DNA from: Vicinamibacterales bacterium
GTDB lineage: Bacteria > Acidobacteriota > Vicinamibacteria > Vicinamibacterales > 2-12-FULL-66-21
Length of the DNA: 64,000 nt
Direction: 5' to 3'
Assembly (NCBI GenBank): GCA_035492775.1
Contig: DATJIW010000097.1
Coordinates: forward strand, 2,500 to 66,499
A program made the translations under genes and the position numbers. Below, piece after piece: positions 1 to 64,000 of the stretch (position 1 is the stretch's first letter; each line of letters begins with the position of its first letter). The notes below the pieces were generated by a model. That model saw nothing but the letters and a program-made list of their open reading frames with translations. It searched no databases and was not told the DNA's origin.

Positions 1-330
1 GTGGACGACAGCATGCGCGCGGAACTGGGGATCACGGATCAACAATCCGCAGCGGTCGAGTCCGTCTGGCAGCAGAGCCTTCCTCATCTGCGGGATTTGC
101 GCCGGCAGGTAGATGACATGGACAACACGGTCAGCCAGATGATCCGCGACGCGGTCGATGAGCCCACGATCGTGGCGGAGCTGGACCGCGTCGAGTCGAC
201 GCGGTCGGAGTTGAACAAGGGGCGGACCCTGATGCTCTATCGCATGAACCGGGTGCTCACCGCCGACCAGCGGACGAAACTCAAGGCGTTGTGGGAGCGC
301 GAACACAGCTCCGATCGCCGTCGTCCCTAG
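1..330 (+). CDS. CpxP/Spy-family periplasmic chaperone-like protein (N-terminus possibly cut by window edge)
   Basis: ORF runs from the window edge to TAG 328-330. Two LTxxQ-like motifs (ITDQQ, LTADQ) are typical of the CpxP/Spy/ZraP family. Confidence 0.5.
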   Translation: MDDSMRAELGITDQQSAAVESVWQQSLPHLRDLRRQVDDMDNTVSQMIRDAVDEPTIVAELDRVESTRSELNKGRTLMLYRMNRVLTADQRTKLKALWEREHSSDRRRP

Positions 331-375
331 GATCAATCTGTTTCAAATCGTACGAGGTCAGGAACTCGGGAGGTT

Positions 376-2193
376 TTGGTGAGGAAGAACGTACTCGTGC
401 CGGCGATCGCCGGCTTCGTCGTCGCGCTCGCAGCCGCGCCGGCGGCCGCGCAGGCACAGCAGAAGAAGACCAACGAGCCGGATCCGGCCATGGTGCATGC
501 GCTGGTGCAACAGGCGCTGCAGCAGGTCCAGCCGCTGCCCCAGCAGACCGGGCAGGAGACGACGCCGTTCGTCACGCCGGGGCCGCGCGTCAATCTCGCG
601 ATTGAAGACGCCGTCCAGCGTGCGCGCGACAAGAACATCGACATCGCCGTGGCGAGAATCACGCCGCGTTTGTCCGATTTCTCCATCGCGGCGCTCGAGG
701 CGAACTATCACCCGAACGTCACCTCGGCGGTCTCGAACCGCAGCAACACCTCCGCCGTCACGAACCAGACGCAGGGCACCGGCAACAGCCAGCACACCGG
801 CACCGCCTCGTGGCAGGCCGGCTTCGCGCAGAACATGAAGTGGCACGGCGGATCGTGGCAGGCGGGCTGGACCAACGCACGCATCGATTCGTCCAATCCG
901 TTTGCGACGCGCAACCCGACCTACCAGTCCGGGCTGACCGCTTCGTACACGCAGCCCCTGCTCCGGAACTGGAACATCGACTCGACGCGCGCGCAGCTCG
1001 AGACGACGCGCATCGGACAGCAGAACGATCAGATTTCGCTGACGTCCGCCACGTTCACGACGGAGGCGAACGTCCGCAACGCGTACTGGGATCTCGTGTA
1101 CGCGATTCAGGCCGTTGAAGCCGCGCAGGGACAGCTCGACCTCGCCAATCGGCTCGTTCAGGACAACCAGCAGCGCGTCGATATCGGCACCCTCGCCCCG
1201 ATCGACGTCGTGTCCGCGCAATCGGAAGCGGCCAACCGGCGACAGGACCTCGTGCAGGCCGAGGGGACGGTCCGTACGTCCGAACTCGCGCTGAAGCGGC
1301 TCATTGTCAGCGGCACCGACGACCCCATGTGGAGTTCATCGATCAACCCGACCGATCGGCCGCCGTCGACGAACGAGCCGATCAACCTCGACGCCGCGGT
1401 CGCCCGGGCACTGCGCGAACGCACCGACCTGCAGCAGTCGATGAACAACCTGAAGATCAGCGACGTCAACCTCCGCAACCAGGTCGAACAGACGCGGCCG
1501 CAGCTCGATCTGACGGCATCGTACGGGCTGAGCGGAATCGGCGGAACGCAGTTCGTGCGGGACAACACGCTCGGCGGACAGATCGTCTCGACGGCGCCCT
1601 CGGGCTATTTCGACGCACTCACGACGCTGGGGCGGTTCAATCTCCCGACGTGGAACGTGCAGCTGAACCTGGCGATCCCGCTCGGGATTAGCGCCGCAGA
1701 ATCCAACGTGGCCCGATCAAAGCTGCAGCTCGAACAGACGCAGGCGAACCTCAAGTCGCTGCAGCTGCAGATCGCGACCGACGTCACCAACGCAGCCCTG
1801 AACGTTCAGAGCTCGCTCGAAAGCGTGCAGGCGAGCGGCGTGGCACGCGAGCTCGCGAAGCAGAAACTCGACGCGGCGATGAGCAAGGCCGAAGTCGGGA
1901 TGGCAACGAATTACGAGGTCGTCCAGGCACAGCGTGACTTCGCGGACTCGCAGAACGCCGAATTGCGCGCGATCCTGAATTACCGGAAGGCGCTCGTGAA
2001 TTTCGAAGCATCGCAGACGGTGGGCACCCGCGCGGTGACGGGCGTCACGAGTACGGGCGGCACCGCCATCGCCACCGGTGCGGCGACCGCGACGGGCTCG
2101 GCCACGACGGGAACCGGAGCAACCGTCACCGGCGGAACGGGTACTGTGACCGGCGGCACCGGCGCGACCGGCACTGGAGGCGGAGGCCAGTAA
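376..2193 (+). CDS. TolC-family outer membrane efflux protein with Gly/Thr-rich C-terminal tail
   Basis: 605-aa ORF with GGGAGG at 368-373; start is TTG 376 or GTG 379. Signal-peptide-like N-terminus and two OEP-like repeat halves. First gene of an OMF-MFP-ABC operon. Confidence 0.85.
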   Translation: MVRKNVLVPAIAGFVVALAAAPAAAQAQQKKTNEPDPAMVHALVQQALQQVQPLPQQTGQETTPFVTPGPRVNLAIEDAVQRARDKNIDIAVARITPRLSDFSIAALEANYHPNVTSAVSNRSNTSAVTNQTQGTGNSQHTGTASWQAGFAQNMKWHGGSWQAGWTNARIDSSNPFATRNPTYQSGLTASYTQPLLRNWNIDSTRAQLETTRIGQQNDQISLTSATFTTEANVRNAYWDLVYAIQAVEAAQGQLDLANRLVQDNQQRVDIGTLAPIDVVSAQSEAANRRQDLVQAEGTVRTSELALKRLIVSGTDDPMWSSSINPTDRPPSTNEPINLDAAVARALRERTDLQQSMNNLKISDVNLRNQVEQTRPQLDLTASYGLSGIGGTQFVRDNTLGGQIVSTAPSGYFDALTTLGRFNLPTWNVQLNLAIPLGISAAESNVARSKLQLEQTQANLKSLQLQIATDVTNAALNVQSSLESVQASGVARELAKQKLDAAMSKAEVGMATNYEVVQAQRDFADSQNAELRAILNYRKALVNFEASQTVGTRAVTGVTSTGGTAIATGAATATGSATTGTGATVTGGTGTVTGGTGATGTGGGGQ

Positions 2194-2241
2194 CCGGCGT
2201 CGTGGACGCCTCATCGGGATGCGGGTCAGACGCAAACGTTC

Positions 2242-3924
2242 ATGAAAAAGCTCATTACGATCATCATCGTGCTCGTCGCCATCGGGGCCGGGGTCGGGGC
2301 CTACTACTACAAACGTAGCGGGCCCGAGCCTTCGGTGACGACGCTGCAGGTGTCGCGCGGCGACATCATCGATCAGGTGGGCGCGACCGGCACGCTGCAG
2401 GCGGTGACGACGGTGCAGGTCGGAACGCAGGTCTCGGGAATCGTTCAGGAGCTCTACGCCGACTTCAACTCGATCGTGAAGAAGGGGCAGATCATCGCGC
2501 GGCTGGACCCGTCGCTGCTCCAGACGGCGCTCGACACGGCCCAGGCGAATTTCGTGAACGCGCAGGCAAACCTCGAGCGGCAGAAGGTCGCGCTCGACGA
2601 CGCGAACACGAAGCTGAGGCGCGCGCAGGAACTGTTCGCGAAGAATCTGGCACCGCGGACCGACCTCGAAACGGCCGAAGTCGCAGCGAAGCAGGCGGAT
2701 GCGCAGCTCAAGGCGACGCAATCGCAGATCGTGCAGGCACAGGCCGCCGTCAACAAGGCGAAGGTCGACCTCGATCACACGATCATTACCGCGCCGATTG
2801 ACGGCATCGTGACATCCCGAAACGTCGACAAAGGCCAGACGGTCGCGTCGAGCATGCAGGCGCCGACGCTGTTCATCATCGCCGCCGATCTGACGAAGAT
2901 GCAGGTCAACGCGAACATCGACGAGTCGGACGTCGGCCGCATGCGGCCGGGGCAGGTCGTTCGCTTCCGCGTGGACGCGTACCCGAACGACACGTTCGTC
3001 GGCACCGTCGACCAGGTCCGGCTGAATCCAACCACGGTGCAGAACGTCGTCACCTACTCCACCGTCATCGACGTGCCGAATCCCGACTACCGCCTGATGC
3101 CGGGCATGACGGCAAACCTGAACATCGAAGTCGCGCGCCGCAGCAACGTGCTCCGCGTGCCGAATGCGGCAATCCGCTTCCGCCCGACCCGCGATACGTT
3201 CACCGCGCTGAATCAATCGATTACGCCGGACATCGAGCGCGCGCTCGGCGGCGGGCGCGGCGGGTTCGGCGGCCGCGGCTTCGGTCGCGATACCGGCGCC
3301 ATGAGCGGCACCGGCGGTATCGGTGGACCGCCGGCCAACGGGCAGCCAGCCAACGCAGCGCAGGGCGGCAGCGCCTACCAACGCGGCGGCGGCGACGCGG
3401 GCGCGGCCAGCGGTGCGGCGGGCGGCGGGCGCGGCGGGTTCGCGAACCTGAGTCCCGAAGAGCGTCAGAAGCGGATGCAGGAGCGGCTCGCGCAGATGAC
3501 GCCCGAACAGCGCCAGCAGTTCGAGCAGCGGATGAAGGAGCGCGGCATCGATACGGGAAGCCAGACCGCTCAGGCCCCGAGCGCCGCGCCTGCCAGGAAG
3601 GGCCAGCCGGCCGCGTCCAGCGCGACGTCGAGGGCGATCGCGAGCGGCGCGCAGACCATCGATTCGTTGTTCGGTCCGCTGCCGACGGTCGAATCGCGGG
3701 GCCGCGTGTGGCTCTACATCAACAAACAGCTGAAGCCGGTCAACCTGCGCCTCGGGATTTCAGACGGCACCTGGACCGAAGTGCTCGACGGCAACGAACT
3801 GCAGCCCGGCACGGAAGTGGTCACGAACATCACGACAGGTCTCGAAACGCAACAGCGGCCCGGAAGCCAGGGTCCGTCGAACAATCCGCTGATGGGTCCG
3901 CAGCGCGGCCGCGGCCGGGGCTGA
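2242..3924 (+). CDS. Efflux transporter periplasmic adaptor (HlyD/MacA-type MFP) with long low-complexity insert
   Basis: N-terminal TM anchor, coiled-coil hairpin (QANFVNAQANLERQKVALDDA...), lipoyl and beta-barrel motifs (IITAPIDGIV, VDAYPN). Sits between the TolC and ABC genes. Confidence 0.9.
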   Translation: MKKLITIIIVLVAIGAGVGAYYYKRSGPEPSVTTLQVSRGDIIDQVGATGTLQAVTTVQVGTQVSGIVQELYADFNSIVKKGQIIARLDPSLLQTALDTAQANFVNAQANLERQKVALDDANTKLRRAQELFAKNLAPRTDLETAEVAAKQADAQLKATQSQIVQAQAAVNKAKVDLDHTIITAPIDGIVTSRNVDKGQTVASSMQAPTLFIIAADLTKMQVNANIDESDVGRMRPGQVVRFRVDAYPNDTFVGTVDQVRLNPTTVQNVVTYSTVIDVPNPDYRLMPGMTANLNIEVARRSNVLRVPNAAIRFRPTRDTFTALNQSITPDIERALGGGRGGFGGRGFGRDTGAMSGTGGIGGPPANGQPANAAQGGSAYQRGGGDAGAASGAAGGGRGGFANLSPEERQKRMQERLAQMTPEQRQQFEQRMKERGIDTGSQTAQAPSAAPARKGQPAASSATSRAIASGAQTIDSLFGPLPTVESRGRVWLYINKQLKPVNLRLGISDGTWTEVLDGNELQPGTEVVTNITTGLETQQRPGSQGPSNNPLMGPQRGRGRG

Positions 3925-3928
3925 CGCA

Positions 3929-4729
3929 GTGGCCGATGTCGTCATCTCCGTCCGCGACCTGACGAAGACCTATCGGGTCGGCGATATCGAAGTACGCGCC
4001 TTGCGCGGCGCGTCGCTCGACATCTACAAGGGGGAATTCACGTGCGTGACCGGCCCGTCCGGCTCGGGCAAGTCCACGTTCATGCACATCGTCGGCTGTC
4101 TCGATCGCCCGACCAGCGGGCATTACATCCTCGACGGCAGAGACGTCTCGAAGCTGTCGAAAGACGAGCTCGCCGCCATTCGCAACAAGAAGATCGGGTT
4201 CGTGTTCCAGGGATTCAACCTGCTGTCACGGACGACGGCGCTGGACAACGTCGAACTGCCGCTCCTGTACAACGGCGGCAGCCGGATGAAGTCCGCCGAG
4301 CGGCACCGCCGCGCGAAGGAAGTGCTGGAAATCGTCGGCCTCGGACAGCGGATGGATCACTATCCCAATCAGTTGTCGGGCGGTCAGCAGCAGCGCGTTG
4401 CCATCGCCCGCGCGCTGATCAACGAGCCGGCAATCCTGCTGGCCGACGAGCCTACGGGCAACCTCGATACGCGGACGAGCATCGAGGTCATGGACATTTT
4501 CCAGCGGCTGAACATCGAGCGCGGGATCACCGTGGTGCTCATCACGCACGAAATGGAGATCGCGGAGCACGGCACGCGGCTGGTCCGCTTCCGCGACGGC
4601 CGGATACAACTCGATCAGCAGATCACGAACCGGCGTTTTGCGGCCGAGGAACTGAAGGCGCTCCCGCCGCCCGACGTCGATTCGGCTGGCGACCCGGCCC
4701 CGCTCGGCGAACCGACGACTCCGCACTGA
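3929..4729 (+). CDS. ABC transporter ATP-binding protein (MacB/LolD type)
   Basis: Walker [10 protein letters not shown], signature [15 protein letters not shown], Walker [16 protein letters not shown] start 4 nt after the MFP stop. Confidence 0.92.
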   Translation: MADVVISVRDLTKTYRVGDIEVRALRGASLDIYKGEFTCVTGPSGSGKSTFMHIVGCLDRPTSGHYILDGRDVSKLSKDELAAIRNKKIGFVFQGFNLLSRTTALDNVELPLLYNGGSRMKSAERHRRAKEVLEIVGLGQRMDHYPNQLSGGQQQRVAIARALINEPAILLADEPTGNLDTRTSIEVMDIFQRLNIERGITVVLITHEMEIAEHGTRLVRFRDGRIQLDQQITNRRFAAEELKALPPPDVDSAGDPAPLGEPTTPH

Positions 4730-4736
4730 GACGACG

Positions 4737-5954
4737 ATGTCAATCCTGATGACGCTCCGGATCGCGCTCAAGGCGCTCAACCGGAACAAGATGCGCACGG
4801 CGCTCACGATGCTCGGCATGATCATCGGGGTAGGCGCCGTGATCACGATGGTGGCGCTCGGCAAGGGCGCGCAGTCCACGATCGAAGAGCAGGTGAAGTC
4901 GGCCGGGACGAACATGATCCTCGTGAATGCCGGCAACTTCTCGACTGGCGGAGTGCGGATGGGCCAGGGCAACTCCACCACGCTCACGGCGGACGACGCG
5001 AACGCGATCAAGCAGCTGCCGGGCGTGCAGTATGCGGCCGCGGGATCGTACACGCGCGCGCAGGTAATCGCCGGCAACCAGAACTGGGCGACGCAAATCC
5101 AGGGGACCGACATCGACATTCCGGCAATCCGGAATTGGCCGACGAAATTCGGCGCGTTCTTCACCGCGCAGGACGTGGCGTCGGCGGCGAAGGTCGCCGT
5201 GCTCGGCACGGTGGTCTCCGACACCCTCTTCGGACCCGACGTAGATCCGACCGGGCAGATCATCCGCGTCCGCAATCAACCCTTCAAGGTCGTGGGCGTG
5301 ATGATCAGCAAGGGACAGTCGTCAATGGGCCAGGACCAGGACGACACCATCTTCGTCCCCTACACGACGGTGCAGAAGAAGCTGCTGGGCGTGACGCACA
5401 TCAGCAACGTCACCGTGTCGGCCGCGAGCGCGGAGGAGGTCAATCAGACCGCGGACAGCATCCGCGACCTGCTGCGCGTGCGCCACAAGATCGTCCCGGG
5501 CGATGCGGACGACTTCATGGTTAGAACGCTCGAAGACATGGCCAGCGTGCGTACGGAGACGACGAAGACCATGACGACCCTGCTGGCCGGGATCGCCGGG
5601 GTATCGCTGATGGTCGGCGGCATCGGCATCATGAACATCATGCTGGTGTCGGTGACCGAGCGCACGCGGGAGATCGGCCTGCGCATGGCGATCGGCGCGC
5701 GCGGCAAGGACGTGCTGCTGCAGTTCCTCGTCGAAGCCGTGGTCATCAGCCTGTTCGGCGGGCTCGTTGGCATCGCGGTGGGGTTCGGCTGCAGCGCTGC
5801 GGTGCAGAAATTTGCCGAGTGGCCCACGGCCATCCCGGCGAACGCCATCGCGATGGCGTTCGGCTTCTCCGGCGCCACGGGCGTGTTCTTCGGTTTTTAT
5901 CCGGCCCGCAAGGCCGCGGGCCTGGATCCGATCGAGGCGCTGCGCTTCGAGTAG
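4737..5954 (+). CDS. ABC transporter permease (MacB periplasmic core domain + FtsX)
   Basis: N-terminus ALKALNRNKMRTALTMLGIIIGV and C-terminus ERTREIGLRMAIGA...YPARKAAGLDPIEALRFE are typical of MacB/FtsX permeases. Confidence 0.92.
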   Translation: MSILMTLRIALKALNRNKMRTALTMLGMIIGVGAVITMVALGKGAQSTIEEQVKSAGTNMILVNAGNFSTGGVRMGQGNSTTLTADDANAIKQLPGVQYAAAGSYTRAQVIAGNQNWATQIQGTDIDIPAIRNWPTKFGAFFTAQDVASAAKVAVLGTVVSDTLFGPDVDPTGQIIRVRNQPFKVVGVMISKGQSSMGQDQDDTIFVPYTTVQKKLLGVTHISNVTVSAASAEEVNQTADSIRDLLRVRHKIVPGDADDFMVRTLEDMASVRTETTKTMTTLLAGIAGVSLMVGGIGIMNIMLVSVTERTREIGLRMAIGARGKDVLLQFLVEAVVISLFGGLVGIAVGFGCSAAVQKFAEWPTAIPANAIAMAFGFSGATGVFFGFYPARKAAGLDPIEALRFE

Positions 5955-6018
5955 CGGCCTTCGATGTTCGTCACCACGGCGCCCCATGTCGGGACGCCGT
6001 ACTGCAAGGAGTCACAGC

Positions 6019-6459
6019 ATGAAACGAAAGTTCGGAATTGCGGCGGCCCTGGTCGTCGCGCTGGCCATCACCGGCTATGCGCAGAAGCCGGATTTTTCCG
6101 GCACCTGGACCCCCGACATGTCGGCCGACACGGCGGGCGGCGGCGGCATGGGCGGCGGGCGCGGAATGGCTGGCCCGATGACAGTGAAGCAGACTGCTGA
6201 CACGCTCACGATCGAGCGTCAGGGACCAAACGGCGCGATGACGATGAACTACAAGCTCGATGGTTCGGAAAGCGACATCACGATGGGCCAGATGACGGCG
6301 AAGGCGTCGGCCAAGTGGGACGGCAACAACCTGGTCATCACGATCAAGAGCGACCGCGGCGAGCAGACGCAGACCTGGTCGATGGCCGACGGCAAGCTCA
6401 CGATCCAGCGTACCGGCGGACGCGGGCCGAGCACGATGACGTACAAGAAGACGACGTAG
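6019..6459 (+). CDS. Small secreted hypothetical protein
   Basis: AAGGAG RBS at 6006-6011, ATG 6019, signal peptide MKRKFGIAAALVVALAITGYAQ. The longer 5767 ORF overlaps the upstream permease gene. Confidence 0.6.
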   Translation: MKRKFGIAAALVVALAITGYAQKPDFSGTWTPDMSADTAGGGGMGGGRGMAGPMTVKQTADTLTIERQGPNGAMTMNYKLDGSESDITMGQMTAKASAKWDGNNLVITIKSDRGEQTQTWSMADGKLTIQRTGGRGPSTMTYKKTT

Positions 6460-6493
6460 GATTCAGGAGATCCGATTCGAACTGCCTGTCGAG

Positions 6494-6519
6494 GGCGGCC
6501 TTTTCAGGCCGCCCTTTTC
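6494..6519. terminator. Hairpin between convergent genes (GGGCGGCC-TTTTCA-GGCCGCCC-TTTT)
   Basis: Perfect 8-bp GC stem, 6-nt loop and a T4 tail, lying between the stops at 6459 (+) and 6522 (-). Confidence 0.6.
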
Positions 6520-6521
6520 GT

Positions 6522-6977
6522 TCAATCCAGCAGATCCAGCAGCTCGGCGACCGTCAGGCTGGTCACCGGGTCGATGATGTCCGGCGCAATCGACGCGAGG
6601 GGCTCGAGCACGAATCGCCGTTCGCGAAAACGCGGGTGCGGCACCTGGACGCCTGGCGCATCGATGATCTGATCGCCGGCGAGAATGAGGTCGAGGTCGA
6701 GCGTGCGCGGCGCGTTCGCGTGCGGCCGCTCGCGTCCGCGCCGGCGTTCGATGTCGAGGAGCGCCGCGACGAGCGCCGCGGGCGGAAGGTCGCTCTCCCC
6801 CACCGCAGCCGCATTGAGGAACTCCGGATCGTGCTCGAGGCCTGCGCCGACGGGTTTCGTCTCGATCGGCTCGGAGACGATCAAACCGTTGACGACGCGC
6901 TCGAGTTCACCGGTTGCCCATGTGAGATGCGCGCGTCGATCGCCGAGATTGCTGCCGAGCGCAATCGCAACACGCAT
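6522..6977 (-). CDS. folK: 2-amino-4-hydroxy-6-hydroxymethyldihydropteridine diphosphokinase
   Basis: MRVAIALGSNLGDR...LDLDLILAGDQ...PHPRFRERRFVLEPL is the HPPK signature. ATG at 6977 chosen; the upstream ORF extension is Arg-rich junk. Confidence 0.85.
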   Translation of the reverse strand: MRVAIALGSNLGDRRAHLTWATGELERVVNGLIVSEPIETKPVGAGLEHDPEFLNAAAVGESDLPPAALVAALLDIERRRGRERPHANAPRTLDLDLILAGDQIIDAPGVQVPHPRFRERRFVLEPLASIAPDIIDPVTSLTVAELLDLLD

Positions 6978-7009
6978 TGCGAAGCCTCCAGCGTCCGGTT
7001 TTTGAATTC

Positions 7010-7498
7010 CTACTCCACCCAGCGGGTGGCAATGACTTCGCCCGCCGTGCGGGCGCCGTCGGCGGCGCGGCCGAGCAGGTCGAGACGTCCGGCGAGCATC
7101 TGATCGAAAAAGCGCTTGTGTTCGAGGGTTTCGCCGAGAATCACGCGGAGCATGGTGCGATGGCGGGCGTTCGTGACCTTTTCCACGCGCTCGCGCCAGC
7201 GGTCGAAGAACGACTGCATGCCGACGCTGTCCTCGCGTATGACGCCGGTCTGGGCTTCGTTGCCCTTGCCGCGAGTGGCGATGGCCGGCTCCGGGGGCTG
7301 CACGAGGGTGCCGCCGAGCGCGGCGATTGCGTCCTGCAACCATGCGAGCTGCACGTCCTCGCGGTTGATGATGTACTGGTACGTGTTGTTGAAATCGTAG
7401 TTCGGCACGTGCCGCGCCGCGGCGGCGTGCCGCTGCCGGAGCGACCCCTTGTCGGCGTAGAACTCGCGGAGCAGTTCGAGCAGGTCTGCCGGTTTCAC
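7010..7498 (-). CDS. Hypothetical protein
   Basis: GTG 7498 forms a GTGA overlap with the stop of the upstream DksA-like gene. The alternative ATG at 7540 would overlap that gene by 46 nt. Confidence 0.5.
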   Translation of the reverse strand: MKPADLLELLREFYADKGSLRQRHAAAARHVPNYDFNNTYQYIINREDVQLAWLQDAIAALGGTLVQPPEPAIATRGKGNEAQTGVIREDSVGMQSFFDRWRERVEKVTNARHRTMLRVILGETLEHKRFFDQMLAGRLDLLGRAADGARTAGEVIATRWVE

Positions 7499-7833
7499 GA
7501 GTTCTGCTTTTCCTTGCAGGTGATGCAGACGCGCGTCCACGGGATGGCGTTGAGCCGCGCCGGGGCGATCGGTTCGCCGCAGTCGCGGCAGACGCCGTAC
7601 GTTCCCTTCTCGATCCGCCAGAGCGCTTCTTCGATGGCCTGCAGGATCTTGGCGTCGGTCTGCTTCAGTTTGAGCTGGATGTGGACTTCGTTGTTGCCGC
7701 TTGCCTGGTCGGCCAGATCGCCCTGGCGGGAATTGACGTCCATCGAAGCCTGCAGGGGCTTGATGCCGCCGCCAGCGGCCAGGATTTCGCCGCGCTTTCG
7801 AAGCAGCGCTTCCTTGTAAACCGACGTGTCCAT
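7495..7833 (-). CDS. DksA/TraR-family C4 zinc-finger protein
   Basis: C-terminal CRDCGEPIAPARLNAIPWTRVCITC zinc finger preceded by a coiled-coil region. ATG 7833 (MDTSVYKEALL). Confidence 0.85.
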   Translation of the reverse strand: MDTSVYKEALLRKRGEILAAGGGIKPLQASMDVNSRQGDLADQASGNNEVHIQLKLKQTDAKILQAIEEALWRIEKGTYGVCRDCGEPIAPARLNAIPWTRVCITCKEKQNS

Positions 7834-7975
7834 GCGTGCTCCCAGAGTCCCTGCAGGGGCCATGGCCGGTGCGGGGAAAACCTCATCGTATCACGTGGTT
7901 GACGCCCAAGGTCCTCGGCTCGACCCTTGAGACAGTCCGACCGTCGTCCTCCGCCGTGCAACGTCCGACCCGGAG

Positions 7976-10561
7976 CTATTCCGCCCTCAGCGTCCCGAGA
8001 GGCTTGCGCCGCAGGACGTCGTAGCTCGCTGCGACGCCTACCACCCCGACGAGCAGCGTCGTCAACGCGGCGCCCGCCAGCGCTACGAACGGCTGCGGGC
8101 GCCAGGGGATGTCGAGCACATGCCGGCACACCGCCCAGCTGAACGCCATCGCGCCGGCGCCGCCGACGACGCCGGCGAGCAGGCCCAGCGTGGCGTACTC
8201 GAAGCCGAGCATGGCACCGAGCGTCCGCGTGCTGGCGCCGAGCGTCCGCAGAATCGCAGCCTCGTAGACCCGTTGAAATTTGGTCATCGCGACGGCCCCG
8301 ATGAGGATGAGCACGCCGCTCCCGAGCGCGACGCCGCCAACGACTGAGATCGCGATGGTGATCGTGCGGACGGCCTTCTGAACCGTCGTGAGAATCTCGC
8401 GGACGTCGATGGCGGAGATGTTGGGAAACTCGGTGACGAGGTCGCGCTGGAACCGTCCGCGTGCGGTCGGGTCCTGCGGCGCGCGCAGGATGCCGATCCA
8501 CGTTTGAGGCGCGTGCGCGAACGGCCCGGGGCGGAAGACGAACATGAATCCGCCGTTTCGCGCGTCCTCCCATTCGACTTTCCTGATGCTCGTCACCGTT
8601 GCCGGCAGGATGCGCCCGAGCACGTCGAACTGCATCACGTCGCCGACGTTGACGCGGAAATTGTCATGGATGTTCTCTTCGATCGAGACTTCGATGACGG
8701 GCGCATTCTCCGGCAGCGGCGAGTGCGGTGACCAGAACGTGCCGCTCATCACCGTCTCGTTGGGCTCGAGATGATCGCGATACGTGATCGTGTATTCGCG
8801 TCCCTGATTGCGGACATCGCGAAACGTGGACGCGCCAGCGGGACGCACGCCCGTTACCCGCGCGCGCAGCACCGGGATCAGCCGCGGCGGCCCGGCATCG
8901 GCCGCCTTCCGCGCCTCGAGAAACGCGCGCACCCGGTCGACCTGGTCGGGCAGGATCTCGATCAGAAACATGTCTGCGCCGCTCTCGGAGAGCTGAACCG
9001 AGAACTGCTGCAGCAGGTTCGACTGCAGGACCCGGACACCGATCACGAAGAAGCTGCCGAGGCCGACGGCGAGCAGGATGACGCGCGTCTGATTACCCGG
9101 GCGTCCGAGACTGAGCACGGCGTGTCGGAGTGCAAACGATTTTGCTCTCGCGATCGGCCGCACGGCATGGATCAGGCCGGCACTCGCGAGCTGCAGCACG
9201 AGCGCGACGGCGGCGAAGCCGACGACCACGACCACCCCTACACGCAGCGAGGCCGCCTGCCAGCTCGCAATCGCCACGAGACCCGCAGCCATGACCACCG
9301 CCGCAGCCGCCTGCAGGCGATCGACGCGCGCGAGCCGATCCCGGATACCACCGACCGTCCACCACGCGCGTGCGGGGGCGGCGGATGGCGACGCACCGCG
9401 AATGAGGAGCAGCGGCTTGACCCTGCGCACTTCGAGCAGCGGCACGACGGAGAACAGCAGCGACACCAGCACTCCGACGCTGACCCCCTGCACGACAGCG
9501 GAGCCGGTGAGCCCGTACGTGCTCACGCCGAGCGCGGCCCCAACCGATGGAGGAATGGACGCGATGCCGATTCGCGCGAGCAGAACACCGAGCGCGCTTC
9601 CCGATAGCCCGAGCAGCACGACCTGCGCCACATATGCAGCCAGCACCTGCCCCGTCGTCGCGCCCAAACACTTGAGAATGGCGACGCTCTTCACTTTCTG
9701 CCGCACGAACACGCGCGTCACGCTCCACACGCCGATGCCGCCGAGCACGAGAATCACGAAGCCGACCAGGCTCAGGTGGTTCTCCGCGCGCGCCATGTCG
9801 TTGCCGATGGCATCTTCGGTCGAACGGTAAGTGCGCACCCCGATGAAGCGATCGCGGAACTGTGCGCGGATCGTTTTCGCGAAGCCGTCGACCGCTGACG
9901 GCGGCATCTTCAGAAGAATCTCGTAGTCGGCGCGACTGCCATACGTGAGCAGCCCGCTCGCGCGCAAATCCCCGAGGTCCACCAGCACCCGCGACCCGAG
10001 ACTGAAGGAGCCGGCACGGCGTCCCGGCTCCTCGGCGATGATGCCGCGGATGGAATAGGCGCGGCCGCCGATGACGATGCGGTCGCCGACGGAGATGCCG
10101 AGCTGCGCGAGCAGTTCCGGTCGAACCAGCGCGCCGTTGTTGGCGAGCAGATCGTGCGAGTACGGCTGGCCGTTCTGCAACGAGAGCGTCCCGTACAACG
10201 GAAAGGCGGCGTTCACACCGCGCAATTCCACCATCTTCGCGGCGGCAACCCCGTGCCCCGCTTCCGGCCGCGCCATCGTCGGGGTCGAGATCGAGTCGAC
10301 GCGTGCCGTCACCGGCGCGGCGGCGATCGCCTGTTCGAGCGCGGCGCGGACGCTGTCCGACATCGGCCGGTTCGTGCTGATGGCCACGTCTCCGCCGACG
10401 ATGGCGCGCGCCTCGCGCGATAGACCGGTCCGGACGCTTTGGATGATCGAACGGAGCGCAACGATCGCCCCAACGCCGACCGCGACGCACACGAAGAAGA
10501 ACAGCAGACGCCGCCACGACGCGCGGACCTCGCGCGCCGCCATGAGCAGGACGAATCTCAT
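7976..10561 (-). CDS. YbbP-like ABC transporter permease (duplicated FtsX)
   Basis: 861 aa with two FtsX-type modules. The start overlaps the upstream ATPase stop by 4 nt. Confidence 0.85.
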   Translation of the reverse strand: MRFVLLMAAREVRASWRRLLFFFVCVAVGVGAIVALRSIIQSVRTGLSREARAIVGGDVAISTNRPMSDSVRAALEQAIAAAPVTARVDSISTPTMARPEAGHGVAAAKMVELRGVNAAFPLYGTLSLQNGQPYSHDLLANNGALVRPELLAQLGISVGDRIVIGGRAYSIRGIIAEEPGRRAGSFSLGSRVLVDLGDLRASGLLTYGSRADYEILLKMPPSAVDGFAKTIRAQFRDRFIGVRTYRSTEDAIGNDMARAENHLSLVGFVILVLGGIGVWSVTRVFVRQKVKSVAILKCLGATTGQVLAAYVAQVVLLGLSGSALGVLLARIGIASIPPSVGAALGVSTYGLTGSAVVQGVSVGVLVSLLFSVVPLLEVRRVKPLLLIRGASPSAAPARAWWTVGGIRDRLARVDRLQAAAAVVMAAGLVAIASWQAASLRVGVVVVVGFAAVALVLQLASAGLIHAVRPIARAKSFALRHAVLSLGRPGNQTRVILLAVGLGSFFVIGVRVLQSNLLQQFSVQLSESGADMFLIEILPDQVDRVRAFLEARKAADAGPPRLIPVLRARVTGVRPAGASTFRDVRNQGREYTITYRDHLEPNETVMSGTFWSPHSPLPENAPVIEVSIEENIHDNFRVNVGDVMQFDVLGRILPATVTSIRKVEWEDARNGGFMFVFRPGPFAHAPQTWIGILRAPQDPTARGRFQRDLVTEFPNISAIDVREILTTVQKAVRTITIAISVVGGVALGSGVLILIGAVAMTKFQRVYEAAILRTLGASTRTLGAMLGFEYATLGLLAGVVGGAGAMAFSWAVCRHVLDIPWRPQPFVALAGAALTTLLVGVVGVAASYDVLRRKPLGTLRAE

Positions 10562-11244
10562 GATGCCGCGGCGCCGCGCGCGCCGGCGGCGACGATCCGT
10601 CCGTCCCGCAGCGCAATGGTGGTGTCTGCGAGCGCCGCGAGTTCAGCGTCGTGCGTCACCAGCACCACGGTCGTCCGGCGGCGGCGGTTGACGTCGATGA
10701 GGAGCTGAATGACCTGGTGGCCCGTCGCGCTGTCCAGATTGCCGGTCGGTTCGTCCGCGAGCAGCAGCGGGGGATCGTTCGCGAGCGCGCGCGCGATCGC
10801 CACGCGCTGCTGCTCTCCTCCGGACAGCTGCGACGGATAGTGATGGCGGCGCGCGGAGAGTCCCACTTCCGCGAGGAGCGCATCGGCGCGCGTGCCCGGG
10901 TCCGGCGCGCCTGCGATTTCGAGCGGGACGCGGACGTTCTCGATTGCCGTGAGCGACGGCAGCAGGTGGAAGAACTGAAAGACGAAGCCGATTCGCGATC
11001 CCCGGAACCGGGCGAGGGCATCCTCCGACATCGCGGTGATGTCCGAACCGTCGATCAGGATCCGCCCGGAGGACGGCGCGTCGAGTCCCGCGATGAGACC
11101 GAGCAAGGTGGACTTGCCGCTGCCCGACGGGCCCGTGATGGCGACGACGCCCCCGGCGTCGATCCGCAGATCCAGCGGGTGCAGGATCGTGAGCATCGTG
11201 TCGCCGCTCGGAACGGTCCGAGAGATGTTCTGCAGCTCAATCAT
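10558..11244 (-). CDS. YbbA-like ABC transporter ATP-binding protein
   Basis: [11 protein letters not shown]..., [40 protein letters not shown] 11244 forms an ATGA overlap with the tesA-like stop. Confidence 0.9.
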
Positions 11245-11954
11245 GACGCATGCACCGCGTCGACCATCGGCTTGAGGGTGTGCCAGACGGTCTCGGCGAC
11301 GATCTGCGTCCCCTGGATGTTGGGATGGATGCCGTCGGACTGGTTCAGATCCGCGCGGCCCGCCACGCGGTCCAGCATGAACGGCACGAGCGCCACGTGA
11401 TAACGGTCGGCAAGATCGCGATATACCTGGCGGAAGGACCGCGCGTACTCCGACCCGTAATTCGGAGGCGCCTCCATGCCGAGCAACAGGACCTCGATCT
11501 GCCGCCGCTGCGCGCGTTCGATGATCGCCGACAGGTTCTTCTTCAGCTCGTCGACGGGCAATCCGCGCAGGCCGTCGTTCGCGCCCAGTTCCAGGATGAG
11601 AATCTTGACGTTGCCGTCCTGCAACGCCCAATCGAGGCGGGCCAGGCCCGCGGCAGAGGTATCACCGGACACCCCCGAATTCACGACATCGAAGTCGTAG
11701 CCGGCGCGGTCCAGGTCCGTCTGCAGCAGGCTCGGATACGACTGCGATTCCTGGAGACCGAGACCCGCGGTCAGACTGTCTCCGAGCGCAACAATTTTGG
11801 GCCGCGTGTCAGCAGCCGGCGCGGCGGCAGCGGGTGGTGCGGCGGTCGAGGCGGCCGAAGCCGTCGCGTCCACCGGCGCCGCACGCCGGCACGCTGACGG
11901 CGCGATCGCCAGCATCGCAGCGGCCGCCATCGCCGCCGCACAGGAAGAACGCAT
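11241..11954 (-). CDS. SGNH/GDSL arylesterase (TesA-like)
   Basis: Signal peptide, then IVALGDSLTAGLG (GDS block), GANDGLRG, and DGIHPN near the C-terminus. Confidence 0.85.
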   Translation of the reverse strand: MRSSCAAAMAAAAMLAIAPSACRRAAPVDATASAASTAAPPAAAAPAADTRPKIVALGDSLTAGLGLQESQSYPSLLQTDLDRAGYDFDVVNSGVSGDTSAAGLARLDWALQDGNVKILILELGANDGLRGLPVDELKKNLSAIIERAQRRQIEVLLLGMEAPPNYGSEYARSFRQVYRDLADRYHVALVPFMLDRVAGRADLNQSDGIHPNIQGTQIVAETVWHTLKPMVDAVHAS

Positions 11955-11991
11955 ACTTCATTATAGGAAACGCTTATAAGATCGAGGGCAG

Positions 11992-12237
11992 ATGGCACGC
12001 GGCTGGGAATCCAAGAACATCGAATCGCAGCAGGAGGACGCCGGACGTGCGCGCAACAGGCCGCCGGCGTTGACGCCCGAGGAACGGGCCAAACGCGCCC
12101 GGCGCCACTCCCTCGAACTCGCGCGCGCCCGCGCCGCCGCCGATCTGGAGCGTGCCACCGCTCCCGCACACCGATCCATGCTCGAACAGGCCATCAAGAC
12201 GCTCGACCAGCAGATCGGCGAGTTGGCGAATTCCTGA
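11992..12237 (+). CDS. Small hypothetical protein (MARGWESK...)
   Basis: 81-aa ORF in an AT-richer divergent gap. Charged and helical, with coding-like third-position GC. Confidence 0.45.
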   Translation: MARGWESKNIESQQEDAGRARNRPPALTPEERAKRARRHSLELARARAAADLERATAPAHRSMLEQAIKTLDQQIGELANS

Positions 12238-12273
12238 ATTCGCGACTCCAAGCTCACCCATTCAGCATTAGTC

Positions 12274-12289
12274 TGGCCCGTCCTTTGCT
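12274..12289 (+). promoter_or_regulatory. Sigma-54-like motif TGGCCC-N5-TTGCT
   Basis: GG and GC at the canonical 12-nt offset, in an intergenic gap 15 nt upstream of ATG 12304. One mismatch in the -24 box. Confidence 0.3.
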
Positions 12290-12303
12290 CCAACCCGAAG
12301 CGT

Positions 12304-13092
12304 ATGGGCACCAAGGACGTGGTTCGCATCGCCGCCCTCGGTGATCTCCACTTCGGAAAGACATCCGCCCCCGGTTCTCTGCAGCCGCTGTTCGGCCAGA
12401 TCTCGGAATCCGCCGACATCCTGGTGCTCGCGGGCGATCTGACCGACTACGGACTCGCGGACGAGGCCCGGGCGCTGGCGAAAGAAGTAGCCTCGATCCG
12501 GATTCCGATCGTCGCGGTCCTTGGCAACCACGACTACGAAAGTAATCAGCAGGACGAGATCACGCGCATCCTGAAGGACGCGGGCGTGGTGATGCTCGAC
12601 GGCGACACGACCGAGGCGCTCGGCGTCGGGTTCGCGGGCGTCAAGGGGTTCGCCGGCGGCTTCGGCCGGCGTGCGCTTGGTCCGTGGGGCGAGCAGATCA
12701 TCAAGAACTTCGTCCGGGAAGCCGTAGACGAAGCGCTCAAGCTCGAGTCCGCGCTCGCGCGCCTGAGGAACGATCGGATCATCGTCGTGCTCCACTACGC
12801 GCCGATCCAGGCTACGGTGGAAGGCGAACCGGTCGATATCTATCCGTTCCTCGGCTGCAGCCGCCTCGAAGACCCGATCACGCGATTCCCGGTTTCCGCG
12901 GTCTTCCACGGACACGCCCATCACGGCGCTCCCGAAGGACGGACGCGGACGAACGTCCCGGTGTTCAACGTATCGATCTCGCTGATGCGCGACGTTTTTC
13001 CGGAACGGCCGTTCCGGCTCGTCGAAGTCGGACCCGGCGCCGCAAGCGAGCGGCGGAGCGGGTCCGACCGGCGCATGGAGATTCACCAATGA
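12304..13092 (+). CDS. Metallophosphoesterase
   Basis: GDLHFG, LAGDLTDYG, LGNHDYE and HGHAH blocks. Confidence 0.85.
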   Translation: MGTKDVVRIAALGDLHFGKTSAPGSLQPLFGQISESADILVLAGDLTDYGLADEARALAKEVASIRIPIVAVLGNHDYESNQQDEITRILKDAGVVMLDGDTTEALGVGFAGVKGFAGGFGRRALGPWGEQIIKNFVREAVDEALKLESALARLRNDRIIVVLHYAPIQATVEGEPVDIYPFLGCSRLEDPITRFPVSAVFHGHAHHGAPEGRTRTNVPVFNVSISLMRDVFPERPFRLVEVGPGAASERRSGSDRRMEIHQ

Positions 13093-14036
13093 AGCTCCTC
13101 TTCGTCTGGGTCGCCGCCGCGTTGATCGCGTCGGCATCGAGCGCACAACAGCAGCCGAGAACGGTCCCGCGGGTCCCTCGGATCCCGCCGGCCGCGATGC
13201 GGGCCCTGCAAACGCAGGTCATGCTCGATCGCGCCGGGTATTCGCCCGGTGAAATCGACGGCGCAATGGGGACCAACACGAAAAATGCGCTCGCCGCATT
13301 TCAGAAGGGAGGCGGCGACGCCTCCGCGCTGCCATCGGACGCCATCGTTTCGTACCGCATCACCGACGAAGATGCCGCCGGGCCGTTCACGCCGGACATT
13401 CCCGATGACCTGGTCGAACAGTCGAAGCTCGACTCGCTCGGTTACAGGGATCTGCTCGAACTTCTCGGCGAGCGGTTCCACTGCAGTCCGGCGCTGCTGC
13501 GCCGCCTGAATCCGAACGCGCAGTTCACGGCGGGCGCCGAGATCGTGGTCCCGAACGTCCAGGGCACGATCGATCCCACCCGGCCGCCGCAGGATGGAGA
13601 GACGCCGCCGAGGCAAAACGGCGTCGACGTGACGCTGACCGTCACGCGAAGCACGTCGACGCTCGTCGTTGCGGACGAGGGCGGCACGACGATCTTCTTT
13701 GCCCCGGTGACGACGGGCAGCGAGCACGATCCCCTGCCGATTGGCAACTGGAAGGTCACCGGCGTTCAGCACGATCCGTCCTTCCACTACAATCCGGAGC
13801 TGTTCTGGGACGCGGATCCGAAGAATACGAAGGCGGTCATCAAGCCCGGGCCGAACAATCCCGTGGGCGTGGTCTGGATCGATATCGATCGGCCGCATTA
13901 CGGGCTGCATGGCACGCCGGAGCCGTCACAGATCGGCAAGACGACATCGCACGGCTGCGTCCGCCTCACGAACTGGGATGCGCTCAGGGTGGCGTCATTC
14001 GTCCACCCCGGAACGCGCGTGGTCTTCGCGCAATGA
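13089..14036 (+). CDS. L,D-transpeptidase (YkuD) with PG-binding-like N-terminal domain
   Basis: ATGA overlap with the upstream gene, signal peptide, and the catalytic motif HGTPEP...SHGCVRL. Confidence 0.85.
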   Translation: MKLLFVWVAAALIASASSAQQQPRTVPRVPRIPPAAMRALQTQVMLDRAGYSPGEIDGAMGTNTKNALAAFQKGGGDASALPSDAIVSYRITDEDAAGPFTPDIPDDLVEQSKLDSLGYRDLLELLGERFHCSPALLRRLNPNAQFTAGAEIVVPNVQGTIDPTRPPQDGETPPRQNGVDVTLTVTRSTSTLVVADEGGTTIFFAPVTTGSEHDPLPIGNWKVTGVQHDPSFHYNPELFWDADPKNTKAVIKPGPNNPVGVVWIDIDRPHYGLHGTPEPSQIGKTTSHGCVRLTNWDALRVASFVHPGTRVVFAQ

Positions 14037-14743
14037 ATCTCCGGCACGTCCTCGCGAGCGGCCTGCTCGGGTTCGTCCTCGGGGCGTTCGTAGTCGCGTC
14101 CTTTCAGAATGTTGCCGGCCACCGCGAAGTGCCGGCGGCGCCGACCCGCGACAGCGCCGTCGACGAACCCGCCGCGGCGATTCCCTCACCGGCAACCGAG
14201 ACCGCGACGACCGGCCATGTCAGCGCACCGGCGGCCCCTGGTGCCGCGCCGGCATCGCCGGTCGCGCCCTCTGGCGCTCCCGCCGGTCCCGCGGCGGAGG
14301 TCGAGCGCGAACTCGTGGCGCGCGATCTGACGATTCCGGTGCAAGGCGTCACTGCCGAAAAGCTGGTGCGCTCCTTCACCGACGCGCGGACCGGTCACGA
14401 GCACGATGCGATCGACATCCTCGCGCCGAGGAACACACCGGTTCTGGCAGTGGAGGACGGCACGATTGCCAAGCTGTTCCTCAGCAAGCTCGGTGGCAAC
14501 ACGATTTACCAGTTCGATCCGTCGCAACGCTTCTGCTACTACTACGCGCACCTGCAGCGATACGCGGACGGCCTGAAAGAGGGCGACGCGGTCCATCGCG
14601 GACAGGTCATCGGGTATGTGGGAACAAGCGGCAACGCGCCGCCCGACACGCCGCACCTTCATTTCGCGATTTCTGTGCTGAACGGAGATCACCACTGGTG
14701 GGAGGGCACTCCGGTCGACCCGTACGACGCGCTCGTTCGGTAA
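14033..14743 (+). CDS. M23-family metallopeptidase, membrane anchored
   Basis: ATGA overlap, N-terminal TM, HDAIDI ... GTSGNA..PHLHF motifs. Confidence 0.85.
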   Translation: MNLRHVLASGLLGFVLGAFVVASFQNVAGHREVPAAPTRDSAVDEPAAAIPSPATETATTGHVSAPAAPGAAPASPVAPSGAPAGPAAEVERELVARDLTIPVQGVTAEKLVRSFTDARTGHEHDAIDILAPRNTPVLAVEDGTIAKLFLSKLGGNTIYQFDPSQRFCYYYAHLQRYADGLKEGDAVHRGQVIGYVGTSGNAPPDTPHLHFAISVLNGDHHWWEGTPVDPYDALVR

Positions 14744-14789
14744 CCTGAGGCCAGGCAGATCGCCAGGACCCCCCAGTCCGTCCCATCCT

Positions 14790-14819
14790 TCAAACCTTTT
14801 GCCGGTGTCCTTCATCCAA
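14790..14819 (+). promoter_or_regulatory. Possible ECF-type promoter TCAAAC-N19-TCCAA
   Basis: Same box spacing as the TGAAAC-N19-TCTAA pair at 58927-59004. It sits directly upstream of the ECF sigma ATG at 14824, so the predicted +1 is at or near the ATG. Confidence 0.3.
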
Positions 14820-14823
14820 CGGT

Positions 14824-15417
14824 ATGCAAGGATTGGATTTGGAGGCGCTGGCGCTGCACGCTGAGGCGGAGAGCTTCACGACCCAGGACTCACGGTCCGA
14901 CGTGGCCCGAGCCGCGGCAGGGGACGTCCGGGCGTTCGAAGCCGTCTATCGCGCGCACCTCCCCCGCGTGCACAGCCTCGTCCGCCGGATGACCGGCGGC
15001 CGGGACGCGGACGAACTCACCCAGGACGTCTTCGTGCGGGTGTGGCAGAAGCTGGCGACGTTCCGTGGAGATGCATCGTTCACGACGTGGCTGCACCGGC
15101 TGACGGTGAACGTCGTGATCGAGCGCTTCCGCTCTGAACAGACGAGCCGGCGGCGGCTGCACGACGGCGAGGAGATCTTCGAGACGCTCCCGGGACGCGC
15201 GTCGTCCGGGGACCTGTCAATGGATTTCGAGAGCGCGATGGAGAAGCTCCCGGACGGCGCACGCGAGATCTTCGTGCTGCACGACGTCGAAGGCTACAAG
15301 CACAAGGAGATCGGGACGCTGCTCGGCATCTCCCCGGGCACATCGAAGGCACAGCTGCATCGCGCACGCATGATGCTCCGGAAACATCTTGGCCATGCGA
15401 GACCCGGGATTGGATGA
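14824..15417 (+). CDS. ECF (sigma-70 family) RNA polymerase sigma factor
   Basis: Region 2 (ELTQDVFVRVWQ) and region 4 (REIFVLHDVEGYKHKEIGTLLGISPGTSKAQLHRAR). Confidence 0.9.
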   Translation: MQGLDLEALALHAEAESFTTQDSRSDVARAAAGDVRAFEAVYRAHLPRVHSLVRRMTGGRDADELTQDVFVRVWQKLATFRGDASFTTWLHRLTVNVVIERFRSEQTSRRRLHDGEEIFETLPGRASSGDLSMDFESAMEKLPDGAREIFVLHDVEGYKHKEIGTLLGISPGTSKAQLHRARMMLRKHLGHARPGIG

Positions 15418-15421
15418 CGCC

Positions 15422-16093
15422 ATGAGCGACAGGTGGACCAACCGACTTTCTGAGTACCTCGACGACGACTTGTCCGCGTCGGAGCGCCGTTCCGTGGAAG
15501 CGCATCTGCAGGAGTGCGCTGACTGCAGGACGACGCTGGCGGAGCTTCATGGCGTCGTGGAACGCGCCGGGTCGCTGCCTGCCCGTCCTCCGGTGAGCGA
15601 CCTGTGGGACGGCATCGAGACACGAATCGGGGCGACCGCCCCGCCCGCCTCGCGGCGATCGGCCTGGCGGATCTCGTTCACGCTCCCCCAGTTCGCGGCC
15701 GCGGCTCTGGCGCTGATGGTACTGTCGGGCGGCGCCGTGTGGATCGCGCAGCACGGCGGGCGCGCGACGTCGCTGCAGACGGTCGGCGCCACCGCCAACG
15801 CGAGTGGCGGCGAACGCCGCGTGCCCGTGACGTTCTCGGACGCGAACTACGACGAGGCGGTTGCCGATCTCGAGCAGGCGCTCCAGAGCGGCCGCGGCTC
15901 GCTCGATCCGCAGACGATCGACATCATCGAGAACAACCTGCAGGCAATCGATCGGGCGATCGATCAGTCGCGCCACGCGCTCGAACAGGATCCGGCAAAC
16001 ATCTATCTCAATAACCATCTTGCGGAGGCGAAACAGCAGAAGCTGACGCTTCTCCGTCAGGCAACGGCAATCGCCAGCACAAAGGGATCCTGA
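15422..16093 (+). CDS. Anti-sigma factor (zf-HC2), single TM
   Basis: LSEYLDDDLSASERRSVEAHLQECADCR is a zf-HC2 motif. There is a central TM, and the gene lies directly after the sigma gene. Confidence 0.75.
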   Translation: MSDRWTNRLSEYLDDDLSASERRSVEAHLQECADCRTTLAELHGVVERAGSLPARPPVSDLWDGIETRIGATAPPASRRSAWRISFTLPQFAAAALALMVLSGGAVWIAQHGGRATSLQTVGATANASGGERRVPVTFSDANYDEAVADLEQALQSGRGSLDPQTIDIIENNLQAIDRAIDQSRHALEQDPANIYLNNHLAEAKQQKLTLLRQATAIASTKGS

Positions 16094-16989
16094 TGCTGAT
16101 TGGGACCGTCCTCGTGGTCGCCGCGCTCGCGCAGGCGCCGCCGACGCAGGCCAGGGCTCCGCAGAGGGACGAAACCGTCAACGTCCGGCGCGGCTCACGG
16201 CTCATCGTCAACAACTTCGCGGGTGAGGTCGTGATCCATACGTGGGACAAGGACAGCCTGCACATCGTGGCGCGGCACCAGAACCGCACGAAAGTCGAAA
16301 TCAAGCAATCGCCGTCCAGCGTGTCCATCAGCGCGTCGGGCGAGATGGGACCGGCAGGCTCCGTCGACTACGACATTACCGCTCCGTCATGGATGCCCGT
16401 GAAGGTTGACGGCACGTACTGCTTCATCACGGTAGACGGAACGCAGGCGGAGGTGACCGCCGAGAGCGTTCGCGGCGACATCACGATCAAGGGGGGCACG
16501 GGGTTCGTCACCGCCAAATCCGTCGAAGGCTCGGTCGTCGTCGACGGCACACGCGGGAAATTGACCGTCAGCTCGGTGAACGAGCATGTCGACATCACCG
16601 ATGCGAGCGGCGACATTACCGCGGATGCGATCAACGGCGGTATTCAGCTCCAGCGGATCGCATCGAAGAGCGTGGACGTCTCGACGGTGAACGGCACGAT
16701 CGGCTATCAGGGCAGCATCGCGGACGGCGGGCACTACAGCTTCGCCACGCACAACGGTAACGTGCTCCTCGACGTTCCGGAGAACGCGAATGCAACCGTC
16801 AGCGTGCGGACCTATAGCGGAAGCTTCCACAGTGCCTTTGCCGCACTGCAGCCGCCGAACCGGTCGGAGATGCAGCGGGGCAAACGCGTCACGATGACGA
16901 TGGGGAACGGAAGCGCGGATGTCACGCTGGAATCGTTCGGGGGGACGATCAGAGTCGGCCCCGGCGTGGTTGCAAGGGAAAAACGCTGA
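16093..16989 (+). CDS. DUF4097-like beta-strand repeat protein
   Basis: 1-nt overlap with the anti-sigma stop, signal peptide, and repeated V.G.I....G..V.A motifs typical of DUF4097 partners of ECF/anti-sigma pairs. Confidence 0.7.
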   Translation: MLIGTVLVVAALAQAPPTQARAPQRDETVNVRRGSRLIVNNFAGEVVIHTWDKDSLHIVARHQNRTKVEIKQSPSSVSISASGEMGPAGSVDYDITAPSWMPVKVDGTYCFITVDGTQAEVTAESVRGDITIKGGTGFVTAKSVEGSVVVDGTRGKLTVSSVNEHVDITDASGDITADAINGGIQLQRIASKSVDVSTVNGTIGYQGSIADGGHYSFATHNGNVLLDVPENANATVSVRTYSGSFHSAFAALQPPNRSEMQRGKRVTMTMGNGSADVTLESFGGTIRVGPGVVAREKR

Positions 16990-17020
16990 CCGCCGCGCGG
17001 GCGAGATCGTGTCAGACGAA

Positions 17021-17266
17021 TCAGGACGCTCGCCGCGCCCACGGTCCCAGCACCCGGCCGCGGGGGATGGGCACCTGCCATCCCTGTGCGCGGAGGGATC
17101 GCTCCAGTTCCTCCGTGCGTCGAAGAAGGGTCATCGGGTCCGAATACCGCTCGACTTCCTGGCTTCCGTCCGGGCTCGTGATCACGAGTTCGTAGTCGTG
17201 GCCGTCCGGCTGCCGCCGAATCTCGTACCGGAGCCGCGAATCCTGGCGCTCGAAGAACCAGATCAT
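17021..17266 (-). CDS. Small hypothetical protein
   Basis: 81-aa ORF with a clean ATG. Composition is not Arg/Ala shadow-like. Confidence 0.45.
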   Translation of the reverse strand: MIWFFERQDSRLRYEIRRQPDGHDYELVITSPDGSQEVERYSDPMTLLRRTEELERSLRAQGWQVPIPRGRVLGPWARRAS

Positions 17267-17312
17267 GGCGCCAGACGTATCGGCGCCTGTCGAGCCCGGC
17301 TTTAATGGCCCG

Positions 17313-19835
17313 TCAGCGATTCAGCGCCACCATCGGGCTGATACGCGACGCGCGGTATGCCGGAACGTACGCCGCGACTGCCGCGACGGCGACCAGCACG
17401 CCCGATCCGGCCGCAAACGACACAAGGTCGGCCGGCGCGACCCCATACAGCAATGCGGCGACACCGCGGCCCGCCGCGAACGCGAGCGGCAGACCGACGA
17501 GCCCGCCGACCAGAACCAGCGCCAGCGCCTCCCGCATGACCATGCGGAGGACGCTGCTCCGCTCGGCGCCAAGCGCCATCCGCAGGCCGAGTTCAGCAAC
17601 GCGGCGGCTGATGCCGTACGAGATCGTTCCGTACAACCCCAGGCACGCCAGGACCAGCGACAGGGTGCTGAACGCGCTGGCGAGTTCCGCAACGAGGCGG
17701 TCCTGCGAGAGATCGCGTGAAACCCGTTCCGCGAACGGAACGACTTCCGTCACCGGCAGCCGCGGCTCGATCTCGGAGATCGCCTGCCGGACCGATTGCA
17801 CCAGCGCCGCAGGCGTCCCCGCGGCCCGGAGTTCGAGATCCTCGGCGATTTCGTTCGTATCGAACTCCGCGGGGTGGTAAGCCATGTTGGGCGTCGCCGC
17901 GCGCAGGTTCAGATAGCGCGCATCTTCCACGACGCCGACGATCGTGAAAGCCTGCGCATCGATCGGCCCGCCATAGCTCCAGCGCTTCCCCACCGCGCTC
18001 TGGCCGGGAAAGAACCGTTTCGCCATCGTCTGGTTCACGATCGTCGACAGCGTGCCGGGGTGCCTGTCCTGCGCTTCGAACAGGCGTCCATCGATCAGCC
18101 GCAAGCCAACAGTTCGAAAGTAATCGCCCGCGACGATTTCCTCGTTCGTCTGCAGCGACTCGCCGGCCGGCGCCGTGTAGCCCTCGACTGCCAGCGTGCT
18201 GCGCCAGGAGGAGTGGTTCAGCGGGCCGTTCTCCGAAAGGCTCACGGATTCGATGCCGGGGACCCGCTGGAGGCGTTCGACGAGGCGGTTGTACAGCGCG
18301 ATTCGCTCATTGGGGGCGTATCCCGCGCCCCGGATGTCGAGGCCCGCGACGAGCAAGTGTCGCGCGTCGTACCCGACGTCGCTGCTCGCCAGCGAGCGGA
18401 GGCTCCGCCCGAACAGCCCGGCGACGACGAGGAGCAGGAGCGCAAACGCCATCTGCGCGGTCACCAGCACGCGTCCGGTGATGAGCGCACGTCGCCCCGA
18501 ACTCGTGCCGCGCGAGTGCTGCTTGAGCGACTCGGCGAGAGAAACGCGGCTGCCCCGAATGGCCGGAGCAATCCCGCAGGCAACTCCAGTCACTATCGAG
18601 ACACCGACGACGAACGCGAGCACGCGCCAGTCGATGCCGGTGTCGAGATCGATCACTGTCGCGCCCGGCACGAAGAGCTTCAGCAGCGGATCGTGCAGCC
18701 AGACCGCCAGCGCGAGTCCCGCCGCACCTGCGGCGGCGCCAAGCAGAAGGCTTTCGGCGAGAAACTGCCTGAAGAGACGCCGGCGGCCCGCGCCGATCGA
18801 TGCGCGGATCGCGACCTCCCGCTCGCGTGACGTTGCGCGCGACAGGAGCAGGCCCGCGACGTTGCCGCAGGCGATCGCAAGCAGAACGCCGACCATCGCG
18901 AGCAGTACGAGCAGCGGCGTCGCCGTGTCCTTTCGGAGGTTGGAAACGCCGCCTGCTGCGCTCTCGAGCGTTGCGTGTGCGTCATGCGCCCGCTTGCGCG
19001 CCTGGGCTGAAGGAGACTGTGGAAGCATCGCCTGCGCGTCCCGCTGAAGAACGAGCGATATCGTGGCCGCGACCGACGGTGCGGTCGATTGCGACGGCAC
19101 GCGAACGAACGTCGTCAGCCAGGCGATCTGGCGCTGCGGCGGCCAGGGCTTCGACGTGTCGCCGTTCGAGTTGCTCGCGCTCGCGGCGTAGCGGACGGCC
19201 GGCTGCAGCACGTAAGGAATCCACGCATCGGGCGAGCGCACGCCGACCGTCGTTCCGAAAAATCCTGTCGGGGCGATGCCGACGATTGAGAAAGGCACAC
19301 CGTTGATCGTCAGCGTCGTGCCGAGGATCGACGGCGATGCGTCGAAATGGCGCCGCCAGTAACCATCGCTGATGACGGCGACCGTGTGCCCGCCGTCAGG
19401 TGCGTTGTCAGCGGCCTGGAGCAGCCGCCCGAGTTGCGGATGCTGGCGCAGCACGTCGAAGTAGTTGCCCGACACGAGTTGGACGCGTCCGCGTTCCGCA
19501 TTCGCGTCGCCGGCCGGCCACAACTGCATGGCGGCCACCGTCCCTGCGGCGCAGACTTCGGCGCGTCCCGCAAGCGCCTCGCGCATGTCGTCGACGACGG
19601 GTGCCGACACCAGTTCGCCGTGCGCCGTGCTGGCAGTGTTCACGAGATACAACTCGTGCGGGTTCGCGATCGGAAGCGGCCGGAGCACGATCGCATTCAC
19701 CAGCGTGAACACTGTTGCGGCGCCCGCTATGCCGAGCGCCAGCGACGCCACGGCCACGAACGTGAATCCCGGATTCCGGCGCAGCAGCCGCCCGCCGTAC
19801 CGGATGTCTGACAGAAGTTCTGAGAACCAGCGCAT
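17313..19835 (-). CDS. ADOP-family duplicated FtsX/MacB-like permease
   Basis: Canonical N-terminus MRWFSELLSDIRYGGRLLRRNPGFT at ATG 19835 (the ORF extends to 20012). Two MacB_PCD+FtsX modules. No adjacent ATPase. Confidence 0.85.
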   Translation of the reverse strand: MRWFSELLSDIRYGGRLLRRNPGFTFVAVASLALGIAGAATVFTLVNAIVLRPLPIANPHELYLVNTASTAHGELVSAPVVDDMREALAGRAEVCAAGTVAAMQLWPAGDANAERGRVQLVSGNYFDVLRQHPQLGRLLQAADNAPDGGHTVAVISDGYWRRHFDASPSILGTTLTINGVPFSIVGIAPTGFFGTTVGVRSPDAWIPYVLQPAVRYAASASNSNGDTSKPWPPQRQIAWLTTFVRVPSQSTAPSVAATISLVLQRDAQAMLPQSPSAQARKRAHDAHATLESAAGGVSNLRKDTATPLLVLLAMVGVLLAIACGNVAGLLLSRATSREREVAIRASIGAGRRRLFRQFLAESLLLGAAAGAAGLALAVWLHDPLLKLFVPGATVIDLDTGIDWRVLAFVVGVSIVTGVACGIAPAIRGSRVSLAESLKQHSRGTSSGRRALITGRVLVTAQMAFALLLLVVAGLFGRSLRSLASSDVGYDARHLLVAGLDIRGAGYAPNERIALYNRLVERLQRVPGIESVSLSENGPLNHSSWRSTLAVEGYTAPAGESLQTNEEIVAGDYFRTVGLRLIDGRLFEAQDRHPGTLSTIVNQTMAKRFFPGQSAVGKRWSYGGPIDAQAFTIVGVVEDARYLNLRAATPNMAYHPAEFDTNEIAEDLELRAAGTPAALVQSVRQAISEIEPRLPVTEVVPFAERVSRDLSQDRLVAELASAFSTLSLVLACLGLYGTISYGISRRVAELGLRMALGAERSSVLRMVMREALALVLVGGLVGLPLAFAAGRGVAALLYGVAPADLVSFAAGSGVLVAVAAVAAYVPAYRASRISPMVALNR

Positions 19836-20063
19836 CGCACCTACTCCAACCGAAGTCGTCCGGATCACCGCGGAAAACACTCGATCGCGTGCCCGCTGGC
19901 GCAAACGCCGCGCCAGCCGCCTAAAGGGGTTTCCGTCGAAATGTCCAAGCATTGAGTGGATTCCCTCTCCTGCCGGCCCGGTTCCGGGACGCGGCTGTTC
20001 GGAAGCGGACACCCCCGCAATGCGCCGCGCGACTAATTACCTGCGGGATCCGTCAAAGTTCGT

Positions 20064-21242
20064 ATGGCACATCCTTTGGACAATCGGGCGGGCAAGATGT
20101 CGCTCGTCTCTGCCGTTCCGCCGCGCGTGCTGATCGCCGACGATCAGCCCGATCTGCTCGACGCGCTCCGCCTGTTGCTCAAGAGCGAAGGGGTCGACGT
20201 CCAGACGGTGACCTCGCCGGATGCCGCAATCGCCGCGCTCGGCAGCGCGCCGTTCGATCTCGTGCTGATGGATTTGAACTACACGAGCGACACGACGTCG
20301 GGCCGTGAGGGCATCGATCTGCTGTCGCGCGTCCAGGCCCTGGACGCGCTCATGCCGGTCATCGTCATGACGGGATGGGGGAACATCGACATTGCCGTCG
20401 AGGCTATGCGGCGCGGCGTCCGCGACTTCGTGCAGAAACCGTGGGACAACGAACAGCTCGTCTCCACGCTGTATCGCGAAATCGAGGGTGGCCGCGAGCG
20501 CCGCCGGCAGAGTGCCCACGAGGATCGCGAGATTGCCGAGGCGCTGAAGATCCAGCGGCGGCTGCTGCCTCAGCGCCTGCCGAACGTGGAGGGATGGGAC
20601 ATCGCCGCCTCGTGGCAGCCGGCGTCGGGCGTGGGCGGCGATTGCTTCGATGCGCTGCCGTTCGGAGATTCCAGGCTCGCCATCTCGATTGCGGACGTCG
20701 TCGGCAAAGGCATTCCAGCGGCGCTGCTCATGTCGAATCTGCAGGCCGCGGTGCGCGCGTTCGCGTCCGAAACCGTTCAGCCGAGCGAACTCTGCGCGCA
20801 GGTCAATCGGATCCTCTGCGGCAACATTGCCGAAGGGCGGTTCATCAGCTTCTGCTACTGCGTGCTGGACTCGGTCGCGGGCACGGTTACGTACTCGAAC
20901 GCCGGGCACTACCTTCCTCTACTCGTTCGTGCCGACGGTACCGTCGAAAGACTCGGTGCCGGCGGTCCCGTGCTGGGCGTGATTCCCGACGCGAAGTACG
21001 AACAATCGTCGGCCGCGATCGGTCATGGCGATCGCCTCGTGCTGTTCACCGACGGCATCACGGAAGCGCGCAACGGCGACGACGAGGACTTCGGCGAAGA
21101 GCGGCTGCAGGCAGCGGTGATCGATCACCGTGCGTGCAGCGCGCCGGCGCTCCACGCGCGGGTGGCCGAGGCGCTTGCCGCGTTTACCGGCGGACCGTTG
21201 CATGACGACGCAACGCTCATCGTGCTTGCCGCGGACGCCTGA
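20064..21242 (+). CDS. Response-regulator receiver fused to PP2C/SpoIIE phosphatase
   Basis: Receiver motifs (VLIADDQPD, DLVLMDLNY, MTGWG) followed by PP2C/SpoIIE blocks (GGDCFDA, ISIADVVGKG, LFTDGITEA). The start could instead be ATG 20097. Confidence 0.85.
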   Translation: MAHPLDNRAGKMSLVSAVPPRVLIADDQPDLLDALRLLLKSEGVDVQTVTSPDAAIAALGSAPFDLVLMDLNYTSDTTSGREGIDLLSRVQALDALMPVIVMTGWGNIDIAVEAMRRGVRDFVQKPWDNEQLVSTLYREIEGGRERRRQSAHEDREIAEALKIQRRLLPQRLPNVEGWDIAASWQPASGVGGDCFDALPFGDSRLAISIADVVGKGIPAALLMSNLQAAVRAFASETVQPSELCAQVNRILCGNIAEGRFISFCYCVLDSVAGTVTYSNAGHYLPLLVRADGTVERLGAGGPVLGVIPDAKYEQSSAAIGHGDRLVLFTDGITEARNGDDEDFGEERLQAAVIDHRACSAPALHARVAEALAAFTGGPLHDDATLIVLAADA

Positions 21243-21318
21243 TGTCGGGACGAACGGAGTGATCAACAGCGGTTCTGCCGTGACGAACGTCTGATTCCAG
21301 TGACGAAGCGCGAGTGTC

Positions 21319-21348
21319 TTGACGCGTCTTTAACGGTCATCCCATAGT
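21319..21348 (+). promoter_or_regulatory. Possible sigma-70-like promoter TTGACG-N18-CATAGT
   Basis: The only -35/-10-like pair in the 112-nt gap. The predicted +1 falls on ATG 21355. Confidence 0.25.
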
Positions 21349-21354
21349 TGGTCC

Positions 21355-22500
21355 ATGCGAAAAGCCTGGATGCCGCCCGCGCGGTGGATCGTCGGAGTCA
21401 TTGCGCTCCTGGCCGTCTCGTCCACCCTGCAGGCGTGGCGGCTCGACATACTCGCGGCGAAAGCGAGCGACCCGTATACCACGGCCGATTTCGCGAAGAT
21501 CTTCGTCCTCAATCTCGCCTACTGGGTGATTCCTGCACTGTGCCTGCCGCTCATCGTCTCGGTTGCGCGCCGGTTCAGATTCGACAACGGACGGAAGCTC
21601 GTCGCGCTGGCGGTGCACATGCTCGCGGCCGTGGCATTCGCCGTCGTGCGGCAGGCCGGCATGATCAGCGTGAAAATCCTGCTCTGGCCCAATCTTGCGT
21701 TCAAGATGCCGGAAACGCCCTGGTCGGTGTACGTGCAACGGCAGTTCTTGAGCGATTTCGACTGGTGCCTGATGGTCTACGCCTCGATCGTGGGCGTCAG
21801 TCATGCCGTCGCCTATTACCACGAGTCGCAGCAGCGGAAGGTCAATCAGGCGACGCTCGAGACGCGTCTCGTCGAAGCGCAGCTGAAAACGCTGCAGGCC
21901 GAACTGCACCCGCACTTTCTTTTCAATACCCTCCACGCGATCTCGACACTCGTCCACCGCGATCCCGAAGCCGCCGACCGCATGATCAGCCGCCTCAGCG
22001 ATCTGCTTCGCATCACGTTCGACAGGAGTGGCGAGCCGCGGATTTCCCTGAAGGAAGAGATCGAGTTCCTGCAGAAGTACCTCGAGATCGAACAAACGCG
22101 CTTTCAGGACCGTCTGACGGTTCGAGTGGAGATCGATCCCGATGCGCTCGACGGCGAGGTTCCGCGCATGATCCTGCAGCCGCTGGTCGAGAACGCGATC
22201 AAACACGGCGTCGGCAACCGGAGCGAAGGCGGCCAGGTGCAGATCACCGCCGGACGTGAAGGCGACTTCCTCTGGATGCAGGTGCGCGACAACGGCGGGG
22301 GCCTGCAGGGTGGGACGCTGCGCGCGCTGAACAAGGGCGTCGGGCTGTCGAACACACGCGCGCGCCTCGATTGTTTGTACCGCGGACGTCACCAGCTCGT
22401 ATTCACCGATCAACGCGGCGGACTCGCCGTCCGCGTCGAGATCCCGTACACCCGTGCGGCCGCGCCCGGCATACCCGCGGCCGCGTTCCGAGTCGCCTGA
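21355..22500 (+). CDS. LytS/YehU-family sensor histidine kinase
   Basis: Multi-TM N-terminus, LHPHFLFNTLHAISTLV (His_kinase PF06580-type H box), and a C-terminal HATPase (ENAIKHG ... GVGLSN). Confidence 0.88.
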   Translation: MRKAWMPPARWIVGVIALLAVSSTLQAWRLDILAAKASDPYTTADFAKIFVLNLAYWVIPALCLPLIVSVARRFRFDNGRKLVALAVHMLAAVAFAVVRQAGMISVKILLWPNLAFKMPETPWSVYVQRQFLSDFDWCLMVYASIVGVSHAVAYYHESQQRKVNQATLETRLVEAQLKTLQAELHPHFLFNTLHAISTLVHRDPEAADRMISRLSDLLRITFDRSGEPRISLKEEIEFLQKYLEIEQTRFQDRLTVRVEIDPDALDGEVPRMILQPLVENAIKHGVGNRSEGGQVQITAGREGDFLWMQVRDNGGGLQGGTLRALNKGVGLSNTRARLDCLYRGRHQLVFTDQRGGLAVRVEIPYTRAAAPGIPAAAFRVA

Positions 22501-22502
22501 TC

Positions 22503-23279
22503 ATGAGCACCCATCGAATCCGCGTAGTCATCATCGACGACGAACCGCTCGCGCGCGAGCGCCTTCGCACGCTCCTGCGCGACGATCCGTCGATGGAGGT
22601 CGTGGCGGAGGCCGGCGACACGACGACCGCGGTGGCGGCGATCCAGACCACGCGTCCGGATCTCGTATTCCTCGACGTGCAGATGCCCGGCGGCAGCGGG
22701 TTCGACGTCATCTCGGGCGTCGGCGCCGCCCAGATGCCGAGAGTCATCTTCGTGACCGCCTATGATCGATATGCGCTGCGGGCCTTCGACGTCCACGCGC
22801 TCGATTACCTGTTGAAGCCCTTCGATCGGGACCGGTTCCGGCAGGCGCTCACGCGCGCCAAGGAGCAGATCGTCCGCTCCGCGTCCGGCGATCTGGAGCG
22901 GCGGCTGCTCGCGCTGGTGACCGAACTCCGGTCCGGGCCCAGCCGCATCGATCGGTTCGTGGTGAAATCCGGCGGCCGGGTCTTCTTCGTTCGCACCGAC
23001 GAGATCGACTGGATCGAGGCCGCCGGCAATTACGTCAAGCTTCACGTCGGGAGCGAAACACACCTGCTTCGCGAGACGATGAATGCGGTCGAGGCGAAGC
23101 TGGATGCGGATCTGTTCTTCCGCGTGCACCGGTGCCACATTGTGAACATCGAGCGTGTCCGCGAGCTGCAGCCGTGGTTCAACGGCGAGTACGTCGTCTT
23201 CCTGAAGAACGGGACACGCCTGACGCTGAGCCGCGGGTATCGCGAGAAGCTGCAGGAGCGGGTCGGGAGACCGATTTAG
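22503..23279 (+). CDS. LytR/AlgR-family response regulator (receiver + LytTR)
   Basis: ATG 22503 lies 2 nt after the kinase stop. Receiver motifs (VVIIDDEPLARE, DLVFLDVQMPG) and LytTR motifs (IDWIEAAGNYVKLH ... HRCHIVN). Confidence 0.9.
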   Translation: MSTHRIRVVIIDDEPLARERLRTLLRDDPSMEVVAEAGDTTTAVAAIQTTRPDLVFLDVQMPGGSGFDVISGVGAAQMPRVIFVTAYDRYALRAFDVHALDYLLKPFDRDRFRQALTRAKEQIVRSASGDLERRLLALVTELRSGPSRIDRFVVKSGGRVFFVRTDEIDWIEAAGNYVKLHVGSETHLLRETMNAVEAKLDADLFFRVHRCHIVNIERVRELQPWFNGEYVVFLKNGTRLTLSRGYREKLQERVGRPI

Positions 23280-23360
23280 TTTTCAGTTCTCAGGTTCCAG
23301 TCTCCAGTTCAGTTCAGTTTTTGTTTCTTGACCCTCCTGTTTCGACTGAGAACTGAAAAC
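23279..23360. repeat. Perfect 15-bp inverted repeat (GTTTTCAGTTCTCAG / CTGAGAACTGAAAAC) enclosing (CAGTT)x3
   Basis: Arms at 23279-23293 and 23346-23360, with (CAGTT)3 at 23305-23319. AT-richer than the flanks. Lies between the LytTR gene stop and the DUF2339 start. Confidence 0.85.
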
Positions 23361-23400
23361 CGGCGACTGCCAACTGGCGTCTGACAGCTACAATTCCCCC

Positions 23401-25566
23401 GTGGAGCTCGTCGGGGCGGCCCTCCTCGTCTTCATCGCCGTCGTACCTGCGTGGATCGTGTGTGCGTGGCTCGCCTGGCGCGTGCGTGCGCTGAGCCGCG
23501 CGATTCGCGCGCTCGAGTCCCGCCTGGCATTCCTCGACGTTCGATCACCGGCGACAGACGCCGTCCCAGACATCACAGGCGTCCGCGATGCACCGCAGCC
23601 AGAGCCTGAGTTTGTCGCGCCAGCGTCCGTGCCGCCGGTCGACGCGGCGCCACCCGCCGATTCGCATGCGGCGCGCGCGCGCGAACAAGAAACGCTCGAG
23701 ACCTGGATCGGCGGCCAGTGGCTGCTTTACATCGGCGTCCTGGCGATTTTGATCGGCGTGGCGTACTTCGAGAAGCTGGCGTTCGAAAGCGCCTGGCTGG
23801 GTGAGACCGCGCGCGTCGTCCAGGGCGCCGCGGCAGGCTTGCTTCTCCTCTACGGCGGCGTGCGATTCGCGCGCGCCGGTTACGCCGGCTACGGCCATGC
23901 GATTGCCGCGACAGGGATTGCAGCGCTCTACGTTTCGATTTACGCGTCCTTCAACTTCTATCAGCTGCTCGACAGGCCGACGGCGTTCGTCCTGATGCTG
24001 GCGGTGACCGGCGGCGCAGTCGTGCTGGCGGATCGACGGCGCTCGCAGGGGCTGGCCGTCCTTGCCGTCGGTGGTGGCTATCTGACGCCCTTTCTCCTGC
24101 CAGGTACGAGCGACGCCCAGATCGCGCTGTTCGGGTACGACGCGATTCTCGCGGCGGGTGCGGGCGGGATGGCCGGACGCCGGACATGGCCGCTGCTCTA
24201 TGCGACCAGCTATTGCGGAACGGCCGTCACCGTCGCGGCGTGGGCCGATCGCTTCTACACGCCCGAGAAGTATCTCCGTACCGAGATTTTTCTCACGCTC
24301 TTCTGTGCGCTGTTCGTGTTCATGCTGCGTCGCTGCAGGTGGCGTGGCCGTGCGGCCGAGCAGGTCGCCTGGCTGCTTCTGCTGACCGCGCCGGCTGCCT
24401 ATTACATCGCTTCGCTCGTCGTGCTCATCGATCACTCGACGGCATTTCTCGTGTGGAGCGTCGGCCTCGCCGCGGTTGGCGCAACGCTGGCCGTGCACCG
24501 CTCGGTCCGATGGGGGCTTGCCATGGATCTCGCCGCGATCGTGCCCTTGCTGCTCTGGTGCAGCGCACCGGCGGCGCGTGCGCATCTTGCCGACGGACTG
24601 TGGGCCTGTGTCGGCGTGTACGCATTGGGACTCGCCGCCCAGATGCGGATCGCATACACCGACCGCGAGGCACCGCCGGCAGAGATCGCATGGCTTCACT
24701 TGAACGGACTGGGTGCGTTCGCCGCCGCATACGTGCTGCTGCTGCACGACCACCTCGCGCTGACGGCGATCGTGGCCGCGGCGTTCGCGCTGTGGCAGGG
24801 CGGCATCGCGCTCGTTCTCAGTCGGCGTGCGCCGGAGCGGGCGCTGCACGTCGGCGCGCTGGGCCTGACGCTCACGGCCATCGCGATCGCGCTCGAATTC
24901 GATGGTCCTGCCGTCACCGTCGGCTGGGGAGCAGAAGGTTTCGCTATTGTCGCTCTTGGCCTTCGGTCGGGTCGACGATGGATGAGGACGGGCGGGCTCG
25001 CGCTCTTTGCGATCGCATTCACGCGCGCGGCATGGCTGCTCAACGCACCGCCGATCGTCGGACAGGCGCCGTTCTTCAACCGTCGCGCGGCGTGCGCGGC
25101 ATTCCTCGTCTCGCTGGCGTATGGCGTGGCGTGGCTGCACCGGCGCGCGGTCCCCGGAGCGACCAGCCGCATTCGTACCACCGCGCTTCTTGCCGCGCAG
25201 GCGCTGACGCTGCTGTGGCTCACCAGCGAGATCCGCGCGTACTGGTGGACGGTGCAGGCGGCGCTCACGCGCGAGTTGATGCTCTCGGTGACGTGGGCGG
25301 CTTACGCGACGGTCCTGGTCGTGATCGGACTCCGCCGGCGGTTCGCGCCGATTCGCATCTTCGCCATCGTCGTCCTGGCCATGGCGATCGTGAAGGTCTT
25401 CGCGGTGGATCTGGCGCAGCTCCAGCGCGTCTATCGCGTGGTCAGTGTGCTCGGGCTCGGGATGATGCTGCTCCTGACGTCTTATCTCTACCAGAAGTCG
25501 CGCGGTGGCACACGGATTGGTTCGTCTGCGGCGAATGCCGACGAGAGCGGATCGGCCGCACAATGA
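23401..25566 (+). CDS. DUF2339-like polytopic membrane protein
   Basis: 721 aa, GTG start, N-terminal TM plus charged linker, then about 20 hydrophobic segments. The 684-aa antisense ORF is Arg-rich shadow. Confidence 0.7.
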   Translation: MELVGAALLVFIAVVPAWIVCAWLAWRVRALSRAIRALESRLAFLDVRSPATDAVPDITGVRDAPQPEPEFVAPASVPPVDAAPPADSHAARAREQETLETWIGGQWLLYIGVLAILIGVAYFEKLAFESAWLGETARVVQGAAAGLLLLYGGVRFARAGYAGYGHAIAATGIAALYVSIYASFNFYQLLDRPTAFVLMLAVTGGAVVLADRRRSQGLAVLAVGGGYLTPFLLPGTSDAQIALFGYDAILAAGAGGMAGRRTWPLLYATSYCGTAVTVAAWADRFYTPEKYLRTEIFLTLFCALFVFMLRRCRWRGRAAEQVAWLLLLTAPAAYYIASLVVLIDHSTAFLVWSVGLAAVGATLAVHRSVRWGLAMDLAAIVPLLLWCSAPAARAHLADGLWACVGVYALGLAAQMRIAYTDREAPPAEIAWLHLNGLGAFAAAYVLLLHDHLALTAIVAAAFALWQGGIALVLSRRAPERALHVGALGLTLTAIAIALEFDGPAVTVGWGAEGFAIVALGLRSGRRWMRTGGLALFAIAFTRAAWLLNAPPIVGQAPFFNRRAACAAFLVSLAYGVAWLHRRAVPGATSRIRTTALLAAQALTLLWLTSEIRAYWWTVQAALTRELMLSVTWAAYATVLVVIGLRRRFAPIRIFAIVVLAMAIVKVFAVDLAQLQRVYRVVSVLGLGMMLLLTSYLYQKSRGGTRIGSSAANADESGSAAQ
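25506..25521 (+). promoter_or_regulatory. Weak sigma-54-like motif TGGCAC-N5-TTGGT
   Basis: 15 of 17 positions identical to the 62114-62129 motif (GTGGCACACGGNTTG). -12 is GG rather than GC. Lies inside the 3' end of the DUF2339 gene, 14 nt before ATG 25535. Confidence 0.2.
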
Positions 25567-26356
25567 AGAGTCGGACCGGAAACAGTCGCCCCATGGCAAG
25601 GTTGTGTACCGCGCGATCTACAAGGAAGGCGCCGACGAACTGGCGCGTGATTCTGCGGCGCTTGCGTGGTCCGGACGGGCAGCCGGACTCTCGATGGGGT
25701 TTTCGCTGCTCGGCGAAGCGTTGCTACGCGCTCATCTGCCGGACAACGACTGGCGTCCGCTCGTCAGCAAGTTCGGCTACAGCATTGGATTTCTGATCGT
25801 CATCCTCGGGCGCCAGCAGCTGTTCACGGAGAACACGCTGACCGTGATCCTGCCGCTGCTGCGCCTGAAGCGGCGCGGCATCCTGATGAATGTCGCGCGT
25901 CTCTGGCTGATCGTCTGGATTGCCAACATCGCCGGCGCGCTTCTGTTCACGGCGGCGATCGTGTTTCTTCCGGTACTCGATCCGGCGGTGAAGGAGGCGG
26001 TGACAGCCATCGGCGTCGACGCGCTCGCGCACGGACCGGCGACGGTGCTGGCGCGAGGGGTCTTTGCGGGGTGGCTCATCGCCCTGATGGTGTGGCTGCT
26101 GCCGTTCGCCGAGACCGCCCGCGTGTGGGTGATTGTCATCATCACCTACGTCGTCGGCCTCGGCAGCTTCTCGCACGTGATTGCGGGGAGCATCGAGGTG
26201 TTCACGTTGTCGTGGCAGGGCGTCGAGCCATGGGCGCACACCGTCGGCGGCTACACGCTCCCCTCGCTGCTCGGAAACACCATAGGCGGCGTCGCCCTGG
26301 TCGCCGCCCTCGCGCACGTCCAGTTCATCGAAGGCGCCGAAGCGCTCGAACTGTGA
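25535..26356 (+). CDS. Formate/nitrite transporter (FNT) family channel
   Basis: GRQQLFTENT motif and six TM segments. Start is uncertain (GTG 25505 or ATG 25535); both overlap the upstream gene. Confidence 0.75.
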   Translation: MPTRADRPHNEESDRKQSPHGKVVYRAIYKEGADELARDSAALAWSGRAAGLSMGFSLLGEALLRAHLPDNDWRPLVSKFGYSIGFLIVILGRQQLFTENTLTVILPLLRLKRRGILMNVARLWLIVWIANIAGALLFTAAIVFLPVLDPAVKEAVTAIGVDALAHGPATVLARGVFAGWLIALMVWLLPFAETARVWVIVIITYVVGLGSFSHVIAGSIEVFTLSWQGVEPWAHTVGGYTLPSLLGNTIGGVALVAALAHVQFIEGAEALEL

Positions 26357-26434
26357 AAAGGGGACAGTCCCCATTTTTCGCAAAAAAAGGGGACAGTCCC
26401 CATTTTTCGCGAAAAATGGGGACTGTCCCCTTTT
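26356..26434. repeat. Three copies of a 26-nt unit (AAAAGGGGACAGTCCCCATTTTTCGC): two direct, one inverted
   Basis: Copies at 26356-26381, 26385-26410 and, inverted, 26409-26434. Copies 2 and 3 form a 50-nt perfect palindrome. Each GGGGACAGTCCCC core is flanked by A and T runs, which is terminator-like. Confidence 0.9.
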
Positions 26435-26438
26435 CGGA

Positions 26439-27461
26439 TTGACGACCTGTTTGGTCGGATATAGACTGCCAATCGGACCTTATCGGTCGTATATCTCTGG
26501 AAGGTCGATCCTGAAGTCCCGCTTCGCTCCGCTCGCACTCACGATTCCAGCGGCCGCCGTCGTCGCCGTGCTGCTGCTGCAGCTCCTCCGCGCCGGCGGC
26601 CTGCCCGACCCGCTCGCCCGCGTGGACTTCGGCGCCCGCGTCCTCGACATTACCGTCCTCGTCTTCCGAGAAGGGCTCGAGTGCATCCTGGTCGTCGCCG
26701 CCCTGACGGCCAATATGGTCGGCACGCGCCGCGGCTATCAGCGGCCCGTCGCCGCCGGACTGGGGCTCGGAGCCGCCGCCACGCTGGCGACCTGGCTCAT
26801 CGCCGTGCGCCTCATCGACTCGCTCACCGAGAGCATCCCCGCGCTGCAGGTGCAGGCGGCAACCGGACTCCTCGCGATCGTCGTGCTGCTCGTGGTGATG
26901 AACTGGTTCTTCCACAAGGTCTACTGGACCGGCTGGATCTCGATGCACAGCCGGAAGAAGCAACAGCTCATTCGCCGCGACACCTCGACGCGGCGTGTGT
27001 GGTGGGGTCTCGCCCTCCTCGGGTTCTCATCGCTTTATCGTGAAGGCTTCGAAATCGTTCTGTTCCTCCAGAGCTATCGGCTGCGTCTCGGAACGACGCC
27101 CGTCGTCTACGGCGTCGCGATCGGACTCCTCCTCACCGGTGTCATCGGCGTGCTCACGTTCGTCGCCCACCGCCGCCTTCCCTACCGCCGCATGCTCGTG
27201 TTGACCGGTGTCATGCTCGGCCTGGTCATGCTCGTCATGGTCGGAGAACAAGCGCAGGAGATGCAGCTCGCGCAGTGGCTGCCGACAACGCCCATCGGGT
27301 TCCTGGAGGGTGCAATCCCCTCCTGGATGGGCCTGTGGTTTGCGGTCTTCCCCACTGCCGAAACGCTCGGCGCGCAACTGCTGGCCGCAGCGCTCGTGAT
27401 TGGCTCGTACTTCCTGGCGAGGGAACAGTCAGAGCGGGCTCTCGACTCCAGCGTGGCCTAG
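26439..27461 (+). CDS. FTR1/EfeU-family iron permease
   Basis: Two REGxE motifs (FREGLECIL, YREGFEIVL) in TM segments. Start is uncertain: the TTG at 26439 is only the ORF boundary, and in-frame GTG 26622 is possible. Confidence 0.72.
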   Translation: MTTCLVGYRLPIGPYRSYISGRSILKSRFAPLALTIPAAAVVAVLLLQLLRAGGLPDPLARVDFGARVLDITVLVFREGLECILVVAALTANMVGTRRGYQRPVAAGLGLGAAATLATWLIAVRLIDSLTESIPALQVQAATGLLAIVVLLVVMNWFFHKVYWTGWISMHSRKKQQLIRRDTSTRRVWWGLALLGFSSLYREGFEIVLFLQSYRLRLGTTPVVYGVAIGLLLTGVIGVLTFVAHRRLPYRRMLVLTGVMLGLVMLVMVGEQAQEMQLAQWLPTTPIGFLEGAIPSWMGLWFAVFPTAETLGAQLLAAALVIGSYFLAREQSERALDSSVA

Positions 27462-29482
27462 CGTTCCCACACGACCGAGAAAGCCGTCCGTCCGTCACGC
27501 AGTCCGTGCGCCAGATCCATGCGCAGGACTCCGGCGCCCGGCGCTGAGATCCTCACTCCCACACCGGCGTCCACCTGCATCGCGCTGAGGCTCGACGGCA
27601 ATCCGCGCGTCGCTTGCGCCGCGTCCACGAAGACGGCTGGCGCGTACTGCAGCAGCCACTTCGACGGGCGGCTCCAGCGCTGCAACTCTACGCCTGCGTC
27701 AACGAGGCGCTTCCCGAAGACGCCGCCACTAATCACGCCATCGTCGAGCAGAGGATGTGCGCGGAGAAGCGTGTCCCGAACGTGACCCGTGTCAGCGCCG
27801 GGCCATGTCATCGCCGGCGCATCGTCCGTTGCAGCGGCCGCGCCCGCCCGGGCGACCCAGACGGTGCCAGATCGGACGGCCGAATTCGTGAACCGCGCAT
27901 CGATGCTTCCAATCGAAAAGGCGTCCGAGCCGGTCCAGTGGGACGCCTGCACACGCAGCGTCAGGTAGTCAGGCACAGGTTGAAACTCAACGCCGCCACC
28001 CACCATTGGCTGGCGTTCACGGTTTGTCCACCGATCGATTCCGGCAATGCCGCTGATCCGCAGACGGTCGGTCAGCCACGCTCCGAAGCCGCCGCCGATG
28101 CGCGTGCGAGTCTGCTGCACGCCGCCGGCAAACGTCTCCGTCTCGTGCGCCGCGTCGATCTGCCAGACTCCGTGGAGGAAGGGCGCCGGCGCGATGAACG
28201 CCGCTGACACCGCGGGACGATGGGCCCACCAGCGCCAGCTCGCGTCGATCCGTTCACCGCCTCCAGTCGAACTCGACACGCTCGCGTCGATCGCTCGATC
28301 CACGGTCGCGCCGATTCCGAGCGCCGCGATGGCGGACAGGCCGCGCGGATACGCATCGCGTTCGACGACCGCGACGTCGACCTGAGCGCGGCCATTCTCG
28401 ACCGGGCGATACGATACTCGCGCAGTTGCAATCGATGGAAGATCGGCCACACGACGCTCGGCAAGGCGCAGCGTTGAAGGCGTCAGCAATTCGCGTGGAG
28501 CGAGGCCCGTGGCGTCGTAAACGATGCTGTATCGAGTCCTATCGAGACCCGTCACGTTAACGAGATCGATTCGGGGCTCGCCGGTGTGGTTCCACGCATC
28601 GAGAGCAGCCTCGCCGTTCTCGGAGAGGTATTCGGCCGTTGCAAGCAGACGCCAAGCGTATTGGTCGCCGGAATCGAGGCGTACTGCGCGTCCTGCGTGC
28701 TCTGCCGCTGCGCGCCAGTTCTTGTCCAGCGCATCGAGACCGGCCAACTCGCGCCAGGGCGCTGATGATTGCGGACAGGCCTTCGTGGCCGACTCGAGCA
28801 AGGGCCGGGAACTCGCGCGATCGCGTTCCGCAACGGCAATCCCACGTGACACGAGCGCAGCACACGACGCGGGCGCCGGAGCGGAGGTGACGTCATGCGG
28901 CGGAGCGTCAGCGTGAAGATCCGCCGGTGGCAGAAGCGTGAGCATCCACCGATCGGTTGCCGCCCATGCGCGATCGAAGCCGTTGTCGGAAAGCGACCGG
29001 TCGGGCGCACGCGCCGGGTCGTGCACGATCGTTCGTCCGTCATGGCGGCCAAGCACGACGACGTAGTGATAGCGGCCTCGGCCGACAGCGATCAAGGCGA
29101 TGACCGGACGGCGCCGCGCGACCTGTTCCTGAAGGCGTTCGATCGATCCCGACTCGACAAGCGGCGTCCATCCCCGCGCCTGCAGCGACGAAGCGAGCGC
29201 GCCCGTTCGAATTCCCCCAGCCGAGCGATCGACGAGCGATGCGAACGCGTCGGGATACACGTCCTGCGCGCCCCAGTAGCGCATCACCATTGCGGCAGCC
29301 GCGCCGCCGCACAGATCTTCGGACTGGGGAAGATAGGGAACGGTGAGGGTCGCACTGGACGCCGTCGGATCCGTCGGAACCGCGGGCCCGGCTTGCGCCG
29401 CGGCGGACCGGGCGAGCGCGGCCGTCACGACGAACGCAACGGCCGCTGGTGTGATGCGCCGCGGGTACCGCCCCGAGGTCAC
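27458..29482 (-). CDS. C39-like cysteine peptidase + TPR-like linker + POTRA + Omp85/TpsB-like beta-barrel fusion
   Basis: Signal peptide; EDLCGGAAAAMVMRYWG (Cys), RYHYVVVLG (His), VHDP (Asp); POTRA-like IDLVNVTGLDRT...VDVAVVERD; C-terminal alternating beta pattern ending ...RTAFSVVWER. Confidence 0.7.
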   Translation of the reverse strand: MTSGRYPRRITPAAVAFVVTAALARSAAAQAGPAVPTDPTASSATLTVPYLPQSEDLCGGAAAAMVMRYWGAQDVYPDAFASLVDRSAGGIRTGALASSLQARGWTPLVESGSIERLQEQVARRRPVIALIAVGRGRYHYVVVLGRHDGRTIVHDPARAPDRSLSDNGFDRAWAATDRWMLTLLPPADLHADAPPHDVTSAPAPASCAALVSRGIAVAERDRASSRPLLESATKACPQSSAPWRELAGLDALDKNWRAAAEHAGRAVRLDSGDQYAWRLLATAEYLSENGEAALDAWNHTGEPRIDLVNVTGLDRTRYSIVYDATGLAPRELLTPSTLRLAERRVADLPSIATARVSYRPVENGRAQVDVAVVERDAYPRGLSAIAALGIGATVDRAIDASVSSSTGGGERIDASWRWWAHRPAVSAAFIAPAPFLHGVWQIDAAHETETFAGGVQQTRTRIGGGFGAWLTDRLRISGIAGIDRWTNRERQPMVGGGVEFQPVPDYLTLRVQASHWTGSDAFSIGSIDARFTNSAVRSGTVWVARAGAAAATDDAPAMTWPGADTGHVRDTLLRAHPLLDDGVISGGVFGKRLVDAGVELQRWSRPSKWLLQYAPAVFVDAAQATRGLPSSLSAMQVDAGVGVRISAPGAGVLRMDLAHGLRDGRTAFSVVWER

Positions 29483-29871
29483 TTGAGCGCGAGAATGAGG
29501 ATGATAACGAGCAGCGCGATGATGATGATCGTCGTGGTCGATATGACGACCGTGCTGGCGCCGCCCGCGAGCTGCGAGTTGACCGTGCGCGCCTGTGCCG
29601 CTGCCTGCGCCAGATCCTGTCCCTGAAGCGTCGAGACGGCAGCCTCGGCCTTGTCGATCGGAAGCCCGGCTTTGGCGGCGACATCCTTCACCGCCGGCTG
29701 GTGCAGGAACTCACGCAGGGCGGTGCGGTCCGCCTCGTCCTGTGCAACCCGCTGGTGTACGGCCTGGTCGAGCGCCGATTGGCTGATGGTATGGGGCTGC
29801 TGCGCCCACGCGACCGGCGCGCACAACGTGAGCGCAAGCGCCGTTCCGAGAAGTGCCCGAAGCGTCTGCAT
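29479..29871 (-). CDS. Small secreted, C-terminally tail-anchored protein (PA2779-like)
   Basis: GGAGG RBS before ATG 29871, signal peptide MQTLRALLGTALALTLCAPVAWA, helical middle, AGG motif, then hydrophobic tail VVISTTTIIIIALLVIILILALK. GTGA overlap with the peptidase gene. Confidence 0.6.
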   Translation of the reverse strand: MQTLRALLGTALALTLCAPVAWAQQPHTISQSALDQAVHQRVAQDEADRTALREFLHQPAVKDVAAKAGLPIDKAEAAVSTLQGQDLAQAAAQARTVNSQLAGGASTVVISTTTIIIIALLVIILILALK

Positions 29872-30034
29872 GAGATTCCTCCTGCCAAAAGACAAAGCTG
29901 TCCGTCGTTCTCCCGGCGGGGACAGAAAGCATCATCCATGCCGCGTCAGCGACGCGTGCAGCGGCATTCCGGGTCCGGCGCGTCCGTAGCCGGCAACCCT
30001 TCAGCCCGTCGCACCGTCCAAGCCATCGATACTC

Positions 30035-30071
30035 AGGACTCCTGCATAAGACTGTGGTATATAGGAGTCCT
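30035..30071. promoter_or_regulatory. 9-bp inverted repeat AGGACTCCT-N19-AGGAGTCCT spanning a TATATA box (candidate PadR operator)
   Basis: Perfect arms at 30035-30043 and 30063-30071, TATATA at 30058-30063. Lies 16 nt upstream of the padR ATG. Confidence 0.4.
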
Positions 30072-30086
30072 TCATATGGAGGCCGC

Positions 30087-30431
30087 ATGACCGGACGCCG
30101 ATCGCTCGACGAAGCCAAGAAGGGCAGCGCCGAGATCCTGATTCTTGCCATCGTCGAGCACGAGAGCCATCACGGCTATGAAATCGCCGGGCTGATCGAA
30201 GCGCGCTCGAACGGCAGCCTGCGGTTCACGCTCGCATCGCTCTACGCCACGCTCTATCGGCTGGAGGACCGCGGATGGATCCGCGGGCGCTGGATCGAGC
30301 GCGCGGGCCAGCGGCGCCGGTGTCACTACCGGATCACTGACGCAGGCCGGAAGGTGCTGGCCGATCAGCGGGCCGACTGGGCCCGCTTCGTCGCCGCACT
30401 CGGCCAGGTCGCCGGCATTCGCTTCGCCTGA
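30087..30431 (+). CDS. PadR-family transcriptional regulator
   Basis: GGAGG at 30078-30082. ILILAIVEHESHHGYEI ... LYATLYRLEDRGWIRGRW is a winged-helix PadR signature. Confidence 0.9.
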   Translation: MTGRRSLDEAKKGSAEILILAIVEHESHHGYEIAGLIEARSNGSLRFTLASLYATLYRLEDRGWIRGRWIERAGQRRRCHYRITDAGRKVLADQRADWARFVAALGQVAGIRFA

Positions 30432-30443
30432 CGGGAGGGCGCG

Positions 30444-33128
30444 ATGAAACAGGGACACGATTGGGCCGCACTCGTGCGGCAGCACGCACGTGCAACGGCC
30501 GCGAACGGGCTCCCGCTGCATACGATCCAGGAACTCGCCGCGCATCTGGAAGACATCTACCTCGACGCGCTCCGTGCGGGGCGCACCGAAACGGATGCCC
30601 TCGACGCCGCGCGGGCCGCGCTCCGCGAATCGCCGCTCTCGGCCGTCCCCCGGTCGCGCACGCACCCGGCCGAATCGAGCGCCGGCCGCTCGGCCTGGTT
30701 CGGCATCGCCGGCGATTTGCGCTGCATGTGGCGCCAGATGCGCCGTGCTCCATCGTTCGCGGCGGTAGCGGTCGCCACACTCGGCATCGGCGCTGGCGCC
30801 GCGACCGCCATCTTCAGCGTCGTTGACGCGGTGCTCCTCCGGCCGCTCCCTTACCGCGACCCTCAAACACTCGTCGCGCTCTGGGAGGCGAACGCGGAGA
30901 AGGGCCTCCCTCGCGAGCGTCTCTCCCCCGTCAACTTCATGGATTACCGCTCGCTGAACCACGTGTTCACCGACGCAGCGGCCTGGTGGCGACCCGACAT
31001 GAGCCTCGTCCGCCCAGGCACGGATCCGATGCGTGTCAGCACGGTCGAAACCAGCGGCAACCTGTTCGACCTGCTTGGCGTATCTCCGCAGCTCGGACCC
31101 GGCTTCCCCGCCAACGGTCCGTTCTATTCCGCGACGCCGACGGCGGTCATCAGCGATCACTTATGGCGAACGTGGTACGGGAGCGATCGGTCCGTCGTTG
31201 GCAAGCGGCTCGACGCGAAAGACGGTCAGTACATCGTCACGGGCGTCATGCCTCCGGGATTTCGGTTCCCGGACGACGTGGACGTGTGGCTGCTGCTCAA
31301 CTGGGATCTCACGCATCACAGCCGCGGCGCCCATTTCATGGAGGCCATCGCGCGCCTCGCGCCTGGCGTCACGCTCGAACAGGCTTCGCATGAACTCAGC
31401 CAGCTGTCGGGACGGCTGGCAACAGCGGCGCCGAGCACCAACCGCGGATGGCTCGCGCGGCCGGTGCCGCTGCTCGACGACATGCTCGGCTACTACCGCC
31501 CGGCGCTCTTCGTCCTCGTCGCGGCCGTGGCGCTGCTGCTGCTGACGGCGTGCCTGAATGTCGCCAGCCTGCTGCTCGCGCGAGCGAGCACGCGTGCCCG
31601 CGAGTTCGCCGTCAGGGGGGCGCTTGGTGCAACCCGGTTTCGCCTGATCCGTCAGATGATCGCCGAAAGCTTTCTCCTCGCTGCGGCGGGAACTCTCGCT
31701 GGCGCAGCCACGGCGGCGGCATTGCTGCAGGGCGCGATTCGCGTCCTCCCCGCATCGATCCCGCGTCTGTCGCAAGTGACGCTGGACACGCGGCTGCTCG
31801 CGTTCGGGCTCATCGTCATCCTGACGACGGCGATGGTGTTTGGAATCGCGCCTGCCCTGCTGTTGTCGAACACGCGCGCGTCGGAATCGCTGCGCGACGG
31901 GTCCCGCTCCGCGACGTCACGAAGAAGCCGCTCGTGGAACCAGGTCCTCGTCGTGGCCGAAGTCGCTCTGGCTTCCGCCGTCCTCCTGTCATCAGGGCTG
32001 CTGATTCGAAGCGTCAACCGGATGTTGACGGCCCCGACCGGCGTCGACTCGACGCACGTCGTGACCGCAACCGTACAAGTTCCTTCCGCCGGCTACCGCG
32101 ACTGGACAACCGTCGATCACTTCTACGACGTCCTGCTCGCGTCGGTGCGCGCGCAGTCCGGCATCCAGCAGGCCGGCGGGACGACAACGCTTCCACTCGC
32201 CGCGAGCTGGCGTCTCACCTATCTGATCAACGGACGTCCGGCGCCGCCGCCGGGAGATGAATCGCTCGCCCAGCACATCAGCGTCACGTCCGGTTACTTC
32301 GAGACGTTCAAGGCGCGCCGCGTCGCTGGACGCTTCTTCGACTCAACGGATACTCCGCAGTCGGAGCCGGTCGTCGTCGTCAACGAAACCTTCGCGCGCG
32401 AAGCGTTTCCCGGAGACGACCCCCTTGGCCACCAGATCCTGTCGATGGCCCGCAATATCGGCCCTCTGGGCATGAATACGGTCGGCCGCGGTCCATTCCG
32501 GATCGTGGGGGTGGTCGGCGACATCAGCCAGGAGCGATTCGGCCATGCGCCGGAGCCGGTGATCTATCACACGGCGAGGCAGTTTCCGTTCCGTGAAATG
32601 ACGCTCGTCGCGCGCGGCGACGACGCGGCCGGCGTGACCGCGGGCATTCGATCGGCGCTGCGCGCGCTCGACCCGACGCTGCCGCTCGCGAACACACAGA
32701 CGGCGGAAGCGCGAATGTTGTCGTTGACCTCGGCGCCGCGTCTGCTCATGTTCGTGCTCACGGCGTTCGCCGTACTGACGGCAGCGCTCGCGGCCATTGG
32801 CGTCTACGGTCTGCTGGCGTGGGTCGTCAATGAACGGCACCGGGAGCTGGCGATCAGGCTCGCGCTCGGCGCGCAGCCCCTGTCGCTGGCGCGGACCGTG
32901 ACCGCGCAGGGAATCGGTCTTGCGCTCGCCGGAATCGCAGCCGGCGTCGCCGCGGCGCAGCTCGCGTCCGGCTGGCTGTCCGCCGTGCTGTTTGAGACGC
33001 GATCGACTGATGCGATCGCGATCGGCGGCGCCGCAACGGTGCTGCTCGCCGCATCGCTCGTCGCGTGTCTCGCGCCGGCGTGCCGCGCGGCGAGGGTCGC
33101 TCCAGTCGACGGTCTGAAGATCGATTAA
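30444..33128 (+). CDS. ADOP-family permease with N-terminal permease-prefix domain
   Basis: About 100-aa helical prefix (IQELAAHLEDIYLDALRAG), then two MacB_PCD+FtsX modules. Lies 12 nt after padR. Confidence 0.9.
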   Translation: MKQGHDWAALVRQHARATAANGLPLHTIQELAAHLEDIYLDALRAGRTETDALDAARAALRESPLSAVPRSRTHPAESSAGRSAWFGIAGDLRCMWRQMRRAPSFAAVAVATLGIGAGAATAIFSVVDAVLLRPLPYRDPQTLVALWEANAEKGLPRERLSPVNFMDYRSLNHVFTDAAAWWRPDMSLVRPGTDPMRVSTVETSGNLFDLLGVSPQLGPGFPANGPFYSATPTAVISDHLWRTWYGSDRSVVGKRLDAKDGQYIVTGVMPPGFRFPDDVDVWLLLNWDLTHHSRGAHFMEAIARLAPGVTLEQASHELSQLSGRLATAAPSTNRGWLARPVPLLDDMLGYYRPALFVLVAAVALLLLTACLNVASLLLARASTRAREFAVRGALGATRFRLIRQMIAESFLLAAAGTLAGAATAAALLQGAIRVLPASIPRLSQVTLDTRLLAFGLIVILTTAMVFGIAPALLLSNTRASESLRDGSRSATSRRSRSWNQVLVVAEVALASAVLLSSGLLIRSVNRMLTAPTGVDSTHVVTATVQVPSAGYRDWTTVDHFYDVLLASVRAQSGIQQAGGTTTLPLAASWRLTYLINGRPAPPPGDESLAQHISVTSGYFETFKARRVAGRFFDSTDTPQSEPVVVVNETFAREAFPGDDPLGHQILSMARNIGPLGMNTVGRGPFRIVGVVGDISQERFGHAPEPVIYHTARQFPFREMTLVARGDDAAGVTAGIRSALRALDPTLPLANTQTAEARMLSLTSAPRLLMFVLTAFAVLTAALAAIGVYGLLAWVVNERHRELAIRLALGAQPLSLARTVTAQGIGLALAGIAAGVAAAQLASGWLSAVLFETRSTDAIAIGGAATVLLAASLVACLAPACRAARVAPVDGLKID

Positions 33129-33496
33129 GGCAGCGGGCGCCGGCGCCACAACGACGCACCCGCGGCGCCGAGGAGCGTTCCAACGGCGTTCATGGTGACG
33201 TCAGTGGCCGACGGATCGCGCCGCGCACAATAGAGCTGCATCGATTCGGCGCCGATGGATACTGCGAGTGCCATCAGGAGCACCGTCGCCGTTCCGGCGA
33301 AACCGCGGCGGTTCGTCTTGAAGGTCCAGCCGAGCGGCAGGAACATCAGGGTGTTGATGATCATGTCGCTCGCCTTGTCAGTCGGGCTCGTGAATGGTAC
33401 CCACGTGACGTGGTTCCACTGCGGCGTCGACAGCACGCCGAACCACGGGCCGCTGCCGACGAAGATCAGCAGCACCCACAACTGCCAGAACCTCAA
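33125..33496 (-). CDS. VanZ-like membrane protein
   Basis: 4-TM 123-aa protein with DKASDMIINTLMFLPLG, typical of VanZ. Its stop overlaps the convergent ADOP stop (TTAA). Confidence 0.65.
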   Translation of the reverse strand: MRFWQLWVLLIFVGSGPWFGVLSTPQWNHVTWVPFTSPTDKASDMIINTLMFLPLGWTFKTNRRGFAGTATVLLMALAVSIGAESMQLYCARRDPSATDVTMNAVGTLLGAAGASLWRRRPLP

Positions 33497-34053
33497 TGTG
33501 CGCCCGTCCGGTGCCGCAGCTCGCCGCGGCGCATTTGCCGGTACATCTCCAGCGCCGACCGGATGATCCGCGCGGCATCGTCGGGTCCGAGCATTTCGTC
33601 TACGACGACCTGCTTGTTCTCGAGCACTTTGTAGTCCTCGAAGAACCGTTTGATCTCACGAACCTGATGCGCCGGGATCTGCGACTTGTCCCGGTAGTCG
33701 GCAAACGCCGGGTCCTTGACGCTGACGGCGACGATCTTGTCGTCGATGCCCTTTTCGTCCCGCATGCGCATCACCCCGACCGCGCGCGCATCCACGATCG
33801 TGAGCGGCGTGACCGGCTCCTGTCCGAGCACCAGCGCGTCCAGCGGATCCCCGTCGTCACAAAACGTGCGCGGGATGAAGCCGTAGTTCGCCGGGTAATG
33901 GACGGCGCTGTAGAGCACGCGATCGAGGCGAAGCAGGCCGGTTTCCTTGTCGAGCTCATACTTGTTCTTGCTGCCAGCCGGGACCTCGATGATGACGGGA
34001 AATGCGTCGTTGACGAGCGAATCGTCAACGTAGCAGTCGTGCCAGGGATGCAT
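33493..34053 (-). CDS. ppa: Inorganic pyrophosphatase (family I)
   Basis: VIIEVPAGSKNKYE, YPANYGFIP, DGDPLDALVL, DEKGIDDKIVAV. Confidence 0.92.
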   Translation of the reverse strand: MHPWHDCYVDDSLVNDAFPVIIEVPAGSKNKYELDKETGLLRLDRVLYSAVHYPANYGFIPRTFCDDGDPLDALVLGQEPVTPLTIVDARAVGVMRMRDEKGIDDKIVAVSVKDPAFADYRDKSQIPAHQVREIKRFFEDYKVLENKQVVVDEMLGPDDAARIIRSALEMYRQMRRGELRHRTGAH

Positions 34054-34139
34054 TCCCGACAGCCTATACCGTCCGGCCGGTTGCCGCCACACCCACGACC
34101 CGCTTCCAAGAAACGCGCGGCGCCGCTACACTTCTCGCG

Positions 34140-34997
34140 ATGAACATCGACAGCTACATCGCCGCACCTGGCCGCTTCCGGCTGAACCGCGTCGACCCCG
34201 ATGCCCATGGGGCCATCGAATCGAAGGCACGCGCGGAAACCCTCCTGCAGGCGGGAATCGAACGGCTGCGGAAGCTGCAGGAAGTGCTCTATGCACAGGA
34301 CCGCTGGGGCGTTCTGCTCATCCTGCAGGCCATGGACACCGCCGGGAAGGACGGCGTGATCGAGCACGTCATGAGCGGCGTGAATCCACAGGGCTGCCGG
34401 GTCGTGTCGTTCAAGCGGCCGTCGGCAGAGGAGCTGGATCACGACTACTTGTGGCGGGCGGTCCGCGAACTCCCGGCCCGCGGCGACATCGGCATCTTTA
34501 ACCGCTCCTACTACGAGGAAGTGCTGGTGGTACGCGTCCACGAGGACGTGCTGCAGGCCGAGAAGCTTCCGCCCGCGCTCGTGAGTACGAAGATCTGGCG
34601 CGAGCGGTACGAAGATATCAACGCGCTCGAGCGATATCTGTCGAGGAACGGCTATCTCATTCGCAAGGTGTTTCTTCACATTTCAAAAGACGAGCAGCGG
34701 AAGCGGCTCCTCGCCAGGCTCGACGACCGCGACAAGCTGTGGAAGTTCCAGGAGGGGGATCTCGCCGAACGTGGTCTGTGGAAGCAATACATGCATGCGT
34801 ACGATGACGCGATCCGCGCCACGAGCACGAAAGACGCGCCGTGGTATGTCGTGCCTGCGAATCGGAAATGGTTCGCACGACTCGTCGTCGCGCACGTCCT
34901 CATCGATGCGCTCGAGTCCCTCCACCTCAACTATCCGACGGTGGACCGAAAGCGCCGGCGCATGCTGGCTGGGCTGAAACGCCAGCTCTCGCGATGA
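34140..34997 (+). CDS. Polyphosphate kinase 2 family (polyphosphate:nucleotide phosphotransferase)
   Basis: LLILQAMDTAGKDG (Walker A-like), FNRSYYEEV, WYVVPANRKW. Confidence 0.9.
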   Translation: MNIDSYIAAPGRFRLNRVDPDAHGAIESKARAETLLQAGIERLRKLQEVLYAQDRWGVLLILQAMDTAGKDGVIEHVMSGVNPQGCRVVSFKRPSAEELDHDYLWRAVRELPARGDIGIFNRSYYEEVLVVRVHEDVLQAEKLPPALVSTKIWRERYEDINALERYLSRNGYLIRKVFLHISKDEQRKRLLARLDDRDKLWKFQEGDLAERGLWKQYMHAYDDAIRATSTKDAPWYVVPANRKWFARLVVAHVLIDALESLHLNYPTVDRKRRRMLAGLKRQLSR

Positions 34998-35019
34998 GCA
35001 GCCAACGGTGATGTCGCGC

Positions 35020-35035
35020 TGGCACGTAGTTCGCT
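35020..35035 (+). promoter_or_regulatory. Sigma-54-like motif CTGGCACG-N4-TCGCT
   Basis: TGGCAC plus GC at the canonical offset, with one mismatch in the -12 box. Lies in a 460-nt gap and the predicted +1 is near ATG 35047. Confidence 0.3.
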
Positions 35036-35046
35036 CGCGTGATCGC

Positions 35047-35394
35047 ATGCGCACCGCATATGGGGCGATTTTCGCCGGATGTGCAGTGGTCGGCTTCGCG
35101 AGTGTATTCAACTCCCATACACCAGCGCCGAGGGCTGAGCTGTCGACGACGAATTCGTCGGCGCCCCATCCGGCCGGTTCGCCACATCCGCTCGAGTCGA
35201 CGATCACCGTCCAGACCGAGCTCATCGAGCCGTCCATAGTGCGGAGGGATATCGCGCCTGCGCAAGCTCCCGCCGCTCATCCGGCATCGCAACACGGTCA
35301 CGTGAGGCCTCGACCCTCCCGCTCTTTGTTGGCGAGGCTCGTATTCGGCGACGGCGAGGCCCGTCCACAACCCTTTCCACGGGTCCGCGAATAG
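35047..35394 (+). CDS. Hypothetical N-terminally anchored Pro-rich protein
   Basis: ORF with coding-like third-position GC and the TM segment AYGAIFAGCAVVGFASVF. No recognisable family. Confidence 0.35.
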   Translation: MRTAYGAIFAGCAVVGFASVFNSHTPAPRAELSTTNSSAPHPAGSPHPLESTITVQTELIEPSIVRRDIAPAQAPAAHPASQHGHVRPRPSRSLLARLVFGDGEARPQPFPRVRE

Positions 35395-35458
35395 CTGTCA
35401 GGGCCGCTCGTCCTTTGGCCTTTGCGGGTGATCCGCGCCGTGCGAAGATCCGGCGGAC

Positions 35459-36034
35459 GTGACTGCCAATCCGATCGAAAAGTACCTCGCCGCCGCGCGC
35501 CGCGCTTCGGAACTCGACGTCGACGTCGCACCGGCGGCACTGGCAACTGCCGACACGGACGGCCGTCCCTCGGTGCGCATCGTTCTTCTCCGGCACGTCG
35601 ATGCCGGCGGCTTCGTTTTCTATACGAACTACGGTAGCCGCAAGGGGCGCGAGCTCGACAGCAATCCGGTAGCCGCGCTCTGCCAGCACTGGCCCTCACT
35701 CGAACAACAGATTCGTGTCGAAGGCGGAGTCCAGCGTGTAGACGATGTCACGTCGGACGCGTATTTCGCCGGCCGGCCGAGAGAGAGCCAGCTCGGGGCG
35801 TGGGCGTCCGAGCAGAGCGAACGCCTCGACTCGCGAGAAACCCTCGAGCTGCGCTATCGCGATGTCGACGCGCGCTTTGCCGGAGGCGCCGTCCCGCGCC
35901 CGCCGTTCTGGGGTGGGTATCGGATCGTTCCGGTCAAGATCGAATTCTGGTACGGCCGTCCCGGGCGCATGCACGAGCGGCATCTGTACGTTCTGGCCAA
36001 CGGTGCGTGGACAGCGCGGTTTCTCTATCCGTGA
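35459..36034 (+). CDS. pdxH: Pyridoxamine 5'-phosphate oxidase
   Basis: FVFYTNYGSRKGREL, QIRVEG, YFAGRPRESQLGAWAS, PPFWGGYRIVP..IEFW. Confidence 0.9.
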   Translation: MTANPIEKYLAAARRASELDVDVAPAALATADTDGRPSVRIVLLRHVDAGGFVFYTNYGSRKGRELDSNPVAALCQHWPSLEQQIRVEGGVQRVDDVTSDAYFAGRPRESQLGAWASEQSERLDSRETLELRYRDVDARFAGGAVPRPPFWGGYRIVPVKIEFWYGRPGRMHERHLYVLANGAWTARFLYP

Positions 36035-36037
36035 TCA

Positions 36038-38455
36038 TCAATCAATCCGCAAGACGATGATCGGGTCGGCCCGTGTTGCGCGACGCGCCGGAATGATGCT
36101 GGCGATCGCGACGACCGCCGCGAGCCCAAGCGCGACCAACCCGTACGTCAGGGGATCGCCGGGTGTGATCCCGAACAGCACGCCGGCGATCAGGCGGCGG
36201 AGTATCAGCGCGCCGGCAAGACCCAGCGCGAGTCCGGTCCCCGATACCTGCGCGGCATTCCACAGGACAAGACGCAGGATCGCCCTCTGCGATGCGCCGC
36301 AGGCGACGCGAATCCCGAACTCACGCGCGCGCTGCCCCACCATGTAGGCGAGCACGCCGTACAAGCCGATGGCCGCGAGCAGCGTGGCGGACGCCGCAAA
36401 CACACCGATGAGCACCGCCGAGAACCGTTGCGAACCGATCGACTCGCCGACGAGCGCGTCGAGCGTGCGCGGATCCGAGAACGGGACATCCGGATCGACC
36501 GCGCGCACGACGGCACGAAGCTGTGGAACGAGCGCCGCCGCGTCGGATCCCGACGTCCGCGTCACCAGCGTGAACGTGTCGGAGTCTTCGTTCTGTTGCC
36601 ACGATTCGTAGATCTGGGGCCTCGGGGCGTCGTCCAGACCGTACATCTTCACGTCACTGGCCACCCCGACGATTTCGCGGAGGCCGTCCGGTCCCTGATC
36701 AACCCTGAGCCGCCGCCCGATGGGACTCACAGCGCCGAAAAAACGTCCCGCGAGCGTCTCATTGATCACCACCACACGAGGCGCACCCGCCCTGTCGCTG
36801 TTGGCCAGCTCGCGGCCGCGAAGTATCGGCACGCCCATCGCCTTGAAATAGCCGGGACTGACCACGAACAGGTTGGCGGACGGCCATTCGGCGGAAGGCG
36901 CTGTCGATCCTTCGACAACGAACGGCTCGACCATGTCGTTCACGAAAGGCATGGCTTCGGTGACGCCGACGGCGGTCACCGTCGACAACGCGGACACGCG
37001 ATCGATGACGGATCGGAAGAACTGCAGTCGCGCGGCGGCGTCGCGATACTTCGGCGCAGGCGCCCGGAGCCGAGCCATGACCGCGTGGCCGGTCACAAAT
37101 CCCGGCGATTGCCGGGACAGCACGGCGAAGCTGCGAATCAGGAGACCCGCCCCGACCAGCAGCATCATGGCGAGCGCGATTTCCGCTGTTGCGAGGGCAA
37201 AGCGTGTGCGTCTCGCAGGAGCGGCGCCGCCCTGGCGTCCGCCTGGGGCGAGCGCGCCGCGAAGATCGATTTTGGCGGCATGGAGGGCTGGAAACAGACC
37301 GAAGAGGAGCGTCGTCACGCCCGTCAACCCGGCGGCGAACAGCAGCGCCGCGCCCTGAAGAGCGATATCCCGTTCGCCTGGAATGTCGTCGGGCACGAGC
37401 GGCAGCAGCGCGCGGAGGAGCCACCGGGCGATCAGCACGCCCGCGAGCGCGCCCGTCGCGCCGAGCAGCAGGTTTTCGACGAGCAATTGCCGGACGATCC
37501 GCCCGCGGGTCGCGCCGAGCGCCGCCCGGACCGCCAACTCCTTACGGCGCCCCGCTCCGCGCGCGAGCAGCAGATTGGCGACGTTCACGCACGCGATCAG
37601 CAGCACGAGAGCCACGGCACCCAGCAGGATCAGAAGTGAGCTCCGGATATCGGACACATACCAGTCGTGCAGAGGCGTCGCGAGTACCTCCCATCCGCGA
37701 TCGTCCTCGGGGTGTGCCTCCGCCAGCCGGCGAGCGACGGCGTTGAGATCCGCGCGCGCCTGAACCAATCCGACTCCAGGTCTCACCCGCGCGATGCTGG
37801 ACAGATAATGGCTTCGATATAGCGCCCCCTCCGCAGGGGTGAACGTGAGTGGCACCCAGAGTTTGTCGACCACCGGACTCGGAAAGACGAAGCCGCTCGG
37901 CATCACGCCGATGATGGTCGCCGGCACGAGGTTGATGCGAATGCTCCTGCCGACGACATCCCGGGCCCCGCCGAACCGGGACTGCCAGATGGCATACGAG
38001 AGCAGCACCACCGGCGGCGCCCCCTCCTGCCCGTCACTTGCGAGGAAACCCCGCCCGAGAATTGGCGATACACCCAGCAGATCGAGCAGATTCGGCGTGA
38101 CCGGATCCGTTTCGAGACGCTGCGGATCCCCCGCCGCGATCTGCACGTTCGCCGACATGTACCGGAACGCCGCCAGCCCGACGAAGTCGGGTCCGACCTG
38201 CTCCTGCCAGGTCAGGAAGTTTCCCGGCGAGACCGAGAATTCCGGATACTGCGGAAGCTTCTGCTCCCGCAGCATCAGGAGGTCGTCGGGCGCGTTGTAC
38301 GGCAGCGGCCGCAGCAGCACGGCGTTGATGACCGAGAAGGTCGCCGTGTTGAATGCAATGCCGAGCGCAAGGGTCAGGACGGCGCTGACGAAATACGCGG
38401 GATGCGCCGAAAGGAGGCGAATGCCGTAGCGGACGTCCTGCGCGAGATTTCGCAT
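36038..38455 (-). CDS. ADOP-family duplicated FtsX/MacB-like permease
   Basis: MRNLAQDVRYGIRLLSAHPAYF N-terminus, two modules, C-terminus ARRATRADPIIVLRID. Confidence 0.9.
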   Translation of the reverse strand: MRNLAQDVRYGIRLLSAHPAYFVSAVLTLALGIAFNTATFSVINAVLLRPLPYNAPDDLLMLREQKLPQYPEFSVSPGNFLTWQEQVGPDFVGLAAFRYMSANVQIAAGDPQRLETDPVTPNLLDLLGVSPILGRGFLASDGQEGAPPVVLLSYAIWQSRFGGARDVVGRSIRINLVPATIIGVMPSGFVFPSPVVDKLWVPLTFTPAEGALYRSHYLSSIARVRPGVGLVQARADLNAVARRLAEAHPEDDRGWEVLATPLHDWYVSDIRSSLLILLGAVALVLLIACVNVANLLLARGAGRRKELAVRAALGATRGRIVRQLLVENLLLGATGALAGVLIARWLLRALLPLVPDDIPGERDIALQGAALLFAAGLTGVTTLLFGLFPALHAAKIDLRGALAPGGRQGGAAPARRTRFALATAEIALAMMLLVGAGLLIRSFAVLSRQSPGFVTGHAVMARLRAPAPKYRDAAARLQFFRSVIDRVSALSTVTAVGVTEAMPFVNDMVEPFVVEGSTAPSAEWPSANLFVVSPGYFKAMGVPILRGRELANSDRAGAPRVVVINETLAGRFFGAVSPIGRRLRVDQGPDGLREIVGVASDVKMYGLDDAPRPQIYESWQQNEDSDTFTLVTRTSGSDAAALVPQLRAVVRAVDPDVPFSDPRTLDALVGESIGSQRFSAVLIGVFAASATLLAAIGLYGVLAYMVGQRAREFGIRVACGASQRAILRLVLWNAAQVSGTGLALGLAGALILRRLIAGVLFGITPGDPLTYGLVALGLAAVVAIASIIPARRATRADPIIVLRID

Positions 38456-38478
38456 GTGAAGCCTGCTCGTCTTCTACG

Positions 38479-40893
<2,415 letters not shown>

Positions 40894-41005
40894 GTCAACC
40901 TCCGTGCCACGCCGAAAGCACTTAAAAACGGCGCTATTTCATCCAGGGCCGCTGCTGCCGGTCCCGACCGCGCGACACCCCAGTCGCGCGCGCGCGGCGG
41001 GGTGC

Positions 41006-41056
41006 GGGGTCTGACCCCTTTTGCGCGGCGGAGTCTGCGCGGCGGGGTCTGACCCC
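41006..41056. repeat. Two GGGGTCTGACCCC palindromes within a direct repeat (GCGGGGTCTGACCCC)
   Basis: Copies at 41006-41018 and 41044-41056, with a degenerate GCGGAGTCTGCGC between them. Each is followed by TTT(T)G on the plus strand. Confidence 0.8.
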
Positions 41057-41122
41057 GTTTGGCATACGAATTGTCAACCTTTTTGGCAGTAATTGACGCG
41101 CGTGTGGAAAAACTGTGGACGG

Positions 41123-41767
41123 TTAGTCGCCGCCGCCGCCGCGGAACTGATCCTCTTCGGCGGCGAACAGGACGTTGAAGCTGGTCAGCGACCCGTAACA
41201 CCCGGTGATGTATCCCTGTAATTTGACCTTGACGTCCTCGGGCACCTCGAGGGCATTGACCTGCTGTTCGAGGGTCCGCAGGCGGTTCCGAAGCATCACG
41301 ATCTTGTGAAAGAACGTTTCGATCGGCCACGCCTTTTCCTGCAGCCCGGCGATGCCCGGCCGAAGCACGAGCTGCCCGTCGCGCCACTTGTCGGCAGGCG
41401 CCGCGGGCGTCAGGCCGGTCTCCTCACGAATGATGCGCCGGAGCAGAAGCTCGAAGTCGACGCCGCCGATGTGCTCTGGATCCACGGGAGGAGCCGTCCT
41501 TTCTCGCTCGGATACGAGCGGGAACGTTTCATGAGCGCGAGCTGCGGACGAACGCGACGGCGGCGCCGCAGGAACCTCTCGGGCCCTCCGAGGCTCATCG
41601 CCCATGCGCGGACCGCCGCGGTAATTGTGCTCGCTTCCGCAGTAGCCGCACGACACGCGGAGCGGCTTCCCGCCTGCGTCGGCGGCGACGACGGTGTGCA
41701 TCCGATCAATCTTGCAGGCGCGGCAGAAATCCTCTATCGAATCGCCGGCGGCGAACGCATCGGCCAT
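41123..41767 (-). CDS. Zinc-ribbon hypothetical protein
   Basis: ATG 41767 (MADAFAAG...), CRAC...CGYCGS zinc ribbon, conserved-looking C-terminal helical domain, GGGGD end. The longer ORF overlaps the upstream gene. Confidence 0.6.
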   Translation of the reverse strand: MADAFAAGDSIEDFCRACKIDRMHTVVAADAGGKPLRVSCGYCGSEHNYRGGPRMGDEPRRAREVPAAPPSRSSAARAHETFPLVSERERTAPPVDPEHIGGVDFELLLRRIIREETGLTPAAPADKWRDGQLVLRPGIAGLQEKAWPIETFFHKIVMLRNRLRTLEQQVNALEVPEDVKVKLQGYITGCYGSLTSFNVLFAAEEDQFRGGGGD

Positions 41768-41820
41768 GCTTCGACTATATCGCGGGCCAATCGCCCGAGC
41801 GGCGGACGAGCCTGCACCGA

Positions 41821-43215
41821 CTACGGCGCTTTTCGACCGACGCCGATCAAACTCAGTCCGCGGCCCAATTTCATCGCCTCGATCACTTTCGCCAGCGGCA
41901 GCAGGACCTCGAATGCGCGCATCTGACGTGGATTCAGGTCGCGGCGCCCGAGCTTCTTGTTCAGCCACCAGCCGGGGACGCCCATCCTGTTGAACTCCTC
42001 CATCGAGACGATCTCGAAGCCTGCCGTCTGCATCTTCGTGTGCAGTTCTACCTGCGTGTACCGACGTTCATGGCCAATCGCGGCGTCACACGGCCCGTAC
42101 AACGACGGATGCGCCGGAACGAGGATGATTGCGTGACCGCCGGGCTCGAGGAGATCGTAGTACGCGCGCAAGACGGTTTCGTCCCCCGCGATGTGCTCCA
42201 GGACGTTGAGGCAGACGATCGTGTCGATCCGTTCCGGCTTCAGCGTTTCATACGCCGCCCTGTCGGATAGATCGAACCGCTCCGCACGCAGATTCTCGAG
42301 GTGCCCGAGGCGCCACTGCATCATCTCCACGTAGAGTGGATCGTTGTCGAGGCACACCAGCCGCTCGCGGTCCAGCAGCAGCTCGGTGAAGTTTCCGATC
42401 CCGCATCCGGCTTCGAGCACGCGCTCACCGAGGTACCGGCGGAACTGGTCGAGAACCCACCGATTCAACCCCCGCGCGCGACGCATGCTCTGAAGGACGT
42501 AGTAGCCGTCGTGCGTCGTGAACCGATCGTCGACGAAGCGGAATTTCAGCAGGCTCCAGACGGCCGAAACGGCGTCCTTCCACCCGATGTTCTTCCCCTC
42601 CGCAACGGTCCGCCCGTGATAGCTGATGGGCACTTCGTACAAACGCACGTTCCACTGGGCGAGCCTCGTCGTCAGCTCCGGCTCGATGCCGAAACGATCG
42701 CTGTGCAGCGGGGTCTGCCGGAGGATGTCAGCCCTGACGGCCTTGTAACACGTCTCCATGTCCGTCAGGTTCGTGTCGTTGAGCACGTTGGTCAGCCACG
42801 TCAGGATTTTGTTGGCCACGGTGTGCCAGTACAGGAGGACCTTGCGCTGCGACGCGGACGCGAACCGCGATCCAAATACCGCGTCGGCTTTTCCCTGCAG
42901 GATCGGAGCGATCAACGCTGGGTAGTCGTTCGGGTCGTACTCGAGATCGGAGTCCTGGATGATGGCGAGGTCACCCCGCATCTCCGCGATCGCCCGGCGG
43001 ATTGCCGCCCCCTTTCCCTGATTGACCGGCTGGCGGAATACACGCACGCGGGAATCCGCAGCCGCGATGCTCTCGAGGATTTCCACGGATTTGTCGCGGC
43101 TCCCGTCGTCGACGCAGACGACTTCGAGCGGAACGGCGACAGGACTCGCAAGGACCCGCGCCAGAATGGTCCTGAGCGTGCGCGCCTCGTTGTAAACGGG
43201 CATCAAAACGCTCAA
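41821..43215 (-). CDS. Glycosyltransferase family 2 fused to class I SAM-dependent methyltransferase
   Basis: GT2 motifs: VLMPVYNE, VDDGSRD, DSDLEYDP. MTase motifs: VLEAGCGIGNFT, LNVLEHI, GGHAIILVP. Confidence 0.85.
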   Translation of the reverse strand: MSVLMPVYNEARTLRTILARVLASPVAVPLEVVCVDDGSRDKSVEILESIAAADSRVRVFRQPVNQGKGAAIRRAIAEMRGDLAIIQDSDLEYDPNDYPALIAPILQGKADAVFGSRFASASQRKVLLYWHTVANKILTWLTNVLNDTNLTDMETCYKAVRADILRQTPLHSDRFGIEPELTTRLAQWNVRLYEVPISYHGRTVAEGKNIGWKDAVSAVWSLLKFRFVDDRFTTHDGYYVLQSMRRARGLNRWVLDQFRRYLGERVLEAGCGIGNFTELLLDRERLVCLDNDPLYVEMMQWRLGHLENLRAERFDLSDRAAYETLKPERIDTIVCLNVLEHIAGDETVLRAYYDLLEPGGHAIILVPAHPSLYGPCDAAIGHERRYTQVELHTKMQTAGFEIVSMEEFNRMGVPGWWLNKKLGRRDLNPRQMRAFEVLLPLAKVIEAMKLGRGLSLIGVGRKAP

Positions 43216-43319
43216 CAGCTTTACGTCAGTAGCCAGGGATGAATCTCCAGATGCGGGCGGTCGGGAGAGTTTACCGCGGACAATGCGGGACGCGACCGGT
43301 CAACCGTACCGGACGACGA

Positions 43320-44375
43320 TTACTTCGCCGGCCCAGTGGCCGCGGCGACGATCTCCTCCACTTTGCCATCGGCGACCAGATGTCCGAGCCGCTCTTCGTC
43401 GATACCGCCGATGCGCCCGAGGAGGAAGCGATACGGCATTGCGTGCGAGGCCTCATGCCAGCGCGCCATTTCGACGAGCGACTCCATCGCCTCGCGCCGC
43501 AAATCGCGGAGCAGCGCCGGATCCTTCCGTTCGGTCAGGGCCGACAGGAGCAAACCGGCTTTGTTGCGATCCTCCCACGTGGCCGAGTTCAGCATCGCCA
43601 CGAACGGCGATGCGGGAATCCAGCGGCCTGCCGGCTGACCCGATGCGGCCAGCACCCACAGCGCGCGGATCGCATTGTTCCGCACGGTCGCGTCCGAATC
43701 ATGGCTGGCTTCCACGAGCGCCTGAATCGACGCATGGGACTGGTCTGCGTATCCGAGGAGATGCGCGGCGGCCTGTCGATCTTCCGGCACTCGGCAGCCG
43801 CTGAGGGCGGTTTCCAGCAGCGGCTCGTGCCCGACGGCGTAATCGCGCATCGCAAGCTGTCGTGCACGAAAGCCGGCGTTCTCCGACAGCGCGTATCCCT
43901 GCGAGTGATCTTCGGCCGTTTCGCCAGCGTCGATCGCCTTCTGCATCGCATCGATCGCTTGCCCGTACAAGTCGCGTGCGGCCTGCTCCAGGCACGACTT
44001 GCCCTTTGGCGGCTTCTCTCGGCGCACCGCTCGTGAATTCCGTCCGGCGAGCCCGATATACAGCAGCAGTCTGTGCTGATCATCGCAGCAGACGCCCGAC
44101 ACGTCGGTCACCGGTTTGCCCGTGTGTGCCGTCACGACCGGATTGATGCGGATTTTCAGAAGATCGAAGTCCGCCTCGTTCAATGCGTCCCCGGACTTGA
44201 AAGGCAACGCGGCGCGGACCCCGGCGAGATCGACGCCGGACGTGCCGAAGAAATCAATGGCGCCAATCACGATGGAATCGGATTTCGAACGCGCCGATGC
44301 TGCCGCCGTACAGAGCAGACATGCGAGGACGATGACGGACGGGTACCATCCGCGCAGGCTGGCGATCTTCTTCAC
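43320..44375 (-). CDS. Secreted hypothetical protein with HEAT-like repeats
   Basis: Signal peptide, POTRA-like N-terminal segment, and C-terminal HEAT-like helices (DATVRNNAIRALWVLA). Confidence 0.55.
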   Translation of the reverse strand: MKKIASLRGWYPSVIVLACLLCTAAASARSKSDSIVIGAIDFFGTSGVDLAGVRAALPFKSGDALNEADFDLLKIRINPVVTAHTGKPVTDVSGVCCDDQHRLLLYIGLAGRNSRAVRREKPPKGKSCLEQAARDLYGQAIDAMQKAIDAGETAEDHSQGYALSENAGFRARQLAMRDYAVGHEPLLETALSGCRVPEDRQAAAHLLGYADQSHASIQALVEASHDSDATVRNNAIRALWVLAASGQPAGRWIPASPFVAMLNSATWEDRNKAGLLLSALTERKDPALLRDLRREAMESLVEMARWHEASHAMPYRFLLGRIGGIDEERLGHLVADGKVEEIVAAATGPAK

Positions 44376-44407
44376 GGATGCTGGCGTGGGCGTGCTCTCA
44401 TGCGAGA

Positions 44408-44480
44408 TGCCGGGGCGAAAAATCGAACCCCCACTTTGGGGACCTTCGGATTCTAAGTCAGATCGCCTTCGCCGGCGACT
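44408..44480 (-). pseudogene. Degenerate tRNA-Leu-like fragment (anticodon-loop TAG, intact 3' acceptor strand, broken T stem)
   Basis: Shares TGCCGGGG, AATCGAACCC and CTTCGGATTNTAAGTC blocks with the tRNA at 45408-45497, in the same orientation. There is no 5' acceptor pairing and no encoded CCA. Confidence 0.55.
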
Positions 44481-44627
44481 TGTTCCGCTGTCCGGTTCTG
44501 CTGCATAAAGGCCCTGCGGTGTTTTGCCAGCCGTCGTACCTTGTATACGGCCGGTACAAACGTCGAGCGTACGGAGCGCCGTCTGGTGTAAACGGGCGTG
44601 TCACGGCTTTTGCTGCGCGTCTGAGAG

Positions 44628-44990
44628 ATGACACGGGACGAATTCATGTATCGCCAACTGCTTTCGTGGGTCCTCGACGCGTGGTCCGCGGCTGTGGCGT
44701 TCGAGGACAGCCCGAACGAACAGTTCGGCCGTTTCGAACACGCACTCGAAATGCTGGTCGGGCTCGTGGACGATGAATTCGTGGAACGCACGAGCAGGCT
44801 TCTCCGCCGACTCTCTTCTGACCGCAGCATGCCAGCAAACGATGTGAGCGACTTATATCGCGAAGTAGAGGGGCTGGTGATCGCGACACTCGAGACCGGA
44901 GACCAATTTGTGGCTTCCCGCGCCGAGATGCTTCGCTCCTACCGCGGTCCGGCGCTCCCGTGGAGGGAACCAGAGGAACGAGTGGGATGA
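44628..44990 (+). CDS. Hypothetical protein (in lower-GC segment)
   Basis: 120-aa ORF with ATG start, acidic and helical. No family recognised. Confidence 0.45.
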   Translation: MTRDEFMYRQLLSWVLDAWSAAVAFEDSPNEQFGRFEHALEMLVGLVDDEFVERTSRLLRRLSSDRSMPANDVSDLYREVEGLVIATLETGDQFVASRAEMLRSYRGPALPWREPEERVG

Positions 44991-45098
44991 AGGGACGGCT
45001 GAATCGGGATCGTGAAACACACTCGCCCGCTGCAGCGCGGCCCAATGCCAGCGTCCGGAACGGCTTAGCTTCGGTTGCACGCCGGAGTTGCCGATACG

Positions 45099-45338
45099 AT
45101 GTTCGTGGCCAAGAGGCGAGAGGAAAGCTACGAGGCTCGCTTAACGGCAGAACTGCGCGAGTTGATCGAACAGACTCGCCATTTGCGTGAGCAACTGCGC
45201 CAGACGTTAGCCTCCCGGGGTAACCGCGCTCCACTCAGACAGCGGATCCGCGCGGAAGCCTGGCCGAGAGAGCGGCGACAGTCTTCGCTGGATCGGCGGA
45301 GAACAGCCCGGCACGGACCGGATCGGCGACACACCTGA
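45099..45338 (+). CDS. Hypothetical coiled-coil / Arg-rich small protein
   Basis: The first ATG of the ORF is at 45099 (MFVAKRREESYEARL...). C-terminal DRRR..DRR motifs. Confidence 0.3.
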   Translation: MFVAKRREESYEARLTAELRELIEQTRHLREQLRQTLASRGNRAPLRQRIRAEAWPRERRQSSLDRRRTARHGPDRRHT

Positions 45339-45407
45339 TCCTGTCGAACCCGACGTCTCGTCGTCCGCTTCCACATGCTCGCAACCGCTTGAGGGTAAGA
45401 GTGTTGC

Positions 45408-45497
45408 TGGTGCCGGGGGTGGGAATCGAACCCACACGATCCTTTTGAGATCTTCGGATTTTAAGTCCGATGCGTCTGCCAGTTTCGCCACCCCGGC
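45408..45497 (-). tRNA. tRNA-Leu (anticodon UAA), CCA encoded
   Basis: Reverse complement is GCCGGGGTGGCGAAACTGGCAGACGCATCGGACTTAAAATCCGAAGATCTCAAAAGGATCGTGTGGGTTCGATTCCCACCCCCGGCACCA. It has a 7-bp acceptor, anticodon stem TCGGA/TCCGA with loop CTTAAAA, a long variable arm, and T arm GTGGG-TTCGATT-CCCAC. Confidence 0.92.
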
Positions 45498-45617
45498 ACA
45501 GCCCGGATTGTCCCATATTGGTCTCTCGTCCGCCCGTGCGCCAATGCGGGTCGCTGACTCACTGCGATCCCGCCCGCGCGATGAAACATGCGGCACCCTG
45601 ATACCGTCTTGGGTCCC

Positions 45618-48047
45618 ATGGACGCCCTGCGGCTCGAGATCCGCTATGCCATCCGCAGCCTGACCCGCCACTCCGCTTTGTCGGCGATCGCCGTATTGAC
45701 GCTGGCCGTGGGCGTGGGCGCGAACACCGTCGCCTTCTCCGCGCTGGATGCCCTGCTCTCGCATCCCTTCGCATTCCCGCATGTTGATCGGCTCGGGTGG
45801 GTGATGCTGAAGGGCCCGAACAGCCAGGATGGCCAGTTGTCGGCGAGCGAATTCGAAGACCTGCGGCGTACGAGCCGCGCCTTCGACAGCGTTGCGGCGT
45901 CGGCAGGCGTGACCCTGGCGGTCGAGACAGACGGTCACGCCGAACAGATCTTTGCATCGCTGGTCTCACCCCACTTCTTCGAGGCGATCGATGCGCACGC
46001 CGAAGTCGGGAGAACGCTGCAATCGGACGACGCTGCCGCCGTCGTGGAGATTCCAGGCGTCATCAGCCATCGATTCTGGAGCAAGACGCTCAACGGATCC
46101 GCAATCGACGGCAGAACACTGAAGATCGGCGGGAGGCTCGTATCCATCGTCGGCGTGATGCCCGACACCTTTCAGGGACCGACGGGCGTCTATGCACCAG
46201 AGATCTGGCTGCCGCTCGATCGCCTCGACGTGCTCGGCGTCGCCGGTGACATCCGGAGGCCCGAGTATGAGTGGCTTGGCGTGTTCGCGCGGCTTGCGCC
46301 CGGCGCCAACCTCACGCAGGCGCAAACGGAGCTCGCCGGCTATGCAGCGCGCTGGAAACTGGCATCCCCGGCCACCCGCAACAGCCGCACGTTCAACCTC
46401 AGGTTCTATCCCATGCGCGACGGCCATCCCGAACTCCAGCAGATTGCGCCTTATGCCTGGCTAACGATGGCGATCGTGGGTGTCGTGCTGCTGCTCGCCT
46501 GTTTCAACGTGACTACCCTTCTCCTGACCCGCGCGAGCGAGCGACGGCGCGAAATCAGCATTCGGATGGCGCTCGGGTCCGGCCGCGCACGCGTCGTTCG
46601 TGGACTGCTGATCGAAGGGCTCCTCATGGCGGCCGTAAGCGGCCTGGCCGCGCTCGTGCTGGCCGCATGGAGCGAACAGCTGCTTGGCGTGTTCGCCCTG
46701 CCCGCGCCCGTTCCGCAACGCCTCCGGATGGCAATCGACGCCCGGCTCGTCGAGTTCACCGGCGTGATGGTGCTGGTCGCGGGCGTGTTGCCGGCGCTCC
46801 TGCCAGCGCTTCACGCGACGGGCCGCAGGATCAGCCAATCCATGCGGACGGAGGCTGCCTTTGGGAACGGACGGCCGTCCAGGATCGCCAATGCGTTCGT
46901 GATCGCGCAAATCGCCGGGTCCACGCTCTTCCTGGCTGTTGCCCTGCTCTGCGTGCGGAGCTTCGCCGTTGCGGCGGCTTTCAACCCCGGATTCGATGTC
47001 GATCATGTCGTGGTCGCGAATCTCGATCCGATGCATTTCGGGATGGATGTGCCTCGCACGCGTGTCCTGCTCGACGCGTTGCTTCAGCAGCTGTCGACGG
47101 CGCCCGCAATCGCGCAGATTGCTGCCGCCGACCGCGTGCCCTTCTCGGTCGGTTACCCGCACACCGAGGCCGTGGCCGCACCCGGGGAGGCCTGCGCCGA
47201 GACCGGTTGCCGTCCGGTCCTCACCTATGCGGTGACATCAGGTCACTTCGGCGCGCTTGGTATGCGCATCGTGAACGGCCGCGAACTGACGCCGGCAGAA
47301 GTTCGTGCAGGTTCCGCGGTCGTCATCAACGAAGCGCTTGCGATGGCACGCTTCCCGGAAGGTCACGCCGTCGGGCAGACGCTCATGATCGGGCGTCCCG
47401 CGCGAACGGTTCTAGTAGCGGGAGTCGTGACGAACGTCAACCAGTATCGACTGGGTGAACCGTCGACACCGGTGCTGTATCGTGCGCTCACAGACGCCGA
47501 TCTCGCCCATGGCTTCGCCCTTGTCGCCCGCGCGTCCGACGATCCCCGCGCAGCAGTCGTTGCCTTGCGCGACGCGATCGGTTCGGCCGCTCCTGGCATC
47601 CCTGCCGGCTCAATCGAGCGCATGCGCGACCGTCTCGCGTTGCCGCTCTGGCCATATCGGACTGGCGCTGAATTCTTCCTGGCGTGCGGCGCGCTCGCGC
47701 TGCTGCTGGCAACAGTCGGATTGTTCGGCTCCACGTACTTCACGGTCCGCCGGCGAACGCGCGAGTTCGGCATCCGCATTGCGGTCGGCGCGCGCCCGCG
47801 CGATGTCATGCGGCAGGTCCTTGGTGAAGGATTACGTCTCAGCGTGCCGGGTGCCGCGCTGGGCTTGACCGCGGCGCTCATCGCGGGCCGTCTGCTGTCG
47901 CGTCTGCTCTACGGCGTGAGCCCATTGGATCTTCTCAGCTTCGGGGGAGCGGCCGCGATCCAGACTGCCGTTGCCGTCATCGCGTGCGTGCTGCCGGCGC
48001 GTCGCGCTACTCAGACCGACCCGGTGACAGTTCTCAAGAGCGACTGA
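45618..48047 (+). CDS. ADOP-family duplicated FtsX/MacB-like permease
   Basis: MDALRLEIRYAIRSLTRHSAL N-terminus at ATG 45618 (the ORF opens at 45588). Two modules. C-terminus ARRATQTDPVTVLKSD. Confidence 0.9.
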   Translation: MDALRLEIRYAIRSLTRHSALSAIAVLTLAVGVGANTVAFSALDALLSHPFAFPHVDRLGWVMLKGPNSQDGQLSASEFEDLRRTSRAFDSVAASAGVTLAVETDGHAEQIFASLVSPHFFEAIDAHAEVGRTLQSDDAAAVVEIPGVISHRFWSKTLNGSAIDGRTLKIGGRLVSIVGVMPDTFQGPTGVYAPEIWLPLDRLDVLGVAGDIRRPEYEWLGVFARLAPGANLTQAQTELAGYAARWKLASPATRNSRTFNLRFYPMRDGHPELQQIAPYAWLTMAIVGVVLLLACFNVTTLLLTRASERRREISIRMALGSGRARVVRGLLIEGLLMAAVSGLAALVLAAWSEQLLGVFALPAPVPQRLRMAIDARLVEFTGVMVLVAGVLPALLPALHATGRRISQSMRTEAAFGNGRPSRIANAFVIAQIAGSTLFLAVALLCVRSFAVAAAFNPGFDVDHVVVANLDPMHFGMDVPRTRVLLDALLQQLSTAPAIAQIAAADRVPFSVGYPHTEAVAAPGEACAETGCRPVLTYAVTSGHFGALGMRIVNGRELTPAEVRAGSAVVINEALAMARFPEGHAVGQTLMIGRPARTVLVAGVVTNVNQYRLGEPSTPVLYRALTDADLAHGFALVARASDDPRAAVVALRDAIGSAAPGIPAGSIERMRDRLALPLWPYRTGAEFFLACGALALLLATVGLFGSTYFTVRRRTREFGIRIAVGARPRDVMRQVLGEGLRLSVPGAALGLTAALIAGRLLSRLLYGVSPLDLLSFGGAAAIQTAVAVIACVLPARRATQTDPVTVLKSD

Positions 48048-48062
48048 CTTTCCCGAGATCCC

Positions 48063-48136
48063 GCTTGCCGCTTGCCGGTTGCCGGACCGGAGCCTCGAGA
48101 CTGGTAAATGGAAACTGGCAACTGGAACTGGTTCAG
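48063..48136. repeat. Two short tandem-repeat tracts: (GCTTGCC)x2-GGTTGCC and ACTGG/AACTGG x4
   Basis: Heptamer tract at 48063-48085. ACTGG at 48100-48104 and AACTGG at 48113, 48120 and 48126. The tracts start 16 nt after the ADOP stop. Confidence 0.8.
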
Positions 48137-48232
48137 GCGCTATACCGTTTCAGAACTCGCCCCCACCTGACGGTTCCGTCTCCGCGTTGCGCCAGACCTA
48201 CCGGAAATCCTCGAAAATCTGCGTCCCGTCCA

Positions 48233-48248
48233 CGGCACCCGAGTTGCT
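48233..48248 (+). promoter_or_regulatory. Sigma-54 promoter candidate CGGCAC-N5-TTGCT
   Basis: GG (48234-35) and GC (48246-47) at the canonical offset. GGCACCC..GTTGCTCT matches the consensus site at 59625 in 15 of 17 positions. Predicted +1 is about 48259, 30 nt before ATG 48289. Confidence 0.5.
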
Positions 48249-48288
48249 CTGCCGACGTGTGGACCCGTCCGCAAAGGCAGCCGCCGCC

Positions 48289-48960
48289 ATGAAATGCCCG
48301 TATCGCATCCTCGTCATCGACGACGACGAGCACGCCCTGATTGGCATGTCCGAACTGCTCTGCGACCAGGGACATGACGTCACGGCCGCGAGCACGTACG
48401 ACGAAGCCAAGGCGGCGCTCGCCGGGGCAGCGTTCGACTTGCTCGTCACCGACGTGCACCTTCGCGCGTACAACGGACTCCATCTCGTGATGCACAGCCG
48501 CGCCGCTCATCCCGAGATGGCCGTCGTCATCACCACGGGATACGACGAACCGGCGCTCTCGCTCGAAGCGAGCCGCTACAACGCGCGCTTCGTGAAGAAG
48601 CCGATCCATCCCGAGGAGTTTCTGAGGACGATCGACGACGCGCTCGGCACGGTACGGCGCCAGCGGCGCTGGCCGCGCAAGCGCGTCGACGGCGGGTTCC
48701 GCGTGACGGCCGGCGGCCGGCCTGCGGCTGTCGTGGACGTCTCGTATGGAGGCCTGCGCCTCGAACTTCAGCAAGGCGAGCCGCTGCCGCCGACGTTCGA
48801 CGTCGAAATGGCGAGCATCGGATTGCACCTGATGGTGGAACCCGTCTGGGCCGCCGTGATCCCGCAGACCGGGACTACGATCTGCGGCGCGGCGCTGACG
48901 GAGCACGAAACTCCGGCGGCCGAAGCCTGGCACGCCATCGTCGATCGGCTGAACACGTGA
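48289..48960 (+). CDS. Response-regulator receiver fused to PilZ domain
   Basis: Receiver motifs: ILVIDDDEHA, DLLVTDVHL, TTGY, KKP. PilZ motifs: RRQRRWPRKRV ... DVSYGGLRL. Confidence 0.8.
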   Translation: MKCPYRILVIDDDEHALIGMSELLCDQGHDVTAASTYDEAKAALAGAAFDLLVTDVHLRAYNGLHLVMHSRAAHPEMAVVITTGYDEPALSLEASRYNARFVKKPIHPEEFLRTIDDALGTVRRQRRWPRKRVDGGFRVTAGGRPAAVVDVSYGGLRLELQQGEPLPPTFDVEMASIGLHLMVEPVWAAVIPQTGTTICGAALTEHETPAAEAWHAIVDRLNT

Positions 48961-49000
48961 GTTGGTGATTCCCCAGCGCCGTTGCTACAGTAGCGGCGCC

Positions 49001-50587
49001 ATGATCAAGCATCTTGCCGCCGCCGGGCTGGCCGCCGCACTGCTGCAGGCCGCCGCTCCTCCCCAGGCACCGTTTCCGCTCGAAGAAGCCACCGCCGCAC
49101 AGTTGCAGGACTGGATGACGTCGGGACGCTACACCGCCCGGCAAATCGCGCAGCTGTACCTCGATCGCATCGAACAGATCGACCGGCAGGGTCCCTCGCT
49201 GCGCTCGGTGATCGAGGTCAATCCCGACGCGCTCACGATCGCCGACGCGCTGGACAAGGAGCGCGCCGAAAAAGGTCCGCGCGGGCCGCTTCACGGCATT
49301 CCCATCCTGATCAAAGACAACATCGACACCGGCGATCGGATGTCGACGACCGCCGGGTCGCTGGCGCTCGAAGGCTCCCATCCCCTGCACGACGCGTTCG
49401 TGGTTACGCGGCTGCGCGAGGCCGGAGTCGTCATCCTCGGCAAGACGAACCTGAGTGAATGGGCGAACTTCCGGTCGACGCGATCGACGAGCGGCTGGAG
49501 CGGACGCGGCGGACTCGTGAAGAACCCGTACGCACTCGACCGCAACGCCTGCGGATCGAGTTCCGGAACCGGCGTCGCGATCGCGGCGAATCTCGCCGCG
49601 ATCGGAATAGGCACCGAAACCGACGGCTCCATCGTCTGTCCGTCGGGGACGAACGGACTGGTCGGGATCAAGCCCACCGTCGGACTCGTCAGCCGTTCGG
49701 GCATCATCCCGATCTCACACTCGCAGGACACGGCGGGTCCGATGGCTAGAACCGTCGCAGACGCGGCGTTGCTCCTCGGCGCAATGACCGGCGTGGACCG
49801 CGCCGACGCCGCCAGTCCGGCAAGCGCGTCGCATGCCGCCCGCGACTATACGAAAGCGCTCGACGCGAACGCACTGAAGGGCGCGCGCATCGGCGTCGCG
49901 CGAAAGCAGTACTTCGGCTACAGCAGCGTCACCGACGCGATCACCGAGAAGGCGATCGCGGACATGAAGGCCGCCGGAGCGGCCATCGTCGATCCCGCTG
50001 ACATTCCGACGGCGTCGAAAACGGACTCGTGTGAGAACGAAGTCCTGCAGACCGAGTTCAAAGCCGACATCGCCAAGTACCTGGCATCGCTCGGGCCGTC
50101 GGCGCAGCGGAAGACGCTCGCGGATCTCATCGCGTTCAACGACGCGAACAAGGACCGCGAAATGCCGTACTTCGGCCAGGAAGTCTTTCTGCAGTCGCAG
50201 AAACGCGGAAGTCTGACCAGCCCCAAATACCTCGCGGCGCGCACCACCTGCCGCGCGCTCGCGCGGGCGCAGGGGATCGACTTCGTGCTCCGTCAGCACC
50301 GCCTCGATGCGATCGTCGCGCCAACGGGCGGCCCGGCATGGACGACGGATCTGGTCAACGGGGATCATTTCGGCGGAGCGAGTTCGACGCCCGCCGCCGT
50401 GGCAGGCTATCCGAGCATCACCGTACCGGCCGGGTACGCCTTCGGACTGCCGGTCGGCATCTCCTTCATGGGCACGGCATGGTCGGAATCGAGACTCATC
50501 GCGCTCGCGTTCGCGTACGAGCAGGCGACGAAACACCGGGTACCGCCGAAGTTTCTCCCTCGAGCTGCGCTCGAGGCAGAAAAATGA
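49001..50587 (+). CDS. Amidase-signature family amidase, secreted
   Basis: Signal peptide, GIPILIKDNIDT, GGSSSGTG-like CGSSSGTGVAIA, and SHSQDTAGPMAR. Confidence 0.9.
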   Translation: MIKHLAAAGLAAALLQAAAPPQAPFPLEEATAAQLQDWMTSGRYTARQIAQLYLDRIEQIDRQGPSLRSVIEVNPDALTIADALDKERAEKGPRGPLHGIPILIKDNIDTGDRMSTTAGSLALEGSHPLHDAFVVTRLREAGVVILGKTNLSEWANFRSTRSTSGWSGRGGLVKNPYALDRNACGSSSGTGVAIAANLAAIGIGTETDGSIVCPSGTNGLVGIKPTVGLVSRSGIIPISHSQDTAGPMARTVADAALLLGAMTGVDRADAASPASASHAARDYTKALDANALKGARIGVARKQYFGYSSVTDAITEKAIADMKAAGAAIVDPADIPTASKTDSCENEVLQTEFKADIAKYLASLGPSAQRKTLADLIAFNDANKDREMPYFGQEVFLQSQKRGSLTSPKYLAARTTCRALARAQGIDFVLRQHRLDAIVAPTGGPAWTTDLVNGDHFGGASSTPAAVAGYPSITVPAGYAFGLPVGISFMGTAWSESRLIALAFAYEQATKHRVPPKFLPRAALEAEK

Positions 50588-50614
50588 TTTCGGAGCTGCC
50601 GGAAATCCGTGCGC

Positions 50615-50965
50615 TCAGTGCACCGTAGCGCGCGGTACGGCCGCCGCGGCGATCACTCGCCGGACCATCGAATCGAGACGGTCCTGTTCGATCGCGAAGG
50701 GACCCGCGACGGCAGCGCCCATCGGGATTTCGACCGCAATTACGACGCCGCCTTCGATCGGTTCCACGATCCAGCTGAAACCGCGCAGCGCGACGTGACC
50801 GGCGGGGTTGTCGGGATTCTTCACACGGTCGATCGCGCGGAGGATCTGCTCCAGCACGATCTTCACGTCGCGCTCCATCCAGGCGCGCGGCTCGATGCCG
50901 TGCTCGATGTGTTCCGTCACCGCATCGTTGCGCTCGCGGAGCACGACTTCGACGTTGTACGTCAT
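50615..50965 (-). CDS. Hypothetical protein
   Basis: 116-aa ORF 3 nt downstream of the crotonase gene stop, with balanced composition. Confidence 0.5.
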   Translation of the reverse strand: MTYNVEVVLRERNDAVTEHIEHGIEPRAWMERDVKIVLEQILRAIDRVKNPDNPAGHVALRGFSWIVEPIEGGVVIAVEIPMGAAVAGPFAIEQDRLDSMVRRVIAAAAVPRATVH

Positions 50966-50968
50966 GAT

Positions 50969-51742
50969 CTATCGATCCTGCCAGCGCGGCGCGCGCTTCT
51001 GGAGAAACGCGGCAATCCCTTCAGGCGCATCCCGGGTCTGCATCAAATCCCGCAAGTATAGCCGCTCGAGCTCCGGCAGGAGAGCGCGCACCCGCGTCCT
51101 CAGCCCCGCCCGCGCCGCCTGGACGACGTAACGAAGCGTCGCCGCCGAGCGGCGCGCGAGACGTTCCGTAAACCACATGTCCACGCTGTCGGACAGCGCA
51201 GCCCCGGGCGCCACGAGCTCCACGAGACCCATCGCGAGGAGCTCCGCGGCGGACCGCGTCTCCCCCGTCACGAGCGCCCGCGTGGCCCGGGCGGCGCCGA
51301 TCCGCTCGCCGAGCAGCACCGAGCCGGCAGGAGCAAATACGCCAAGCGCCACCTCCGGCAATCCGAACGTCGCGTCGTCGGAAGCGAAAATGAAGTCGCA
51401 CGCGAGCGCCAGCTCGAACCCGCCGCCGAGACACCGGCCTCGGACGACGGCGGCGGTCGGAGCGGGGGCGTCGAGCAGCGCATAGATCAGCTCGTGCATA
51501 GCCGGCAGTACCCGAGCGATCTCCTCGGGAACGTGCTCGGGCACGCTGGCCCCGAAACTGAAATCCGCACCTGCTCCTTCGAGCGTGATCAGTTTGAGAT
51601 GCGGATTCTCGTCGAGACCCGACAGCGCCTCGGTCAGCAACTCGACCATCTCGGCCGTGATGATGTTGCCTTTCGAGTGCGAAAAGCGGAACGCGGCGCG
51701 CGTTCGATCGCTGTTGAACGCGACCGAAAGCGGCGTCGTCAT
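50969..51742 (-). CDS. Enoyl-CoA hydratase/isomerase (crotonase) family, dienoyl-CoA-hydratase-like
   Basis: ATGA overlap with the upstream gene. [30 protein letters not shown] and [10 protein letters not shown] are present. Confidence 0.82.
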
Positions 51743-53859
51743 CGGGCCTCCAACTGGGCGGACAATGCTTCCACGGTCGTCACCGGCTCGCGGCATACGA
51801 AATCGCGGCAGACGAAGGCTGTCGCGCGGCCGTCTCGAGGTTTCAATCCTCCGATGAAGGGCGCGAGCCTGGCGAGCGTCTCCTGCGCCGGTCCGGGATC
51901 CACCGGGATCACGATCGAGAACGGAAGGTAATGCCGCGCGACTTCCTCCTTCAGCGCGCACACATCGTCAGCATCCCCCGCCACGACGATCTGTCCTGCA
52001 CCTGCATGCCACGCGCACAACCCTGCGAGCATGAACGGTATGGCGCGCGCCGCGCGGCCGGCCTGAGGGCCATATCGGCCCAGCACGCGTTCGACACGCT
52101 GACGCGCGTCATCGTCGCCGAGCAGATACGCCAGACGAAGCAGGTTCATGACCGACACCGAACCCGCGGACGGTTCGGCGCCGTCATAGTCTTCCTTCAG
52201 ACGCAGCAGGACCGTGGGATCCTCCCCGGTCGTACTGAACCAGCCGGCATCCGCGGGATCCCAGAACAGGTCGTTCTGCCGTTGCTGCAGCTGGCGCGCC
52301 CAGGCGAGCCAGGATGGATTGCCGTCCGCCTCGAACAGCTCGAGCACACCCCAGATGAGACAGGCGTAGTCCTCGGCGTATGCGTGGATCGCCGCGTCGC
52401 CATCGCGATACCGCCTGAGGAGACGCTGCTCGTCGGGACGCCACATTCTTTCCTTGATGAACAACGCGGCACGGCGCGCCGCCGCCAGCCACTCCGTCGC
52501 GTCGGGGCGCGCCGGCAGGACGCGCGCCGCACGCGCGAGCGCGGCAATCATGAGTCCGTTCCACGCGACGAGAACCTTGTCATCCCGATGAGGCCTGGGA
52601 CGGCTCGCACGTGCTTCGAACAGCACGTGACGGGCGCGGCCGAGGGCGGCCATCACATCGTCTATGGATTTTCCGGTGCTGGCCGCCACATCTTCCAGCG
52701 AGCGCGCCGTGTAGAGAATATTCTGCCCCTGGAACTCCCCCTGCGGATCCTGCGGAGCATTGCCGCCGGACTGGACGCCGAAGCGCGCCCGGACGATCTC
52801 GGCGTCGGCCTCGAGCAGCTGCCCGATCTCCGCGTCGGTCCACACGTAGAACGCGCCCTCGCGTTTTTCGGCCGTGGCAGCGTCCGGAAGGCTGTCGGCG
52901 TCCTCCGCAGAGTAGAAGCTGCCGGTTGAATCGCGCATGTCGCGCAGCACGTATGCGATCGTGTCCTCCGCCACGGCGGCGAAGAAGCTCTGTCCCGTTG
53001 CCTGCGCGGCTTCGAGGAATGCCAGCGTCAGCTGCGCCTGGTCGTACAGCATCTTCTCGAAGTGCGGCACCCTCCACGCAGCGTCCACCGAGTAGCGATG
53101 GAACCCTCCGCCGACGTGATCACGCATGCCGCCGAGCGCCATCGCCCGCAGTGTCGCCGAGACGGCTTCGAGCAGCGCGGCGTCACCTCCGCGCGCATAC
53201 TCGCGCAGCAGAAAGAACAACTCCACCGGCCGTGGAAACTTCGGTGCATCCCCGAATCCGCCGTTGCGGCGGTCGAACGCTGCGAGGTACTGCGCCGCCG
53301 CTTCCTCGAGCGCGTCAGTGCCCGCGATCGTCGACTCAACGCGAGACCTCCCGTCGGCGCCAGTTACCGTCTTCAGCCGGTCGAACAACTCGGCCGCCGC
53401 GAATTCGACGCGCGATCGATCCTCCGTCCATACGCGGCGGATCTCCTCGAGCACGTCGATGAAGCCCGGCCGTCCCCACCGTGACGCGGGCGGAAAATAG
53501 GTTCCTCCGAAAAACGGTTTCAAATCCGGCGTCAGGAATACCGACATCGGCCATCCGCCGGAACCGGTGGTCGACTGCACGAAGGCCATATATATGCGAT
53601 CGACGTCTGGGCGCTCCTCGCGATCGAGTTTGATCGATACGAACGACGCATTCAGCCGGCGCGCGACGTCGTCGTTTTCGAACGACTCGTGCTCCATGAC
53701 GTGGCACCAGTGGCACGTGGAGTAGCCGATCGAGAGAAAGATGGGTTTGTCCTCCCGTCGAGCCGCTTCGAACGCCTCGTCGCCCCACGCGTACCAATCG
53801 ACGGGGTTGTTTGCATGTTGCAGGAGATACGGACTGCGTTCGCGCGCCAGACGGTTCAT
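51739..53859 (-). CDS. Thioredoxin-domain protein (DUF255 / YyaL-SSP411-like)
   Basis: ATG 53859. [38 protein letters not shown], then an alpha/alpha-toroid-like region. Confidence 0.9.
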
Positions 53860-53889
53860 ACGGCCATGCTGACATAGAATCTCTGCGAC

Positions 53890-54648
53890 ATGGAACCAGC
53901 GGTTCAGACGCGCGGCCTCACGCGCAGCTTCGGTGCGCTTCGCGCGGTGGACGGCATCGATTTGGAGGTCCCCACGGGGAGCTTCTATGGTTTTCTCGGG
54001 CCGAACGGCGCAGGCAAGTCGACGACGATCAAATTGCTGACGGGTCTGCTTCGGCCCTCGGGCGGCGAGATGCGCATCCTGGGCATCGATCCGATTGCCG
54101 ATCCTGTTGCGGTCAAACGCCGCGTTGGCGTCGTACCCGAAGATCTCGCGCTGTTCGATCGGCTGACGGCGGCAGAAACGCTGACCTTCATCGGGCAGGT
54201 CCACGGGATCCCGACGGAAACGTTTCAGAGCCGTTCAGCGGACCTGCTCTCGCTGATGGATTTGACGACCGCGGCGACGACGCTGGTCGCTGATTTCTCG
54301 CATGGGATGCGGAAGAAGCTCGCGCTGGCGGCGGCGCTGCTGCCCGCTCCGAAGCTGCTGTTCCTCGACGAACCGTTCGAAGGCATCGATGCCGTCGCGT
54401 CCCGGCAGATCAAGGATCTCCTTCAAGGATTCGTGTCGCGAGGTGGCACCATCTTTCTGACGTCGCATATCCTCGAGATCGTGGAGCGCCTCTCGACGCA
54501 CATCGGAGTGATCGCGAAGGGCCGCCTCGTCGCGCAGGGCCCGATCGAGACCGTGCGTGCCGGCGGCGGGGGCGCCCAGACGCTCGAGGAACTCTTCATC
54601 GAGCTCGTCGGCGGCGAGCGGCCGGCGGCGGATCTCCACTGGCTCTAG
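53890..54648 (+). CDS. ABC transporter ATP-binding protein (ABC-2 type)
   Basis: [40 protein letters not shown]. Confidence 0.9.
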
Positions 54649-54649
54649 C

Positions 54650-56329
54650 GTGCGCATACTCCGCGCGTTCGTGTGGCTCCGATGGCGCGTGCTCGTCAAT
54701 GCGCTGGAACGAACCGGCGCGCGCGACGCAATCGATCGCCTGTCGCTCGCGGTCGAGAATCTCGGCCCGATCATCGCGCTGCTCCTGCTCGTTCCCTCCG
54801 CGCTCGGCATGACCGTGCTGGGCGCGGCCGCGGGATTCGGGCTCGCGACGGGATCCTGGCAACTGCCCTTCGAAGTGCTCCGGTATCTGCTGCTGGCGGC
54901 GCTGGCCTTCTCTGTAGTGGGGCCGATCGTGCTGCCGTCGGGCGACGCGGGTAATCCAACGCGATACCTCCTGCTGCCGGTCCCGCGAACACTTTTGTAT
55001 CTCGCGCACCTCGTCGGAGCGCTCGCGGATCCCTGGATCCTGCTGAGCCTTCCCGCCGTGATCGGCGTGGCGATCGGAATGCTCGCCGGCGCGCACGCTG
55101 TCGCTGGAGTGATTGCGTTCGCGGCCGGGCTCGCGTTCGTGGCCGTGCTCGGCGGCGTGAGCTCGCTCACCTCCTCGGTCGTGCACCTGCTCCTGCGAAA
55201 CCGCCGCCGCGGCGAGATCGTGATGCTGCTGCTGGTGCTGATCCTTCCGCTGATCGGCCTCGTACCGTCCGTCATGCGGGCGGAGCATCGCCGGGGACGC
55301 GCCCGCGGTCACGTGGAGCGTACGGTCCATACGCCGACGGAGTTCGAACGTGTCACGGCGCGTGTCGCGTCGTATGTACCCTCGGAGCTGTACCGGCAGG
55401 CGAACACGGCAGCGATTGCCCAGACATCGACGGCGGCGCCGCCGCTGATGCTGCTGGTCCTCATCGCGGCGGCGCTTCAGGTGCTCGGATACGCCGCGTT
55501 CTCGCGCGTCCTCGACATGCCGCAGACGCTTGGAGTGCGCCGCGGAGCGGCATTCGGGGGCCTCTGGGGCCGGAGGATACCGGGCATGACCGCCGGCGCC
55601 TCCGCGGTCGCGCTGACGCAGCTGCGTCTCGCGTTGCGCAGCACGCGGGGCCGCTCGGTCCTGATGAGCCCGATCATGATTCTCGCGGTGTTCGGCACGC
55701 TCATCTACCGCCGGGGCGGTATGCCGTTCGCCGGATTCAACGTGAACGACGGATTGACTCTCGGCAGTTTCGCGAGCTTCATTGCGCTACTCGCCATTCT
55801 TCCGTTCGCCGCCAATCAGTTCGCCATCGATCGCGCAGGTTTCACGCGGCAGATGCTGTCGCCGCTCGGCATCGGCGAGCTGCTGGCGGGCAAAGCCGTC
55901 GGCAACGCGCTCATCTGCGCCGGCCCCGCCATCGTCTGTGTGGCCATTTCAGCGGCGGTTTTCCCAGGCGGTCACCCTGCCTTGTGGCTCGCGCTGCCGC
56001 TTGCATGGCTCGCGACGTACCTCCTCGTAGCCCCCGTGGCTGCGGCGCTGTCCGCGATCTTTCCACGCGAAGTCGACCTGAGCAGGATCGGAAACGGCAG
56101 CAACGCGCATCAGGCCGCTGGTTTGCTCGGGATGCTGACGCTCGTGGCCTCGGGCACGCCGTCTCTCTTGCTCGTACTGTTCGCCACCCGCTGGCTGCAC
56201 CGGCCCGCCCTCGCGCCGCTCTTTATGTTCGGCTGGTGCCTTGTCGCGCTCGCTATCTGCTGGGCGCTGTTCGTGCCGGTTCGCAAGCTGGTCGCCAGAC
56301 GCTGCGAAACACTCGCTCAGTACTACTGA
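54650..56329 (+). CDS. Polytopic membrane protein, putative ABC-2-type permease partner
   Basis: GTG 54650 lies 1 nt after the ATPase stop, followed by about 12 hydrophobic segments. No strong family motif. Confidence 0.6.
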   Translation: MRILRAFVWLRWRVLVNALERTGARDAIDRLSLAVENLGPIIALLLLVPSALGMTVLGAAAGFGLATGSWQLPFEVLRYLLLAALAFSVVGPIVLPSGDAGNPTRYLLLPVPRTLLYLAHLVGALADPWILLSLPAVIGVAIGMLAGAHAVAGVIAFAAGLAFVAVLGGVSSLTSSVVHLLLRNRRRGEIVMLLLVLILPLIGLVPSVMRAEHRRGRARGHVERTVHTPTEFERVTARVASYVPSELYRQANTAAIAQTSTAAPPLMLLVLIAAALQVLGYAAFSRVLDMPQTLGVRRGAAFGGLWGRRIPGMTAGASAVALTQLRLALRSTRGRSVLMSPIMILAVFGTLIYRRGGMPFAGFNVNDGLTLGSFASFIALLAILPFAANQFAIDRAGFTRQMLSPLGIGELLAGKAVGNALICAGPAIVCVAISAAVFPGGHPALWLALPLAWLATYLLVAPVAAALSAIFPREVDLSRIGNGSNAHQAAGLLGMLTLVASGTPSLLLVLFATRWLHRPALAPLFMFGWCLVALAICWALFVPVRKLVARRCETLAQYY

Positions 56330-56366
56330 AGCACGCGGGCACAGGCATTGCTGCGCTCAGGCCGCG

Positions 56367-57848
56367 ATGCCCAGGTCTCTCACGAAGCTGCGGCGCCTCA
56401 TGCGGGGGCGTTTCGGTCTCTCTGAGTTCCGGCCCGGTCAGCAGGAGGTCGTGCGCGCGATGGTTGACGGGCACGACGCGATCGCCATCATGCCGACCGG
56501 CGCGGGCAAGTCGCTGTGCTATCAGCTGCCCGCCCTCCATCTTCCGGGGACGACGATCGTCGTGTCGCCGCTCATCGCGCTGATGAAGGACCAGGCGGAC
56601 AAACTGCGGGATCTCGGCGTCACCGCGCAGGCGATCAACTCGACGCTGACCGCGAGGGAGATTCAGGCGGCGCTCGACGCGATCCGCGCGGGGACCATCG
56701 ATTTCGTGTTCGCCACGCCGGAGCGACTCGAGGATCCGGCCTTCCTCGACATGCTGCGCGAGATTGAGATCGATCTGTTCGTCGTCGACGAAGCGCATTG
56801 CCTGTCTGAATGGGGCCACGATTTTCGTCCCGCGTTCCTGTCGCTGGGAGCTGCGATCCGTTCGTTGCGGCACCCGCCCGTGCTGGCGCTGACGGCGACC
56901 GCCACCGATCGCGTCATCGCAGACATCGTCAAACAGCTCGACCTGCGCGATCCCGTGCACGTCAACATGGGCATCTACCGCCCGAATCTGCACTTCGCGG
57001 TCGAGCACACGCCGAGCGATGCGCGCAAACAGCGCACGCTCGTCGAACGGCTGCGCGCCGCGCACGGCGCCGGGATCGTTTACGTCGCCACCATCAAACA
57101 TTGCGAGGAAGTGGCGCGCGTGCTCGAAATCGAGGGGCTGAGCGTCGGGAGGTATCACGGACGCCTCGGAAAGACGGTCCGCTCGGAAACGCAGGATCGC
57201 TTCATGCGGGGCGAGTTGCAGACCATCGTGGCGACGAACGCCTTCGGGATGGGAATCGACAAGCCGGACATCCGGTTCGTGATCCATTACGACATGCCGG
57301 GGTCCCTCGAGTCGTATTACCAGGAGGCGGGTCGGGCGGGCCGCGACGGCGGCGCCGCCGAGTGCGTGCTCCTCTACAAGATCGAGGATCGTCGAACGCA
57401 CCAGTTCTTCATGGGTGGCAAATACCCGGGAGCAGAGGCGCTGCTCGGCGTGCGCGACGCACTGATGCGAGCCAACGCCGCGTCGGTCCCGGCGCCGCTC
57501 TCCGCAATCCAGGAGCTCTCGGCGCCCGTCCCGGCAAACAAGGTGCGATCGATCCTGTCGATGATGAAAGAACAGCGGCTCGTTCGTGAACTGCGAGGCG
57601 CCAGGTTCCGGCTGCTGACGGGTGACGAGATTCCAATCGAGCGGCTCGAGGCCGTGGCGAAACAGTACGGCGATCGTCAGGACGCGGACCGCGCAAAACT
57701 CGAACGGATGGAGCAGTACGCCCGGAGCGCAACATGCCGGTGGAAGCTGCTGCTCGAATATTTCGGAGAGTCAGAAGGTTTCGATCGATGCGGGACGTGC
57801 GACAACTGCGTGATGCCGATGCAGGAGCGCCTCGGGATCGCCGGGTAG
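56367..57848 (+). CDS. recQ: RecQ-family ATP-dependent DNA helicase (short form, no HRDC seen)
   Basis: FRPGQQEVV, MPTGAGKSLCYQLPA, DEAHCLSEWGHDFRP, TATAT, VATNAFGMGIDKP, YYQEAGRAGRDG, and the C-terminal Zn motif CRW..CGTCDNC. Confidence 0.9.
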   Translation: MPRSLTKLRRLMRGRFGLSEFRPGQQEVVRAMVDGHDAIAIMPTGAGKSLCYQLPALHLPGTTIVVSPLIALMKDQADKLRDLGVTAQAINSTLTAREIQAALDAIRAGTIDFVFATPERLEDPAFLDMLREIEIDLFVVDEAHCLSEWGHDFRPAFLSLGAAIRSLRHPPVLALTATATDRVIADIVKQLDLRDPVHVNMGIYRPNLHFAVEHTPSDARKQRTLVERLRAAHGAGIVYVATIKHCEEVARVLEIEGLSVGRYHGRLGKTVRSETQDRFMRGELQTIVATNAFGMGIDKPDIRFVIHYDMPGSLESYYQEAGRAGRDGGAAECVLLYKIEDRRTHQFFMGGKYPGAEALLGVRDALMRANAASVPAPLSAIQELSAPVPANKVRSILSMMKEQRLVRELRGARFRLLTGDEIPIERLEAVAKQYGDRQDADRAKLERMEQYARSATCRWKLLLEYFGESEGFDRCGTCDNCVMPMQERLGIAG

Positions 57849-57853
57849 CCCGG

Positions 57854-58333
57854 CTAGGTGGAAAATCGCCGCTCCGCCCACCACCACGCGGCCAGCGCTG
57901 TTCCAAAGAAGGCCGATCCGACCACGTAGGTCACCAGTGACGGAACGGCGGGCGACGGCTGATGCTCACCTGCACGCGCGACGAAGTCGACCCCGCGCGA
58001 GATCGCGGACGCGACCGTCGAGAAGTTGAAGAGCGCGACGATCCCCCCGACGACAACGAGGAGCCCGCACACCAGCAGGAGGTTGAAGACGCGGTCGACC
58101 TGCTGCTCGGACCTCCACCGCTCGCTCCGGATGCGCGACGACACCGCTGCCGTGAAACGGGGAGGAGCCGGCGGCGCCTCCCACGATTCGAGCATGGCTT
58201 CGACACGCCGGGCCGTGGCAAGTGCGGAGGCACACCGCACGCAGCCTTCGACATGGCGGCGGAACTCCTCCGTCACCGGCTGCTCATCGGCCGCCACGGC
58301 TTCGATCTGATCCTGGATCTGCGCGCACGTCAT
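57854..58333 (-). CDS. Anti-sigma factor (zf-HC2), membrane anchored
   Basis: HVEGCVRCASAL motif and two C-terminal TM segments. Lies 16 nt downstream of the ECF sigma gene. Confidence 0.72.
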   Translation of the reverse strand: MTCAQIQDQIEAVAADEQPVTEEFRRHVEGCVRCASALATARRVEAMLESWEAPPAPPRFTAAVSSRIRSERWRSEQQVDRVFNLLLVCGLLVVVGGIVALFNFSTVASAISRGVDFVARAGEHQPSPAVPSLVTYVVGSAFFGTALAAWWWAERRFST

Positions 58334-58349
58334 CGGTCTGATCCGGTCT

Positions 58350-58892
58350 TCAGTGCGTCTCGTCGAGCAGTTCCCTCAGCCTGCGCTTCGCGCGGTGGAG
58401 GTGCGTCTTCACCGTCCCCAGTGGAATGTCGAGAGCTTCCGCCAGTGCCTCGTATTGCACGCCGCCAAGATGGTGCGCGGCGATGAGCACCCGGTACTGA
58501 TCCGGCAGTTTTGCCATCGCCTTCTCCAGCCGGTCCCGCAATTCCATCTCTGCGAACGACGCGTCGTCGCGCCGCGGTTCGATCGGGCGTCCCCCGCGGT
58601 CGTCGTCCAGCGATACCTCCCGCGGCCGCCGCGATCTCGCCTGCGAGCAGACGTTGATCACGATGCGATAGATCCACGTCGAGAGCCGCGCCTCGCCGCG
58701 GAAGTACGGCAATCCGCGGTGGATCTTCAGGAACACTTCCTGCGCCAGGTCGTCGGCCTGCGACCGATCGGGCCCGAGACGCCAGATCATCGCGTGCACC
58801 AGGTCCTTGTGGCCATCGACGAGATCCGCGAACGCCCGCTCGTCTCCCGTGCGGCAGCGTTCGATCAGCGCGCGTTCGGCGTCCTGGTCCAT
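58350..58892 (-). CDS. ECF RNA polymerase sigma factor
   Basis: Region 2 (DDLAQEVFLKIHR) and region 4 (YRVLIAAHHLGGVQYEALAEALDIPLGTVKTHLHRAK). Confidence 0.9.
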   Translation of the reverse strand: MDQDAERALIERCRTGDERAFADLVDGHKDLVHAMIWRLGPDRSQADDLAQEVFLKIHRGLPYFRGEARLSTWIYRIVINVCSQARSRRPREVSLDDDRGGRPIEPRRDDASFAEMELRDRLEKAMAKLPDQYRVLIAAHHLGGVQYEALAEALDIPLGTVKTHLHRAKRRLRELLDETH

Positions 58893-58926
58893 GCTATGGG
58901 ACAGTCACGCGCGCACGTCCATCTTC

Positions 58927-58960
58927 GGGATTAGAGCGCAGGCGCTTCCCCATTGTTTCA
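58927..58960 (-). promoter_or_regulatory. ECF-type promoter TGAAACAAT-N16-TCTAATCCC (minus strand, towards sigma gene)
   Basis: The minus strand reads TGAAACAATGGGGAAGCGCCTGCGCTCTAATCCC. Both boxes are identical to the plus-strand copy, and the spacer is unrelated. Confidence 0.5.
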
Positions 58961-58970
58961 CCGGACGCGC

Positions 58971-59004
58971 TGAAACAATCGCCGAACCCGCACGGTCTAA
59001 TCCC
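58971..59004 (+). promoter_or_regulatory. ECF-type promoter TGAAACAAT-N16-TCTAATCCC (plus strand, towards 59025 gene)
   Basis: TGAAACAATCGCCGAACCCGCACGGTCTAATCCC. AGGAGG at 59015-59020 and GTG 59025 follow. Confidence 0.5.
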
Positions 59005-59024
59005 ATTGACGGCCAGGAGGGCGC

Positions 59025-59504
59025 GTGAACGACCAATTTGCCGGAATTGTCCTTTGTCTGCTCGTGCTGGGTGCCGTGGTCTTGATCGGAATGGCACTCC
59101 GAGGCCGCCAGCGCCTGCGCGAATTCGCAGTCCGCGAGCGAATCGCGATGATCGAGCGCGGATTGATGCCCCCTCCGGAGGTCGATCCGGAGCGTTTCGA
59201 CCGGGGACTACTCCTCGCCGCCGCGTTGCAGCGCGCGTCGAATCCAAAGGGGACGCGTTACCGTTCGATGGGTGTGATGCTGATGGGGCTTGGCGGGGCG
59301 TTGTTCATGCTCCTGGCCTTCGCCGGCGGGATCATGGACATCGCCTTTGGTGTGGCCGGCGGCGTCATCGTGCTCGGATTGGCCGCCTACATCAACGGCA
59401 TTCTGGTATCCAATGACGTTCCAACGCCTGTCAGCGCTCCTCCGCCCCGACCGGCGGCACCGGCTGCGGCGGTCGTCCAACCGCCGGACAACGTCGCCCC
59501 ATAG
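59025..59504 (+). CDS. Hypothetical membrane protein (3 TM, Pro-rich tail)
   Basis: AGGAGG RBS and GTG start. One N-terminal TM segment, an RERIAMIERGLMPPP helix, then two more TM segments. Confidence 0.6.
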   Translation: MNDQFAGIVLCLLVLGAVVLIGMALRGRQRLREFAVRERIAMIERGLMPPPEVDPERFDRGLLLAAALQRASNPKGTRYRSMGVMLMGLGGALFMLLAFAGGIMDIAFGVAGGVIVLGLAAYINGILVSNDVPTPVSAPPPRPAAPAAAVVQPPDNVAP

Positions 59505-59624
59505 CTGTGCCTTTTTTCGTGTCGTGTATCACGGGCTACTCACTTGGCTGGCGGACGAGGTAACGAACTCCACAAAACCCACGTAAAACGTCGTTATTGC
59601 GCCGCCGAGCGGCTGACTTTCAGG

Positions 59625-59640
59625 TGGCACCCACGTTGCT
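59625..59640 (+). promoter_or_regulatory. Consensus sigma-54 promoter TGGCAC-N5-TTGCT
   Basis: Exact TGGCAC (59625-30) and TTGC (59636-39) at canonical spacing, in a 284-nt gap between convergent genes. No ORF lies downstream. Confidence 0.6.
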
Positions 59641-59650
59641 CTAGGTAAGG

Positions 59651-59780
59651 GCGTCCGGTCACGAAAGCGGCCGGGCCTACCGCTCCGGCGTTCCGCCAGG
59701 GCAACCGCCCCGCCACCACACCCTGCCAACAGGCTGCAGGGAGCGTCTTCGGACCTCCCTGTCCTGCCATCCTTTCCTGA
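59651..59780 (+). ncRNA. Candidate sigma-54-dependent small RNA (boundaries approximate)
   Basis: Predicted +1 about 59651, with no ATG or GTG ORF in the segment. GAAA-capped hairpin at 59655-59674, GGCG-UUC-CGCC at 59687-59697, and a 14-bp UUCG-capped hairpin at 59730-59766 followed by CCUUUCCU. Confidence 0.4.
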
Positions 59781-59788
59781 ATTGGCGC

Positions 59789-60694
59789 TCAGATCCGCGG
59801 CGCGGGCGCGGCGGGAATCTCCTCTGGACGATGGCGTCGCAATCGCGCGTTGGCGGCTGTGACTTCGACGCCATAGAGGAATAGAACGGCGCACGTATAC
59901 ACCCAGACGAGGAACACCACGACCGCCGCTATCGAGCCGTGGACGTTCGTCAACCGATCCATGCTGACGCGCAGATACCACGAGAAACCGAACAGCGCAC
60001 CGCGCCACAGCAGACCCGTGACGACGGCGCCCACCCAGACGTCACGAAAACGCACTTCCGCATTCGGGACGAAGTAGAAGATGAGGCCCACGACGAGGAT
60101 GAACACCACCGTGCTGCCGATCTTCACCGCGATGTTCTGCAGGACTGTGAGCGCGGGCGTTCGCACGAGGACGACGGCGAACCAGCGCGCCTCGATCACG
60201 TTGATGGCGCTGACCAGCAGCAGACCGCCGAGCAGCAGCACGCTGGCGGCGATCAGCATCAGGAGCGCGATCAGCTTGTGGCGGAAGTAGCTCGGTTGTT
60301 TCTCGACGCCCCACGCGTGGTTCACCGCGGACGTGATCGCGCTGAACACGCCCATGGCCGCCCAGATCATCACCACGCTTCCGGCGACGCCCAGCCGGAG
60401 CCTGGCCTGTTGCAGCGCGTCGAGCTGCGCGGTGACGAACTCAAAGTGTCTCGGGAAGTAGCGCAGCACGAAGCCGAGGATCTCGGCGCGATCGCCGACG
60501 TCGACAGTGACGCTACCGAGGATGGAGAACGCGAGAAGGAAGAAGGGAAAGAGCGACAGCAGCGCGTAGTAGGCGATGGAGGACGCGAAGGTGAGGTCGT
60601 TGGACTGGTAGATGCCGACCACACCGCGCCAGATGGCGAGACCCGTCAGACGAATCTCGCCTCGGATACGTGAGGCCGTGCGCCGCCCGTCCAC
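59789..60694 (-). CDS. YihY/BrkB (ribonuclease BN-like) family membrane protein
   Basis: LTFASSIAYYALLSLFPFFLL and six TM segments typical of YihY. Confidence 0.85.
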   Translation of the reverse strand: MDGRRTASRIRGEIRLTGLAIWRGVVGIYQSNDLTFASSIAYYALLSLFPFFLLAFSILGSVTVDVGDRAEILGFVLRYFPRHFEFVTAQLDALQQARLRLGVAGSVVMIWAAMGVFSAITSAVNHAWGVEKQPSYFRHKLIALLMLIAASVLLLGGLLLVSAINVIEARWFAVVLVRTPALTVLQNIAVKIGSTVVFILVVGLIFYFVPNAEVRFRDVWVGAVVTGLLWRGALFGFSWYLRVSMDRLTNVHGSIAAVVVFLVWVYTCAVLFLYGVEVTAANARLRRHRPEEIPAAPAPRI

Positions 60695-60706
60695 GGCCCG
60701 ATGATA

Positions 60707-60907
60707 TCAACCCCTGTGGCCGCTCAGCTCCCAGGCGCGACGGGCTTCGCCGACCGCCCAGGCGGCCAGCGGCCCGCGCGCCCACGAGCGCGCGAGCTGC
60801 CACGCCAGGACGCGCAGCCGCGGCGTACGGAGCACCGCATACGCAGCGCTCACTGCCGCCGCCACCATCACGACGTTCGCCGTCGTGCGCGCCTGCTGTT
60901 CCGTCAT
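60707..60907 (-). CDS. Small membrane protein
   Basis: ATG 60907 lies 10 nt after the upstream stop, and the protein has one TM segment (VVMVAAAVSAAYAVL). No family recognised. Confidence 0.4.
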   Translation of the reverse strand: MTEQQARTTANVVMVAAAVSAAYAVLRTPRLRVLAWQLARSWARGPLAAWAVGEARRAWELSGHRG

Positions 60908-60917
60908 CGCGTCGCCG

Positions 60918-61322
60918 TCAGCGCGTTCCCCCCGGCGTGCTCGTCGAACCGAGGTCACGATTGTGCGTGCCGCCCGTGCTGCCGGATGTGCTGCTTCCGG
61001 AATTGGACGTCGACGCTCCGCTCGTGCCCGTCGTGCCGGTGGCGCCCGAAGCCATGCTGCTCACGCTGGAGCGGGCCCGGTCGTACGCGTCGCGGCCACG
61101 GTCCACCATCTGGCTGACCTTGTCAGACGCCTGCTGATACGTATCGCCAGCCGTCGAGCGCAGCTTCCCCGCCGACTCGCCAAGCTGGGACCGCAGTTCG
61201 GATCCCGCCTTCGGCGCGAACAACATGCCGAGCCCCGCGCCTAGTACCGTGCCCGCCAGCAGCCCCATCAGGAACGAGCCGCCGCCTTCTTCCCGCTCAT
61301 AGCGATCGTATTCGTATGCCAT
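60918..61322 (-). CDS. YtxH-domain protein with Ser/Thr/Gly-rich tail
   Basis: GGAGG RBS and ATG 61322. FLMGLLAGTVLGAGLGMLFAPKAGSELRSQL is the YtxH signature. Confidence 0.7.
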   Translation of the reverse strand: MAYEYDRYEREEGGGSFLMGLLAGTVLGAGLGMLFAPKAGSELRSQLGESAGKLRSTAGDTYQQASDKVSQMVDRGRDAYDRARSSVSSMASGATGTTGTSGASTSNSGSSTSGSTGGTHNRDLGSTSTPGGTR

Positions 61323-61393
61323 GCAACCTCCTTGAATCCGTTCGTCGTCCGTCATCCGAGAGCCCGCCTCGCCGAAGCCAGGGGCGAAGCCGG

Positions 61394-61774
61394 TCACGCC
61401 TGCTGCAGCACCGACATGATCGCCGCGCGGACGCCGCGCACGATCCCGACGGCCTGGTAGACCTTGTCGCGCACGGACGACCGCATCCGATCAGCCGTCT
61501 CATCCACTCGGTCGAAAGTGCCGGTAATGGCCTGGTCCACGCGCTCCGTCTGCTGGCTCACGCGTGCGGTAATCGACTGGACATCTGCAAGGATCGCGTC
61601 GACTTTGCGCCGCAGCGGCACGATCTCACGCAGCTCGAGGTCCGCCACGAACTGCATCGCCCGGCGGTATGCCATGAAACCCGCAATCCCAACGCCGATG
61701 AGCAGCAACGCCTCGAGTACGCTCACCGCCGCCATGACGCCCAGCAGCACGTTGGTCGTGTGGAGATCCGCCAC
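61394..61774 (-). CDS. DUF948-like membrane-anchored coiled-coil protein
   Basis: N-terminal TM followed by a helical region, in the same operon as the YtxH genes. Confidence 0.6.
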   Translation of the reverse strand: MADLHTTNVLLGVMAAVSVLEALLLIGVGIAGFMAYRRAMQFVADLELREIVPLRRKVDAILADVQSITARVSQQTERVDQAITGTFDRVDETADRMRSSVRDKVYQAVGIVRGVRAAIMSVLQQA

Positions 61775-61786
61775 TACTGGCCTCCT

Positions 61787-62050
61787 TTAAGCCGACCAGC
61801 GGCCCTGCGCGGCGCCGGGCAGCGTGCCGCCCGTAATGTCACCGAGCGAGCGCCAGCCTTCATTCGCCGCCGTTCGTGCCTTCTCGACCGTTCCCCTCAA
61901 CGCATGCATTTCGCGGATGAAATCGTCGAGCTTGGGTTCAATCTGGCTTCGCACACGCCGTCCCTGCTCGGTCAGATACAGCCAGCCCCAGATGCCGCCG
62001 GCGGCGGCGCCGAGCACGGTAGCCAGCAATACACGCGATCGCTCTTCCAC
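61787..62050 (-). CDS. YtxH-like small membrane protein
   Basis: GGAGG-N6-GTG at 62050, TM VLLATVLGAAAGGIWGWLYL, then a helical region. The ORF opens at GTG 62104, which would coincide with the predicted sigma-54 +1. Confidence 0.55.
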   Translation of the reverse strand: MEERSRVLLATVLGAAAGGIWGWLYLTEQGRRVRSQIEPKLDDFIREMHALRGTVEKARTAANEGWRSLGDITGGTLPGAAQGRWSA

Positions 62051-62113
62051 GTCGCCCTCCTTCAACACTGCGGCGCCAGGAATGCGCGCACGCATCGCAA
62101 ACACATCCGATGT

Positions 62114-62129
62114 ATCAAACCGTGTGCCA
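62114..62129 (-). promoter_or_regulatory. Sigma-54-like promoter TGGCAC-N5-TTGAT
   Basis: The minus strand reads GTGGCACACGGTTTGAT, with exact -24 and -12 GA rather than GC. It lies 30 nt after the terminator of the EBP gene and about 65 nt before GTG 62050. Confidence 0.4.
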
Positions 62130-62158
62130 CGGCTTTCTCTCTAGCTGATACGGCTGTA

Positions 62159-62197
62159 AACACGAAACGGGACGCAAAATGCGTCCCGTTTCGTGTT
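62159..62197 (-). terminator. Perfect 17-bp hairpin AACACGAAACGGGACGC-AAAAT-GCGTCCCGTTTCGTGTT
   Basis: Lies 35 nt downstream of the EBP stop (62232) and is followed on the minus strand by UUUACAG. Confidence 0.6.
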
Positions 62198-62231
62198 GCA
62201 GCCCGTCTGCGCGTCGACGTCGCGGCCGATC

Positions 62232-63632
62232 TCAAACGGTCGCCGGCCGGCGGCCGGCGGCCTTGGCGCCGTCCTGGATCTCGTGTTTCTTCATCTTGCT
62301 GTACAAAGTCGGCCGATAGAGCCCGAGGATCTGCGCCGCTTCCTGTTTGTTCCAGTTCGTCCGCTGCAGCGTCTGCAGAATGGCCATCCGCTCGATCTCC
62401 GCCAACGTGCGGTGTGGCGGGATCACGAATTCCGTCGTCGTCGTACTCTCGGTGCGCAGCGACTCCGGAAGGTCATTGACGGTAATCTCCTGCCCTTTCG
62501 CCACCAACACGCCGCGCTCGATGACGTTTTCCAGCTCACGAACATTTCCAGGCCAGCGATGACGAATCAGCACGTGATACGCCGCAGGCGCGATCGACTT
62601 GACGTTGCGCTGGTGCCGCTGACGGTACTTCTCGAGAAAGTGCTCGCACAGCAGCGGAATGTCCTCGGTGCGCTCCCGCAGCGGCGGGACGCGCAGCGTG
62701 ATCGTATTGATGCGGAAGTAGAGGTCCTCGCGGACCTTCCCGTCGCGGAGCGCGGCGTCCAGATCGATGTTCGTCGCGCAGATCAACCGGAAGTCCACGC
62801 GCACGATCCGGTCGCTCCCGATCGGCCGGTATTCGCGCTCCTGCAGCACACGCAGCAGCTTCGTCTGCAGGTACGGCGGCATTTCGCCGATCTCGTCGAG
62901 CAGCAGCGATCCGCCTTCGGCCATCTCGAAGAGGCCTTCCTTGTCGGTCGCCGCGCCCGTGAACGCGCCCTTCTTGTAGCCGAACAGCTCTGACTCGATG
63001 AGATCCTTCGGGATCGCCGCACAGTTGATCTTGATGAACGGCCCCTTCGCCCGCTTCGAGTTGTAATGGATCGCGTTGGCGATGAGCTCCTTGCCGGTCC
63101 CGTTCTCGCCCTGGATCAGGATGTTGGCGTCGCTGCCCGCAACGCTCTCCACCAGCTCGAGCACCTCGTGCATCTTCTTGCTCTTGCCGATGATGTTGCC
63201 GAACCGGAACTGCCCTTCCAGCTTCTGTTTGAGCAGCAGGTTCTCGCCGACGAGATCGCGCCGCTCGATCGCCCGCTCGAGCATCGCGAGCAGCGTGTCG
63301 GGCTCGATCGGTTTCTCGACGAAGCTGTGCGCCCCGGCCTTCATTGCTTCGACGGCCTTCGGCACACTGCCGTGGCCCGTGATGACGATGACCTCGGTGT
63401 CGGCGTGGGTCTGCTTGAACCGGCGAAGCAGCTCGAGGCCGTCGACGTCCGGGAGCATCATGTCCGTGATGGCGACGTCGGGCTTCCAGGTCTTGAAGAT
63501 CTCGTCGCCCCGGGTGCCAATCATTGCCGTTCGGACTTCGTACCCTTCGTGCTCGAGCAGGATCTTCAGCCACTCGATCATCGCGGGCTCGTCGTCCACC
63601 GCGAGGACGCGATATTTCTTTTTCATCGTCAT
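62232..63632 (-). CDS. Sigma-54-dependent Fis-family response regulator (NtrC-type enhancer-binding protein)
   Basis: Receiver motifs (VLAVDDEP, DVAITDMMLPD), AAA+ motifs (GENGTGKE, GAFTGA, LLLDEIGEM, RVDFRLICATN, WPGNVRELEN), and a C-terminal Fis HTH. Confidence 0.93.
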   Translation of the reverse strand: MTMKKKYRVLAVDDEPAMIEWLKILLEHEGYEVRTAMIGTRGDEIFKTWKPDVAITDMMLPDVDGLELLRRFKQTHADTEVIVITGHGSVPKAVEAMKAGAHSFVEKPIEPDTLLAMLERAIERRDLVGENLLLKQKLEGQFRFGNIIGKSKKMHEVLELVESVAGSDANILIQGENGTGKELIANAIHYNSKRAKGPFIKINCAAIPKDLIESELFGYKKGAFTGAATDKEGLFEMAEGGSLLLDEIGEMPPYLQTKLLRVLQEREYRPIGSDRIVRVDFRLICATNIDLDAALRDGKVREDLYFRINTITLRVPPLRERTEDIPLLCEHFLEKYRQRHQRNVKSIAPAAYHVLIRHRWPGNVRELENVIERGVLVAKGQEITVNDLPESLRTESTTTTEFVIPPHRTLAEIERMAILQTLQRTNWNKQEAAQILGLYRPTLYSKMKKHEIQDGAKAAGRRPATV

Positions 63633-63870
63633 ATCAATGGAGAATTATACAGATCGCAGCAGAACTGTCCATATACTTGACATTTGTTCTGTTTTCATAC
63701 GGTAAATTCTGCAACCATGGCGTTTCCGGGGCATACACTGTATTGACGCTATAATCCCAGCGATGGCTCACCCGCCCCGTCCGGAGTCCCTTCCGAAGTC
63801 GGCCATACCCCAGTCATCACTGCCTGCCGACGCGGGTTCCGGCACCACCTGTAGTCGAGAAACAGACGCG

Positions 63871-63966
63871 ATGCCGTGCGATCGCTGCGGGACCGGGATG
63901 TTCCGGATGCACGCGGTCTGGCGGTGTCCGAACTGCGGGTTCAAGACCGACTGCTGCGGCTGGTAA
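63871..63966 (+). CDS. Cys-rich 31-aa micro-ORF (zinc-ribbon-like); may extend to ATG 63763
   Basis: MPCDRCGTGMFRMHAVWRCPNCGFKTDCCGW has two CxxC pairs plus CC. TAA 63964-66 is directly followed by ATG 63967, which opens an ORF running off the window. Confidence 0.35.
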   Translation: MPCDRCGTGMFRMHAVWRCPNCGFKTDCCGW

Positions 63967-64000
63967 ATGGACCGCCTCGCGTCGCACATCGACCCGGCCA

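Follow-up and report, generated by a model that had tools for sequence, protein, structure and literature searches.

Small RNAs with sigma-54-dependent promoters are, to our knowledge, so far known from Proteobacteria and myxobacteria. The proteobacterial RNAs GlmY, CrcZ/CrcY and NrsZ are transcribed from sigma-54 promoters under the control of NtrC-family response regulators that act at upstream repeats. The Qrr RNAs of Vibrio pair with ribosome-binding sites of their targets and feed back on luxO. In the myxobacterial RNA Pxr, the last stem-loop (SL3) contains a conserved 8-bp segment that is required for accumulation of the RNA. CrcZ and RsmZ are RNAs that bind or titrate proteins, and pairing of a C-rich region with a Shine-Dalgarno-like sequence is common to many C-rich sRNAs. 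Few soil bacteria are as abundant as the Acidobacteriota, yet we know of almost no regulatory RNA from this phylum.

The DNA analysed here, in the following called the window, is a 64-kb stretch from a host of the order Vicinamibacterales (class Vicinamibacteria, phylum Acidobacteriota). A gap at positions 59505–59788, flanked by the convergent ORFs 59025..59504 (+) and 59789..60694 (−), had been read from its letters alone as the site of a candidate sigma-54-dependent sRNA. Comparison with related loci supports this original prediction, and the sequence-based refutation tests all came out in its favour. We consider it quite probable that the gap holds an independent, sigma-54-promoted, structured non-coding RNA gene. 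The principal elements of the locus are the following.

59025–59504, + strand: DUF6249-like gene encoding a 159-aa membrane protein; the DUF6249 match is weak, below the Pfam cut-off
59524–59543, + strand: upstream activator-type palindrome GTGTATCACGGGCTACTCAC (motif GTGTnnCnCGnGCTACAC), 101 nt before the TGGCAC box
59557–59573, + strand: possible second, weaker related site GAGGTAACGAACTCCAC, seen by eye
59625–59640, + strand: predicted sigma-54 (−24/−12) promoter TGGCAC-CCACG-TTGCT (TGGCACCCACGTTGCT), the sole exact match in the window
~59651–59777, + strand: small non-coding RNA, long form of ~127 nt, with predicted ends (covariance-model hit 59649–59777)
59789–60694, − strand: yihY, encoding a YihY/BrkB family protein
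59789–62129, − strand: syntenic cluster of a ytxH-like gene, orf126, a second ytxH-like gene and yihY, delineated by tblastn synteny in ~60 loci
62129–62115, − strand: sigma-54-like box of the ytxH cluster, conserved upstream of the first ytxH gene
62232–63632, − strand: gene for an NtrC-family response-regulator enhancer-binding protein with Response_reg, Sigma54_activat and HTH_8 domains

Using tblastn with the window proteins, we found a common gene order in ~70 loci: the NtrC-type activator, a ytxH-like gene, orf126, the second ytxH-like gene, yihY and the sRNA. Past the sRNA, the order continues with the DUF6249-like gene, an ECF sigma factor, a putative anti-sigma factor, an ABC-2 permease and RecQ. 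The local genes use AAGGAGG, a Shine-Dalgarno-like sequence. The sRNA sits at the junction between yihY and the DUF6249-like gene, the exceptions being L025, L032, L033 and L038, a divergent subgroup in which the context differs and yihY is not nearby. In some loci a peptidase or oxidoreductase gene is inserted between the sRNA and yihY.

The YihY protein of the window had no match in an exact look-up. Via YihY homologs of 66–91% identity, 11 acidobacterial loci assigned to Vicinamibacterales or Acidobacteriota gp6 were fetched, and all 11 carry the complete module, consisting of TGGCAY-N5-TTGCT and a homologous RNA ending in GCAGGGAG-loop-CUCCCUG. Its placement varies. In L005, L007, L008 and L010 (L011 is an identical copy of L010), the module occupies the same DUF6249/yihY gap, inverted relative to the window. 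In L001–L004, L006 and L009 it lies 1–3.5 kb from yihY with another gene between. The loci in which the module is inverted as a block relative to the window, and therefore co-directional with yihY, are L005, L007–L010, L026 and L034. Because the arrangement varies in this way among the 11 loci, the hairpins of the RNA are not terminators of flanking genes, nor is the promoter a chance match. The possibility that the hairpins are just the 3′ ends of the flanking mRNAs, which the original prediction had named as a reading against itself, is thereby excluded, as both the orientation and the neighbors of the module differ between genomes.

The predicted promoter combines GG at −24 and GC at −12 in exact spacing (TGGCAC-N5-TTGCW). 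Scanning the 64 kb for TGGCACN5TTGC without mismatches yielded one site only, at 59625–59640 on the + strand, consistent with the uniqueness claimed for it originally; with up to one mismatch to the sigma-54 consensus, 13 sites were found in the window compared to 4.0 expected. Counting from the GC-box C at 59639, taken as −12, transcription is predicted to start at about 59651. An examination of the boxes in orthologous loci, suggested along with the prediction, gave a uniform picture: TGGCAY-N5-TTGCT precedes the RNA in all 46 covariance-model hits from the first rounds, and 45 of the 46 match at least 10 of the 11 specified bases. Ten of these 46 promoter-checked copies had been obtained without a promoter being part of the search. 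Among the 46 copies the N5 spacer is variable, and the distance from promoter to RNA is fixed. The promoter starts ~150 nt ahead of the 3′ end of the RNA, or ~131 nt in short forms of it.

Upstream of the sRNA promoters we identified a palindromic motif with the consensus GTGTnnCnCGnGCTACnCAC. Expectation-maximisation on the real upstream regions gave an information content of 14.6 bits, compared to at most 8.3 bits for shuffled sets, and in 33 of the 40 training loci the motif scored above the 99th percentile of shuffles. With the resulting position weight matrix, the palindrome at 59524–59543 reached a score of 23.2, the highest in the 64-kb window, followed by a runner-up at 15.1. We then used 26 loci outside of the training set, in which 15 hits scored at least 15. 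Ten of them fell inside −175 to −55 of an sRNA promoter, a zone that makes up 0.85% of the sequence searched in these loci, and three of the remaining five were these palindromes again, on the opposite strand. The positions of the palindrome cluster at ~80, ~100 and ~133 nt upstream of the promoter. The steps between these positions correspond to roughly two and three helical turns, which would fit an enhancer that faces the promoter. The conserved palindrome at −101 hence lies within the range of ~80–150 bp typical for an upstream activator site, and we predict from its sequence that an enhancer-binding protein may bind it. The second, weaker site recurs by eye as a GAGGTAACGCGCTACCAC-like sequence in L001–L004, L006, L026, L071, L106 and L126.

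A candidate for such a protein is encoded nearby. The original prediction had pointed to an NtrC-type activator 2.5 kb away, and its domain content, including the Sigma54_activat domain, confirms the gene at 62232..63632 (−) as encoding an enhancer-binding protein of this family. It falls below the cut-off of every NCBIfam equivalog and is best described as a generic NtrC-family response regulator. Its orthologs share 80–99% amino-acid identity, compared to 66–91% for YihY, and they head the ytxH-yihY cluster in those loci that extend far enough. On the readable upstream flank (L217), no histidine kinase gene was found beside the activator. The window's activator protein was matched only on JGI metagenome contigs; therefore, no cultured source of it is known. 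The conserved linkage makes this regulator the likeliest candidate for control of the sRNA. The ytxH cluster itself is preceded by a sigma-54-like box in all 21 loci examined, with the sequence TGGCAC-N5-TTTGAT or TATGGA, in which the −12 element is non-canonical. Since the palindrome of the sRNA was absent upstream of this ytxH-cluster box, co-regulation of both by the adjacent activator is only a possibility.

To define the RNA itself, we used a covariance model (R1) built from the RNA part alone, with 35 sequences, 129 positions and 31 pairs. In the window this model has a single hit, at 59649–59777 with 124.4 bits. Overall we identified at least 73 distinct copies with scores of 67–130 bits, compared to ~20 bits for noise, a clean bimodal split. 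All 73 copies come from metagenome-assembled genomes of Acidobacteriota or Vicinamibacterales. One near-identical extra copy, L095, was left out of the 73; it lies on a short contig binned as Gemmatimonadaceae, which is probably mis-binned because it is nearly identical to L001. Two exact-pattern scans of 185,579 species genomes, one anchored on the 3′ hairpin (H3) and one on the promoter and the loop of the second hairpin (H2) without H3, brought the family to the 73 distinct sequences, with carriers among metagenome-assembled genomes only and none among cultured organisms. Some carriers are long-read genomes, for example those with contigs CAVRXL010000013, CAWJYM010000005, CAVYTI010000008 and CAVSUB010000013. 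An initial loose pattern, GCTGCAGGGAG-N9-11-CTCCCTG, was given up: the matches listed included chance hairpins of many phyla, all of which failed the covariance model.

Besides the long form, a short form lacking the first hairpin (H1) occurs in at least six copies, namely L002, L003, L004, L006 and the second copies of L057 and L067. Tandem pairs, each copy with a promoter of its own, are present in L014, L057, L067, L165 and L177. A dispersed repeat is excluded by the single copy in 64 kb and the constant syntenic junction.

No known family covers this element. Rfam 15 (4227 models), searched at E-values up to 10, gave no match over it within 59300–60000, and a scan of the whole window at gathering thresholds returned only a tRNA elsewhere. 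Five homologous loci searched at E-values up to 1 had no match over the element either. A full-text literature search revealed no paper tying Acidobacteria or Vicinamibacter to a sigma-54-dependent or similar sRNA. Both results agree with the original statement that no such RNA had been described.

The 138-nt segment starting at 59651 folds with −60.3 kcal/mol, more stably than shuffled sequences (z = −2.8). The predicted structure consists of three hairpins, a linker and a short tail.

59653–59676, + strand: H1, 5′ hairpin of ~10 bp with a GAAA loop at 59663–66
59682–59702, + strand: H2, the most conserved hairpin, GCUC-C-GGC / GUUCC loop / GCC-A-GGGC, from RNAalifold and pair statistics
59703–59731, + strand: C-rich single-stranded linker AACCGCCCCGCCACCACACCCUGCCAACA, unpaired in the consensus, a candidate seed region
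59732–59768, + strand: H3, 3′ hairpin, GGC-U-GCAGGGAG-C-GUC / UUCG / GAC-CUCCCUGU-CCU-GCC, with the UUCG loop at 59748–51
to ~59777, + strand: short tail, AUGUAC in most relatives

All three hairpins had been anticipated from the single sequence, and their boundaries could be refined. The hairpin with the GAAA loop, placed at 59655–59674, is H1, and the GGCG/CGCC stem noted at 59687–59697 is the inner part of H2 below its GUUCC loop. The third, placed at 59730–59766 with a UUCG loop, is real and corresponds to H3; the one correction here is that no U-run follows this hairpin.

The proposed check for covariation among relatives also turned out positively. In the alignment of 73 sequences, standard pairs occupy 95.2% of the cells, compared to 37–47% if the partners are slid by 1–3 columns, and changes on both sides affect 15 pairs and 125 cells, these counts coming from model-fitted alignments. 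In 500 column shuffles, none of the observed pairing measures was ever reached, and an earlier set of 38 sequences had given the same covariation picture. Because the alignment was fitted to the model, we used two independent checks, RNAalifold on a plain MAFFT alignment and the folding of single sequences. RNAalifold predicted H2 and H3. It missed H1 because MAFFT had misaligned this hairpin, which was remedied by realignment to the model and by single-sequence folding. Folded singly, almost every long form has a hairpin in its 5′ segment, with stems and loops of many kinds, and across all 73 copies its median length is 10 bp with a median z of −2.6. The element therefore has a conserved secondary structure backed by covariation, as expected for a trans-encoded sRNA.

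The three hairpins differ in how they vary. H1, variable in sequence and absent from the short-form paralogs, contains most of the covariation, with compensatory changes in nine of its ten pairs. In H2, 99.4% of the cells are paired and three pairs show compensatory changes; its stem and its GUUCC loop are both nearly invariant. The H3 core CAGGGAG/CUCCCUG does not vary in any of the 73 copies, including 28 that were found with a pattern not containing H3, and the inner stem of H3 covaries. The linker is 29 nt long in the window and 25 to 32 nt among the copies, and is accessible in the thermodynamic ensemble, with a mean unpaired probability of 0.5–0.75 over the 73 sequences; AACC and CC..CC positions within it are conserved. 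Across linker and 3′ arm there are three to five occurrences of CCGCC, CCUGCC and CYGCC-like motifs. A competing hairpin, formed by the linker CCUGCC with the 5′ arm of H3, was discarded, as its CCUACC, CCCGCC and CCCCCC variants are uncompensated. Conservation ceases directly after H3 and the AUGUAC tail. A terminator scan of the + strand returned nothing, missing H3 because it is not followed by a U-run. Of the two parts of a rho-independent terminator, the GC-rich hairpin is thus present and the U-run absent, with a U-richer tail, CUUGUCUUGU, in some lineages.

In accordance with the absence of ORFs reported originally between the predicted start site and the next gene, we found no + strand ORF of at least 30 aa starting after 59651; those on the minus strand across the gap lack conservation. 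A conserved small ORF, which would have spoken against an RNA gene, was found on neither strand among the 73 copies. ATG- or GTG-initiated ORFs of at least 15 aa exist in only 39 of the 73 and differ from each other, and length changes in the linker are not multiples of three. Likewise, gene callers put nothing in the sRNA gap of L216. With a predicted promoter of its own, an intergenic position and no conserved ORF, the element has the characteristics of a trans-encoded sRNA. Downstream, the next gene is convergent in the window as in the majority of loci, and no particular gene is conserved at this place; hence the element appears to be an independent gene.

Other explanations of the locus have to be weighed against this one. 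Near-consensus sigma-54 sites are frequent in the window, and a chance match beside ordinary terminator hairpins of the flanking genes could in principle produce a similar picture. This reading deserves practically no credence and is already refuted by the comparative data: promoter, spacing, RNA and palindrome are co-conserved in 73 copies irrespective of the orientation of the flanks. A transcript that is antisense to the convergent yihY or interferes with it would be in agreement with the convergent arrangement in the window and most loci, with the predicted 3′ end of the RNA lying only 11 nt from the yihY stop codon in the window, and with an H3 whose missing U-run makes read-through conceivable. 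We nevertheless judge it very unlikely, because the module is co-directional with yihY in the inverted loci listed above, is separated from it by 1–3.5 kb and other genes in many others, and occurs in the divergent subgroup without a nearby yihY; moreover, conservation ends just past H3. We regard it as extremely unlikely that the element acts in cis as the 5′ leader of a downstream gene, be it a riboswitch or an attenuator, or that it encodes a small protein. The former might be suggested by the co-directional oxidoreductase gene that follows the element in L001, but the mostly convergent and nowhere conserved downstream genes argue against it. For the latter, high GC content does provide long stop-free stretches; however, the copies have no ORF in common, their indels do not preserve a reading frame and their substitutions keep base pairs. 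The comparison across copies instead shows putative enhancer, predicted sigma-54 promoter and structured RNA as a three-part module that evolves as one unit.

For this independent RNA gene, we suggest the following mode of action. An enhancer-binding protein, for which the NtrC-type regulator encoded at 62232..63632 is the likeliest candidate, would bind the palindrome (59524–59543) and, once bound, would switch on the sigma-54 RNA polymerase at the −24/−12 promoter. Conservation, covariation and the absent ORF show that the product is a structured RNA, with its end predicted at or just past H3. By analogy with described RNAs, it may act in trans as the post-transcriptional arm of a sigma-54 response, to which we give close to an even chance. 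The C-rich linker, the GUUCC loop or both could then pair with G-rich ribosome-binding regions of target mRNAs, and H1 and H3 would protect the ends of the RNA, with H3 also terminating or stabilising it. When the linker was scanned for duplexes with 194 crude ORF start regions of the window, the hits were long and GC-rich and probably lay on spurious ORFs. Pairing between the cognate sRNA and the conserved ytxH leader from 23 loci was no better than with shuffled leaders (mean z = +0.65), and the start and 5′ region of the activator gene contained, by eye, no obvious conserved complement to the linker. Such an outcome of the target search is expected because the sequence covered represents only 64 kb of the genome.

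The main rival to mRNA pairing, rather improbable but kept because the invariance of H2 and the H3 core exceeds what a seed plus a terminator needs, is that the sigma-54-driven RNA binds or titrates a protein, a mode of action for which CrcZ provides a precedent. Protein recognition would then take place at the H2 and H3 sequences and at the CYGCC repeats. Such a function would be in line with the identity of the H3 core and much of H2 in all 73 copies, set against free covariation in H1, with the C-rich motifs that occur three to five times in linker and 3′ arm, and with the lack of a detectable mRNA target nearby. Against it, the locus has no linked gene for a candidate RNA-binding protein, the repeats are short and may merely mirror the GC-rich composition, and Pxr, a base-pairing sRNA, also possesses an invariant stem in its 8-bp SL3 segment, which is needed for accumulation. 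The invariance of H2 and of the H3 core may point to a protein partner. In a more far-reaching and distinctly doubtful version, the RNA would be one component, and a protein the other, of a new regulatory pair confined to Vicinamibacterales, the RNA titrating an RNA-binding regulator and being activated by sigma-54 in an envelope or desiccation stress island; ytxH-yihY lies here beside an ECF sigma/anti-sigma pair. If true, the RNA would act as a gatekeeper of dormancy or stress in the manner of Pxr, in a very abundant soil lineage.

The RNA family and the phylum it comes from are new, and the kind, a sigma-54-dependent sRNA, is already known. The acidobacterial RNA would bring sigma-54-dependent sRNAs to a third phylum. 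Its copies, at least 73, constitute a seed alignment for a new RNA family. The whole module, with enhancer site, promoter and an RNA with long and short paralogs, is legible from sequence and offers a testable entry point to sigma-54 signalling in an uncultured order.

Compared to known sigma-54-dependent sRNAs, the acidobacterial RNA shares with GlmY, CrcZ/CrcY and NrsZ the sigma-54 promoter and, as a prediction in our case, the activation by an NtrC-family response regulator bound upstream. It resembles GlmY, CrcZ and NrsZ neither in sequence nor in structure, as judged from the negative Rfam searches, and it lacks the A-rich CA motifs of CrcZ and shows no partner comparable to GlmZ. The similarity to Qrr1–5, which depend on LuxO and sigma-54 in Vibrio, goes further. 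These RNAs, the functional paradigm for ours, are activated by a response regulator, as predicted here, are present in one to several copies per genome and have several stem-loops with a conserved single-stranded region. The enhancer motif differs, however, and Rfam gave no match to Qrr.

The most extensive parallels exist to Pxr of Myxococcus xanthus and other myxobacteria. Both RNAs are C-rich, ~110–130 nt long and fold into three stem-loops, with an invariant stem segment of ~8 bp in the last one. In both cases a predicted sigma-54 promoter is accompanied by an upstream enhancer-binding region, a gene for a sigma-54-dependent response regulator is found in the neighborhood (nla19/pxrR in the case of Pxr), and tandem paralogs each have their own sigma-54 promoter. 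On the other hand, Pxr belongs to a different phylum and ends in a classic GC-rich hairpin with a U-run, which the acidobacterial RNA lacks. The first stem-loop of Pxr is conserved and functional, whereas H1 is variable and sometimes absent, and the activator gene is directly adjacent to Pxr but 2.5–6 kb away, across the ytxH-yihY cluster, in the acidobacterial loci. A comparison by eye with the probe- and primer-derived segments of Pxr (the SL1 CCCCCCACCCC loop region and the SL3 core) revealed no similarity to the consensus of the acidobacterial RNA. Pxr and Qrr are hence the closest analogues of the acidobacterial RNA, which on the available sequences is homologous to neither, and the parallel architecture of Pxr suggests the convergent use of an enhancer-binding protein paired with an sRNA.

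A sigma-54-like box precedes the ytxH cluster, which lies beside the predicted sRNA and comprises a ytxH-like gene, orf126, a second ytxH-like gene and yihY. The features of this side of the region, all on the minus strand, are as follows.

62232–63632, minus strand: gene for an NtrC-family response-regulator activator.
62150–62190, minus strand: perfect long inverted repeat AACACGAAACGGGACGCA-TTT-TGCGTCCCGTTTCGTGTT, located between the ytxH box and the activator gene, for which it is probably the terminator.
62115–62129, minus strand: sigma-54-like box TGGCAC-N5-TTTGAT upstream of the ytxH-like gene.
About 62050 (true start) to 61787 (stop), minus strand: ytxH-like gene.

The box is kept in all 21 of 21 related loci, with a non-canonical −12 element in which TTGA or ATGG stands in place of TTGC, and a strong AAGGAGG ribosome-binding site follows about 55–65 nt downstream. 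The palindrome that accompanies the sRNA, an enhancer-type site, was not found upstream of the ytxH box. We consider this box probably to be the promoter of the ytxH-orf126-ytxH-yihY cluster. In the whole window, the motif TGGCACN5TTGC occurs at 13 sites when at most one mismatch is allowed, compared with 4.0 expected from shuffles, and most of these sites have no Shine-Dalgarno-bearing ORF within 250 nt downstream.

Relative to the window, local inversions are common at the junction where the sRNA adjoins the ytxH-yihY cluster. The sRNA module, consisting of enhancer, promoter and RNA, is inverted as a block in the related loci L005, L007–L010, L026 and L034, and yihY itself is inverted in L161 and L177. 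Several metagenome-assembled genomes (MAGs) carry short tandem repeats with units of 5–7 nt (for example GGTTCYA, GAACGCC/GACCGCC, CCTAAAG and CAATCTC) in the intergenic DNA adjoining the sRNA or the ytxH promoter; they lie just 3′ of the sRNA in L007, L008 and L010, upstream of its promoter in L032 and L094, and upstream of the ytxH box in L141. One MAG contains two complete copies of the region, each with activator, ytxH, yihY and sRNA, on the separate contigs DATAFJ010000027 (L009) and DATAFJ010000031 (L010), reflecting either an island duplication or a bin that mixes two strains.

Across the window and L001, L005, L133, L145, L166, L196 and L214, the activator shows 80–99% amino-acid identity between genomes, whereas the adjoining YihY reaches only 66–91% in the same genomes. 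An adjacent histidine kinase gene was not found on L217, the sole readable upstream flank of the activator. Upstream of the activator gene itself, a TGGCGC-N5-TTGCT box is present in L005, L008 and L010, which hints that the activator may be autoregulated.
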